From NCBI GenBank assembly GCA_048939465.1, contig JBHLPL010000067.1:1-10413 (forward strand): a stretch of DNA of 10,413 nt, given 5' to 3'. Under the pieces are notes generated by a model. That model was not told the DNA's origin. It made no database searches and saw only the letters and a program-made list of their open reading frames with translations. Made by a program: the position numbers and the translations under genes. The stretch comes from Promethearchaeota archaeon (lineage in GTDB: Archaea > Asgardarchaeota > Odinarchaeia > Odinarchaeales > JBHLKK01). This document shows, one piece after another, positions 1 through 10,413 of this stretch. The stretch's first letter is position 1; every line of letters begins with the position of its first letter.

Positions 1-16
1 AAGCAATTATGAGTAC

Positions 17-778
17 ATGAATGAGAAGATTCAGAGAATCATAGAAACATTTGTCAAAGGCTATAAGATCGAGCTCGAAACCGCGACCAGCTGGTATGAA
101 CCGCTGGTAGCCTTTGCGGATGCCCACGATCCACTGTTTAACGAAATGAAATCAGTTGTGGACTCTTCTCACAACACTCCGACTGAATTATTGGAAGATG
201 CTGAAACAGTAGTTTCTTACTTCATCCCTTTTGAAAAAGGGATCGCCCTGAGCAATGCCGGGGGGAAGAGTGCCTCAAGAGAGTGGGCAACAGCTTATAT
301 CGAAACCAACAGACTAATCGCAGACCTTAACAGCCATTTAGCAGCAAGATTGGAAGAGATGGGTTTCAAATCCGTTATTCTTCCAGCGACTCATAATTTC
401 GATAAAAAGATGTTGATTAGTAATTGGTCTCACAAGCATGTTGCGTTTGTTGCAGGACTGGGTGGTTTCGGGTTACACAAGATGCTTATAACTGAAAGAG
501 GCTGCTGCGGAAGGCTAGGAAGTTTGATAACCGATGCAGAAACAACACCTACAAGAAGGCCAAACAAAGAATTCTGCCTATATAATCACGATAGGTCTTG
601 CAAGAAATGTGTGGAGAAATGCACATTTGGAGCGTTGACCGATGAATCGTATGATAGGCGCAAATGTTATTCAGTCTGTGAAGCAAACTCCAGGTTGCAT
701 TCAGGTTTAGGACTGGCAGATGTTTGCGGGAAATGCGTGTGTGTGGTTCCATGTTCATTTAGCAATCCCTTAACTTAG
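17..778 (+). CDS. QueG (epoxyqueuosine reductase)-like / reductive-dehalogenase-related iron-sulfur protein
   Basis: 253-aa ORF. It has HKHVAFVAGLGGFGLHKMLIT and GRLGSLIT motifs typical of the QueG/RdhA-like superfamily, followed by two Cys clusters (FCLYNHDRSCKKCVEKCTFGAL and KCYSVC...VCGKCVCVVPCS) consistent with two [4Fe-4S] clusters. True QueG function is not established, so no symbol is given. Confidence 0.75.
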   Translation: MNEKIQRIIETFVKGYKIELETATSWYEPLVAFADAHDPLFNEMKSVVDSSHNTPTELLEDAETVVSYFIPFEKGIALSNAGGKSASREWATAYIETNRLIADLNSHLAARLEEMGFKSVILPATHNFDKKMLISNWSHKHVAFVAGLGGFGLHKMLITERGCCGRLGSLITDAETTPTRRPNKEFCLYNHDRSCKKCVEKCTFGALTDESYDRRKCYSVCEANSRLHSGLGLADVCGKCVCVVPCSFSNPLT

Positions 779-840
779 GAAAGCCTCCAGGTGCCTACGA
801 GGTTCTTATTAGAGGGCATCTTCCGGAGGATAGAAGACGT

Positions 841-851
841 TAAGCTTAAAA
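841..851 (+). promoter_or_regulatory. possible TATA element upstream of the 7-TM gene
   Basis: TAAGCTTAAAA in an AT-rich intergenic stretch about 70-130 nt before the candidate starts; a weak, motif-only call. Confidence 0.3.
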
Positions 852-918
852 TCAATAAGAAACATAATAAAAGTCCAGCGAGGCGTAGACAAGGCGGGGA
901 GAGGGTCCCTGCAGATAG

Positions 919-1950
919 ATGGAGACAGGGAGGCGTTCTTTAGGAAAGGGCAAATACGTGCTGGAGGTATCTCTAAGGGTGTATATAGCAGCTATTCTAG
1001 CTCTTGCTTTTGCACTATTAATCGCACCCTGGTCAGCCGTAACCGCACTGTTTTTCAGGCATCACCGACACAATCCGAACAAGGTCGTCAGAGTAATACT
1101 ATGGTTTTTGGTGACATTGAACGCAGCGCTTGCTTTTGTCTCCAGCTATTTCATAACGGGTATGCTGGGATACAGTGATGAATTAGGGCGTTCGATGTTG
1201 TTCAAGCTGTTCGATATAGCCAGCATGTTAATGATAGTATTTCAAACGCTGCTGCTTACCTACTTGATCATTCCCAGATACAAGCGTCTGACGCTACTCG
1301 CTGTTGGAATCTGGATTTGCGTAAGCGCCTTTGAGTTGATAACAGGACTTGAAACACGGATCATAGTAATAGATTCTATCCAATTCGTTCACGTTCTCAG
1401 ACCACTGGCATTAAGCGTATGGCTTTTCATATACTATGTTCTTCCTTTCGGAACCTACGGAATGGCGCTGTTCTTGTTTAGCCAAAGACTGAACGAAGGA
1501 ATCCTAAGAAATAGAATTAGAATGCTGAGTTTTGGATACTTCTTCTCTGCGGTGGTGGGCTTTGAGATCTCAATTGGCTTTCATCTTCCACTGATTCCGA
1601 TGGTGATATCTGGAGCCTTAGCCATTGCATCAGCTTTGATCTTTGTCACTTTATTGTATTGCAGTATTTTCAGGGGAGAAGAACTCCTCAGACTGTTTTC
1701 GTTTGAAGGAGCTTTGCGGCTGGATCCGATGTCAAAGGACTCTCGTCTGTGTGCCCTTCTGGCAACCTATACGTCGAGAAAAGGAGAATGTGAGTTCTAT
1801 GATACAGCCCTTAGATCTAAGTGCAGGCTGGAGCCGTCATCTTATCATCTTCATGATTGTGAAGGCAGATGCTTTGTCGATGGAGTCGTTTGTACTTTAA
1901 TCTACCGACGCTCTAAGGATCTAGAAAGCAAGTCAGACCGGACTCGATAA
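919..1950 (+). CDS. 7-TM integral membrane protein (HisKA_7TM-like sensor architecture) with C-terminal six-Cys putative metal-binding domain
   Basis: 343-aa ORF with seven hydrophobic segments. Basic loops (RHHRHNPNK, PRYKR, RNRIR) imply N-out/C-in topology, and a longer polar loop lies between TM4 and TM5. The soluble C-terminus has C-x12-C-x10-C-x11-C-x3-C-x6-C. The start may instead be GTG at 979, which follows GGAGGT at 963-968. Confidence 0.8.
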   Translation: METGRRSLGKGKYVLEVSLRVYIAAILALAFALLIAPWSAVTALFFRHHRHNPNKVVRVILWFLVTLNAALAFVSSYFITGMLGYSDELGRSMLFKLFDIASMLMIVFQTLLLTYLIIPRYKRLTLLAVGIWICVSAFELITGLETRIIVIDSIQFVHVLRPLALSVWLFIYYVLPFGTYGMALFLFSQRLNEGILRNRIRMLSFGYFFSAVVGFEISIGFHLPLIPMVISGALAIASALIFVTLLYCSIFRGEELLRLFSFEGALRLDPMSKDSRLCALLATYTSRKGECEFYDTALRSKCRLEPSSYHLHDCEGRCFVDGVVCTLIYRRSKDLESKSDRTR

Positions 1951-1986
1951 GAAACAAAAAATAGGGGAAGGGAGGAAGGGGAGCCC
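1951..1986 (-). terminator. pyrimidine-rich/T-tract terminator of the secreted-protein gene (convergent junction)
   Basis: The minus strand just after the stop reads GGGCTCCCCTTCCTCCCTTCCCCTATTTTTTGTTTC, a C-rich run followed by T6, typical of archaeal intrinsic terminators. Confidence 0.6.
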
Positions 1987-3459
1987 TTACTTGCTTCTTT
2001 TCCTTACGAGAACGACTACAGCAACGGCTATGACTGCAATGCCTCCAAAAACCGCAACAAGAAATATCGGACTATCGAGAAATCCTCCTGGTCCTTCGCC
2101 GGTATAGGCGACGAAGGTTGGGTCGTGAACGACTCTCATTCCATACCACTGTGGATACGATACTATGTAGAAGGCGTCTGAACCACCAATGCCCATGTCT
2201 ACTATGTCTCCAAGAGTGGTTGCATTTGCAGCTATTTGGGGGCTAAGGTAAAGCGCAACAAACGGCATGGGTGTTGCCACGAGCATCTGGATCTGAAGTA
2301 AGGCATTATTCTTGTAATCGGTTACAGGGTAAAGAACGGTCTTTGCTTGGTAGGTTCCATTCAGGCCTCCGGTTGCGTTGTAGAGCTTATAGTCTTCTTT
2401 GCTTCCAAAGTCTGTTTCAAAAACCTTCTCAGAGCCAATCAATGTTTCAAGCGTATCGTTGTGGGCAAACCTGTAAGCGTTTGTGCCAACCGACGTGTCA
2501 TTATTATGACTTCTAATGGTGTAGGCTTGGCCAACCGTTATCGCAAGTTGGTAACTCACAATCCCTATGCTCATATTCCAAGCTTCAAGCTGCTCAGTCA
2601 CAGTCGGTGATGAACTATCGTTGTAGATATCCCATCCCAACGGAGTAGGTATCATTCCTCCTGACCAGCTCAGAACGTAGAGATTCGTGCACCTTCCGAT
2701 TTCGTAGTTTGTCGAAATCGTTGCAGTGTGATTGTCTGTGTCAAACGTGAGCGTATAGTTGAAGGTAAGTCCTTCGTAAACAGCAATTGCCCTGAATCCA
2801 TGGTCGCCACCTACTTCGACATTCCACCAAAGCGACACAAGATCCTCGTATTTCATGCCCCATTGCCACACGTTGCCTCCAGAGGAAGACGTAAGCGGGT
2901 ACGTAGTCACAGAAGTTGCAGGAAGAGTTCCATTTGTCCCGAAATAATCCCCACCAAAGCCTAAGGACAATGATACGTAGAGATCGTCGGTGGGATCTGG
3001 GATTCCAGGAATACCGATGATTGAATCATTGAAGACCCCAACAGTTACGAAGTTGTTAAGAACGAACACATCAAAACCACTCGGCGAATAGAAGTGAGAC
3101 AGTATAGCCTGCATCGGAATTGTGCCATTATAGTCCATAAGTCCGCTTCTTACAGACCAGTTCAGGAGGCCCATATAAAACATCTGGTAATCGTACTTGT
3201 TCACATACGCATTGTACGTAAAGATGCTTACGTTGTTCAGGCCCATCCCTACTGGATCAACCCCGTAGGATACAAGTATCGGGCTTATGACGTCTGCCAC
3301 CCAGTCGACCTCATTGCTCCAGGACTCCTCGTTGAAGCCATGTCCTATATACGGTGAGGGGTCCGGAAGGGGGATCGCCATTGCTGGTGTTACTGCCGCG
3401 AAAGAAAGTAGAGCAAGCAGTACAATTGAGACTGTCGTCAAAGTATGTTTTCTTCTCAT
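1987..3459 (-). CDS. secreted, C-terminally membrane-anchored cell-surface (glyco)protein of unknown function
   Basis: 490 aa with an N-terminal signal peptide (MRRKH + hydrophobic core + PAMA), about 14 N-x-S/T sequons, and a beta-rich, aromatic-rich body. The C-terminus has YPQWYGMRVVHDPTFVAY, a Gly/Pro linker, a TM helix and the basic tail RKRSK. RBS AAGGTG lies 5 nt before the ATG. Confidence 0.85.
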   Translation of the reverse strand: MRRKHTLTTVSIVLLALLSFAAVTPAMAIPLPDPSPYIGHGFNEESWSNEVDWVADVISPILVSYGVDPVGMGLNNVSIFTYNAYVNKYDYQMFYMGLLNWSVRSGLMDYNGTIPMQAILSHFYSPSGFDVFVLNNFVTVGVFNDSIIGIPGIPDPTDDLYVSLSLGFGGDYFGTNGTLPATSVTTYPLTSSSGGNVWQWGMKYEDLVSLWWNVEVGGDHGFRAIAVYEGLTFNYTLTFDTDNHTATISTNYEIGRCTNLYVLSWSGGMIPTPLGWDIYNDSSSPTVTEQLEAWNMSIGIVSYQLAITVGQAYTIRSHNNDTSVGTNAYRFAHNDTLETLIGSEKVFETDFGSKEDYKLYNATGGLNGTYQAKTVLYPVTDYKNNALLQIQMLVATPMPFVALYLSPQIAANATTLGDIVDMGIGGSDAFYIVSYPQWYGMRVVHDPTFVAYTGEGPGGFLDSPIFLVAVFGGIAVIAVAVVVLVRKRSK

Positions 3460-3497
3460 ATTGGCACCTTTTCGGTGTTTTATTAGTCTGTACTATA

Positions 3498-3521
3498 ATA
3501 TTTGTTTTTCACAAATATATA
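3498..3521 (-). promoter_or_regulatory. candidate TATA box (TATATATT) overlapped by an 8-bp perfect inverted repeat
   Basis: ATATTTGT (3498-3505)-N5-ACAAATAT (3511-3518). The minus-strand TATATA at 3521-3516 lies about 60 nt upstream of the ATG at 3459. Confidence 0.45.
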
Positions 3522-3646
3522 CTATGGGGTTGAGACTTTTTGAGACAATGATGAAAACACATTGGACAAATCGCAAGTATTCCTGAACTTTTCTTAAAAA
3601 CCCGACTTTACGAGAGTAGACAGTCTGGAGCTGAAGTCTTGAGACA

Positions 3647-4750
3647 TTATACTGCTCTGAAATAGTCGCTTATGTATTTCTGCATCTTTTGCTCTTTGGC
3701 AAAGTTTGAGATCTTTACCCCCACTCTCCTTATTTCGAGCTCAGACTCTCTGATGAGCTTGCCAAAAAGCTCTTCAACAGCTGCATTCATAATATCCAGC
3801 TCACTTGCGGGACTTTCAAGGGATTTTGATCTACTAAGTGTGCCTAGATCCTCCATAATCGCAATTACTCCCACGGTCTTGAAGAGCAAAGCTAATTCAA
3901 TAAGCTCTGAGTGGATATCTTTGCTCAGCTTTCTTGTTTCTTCAAGAATAACCTCCAAATCTCGTGTATTCTCCTTAAGGGTGGAAATCCTACTGAGGGA
4001 TTTGACTTGATCTCTTTCTTGAACACGGTCATTGCCTATCCCCAATGAGGCATTCCGAAAATAGGTTCCTAAGTTCCTTCCGAAGATTTTGACTAATCTC
4101 TGTACATCATACTTCGACAGATCACCTATCGTTTTGATTCCAAGCTCTTCCATTTTCCTAACAGTCTTGGACCCAATGCCAATGATGCGACCTACAGGCA
4201 AAGGAGACAGGAATTTCTGGACTCTTTCGGGCTTTACAACGGTCAGTCCGTCAGGTTTTTTTACGTCTGCGGCAATCTTGGCTATGAGCTTATTCGGTCC
4301 AACCCCAATTGAACACGTCAATTTCTCCTGATCTTTTATCGCCTTCTTTACCTTTCTTGCGAGCCTTCTTGCTCTCTCAAAATCTCCTCTGACTTTCCTG
4401 CTTACATCCAGGTAGGCTTCATCTATTCCGACTTGCTCAAAGTGATCTGCGTAGCTCCTAAGAATCTTCATTATTCTCCTCGAGACCTCCCCATAATAAG
4501 CGTGATCTACAGGCAGGAATACCGCTTCTACGTCCTTAAGTTTGGCCTTAGCAGAATATATAGGAATGCCTGACTTAACGCCGTGTTTTCTGGCTATGTA
4601 GTTTGCCGTGCCTACAGCGCCGCTGTCTTCAGTTCGGCCTGAATACACCCCCACAACTACTGGCTTGTCTTTGATGGTTGGGTTCCTGATCTCCTCACAC
4701 TGCGCGTAGAAGTAATCCAAATCCATCAGCATTATTATCTTGGTTTGCAA
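3647..4750 (-). CDS. dinB: Y-family DNA polymerase IV (DinB/Dpo4)
   Basis: Motifs MDLDYFYAQ (Dpo4-like, Tyr steric gate), YIARKHGVKSG, GIDEAYLD, GVGPNKLIAKIAADVKKPDG, HhH GIGSKT, little-finger RRVGVKIS and C-terminal PIP-box QKYISDYF. The start is moved from the ORF-track 4774 to TTG at 4750 because GGAGGTGG (4764-4757) sits 6 nt upstream; product about 367 aa. Confidence 0.95.
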   Translation of the reverse strand: MQTKIIMLMDLDYFYAQCEEIRNPTIKDKPVVVGVYSGRTEDSGAVGTANYIARKHGVKSGIPIYSAKAKLKDVEAVFLPVDHAYYGEVSRRIMKILRSYADHFEQVGIDEAYLDVSRKVRGDFERARRLARKVKKAIKDQEKLTCSIGVGPNKLIAKIAADVKKPDGLTVVKPERVQKFLSPLPVGRIIGIGSKTVRKMEELGIKTIGDLSKYDVQRLVKIFGRNLGTYFRNASLGIGNDRVQERDQVKSLSRISTLKENTRDLEVILEETRKLSKDIHSELIELALLFKTVGVIAIMEDLGTLSRSKSLESPASELDIMNAAVEELFGKLIRESELEIRRVGVKISNFAKEQKMQKYISDYFRAV

Positions 4751-4756
4751 CTGCTT

Positions 4757-4764
4757 CCACCTCC
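4757..4764 (-). promoter_or_regulatory. Shine-Dalgarno site of dinB
   Basis: GGAGGTGG, 6 nt upstream of the in-frame TTG at 4750. Confidence 0.75.
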
Positions 4765-4924
4765 GAATTGACAAATCCTAGCGGATAGTCCCCAATCATT
4801 TCAAGCCAGCGTCTACCTGTGGTCTCAAACCCAGTCTTTCGCTTTTTCCTCCTTGCGACTTCAAAAGATATTTTCCTTCTTAAGTCTCAAGAATTTCCCC
4901 ATTTGCTAGGATATACTCTTATCG

Positions 4925-4940
4925 TTTATAACTTGTTTTC
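4925..4940 (-). promoter_or_regulatory. BRE-TATA promoter candidate for dinB
   Basis: The minus strand reads GAAAACAAG-TTATAAA (purine-rich BRE plus TATA); predicted TSS near 4902. Confidence 0.55.
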
Positions 4941-5010
4941 TGGACCTTTCGGAAGACAGCCTTTTCGTACGTCCGGTTGATGTATCCGGAGAGGGTATAG
5001 AAAACCAGGC

Positions 5011-5036
5011 AGAAAAATGAAATAAAAAAAGAGGGG
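5011..5036 (-). terminator. T-tract terminator of subtilase 1
   Basis: The minus strand reads CCCCTCTTTTTTTATTTCATTTTTCT about 50 nt after the stop, with the same CCCCT-n-T6/7 pattern as the 1951-1967 terminator. Confidence 0.65.
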
Positions 5037-5083
5037 ATAATATGTTGCGCTACGTTTTGCCTATGTTGAGACTGCCTTAGACG

Positions 5084-7717
5084 CTAAACTTTCACGTAGT
5101 CGGCCATGTAGTAATAATCGAACAGTTTGTCATAGACCCAAACTACAGCTACGCCGTGCACTTTCTTGGGTATTTTAACCCACCCAGTCCAATGATGGAT
5201 GTATATAGATCTGCACCAGATAGGCTCCGAATCGGCGAAGTAGATTATTCTTAACGTATAATATTCACTCCTTCCGAAATAGACGGTATAACCATCGATC
5301 AAGAATGTATAGTCTCCGGGTCCCACGATTGTTGTAACTTCTGGTGAAGCCCCAGTTGCTCCTTCAACGTTATAGCCTTCAGGTCCAACGATGATGAGGT
5401 CCAGATCGCTGGTAGCCCACTTGGTCCAGTCTAGTTTCCACGATAGTTCAACGATGGCCCAGCCAGCCTCATCTGGGATGGTGAAACTATAAATGTCCAG
5501 CTCGCCTTCCTTGATTTTGCCTTTAGCCGTTATGATGGTGCCGGGATAGACGCATACATCGGCCGCTACGCTTTCACAGCCGTAGCTTGAGATGTATAGC
5601 CATCCTCCGTGTGCAAGAGCTCTGACTTCAACAACTTCAATGGTTATCTCCTCGATGGAAACTGGACCATAAGAGGAGAAGTCTCCTGAAAGAACTAGCC
5701 TTACCAATCCGGGTTGGAAGGTAAAATCGGATGATACCTGGATTATCGCATCTCCGTAGAAGTAATAACCGGCAAAAAGGTAGTCCTCAACGCCTTCTCG
5801 GACAGCTGAGCTGAGGTAAACGACTCCTGCGTCGCCAAAGAGTGGATTCTGATTCTCTGAAAACTCAACCCCAGAGAGAGTTATTCGAATGGCGTCAACC
5901 TGATCACTTACCCAGAAGGCGAAATACTCGTACTTGCCAGGATCAAGAGTTACATCTTTGATTGTGGTCTTGCCACACCTCAGTCTGAGTGTCTCAATGG
6001 GCGGATACCACCAGTTAAAGCAGAATCTTCCTGTGCCTCTGCAGTGACAATCGTTGCTATCTTCAGCCATATCCGCGAGAACTGCAAGTGAGTCTTCACA
6101 GTTGAGATAGCCTGATCCTTGCTCAAAGTCGGCAAAGCCTGGGATTGGATCGGCTCCTTCCATGATAGCTTCCTTGATCTCTTTAGGTCCAAGATCCCAA
6201 CCGTTCATCTTAATGTATGCAGTCAGCAGCGCAGCTGCTCCGGCTACCTGGGGACATGAGAATGATGTTCCGCCCGCTAGCCAAAGCGTGTACGGGTAAT
6301 CGGAAGGTATGCTTCCAAAGAAGGTCCAAGATCCCGTGGCAACAACGTCTGGTTTCACTCTACCGTCAGATGTCGGACCACGACTGCTGAAGTCTACAAT
6401 ACCGAATTCTTCGTCTGGATAGTAGAAATACCCATAGCTATAGGGGAATCCATATCCACTGAGGACGATGCTACCAAATACTCGTTCATGGATTGGATCC
6501 ATCGCAGCGCCTACGGTGATTGCACTCTTAGCGGTGCCGGGTGAGCCCACACGTAACGTGGCGGGGCCTTCATTGCCAGCTGCCACAACTACGGTTATAC
6601 CCAGCTCCGTTGCGGCGTCCACGAGTAGATCCTCTGGGGCCATTCCGGGAGCGCCGCAGCCACCGCCGAGACTCATACTGATGACGTCGACCCCCTCGTC
6701 AATTGCAGCATCGATTCCTGCCATCACCATTGACGTGGGAACTCCGCCACCTGTGTGGTCAAAGACCTTAACTGCATAGATTTCAGCGTTGGGGGCTATG
6801 CCCCAGCATTCGACCCATTTTGTGCCTGACACGTTGGTAGATCCTTCAGGGTCCCATTGATATATCGACTCACCCCAAGAATGACCTTCTGGGAAACCAA
6901 TCGCTACATGGGCTGCAATGAGGGCAGCACAGCCTGAGCCATGCCAGTGATTATTGGGATTTCCATACCCCTCGTACGTGGAATTTCCAACATCATAACT
7001 GAGGTCGATCCCGCCGTATACAGCAGGATAGTACCAACTGAGATACCCAACAGGGCCATAATCACCGTCCACTACGCGCATCTCTTCGTCCCAGCAACCT
7101 GTGTCAATAATGGCTATCCTGATTCCTTCTCCGCCGTTAACTTCTGCCCAAATCTGGTCGGCCTTCGTCAAATAGGGATTTGTGTACGTGGAAGGCACAG
7201 CATCCATCATTCTAGTATCGAGCAGGTTAACCTCTATCCCTAGATCTTCAGTCATCAGCCGTTCTAGTGGCATGATCTCTTTGGAGGACATTAGATAACG
7301 TTCAGTGTCCAGGTATATTCTTACAACAAGGGAACTGGCAGCCAAATCAAGGAGTGCGCTTGCAGGAATAGTGACAGCAAGAGCTTCTATGTTATTAAAC
7401 GCATATGTAACGGTTCCTCCGAGGCTTTCGATCAGCGAAGTTAGCTGAGCGTAGTCATGGGTTGTTGTCTGAACAATGACACTGACTGGAGTAGCTCCTT
7501 GCTCTAGGAGGCCTGCTACGCCTGTTGTCAGTTTTTCCAGTGGCGTAGAGGCCGCTACTTGTGTTAAATTCACTTCTGTTTGCAATGATCCCTGACCGTT
7601 GAGACTGCTAAGTACGCCAGAACCAGCCAAAGCAAATGAGGAAAGCATCAGCGTCATTATTACTAGGCTTACAGAGAGCTTTTTGTTCCTTATCAAGCCT
7701 GTGAATAGTATGTTCAC
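5084..7717 (-). CDS. large secreted S8 (subtilisin-like) serine protease, paralog 1, with I9-like propeptide and C-terminal PPC-like beta domains
   Basis: Asp IAIIDTG (7103-7105), His HWHGSGC (6941-6943), oxyanion AAGNEG and Ser GGTSFSCP (6263-6265). It also has a signal peptide, a propeptide (VSVIVQT...ALAVTIP) and a PPC-like SWKLDW...SDLDLIIVGP...GPGDYTFLIDG, with no C-terminal TM. The ORF-track start (GTG 7750) lies inside the leader hairpin; GTG 7717 is preferred because AGAGGGAGA lies 6 nt upstream exactly as for paralog 2. TTG 7696 is an alternative. Confidence 0.93.
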   Translation of the reverse strand: MNILFTGLIRNKKLSVSLVIMTLMLSSFALAGSGVLSSLNGQGSLQTEVNLTQVAASTPLEKLTTGVAGLLEQGATPVSVIVQTTTHDYAQLTSLIESLGGTVTYAFNNIEALAVTIPASALLDLAASSLVVRIYLDTERYLMSSKEIMPLERLMTEDLGIEVNLLDTRMMDAVPSTYTNPYLTKADQIWAEVNGGEGIRIAIIDTGCWDEEMRVVDGDYGPVGYLSWYYPAVYGGIDLSYDVGNSTYEGYGNPNNHWHGSGCAALIAAHVAIGFPEGHSWGESIYQWDPEGSTNVSGTKWVECWGIAPNAEIYAVKVFDHTGGGVPTSMVMAGIDAAIDEGVDVISMSLGGGCGAPGMAPEDLLVDAATELGITVVVAAGNEGPATLRVGSPGTAKSAITVGAAMDPIHERVFGSIVLSGYGFPYSYGYFYYPDEEFGIVDFSSRGPTSDGRVKPDVVATGSWTFFGSIPSDYPYTLWLAGGTSFSCPQVAGAAALLTAYIKMNGWDLGPKEIKEAIMEGADPIPGFADFEQGSGYLNCEDSLAVLADMAEDSNDCHCRGTGRFCFNWWYPPIETLRLRCGKTTIKDVTLDPGKYEYFAFWVSDQVDAIRITLSGVEFSENQNPLFGDAGVVYLSSAVREGVEDYLFAGYYFYGDAIIQVSSDFTFQPGLVRLVLSGDFSSYGPVSIEEITIEVVEVRALAHGGWLYISSYGCESVAADVCVYPGTIITAKGKIKEGELDIYSFTIPDEAGWAIVELSWKLDWTKWATSDLDLIIVGPEGYNVEGATGASPEVTTIVGPGDYTFLIDGYTVYFGRSEYYTLRIIYFADSEPIWCRSIYIHHWTGWVKIPKKVHGVAVVWVYDKLFDYYYMADYVKV

Positions 7718-7723
7718 CTTTTC

Positions 7724-7804
7724 TCTCCCTCTTTTTCCTATTCTTGTCACGTGATAAGACCACGTGCGGCCGTAAATATGGATGCTGGATTTATAAAAGG
7801 TTTA
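7724..7804 (-). promoter_or_regulatory. promoter/leader cassette of subtilase 1 (BRE-TATA, 5' hairpin, purine-rich RBS)
   Basis: TAAACCTTTTATAA (7804-7791), a 23-nt spacer, GCACGTGGTCTTATCACGTGACAA (from 7767) and AGAGGGAGA (7732-7724). Confidence 0.8.
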
Positions 7805-8098
7805 TCATGGTTGAAACAATCAATTACGAAATTAGCAAAACTAGCATATCTCTCATTTTGGAACCCAGATTTTTTTATGAAGGTAGCAAAATCGGTTATT
7901 GCATATCACGAAACTAACAAACCTTATTTATTTCAGCTACTAATGAAAAATGAATATAATACGGAAGGGACTGATGATAATCCCGCCAGTGAGCTTTGTG
8001 AGTCACGGAGGAAAAGGCGGAAAAGAATGAGTAATATGCAATTTCGGTCTTATTATGATTTCTACAAAGGTATTCTGTCTAGGAATTGTCCAATGAAG

Positions 8099-8193
8099 TA
8101 AACCTTTTATAAGACAAACATCAATACCTAAAAGCGCACGCTGAGTTCAGCGTGACAAAATAAAAATTGGGAGAGGAGAATCGGAGAGGGAGA
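8099..8193 (+). promoter_or_regulatory. promoter/leader cassette of subtilase 2 (BRE-TATA, 5' hairpin, purine-rich RBS)
   Basis: TAAACCTTTTATAA (8099-8112), a 23-nt spacer, GCACGCTGAGTTCAGCGTGACAA (from 8136) and AGAGGGAGA (8185-8193), 6 nt before ATG 8200. Confidence 0.8.
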
Positions 8194-8199
8194 CTTAGT

Positions 8200-10413
8200 A
8201 TGAGGAAGACGAAAGTAGGTTTTGCAGTACTTTTGACCATGGTCTTCTTAACTTCAATTGTAGTAATAGCTACACCTGTTTTCGCAGAAGACATTTCTCC
8301 AACGAGTATCTTTATGAGCAAACTGGAACCTGAGTTACTTGCAAAACTTCAAGAGAACCCCAACAGCGTCTTTAGGGTCGTTGTGGTTCTCAATGATGGA
8401 GTTAGCAAGGATGCGGCCCGGAGCTTACTCCTCAGTCTTGGCGGAGAGATCAACGCCGAGCATAACGTCATAAATGCTATCTCGGCATCAATTCCAGGAG
8501 ATAAGCTTCAGTCAGTGACATCGCTTGGAGACGTCAACAAGATTCTAATTGACGGAAAGAAATTCCTAAGTCCTGTTCCGAAAGCAGAAGAAAACAACGA
8601 CGATGATGTAGTAGAAGATGACGTATCTTACTGGTATTCGCAGTTCCCATGGCAGCACGATGCAGATGAAGCGTGGGCTATGGGAATTGATGGTTCTGGA
8701 GTCATTGCAGCGGTACTGGACACAGGTCTTTTCTATGAACACCCAGACCTCGCAGGGGTTGTTCTCGATTATGCAGTTTTCACAAGTGAGGCAGACGTAT
8801 TTCCGCATGATGGCTACGGTCATGGGACCGCGTGTGCAAGCTGCATTGCCGCGCAAGCCATTGTTGACTGGGATCTAGGTGTTACAGACCTGTACTTCAA
8901 GGTCAAGGGAGTTGCCCCGGGGGCAAAAATCCTGGGGGCCAAAGTCCTGACCGATGCGGGTTGGGGCTGGGATTCTTGGATTATTCGAGGTATCGAGTGG
9001 GCAGTATGGTCGGGAGCTGATATAATTAGCTGCTCCTTCGGAGGACTCGAGATTCCAAATGATGGTAATGACCCGACAGCCTTAGCACTGGATGCTGCGG
9101 CAGAAAAGGGAGTTACCAGCTTTGTGGCAGCGGGTAACAGTCAAGGCTTTGGCACAGTAGCTTCACCTGGCTGTGCTAAAGATGTAATAACAGTAGGGGC
9201 TTCTACTGAAAACTCATTTCCATACACTTGGCTTGGTTACTGGCCGTTTGCTTATGCAGATGACTATGAGAATGATCAACTAATCTTCTGGAGCAGCGGA
9301 GGATCAACAGCCGATGGCAGAGTAGACCCTGATGTGTCCGCTGTTGGAGCATGGGGTCTCACGCTTGACACACATCCTTACTATCTATGGCTACAATTTG
9401 GTGGTACGAGCATGGCAACTCCAGTTGCAGCTGGAGTTGGAGCGCTTGTAATCGAAGCTTACAGAGCTGCTCATGGACATTCTCCAGAACCCGGAGAAGT
9501 CAGAAATATTCTAATGAATACAGCAGAGGACCTGGGTTATCCTGCCAATCGTCAAGGAGCCGGTCGAGTAGATGCCTATGAAGCAGTACTGGCTGCCCAG
9601 TGCGACTGCTGTTACTCTGATACAGGCGGAATTCACGCTGGAATCCTAGAGCCTGGTGAGAAATACACAAGTCACCTGAAATTCAAAGAGGATATTGATT
9701 ACGTTTGCGCAGAAAGACTTGAGTGGATTGGTGATATATTCGAAGAAGGTCTGTCGACCCCTGACGATGAATTTCTGTATTTCACAGTTCCTGCTGGTAC
9801 AGAGTATGCACAGATTAAACTGATGTTTCCATTCAACTATTCATTCGGAGTCTACGACATGGAAGATTACGATGGAAGTCAATGGACAGACGCTCACATA
9901 AATACAATACTCTATCGAATTGAAGAAGACGGCAGTTGGACTATGATCAACTACGGGTATGCTCACACAAATATACAATGGTTTGATGCTAGCGTGACTC
10001 CTGGAGATTATGTGTTGTGCATGTCGCACGTAGCAGGTGAACCCATCACACCAGTTGATGTCAAAATAGACTTCTATGAGTTTGCTCCTTGGACCTGGGT
10101 ATCCACACATATCCTTGGAAAGAATCTGAAAGTCAACGTCAAAGTGCCTTGGGGTACTGCTCCAGGATCATACGAAGGCTTTGTCAGAGTAGAGTGTGAC
10201 GGAGACTTCATCAATATTCCAGTTGTCGCTACTGTTCCGGCAAAAACTGGAAAATCATTCACTGTCACAGCGAACGTGGTGATGGAGCCAAGAGACTCCA
10301 TGTCTGGTGACTGGGTTTTCATCCCGGTGAAAGTACGCAAGTATAGGTACATAACACTCACGGTTTCTTGGTTTACACCTGATGCAGACTTCGACGTCTA
10401 CCTAATCACTCCT
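8200..10413 (+). CDS. large secreted S8 (subtilisin-like) serine protease, paralog 2 (3'-truncated by window end; absent from ORF track)
   Basis: Hand translation from ATG 8200 is open for 738 codons to the window end. It gives the signal peptide MRKTKVGFAVLLTMVFLTSIVVIATPVFA, a propeptide (FRVVVVL...INAISASIP), Asp AAVLDTG (8719), His GHGTACAS (8821), oxyanion AAGNS (9136), Ser GGTSMATP (9409), then beta-rich domains and a PPC-like LTVSWFTPDADFDVYLITP. Confidence 0.93.
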   Translation, partial: MRKTKVGFAVLLTMVFLTSIVVIATPVFAEDISPTSIFMSKLEPELLAKLQENPNSVFRVVVVLNDGVSKDAARSLLLSLGGEINAEHNVINAISASIPGDKLQSVTSLGDVNKILIDGKKFLSPVPKAEENNDDDVVEDDVSYWYSQFPWQHDADEAWAMGIDGSGVIAAVLDTGLFYEHPDLAGVVLDYAVFTSEADVFPHDGYGHGTACASCIAAQAIVDWDLGVTDLYFKVKGVAPGAKILGAKVLTDAGWGWDSWIIRGIEWAVWSGADIISCSFGGLEIPNDGNDPTALALDAAAEKGVTSFVAAGNSQGFGTVASPGCAKDVITVGASTENSFPYTWLGYWPFAYADDYENDQLIFWSSGGSTADGRVDPDVSAVGAWGLTLDTHPYYLWLQFGGTSMATPVAAGVGALVIEAYRAAHGHSPEPGEVRNILMNTAEDLGYPANRQGAGRVDAYEAVLAAQCDCCYSDTGGIHAGILEPGEKYTSHLKFKEDIDYVCAERLEWIGDIFEEGLSTPDDEFLYFTVPAGTEYAQIKLMFPFNYSFGVYDMEDYDGSQWTDAHINTILYRIEEDGSWTMINYGYAHTNIQWFDASVTPGDYVLCMSHVAGEPITPVDVKIDFYEFAPWTWVSTHILGKNLKVNVKVPWGTAPGSYEGFVRVECDGDFINIPVVATVPAKTGKSFTVTANVVMEPRDSMSGDWVFIPVKVRKYRYITLTVSWFTPDADFDVYLITP

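Follow-up and report, generated by a model that had tools for sequence, protein, structure and literature searches.

A promoter and 5' leader module shared by two divergent subtilase genes of an Asgard archaeon

The divergent protease genes and their upstream elements

The 1.96-Mb assembly of an uncultured Asgard archaeon (G000 in the comparisons) contains two secreted-protease genes that adjoin one another in divergent orientation. In the window analysed here, a stretch of DNA of 10,413 nucleotides, subtilase 1 occupies positions 5084-7717 on the minus strand and encodes a Peptidase_S8 protein of 877 aa (Pfam, 7.7e-40), the length also given by the database gene call, and subtilase 2 occupies positions 8200-10413 on the plus strand and encodes a second Peptidase_S8 protein (Pfam, 9.6e-49) that is truncated by the contig end. 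Both proteins start with a signal-peptide-like segment, and with 30% identity to each other they are paralogues encoded head-to-head. The start of subtilase 1 lies at GTG 7717 and not at GTG 7750, as the first-pass annotation of this DNA had argued from the symmetry of the two leaders: the orthologue in a syntenic relative (L020) opens ATG-AAC-ATA at the homologous position. A 116-aa open reading frame spanning the intergenic region (7751-8101) was rejected as a gene, as it has no Pfam match and its frame is broken by 29-nt and 1-nt indels relative to L020. DNA of this locus also occurs in sediment and mangrove metagenomes, and none of the data sets listed as containing it is recorded as RNA.

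All of the elements listed in the first-pass annotation are present upstream of both genes and can be read in both leaders. The 14-mer TAAACCTTTTATAA lies at 7791-7804 (minus strand) in leader 1, where it is 13/14 identical in L020, and at 8099-8112 (plus strand) in leader 2, where it is 14/14 identical in L020, in the Logan contig L030 and in G001, a genome of the same genus. The core promoter at both sites reads TAAACC-TTTTATAA, with the AT-rich box of about 8 bp and the A-rich BRE of an archaeal BRE/TATA element, and the AAA of the 14-mer matches a genome-wide pattern, since regions upstream of TTATA have 41-48% A at positions -7 to -4. The exact 14-mer occurs twice in the assembly, both times at this gene pair; our own base-composition estimate gives about 0.05 chance copies per genome.

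A 23-nt spacer separates each TATA box from the predicted transcription start. The spacer of leader 1 (7768-7790, minus strand; 20/23 matches to the L020 orthologue) carries CATCCATA at offset 7-14, and that of leader 2 (8113-8135, plus strand; 13-18/23 matches among orthologues) carries CATCAATA at the same offset. The C-G steps at 7768/7767 and 8135/8136 fit archaeal start geometry, 23-27 nt past the box, and both start sites, G 7767 and G 8136, are predictions from that geometry. The spacers, initially taken as unrelated filler, are identical between the two leaders at 12/23 positions in G000 and at 16/23 in L020 (P from 0.006 to 1e-4); the spacer of leader 1 matches those of leader 2 at 12-16/23 positions (P from 0.007 to <1e-4). 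Because the spacer is homologous between the copies, the stretch from BRE/TATA to hairpin constitutes one contiguous copied block of about 62 nt.

Each predicted start is immediately followed by a predicted stem-loop. In leader 1 (7748-7767, minus strand, within the motif GCACG...CGTGACAAGA at 7767-7742) the stem is formed by 7766-7760 and 7754-7748 around a loop at 7759-7755, and the fold reaches -9.3 kcal/mol, with the centroid identical to the minimum free energy (MFE) structure. In leader 2 (8136-8154, plus strand, within GCACG...CGTGACAAAA at 8136-8160) the stem is formed by 8137-8143 and 8148-8154 around a loop at 8144-8147, and lies within an MFE fold of -13.4 kcal/mol. Outside the hairpin the leaders are predicted to be unstructured. 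Leader 1 continues with ACAA and a purine-rich stretch (7718-7747, minus strand), including 23 consecutive purines (7739-7717) and the Shine-Dalgarno (SD)-like AGAGGGAGA at 7732-7724, 6 nt before GTG 7717. Leader 2 continues with ACAA and an A-rich tract (8155-8199, plus strand) that holds the SD-like GGGAGAGGAG at 8169-8178 and AGAGGGAGA at 8185-8193, 6 nt before ATG 8200; this region is identical to L020 at 40/41 positions.

The presence of AGAGGGAGA 6 nt before both starts thus stands as first described, but its standing as a special shared element does not, GAGGGAGA being generic in the genome. The genome contains AGAGGGAGA 38 times, about 20 other gene starts are preceded by GAGGGAGA, and 21 of 104 occurrences of GAGGGAGA fall 3-10 nt before an open reading frame of >=100 aa (0-1% for the reverse complement). 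With such a distribution GAGGGAGA behaves as a ribosome-binding motif in general use across the genome, and the AGAGGGAGA common to both leaders may simply be a generic SD; a search of the assembly for a 16S rRNA gene found none. The suggestion of matched translation and stoichiometry fares no better, as the start codons are GTG and ATG, the SD-to-start spacing in leader 1 of L020 is 9 nt rather than 6, and the leaders measured from the predicted starts are 50 and 64 nt long.

Nor is the region between the TATA boxes the unrelated filler it had been thought to be. It contains three direct repeats TYAYGAANNTARCAAA (7824-7839, 7875-7890 and 7906-7921, plus strand), candidate transcription-factor sites that have no further match in the genome (0 for a reversed control) and that sit inside blocks conserved in L030 and L020. 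An inverted repeat (7898-7909/8031-8042) was discarded, as it is not conserved in L030.

Specificity and structure of the predicted start-site stem-loop

A profile search of the genome with the cassette recovered these two sites only (E = 4e-28 and 3e-21). The next match (E = 1.8, on C146) and a CACG..CGTGACAA match on C69 bear no resemblance to the cassette. The pattern GCACG-N8-13-CGTGAC likewise has two matches in the assembly, both at this pair. The architecture is not generic in the genome, given that the thermosome genes and a third subtilase gene have other promoters and leaders. No further copies of the module were found in the genus beyond the protease pair; a BLAST search of leader 2 against 400 Asgard genomes returned only G000 and G001, with short chance-level matches otherwise; and the pattern CCTTTTATAA-N22-24-GCACG-N8-13-CGTGAC matched G001 only among 185,579 species genomes and had 0 matches in JGI metagenomes. 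The regulon envisaged at the outset therefore gained no members in any of these collections. The presence of the arrangement in independent assemblies argues against an assembly artefact.

The stem-loop is found in the folds of six leaders (-7.4 to -14.1 kcal/mol), beginning in each at predicted +2, whereas only about 3% of TATA-anchored upstream regions (n = 98) fold at <= -9 kcal/mol at the predicted start. Its stem comprises 7 pairs, and 97.6% of the cells are paired. At two of these pairs both partners vary (CG/UA/UG and GC/UA), with compensatory changes in L020 and G001, and the covariation score of 0.352, which comes from two stem positions in related sequences of four lineages, compares with 0.170 in shuffles and was reached by 0/500 of them. 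G-U pairs are confined to the sense strand. The invariant parts are the four outer stem pairs (the CACG/CGUG base), the flanking G and ACAA. A comparison with Rfam 15 gave no match near the gathering score, the sub-threshold match to mir-184 (19.7 bits vs 54.1, E = 0.13) being attributable to chance.

With moderate confidence, we favor a reading in which the two genes share a genus-specific core promoter followed by a 5'-terminal RNA stem-loop and a purine-rich leader, similar in kind to the leader of Bacillus subtilis aprE, and copied from one protease gene onto the other. The module would consist, in order, of BRE/TATA, the 23-nt spacer, a start at G, the stem-loop from +2, with its invariant CACG/CGUG base, variable top and following ACAA, and an A- or purine-rich leader with an SD of the GAGGGAGA type. 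Transcription of both protease genes would thus start at core promoters that are nearly identical, and both transcripts would have the same RNA hairpin at the 5' end. We infer that this hairpin would act at the RNA level, its structured 5' end and the strongly ribosome-binding polypurine leader together protecting the mRNA from 5'-end-dependent decay, and that the outcome would be high, parallel expression of both proteases. The genome encodes three beta-CASP nucleases, on C138, C77 and C2, so candidate 5'-end-dependent RNases exist.

The main competitor is that the start-site palindrome is a DNA operator, on which a dimeric transcription factor bound to GCACG..CGTGAC would block recruitment of RNA polymerase and co-repress both proteases, for instance until peptides are available, with the three direct repeats as conceivable further sites. 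We consider this possible, if doubtful. Archaeal repressors typically sit over the start site, and blocking RNA polymerase recruitment is the usual mode of archaeal repression; the palindrome overlaps the predicted start in this manner. Its invariant base, flanking G and ACAA, fixed at 23 nt from the TATA box in 7/7 copies, would equally suit sequence-specific DNA recognition, the element occurs at no promoter but these two, and the conserved blocks and unique repeats between them suggest protein-binding sites. GCACG and CGTGAC, however, are separated by 11 nt in leader 1 but by 10 nt in leader 2, and loop length differs as well, which fits RNA better than a dimeric DNA site. The inner positions vary yet remain complementary, something for which a protein half-site has no need, two pairs are of the G-U type and hence mismatched in DNA, and the invariant symmetric part amounts to just 4 bp per arm, in half-sites that are not at fixed spacing. 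A Pfam scan of the open reading frames in the window identified no candidate regulator gene, and only the two protease promoters carry the site, which is not what a regulon would present.

A further reading, which we regard as rather unlikely, would make the stem-loop a dedicated Asgard cis-regulatory RNA element, recognized by a dedicated RNA-binding factor or a nuclease and spread by copying of the promoter-leader cassette. If so, it would serve as a portable expression module, placing secreted hydrolases that the cell has newly acquired under a post-transcriptional control circuit already in operation.

Conservation, age and copying of the module

Both copies of the module are present in L020 and L030. 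In G001, the module lies on subtilase 2 in a different neighborhood, beside S6e, aIF2-gamma and RpoE genes, and both subtilase 1 and the intergenic sequence of G000 are absent; this genome is only 78% complete, so subtilase 1 could also have been lost there. Between G000 and L020, cassette identity is 0.83-1.0, compared with 0.38-0.61 at four-fold sites and 0.64 in the inter-promoter region, and by this measure the cassette is under purifying selection. The strain variants listed from metagenome contigs of four runs lie in the spacer or between the promoters, none of those listed affecting the TATA box or stem. Two-site specificity and cross-species conservation together bear out the original proposal that the protease pair shares a specific, selected promoter-leader architecture.

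The whole cassettes of leader 1 and leader 2 are 76-78% identical, a score reached by 0/1000 shuffles. After the hairpin, leader similarity is no higher than in shuffled controls (equalled in score by 391/2000 and 254/2000 shuffles), so it is uncertain how far the copied block reaches in the 3' direction. Subtilase 2 has orthologues at 72-82% amino acid identity in G001, L020 and L030, and further genomes, from Asgard archaea and Bathyarchaeia, encode orthologues of either protease at 45-63% identity, which lie in other neighborhoods and lack the module. These more distant orthologues have other promoters and no hairpin, the distant homologues of subtilase 1 having unrelated short A-rich leaders; the promoter differs on the homologue contigs P0097 and L041, and a further homologue, P0096, contributes no leader because its N-terminus lies off the contig. 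Divergence between the spacers of leaders 1 and 2 (12-16/23) is similar to that among leader-2 orthologues within the genus (13-18/23).

The absence of the module from distant orthologues indicates that it arose within the genus, far later than the paralogy recorded in the 30% identity of the proteins. On this evidence, the module is of genus age and copied, and not retained from an ancient gene duplication. The direction of copying was probably from subtilase 2 to subtilase 1, because the AATAAAAATTGGGA stretch and purines of leader 2 are common to L032, a subtilase-2 orthologue of 58% identity, and distant subtilase-1 leaders are unrelated. The module would accordingly belong vertically to subtilase 2, and at least the block from BRE to hairpin (~62 nt) would have been copied, in inverted orientation, before subtilase 1, by then its head-to-head neighbor. 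Recent gene conversion between the cassettes was rejected, as spacers group by type across species (20/23 between copies of leader 1, 12-16/23 between leaders 1 and 2).

These findings leave little room for the account given in the first-pass annotation, of four separate cis-elements kept by selection long after duplication, possibly for stoichiometric production. Read as relics of the original tandem-inverted gene duplication, with everything between the elements decayed, the cassettes would be an improbable case. The proteins are indeed paralogous, the genes head-to-head and the elements under purifying selection. Nevertheless, homology runs without a break from BRE/TATA through the spacer, which has not decayed, to the hairpin, and ancient retention is contradicted by the absence of the module from all the more distant orthologues of both genes, by its presence on subtilase 2 alone in G001, and by the differences between the two genes in start codon, SD spacing and leader length. 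It is highly improbable that the inverted repeats are MITE-like terminal repeats with outward promoters, or the bounds of an invertible segment moving the upstream repeats between promoters: a 42-nt inverted repeat (74% identity) does flank a 294-bp segment, but no other copy of any part occurs in the genome, where a MITE or IS would be expected in several copies with both ends retained, only one arm is present in G001, joined to subtilase 2, the orientation of the segment does not differ between G000, L030 and L020, contigs of four runs (which drop rare forms) contain no strand-changing joints or ends, and no recombinase domain was found among the window open reading frames scanned.

Significance and relation to known systems

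Asgard archaea are the closest prokaryotic relatives of eukaryotes, and few have been cultured; to our knowledge, almost nothing is known of their promoters, leaders and mRNA control. We know of no characterization of 5'-end-dependent decay in these archaea, nor of any demonstration there of the mRNA protection by 5' hairpins that has been shown in bacteria. The locus described here offers a comparative-genomics example of a core promoter invariant across species, of a structured 5' leader with covariation, and of regulatory rewiring by cassette duplication, a compact unit having apparently been copied onto a neighboring, anciently diverged paralogue. The conserved upstream repeats are candidate factor-binding sites, and the short, defined sequences are suited to in vitro transcription, RNA-decay and binding assays. 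The reach of the example is two genes in one genus, known from their sequence.

As in a canonical archaeal core promoter, the TTTATAA core is immediately preceded by an A-rich BRE-like stretch, a pyrimidine-purine step follows 24 nt downstream of the box, and the genome-wide upstream pattern agrees. Unlike in a canonical promoter, the exact 14-mer is found in the genome at this pair only and does not vary between species, a conservation that, on these comparisons, is in excess of what a generic core promoter needs. In the Thermococcales, the glycolytic motif (TGM) TATCAC-N5-GTGATA is bound by TrmBL1/Tgr. Like that motif, the element described here is a palindrome just downstream of BRE/TATA, over the start site, and repeated at promoters that would be co-regulated. 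It differs in being limited to two promoters, in its varying arm spacing, in having no known cognate factor and in inner bases whose covariation includes G-U pairs, an indication of RNA.

In Bacillus subtilis, a 5' stem-loop and a strong ribosome binding site in the aprE leader are described as stabilizing the mRNA (Hambraeus et al. 2000, 2002, cited in PMC7509114), and related stabilizers include the 5' hairpin of ompA and polypurine or STAB-SD elements such as that of katG (PMC2358910). The leaders analyzed here have no sequence homology to bacterial leaders of the aprE/ompA type. They operate in an archaeal (Asgard) promoter and translation context, and their shared element is duplicated onto two divergent genes and documented at the level of sequence. 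The likeness to aprE lies in the combination of features: a secreted subtilase gene is preceded by a leader of some 50-65 nt, which carries a stable hairpin at its very (here predicted) 5' end and is elsewhere unstructured and rich in purines, with, in leader 2, another SD-like block at too great a distance from the start codon to serve it, and, in both leaders, a strong SD, GAGGGAGA, 6 nt before the start.

Layout and genomic uniqueness of the paired cassettes

All elements that a first-pass annotation had listed upstream of the divergent protease genes, subtilase 1 (minus strand, start GTG 7717) and subtilase 2 (plus strand, start ATG 8200), were found where it had placed them. In both upstream regions, each read in the sense of its gene, the parts follow in identical order: the BRE/TATA 14-mer TAAACCTTTTATAA, a spacer, exactly 23 nt long in both, in which CATC-N-ATA occupies offset 7-14, directly thereafter a hairpin element (GCACG...CGTGACAA), a purine-rich tract, and AGAGGGAGA 6 nt before the start codon. 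The two encoded proteins are Peptidase_S8 subtilases that share 30% identity, and each has a signal-peptide-like N-terminus. Within the assembly (1.96 Mb, 152 contigs, 43% GC, 91% complete; the window is the entire contig C126), the 14-mer and the pattern GCACG-N8-13-CGTGAC each occur twice, both times at the protease pair, and searching with a cassette-derived profile recovers these two places alone (E 4e-28 and 3e-21; next match, E 1.8). Since all three match this pair alone in the genome, chance does not explain the paired cassettes. The same arrangement is present in independent assemblies.

The concern that the module might be generic applies to some of its parts. The BRE/TATA conforms to the genome's general pattern, and TATA-like motifs peak genome-wide 40-85 nt upstream of SD-led starts, which leaves the two predicted leaders, 50 and 64 nt in length, on the long side but within range. 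Likewise, GAGGGAGA is a general SD-type motif of the genome, with 21 of 104 occurrences lying 3-10 nt before an ORF of at least 100 aa (reverse complement, 0-1%), the third subtilase of the genome among them. The complete module is not a generic feature: thermosome genes, taken as proxies for high expression, present TTTATATAGAAGTT boxes, GAGGTG/GGAGGTG sites and no such hairpin. Promoter sharing between paralogues is nonetheless not unique to the proteases, as two thermosome paralogues (contigs C137, ~13830-13990, and C10, ~3767-3930, of this genome, G000) have a near-identical TATA region (TTTATATAGAAGTT).

Comparison with the syntenic locus L020 of another species (GCA_048886265.1) confirmed the corrected subtilase 1 start, with ATG-AAC-ATA at the place matching GTG-AAC-ATA in the window. 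The dinB gene probably starts near 4749, at a TTG that follows GGAGGTG by ~7 nt, rather than at the ORF-track TTG 4774. Translation signals are not exactly matched, the SD-type motif lying 9 nt from the start in L020 leader 1 and reading AGAGGGGAA in the same-genus genome G001, and the proposed matched translation and stoichiometric production are therefore unsupported.

Conservation and the predicted 5' hairpin

Identity between the window and L020 is 0.38-0.61 at four-fold degenerate sites and 0.64 in the sequence between the promoters, rising to 0.74-0.87 in the spacers, 0.83-0.92 in the hairpins, 0.93-1.0 in the BRE/TATA and 0.98 in leader 2 after the hairpin. Among the strain variants listed from metagenome contigs (64 more lie outside this list), all fall in the spacer and intervening sequence, and none in the TATA box or stem. 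Subtilase 1 (window 5084-7717, L020 4001-6667) evolves much faster than its neighbours, with 59-61% amino acid identity and a four-fold identity of 0.38, against 85% amino acid identity for dinB and a 490-aa ORF; subtilase 2 is at 74-77%.

The region between the promoters also contains conserved blocks. Three direct repeats of TYAYGAANNTARCAAA upstream of promoter 1 (7824-7839, 7875-7890 and 7906-7921), without another match in the genome, are located in blocks conserved in L020 and in the Logan contig L030; they could be transcription-factor sites adding shared transcriptional control. A second conserved island (8015-8044; CGGAAAAGAAT..AG....CAATTTCGG) is invariant in three lineages.

All six complete leaders are predicted to fold into a stem-loop from the predicted +2, with the remainder essentially open. 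In the alignment of the start-site region, the 7-pair stem is 97.6% paired, with double-sided changes at two of its pairs (CG/UA/UG and GC/UA). The covariation score of 0.352 (0.170 in shuffles) was reached by 0 of 500 shuffles, in a small sample of four lineages whose outer four pairs do not vary, and slid controls collapsed. Such stability at the predicted start is uncommon in the genome, ~3% of 98 TATA-anchored upstream regions reaching -9 kcal/mol. The main rival reading is a repressor operator covering the start site. Two stem pairs, however, are G-U on the sense strand, and arm spacing differs by leader type (11 nt in leader 1, 10 nt in leader 2), which points to an RNA element rather than a pair of DNA half-sites.

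Origin and distribution of the module

The cassettes had been read as four separate elements kept long after duplication around unrelated spacers. Demonstrable similarity is instead contiguous, with BRE/TATA, spacer and hairpin forming one homologous block of ~62 nt that opens with the initial T of the 14-mer and closes at the ACAA past the hairpin. Whole cassettes align at 76-78% identity (0/1000 shuffles reach the score), and leader-1 and leader-2 spacers agree at 12-16 of their 23 positions (P 0.007 to below 1e-4), about the same as leader-2 spacers between species (13-18 of 23). Beyond ACAA, similarity is not above shuffled controls, the sequence being too purine-rich. Spacers group by leader type across species, ruling out recent conversion between the two cassettes.

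L020 presents a head-to-head subtilase pair followed by dinB and holds both cassettes, and L030 contains leader 2 together with the initial portion of leader 1. In G001, the module precedes the subtilase-2 orthologue, beside genes for ribosomal protein S6e, aIF2-gamma, a PIN protein and RpoE; subtilase 1 was not found near this locus, and the sequence upstream of the 14-mer has no similarity to the window. A MITE or invertible segment is unlikely: the profile finds just two genomic sites, G001 carries a single arm, joined to subtilase 2, and the segment keeps one orientation in G000, L030 and L020. In G001 (locus L015, 4841-4885), a ~22-nt tandem duplication (..GTAAAGCTTACGCAACAGCTTA.. twice) adjoins the BRE, possibly the scar of a rearrangement putting subtilase 2 beside the S6e/aIF2-gamma cluster. 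Its subtilase 2 (L015 1200-4739) has 1179 aa, versus 1015 aa in L020, with an insertion of ~150 aa following residue ~150.

Distant subtilase-2 orthologues from Atabeyarchaeia and metagenome contigs (58-61% identity) have other TATA boxes, lack the hairpin and retain a purine-rich leader; one of them (L032) has the stretch AATAAAAATTGGGA in common with leader 2. At the Atabeyarchaeia loci L016-L018, the orthologues have a TTG start with a GAGGTG site. A purine block conserved there (AGAAGAGGG(G)AA), close to the predicted start and ~90 nt before the genes, makes the purine-rich leader seem an old trait of the subtilase-2 lineage. Distant subtilase-1 homologues (51-63% identity) lie in other neighbourhoods behind unrelated short A-rich leaders. 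No further cassette copies were found in the genus, 400 Asgard genomes, 185,579 species genomes or JGI metagenomes, leaving the suggested regulon without additional members. Contigs from two mangrove runs resemble leader 1 just in its purine-rich SD portion (7713-7745; 33 nt, 3 differences), are unrelated to it on either side, and may represent a related organism using the same leader on another gene. On one metagenome contig, an L020-like leader-1 cassette (7719-7803) is abutted by unrelated sequence at the upstream edge of its TATA box, reflecting either an alternative subtilase 1 arrangement or a chimeric contig.

Together, the contiguous similarity and its distribution indicate that the shared module has roughly the age of the genus and is far younger than the protein paralogy; a copied cassette explains it best. 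Because leader 2 is vertically rooted in the subtilase-2 lineage, copying likely proceeded from subtilase 2 to subtilase 1.

Possible mode of action

The promoter-leader module common to these neighbouring protease genes is real, selected and lineage-restricted. On the preferred reading, near-identical core promoters would drive both genes, with the 5' end of each mRNA sequestered in a short GC-rich stem ahead of an open, strongly ribosome-binding polypurine leader. Such an arrangement would shield the transcripts from 5'-end-dependent decay. The genome encodes three beta-CASP nucleases, which are candidate 5'-end-dependent RNases. We regard this Asgard archaeal locus as a modest, well-supported case of regulatory rewiring and of a 5' leader predicted to be structured. 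A precedent for such a leader is that of Bacillus subtilis aprE (Hambraeus et al. 2000 and 2002, as cited in PMC7509114).
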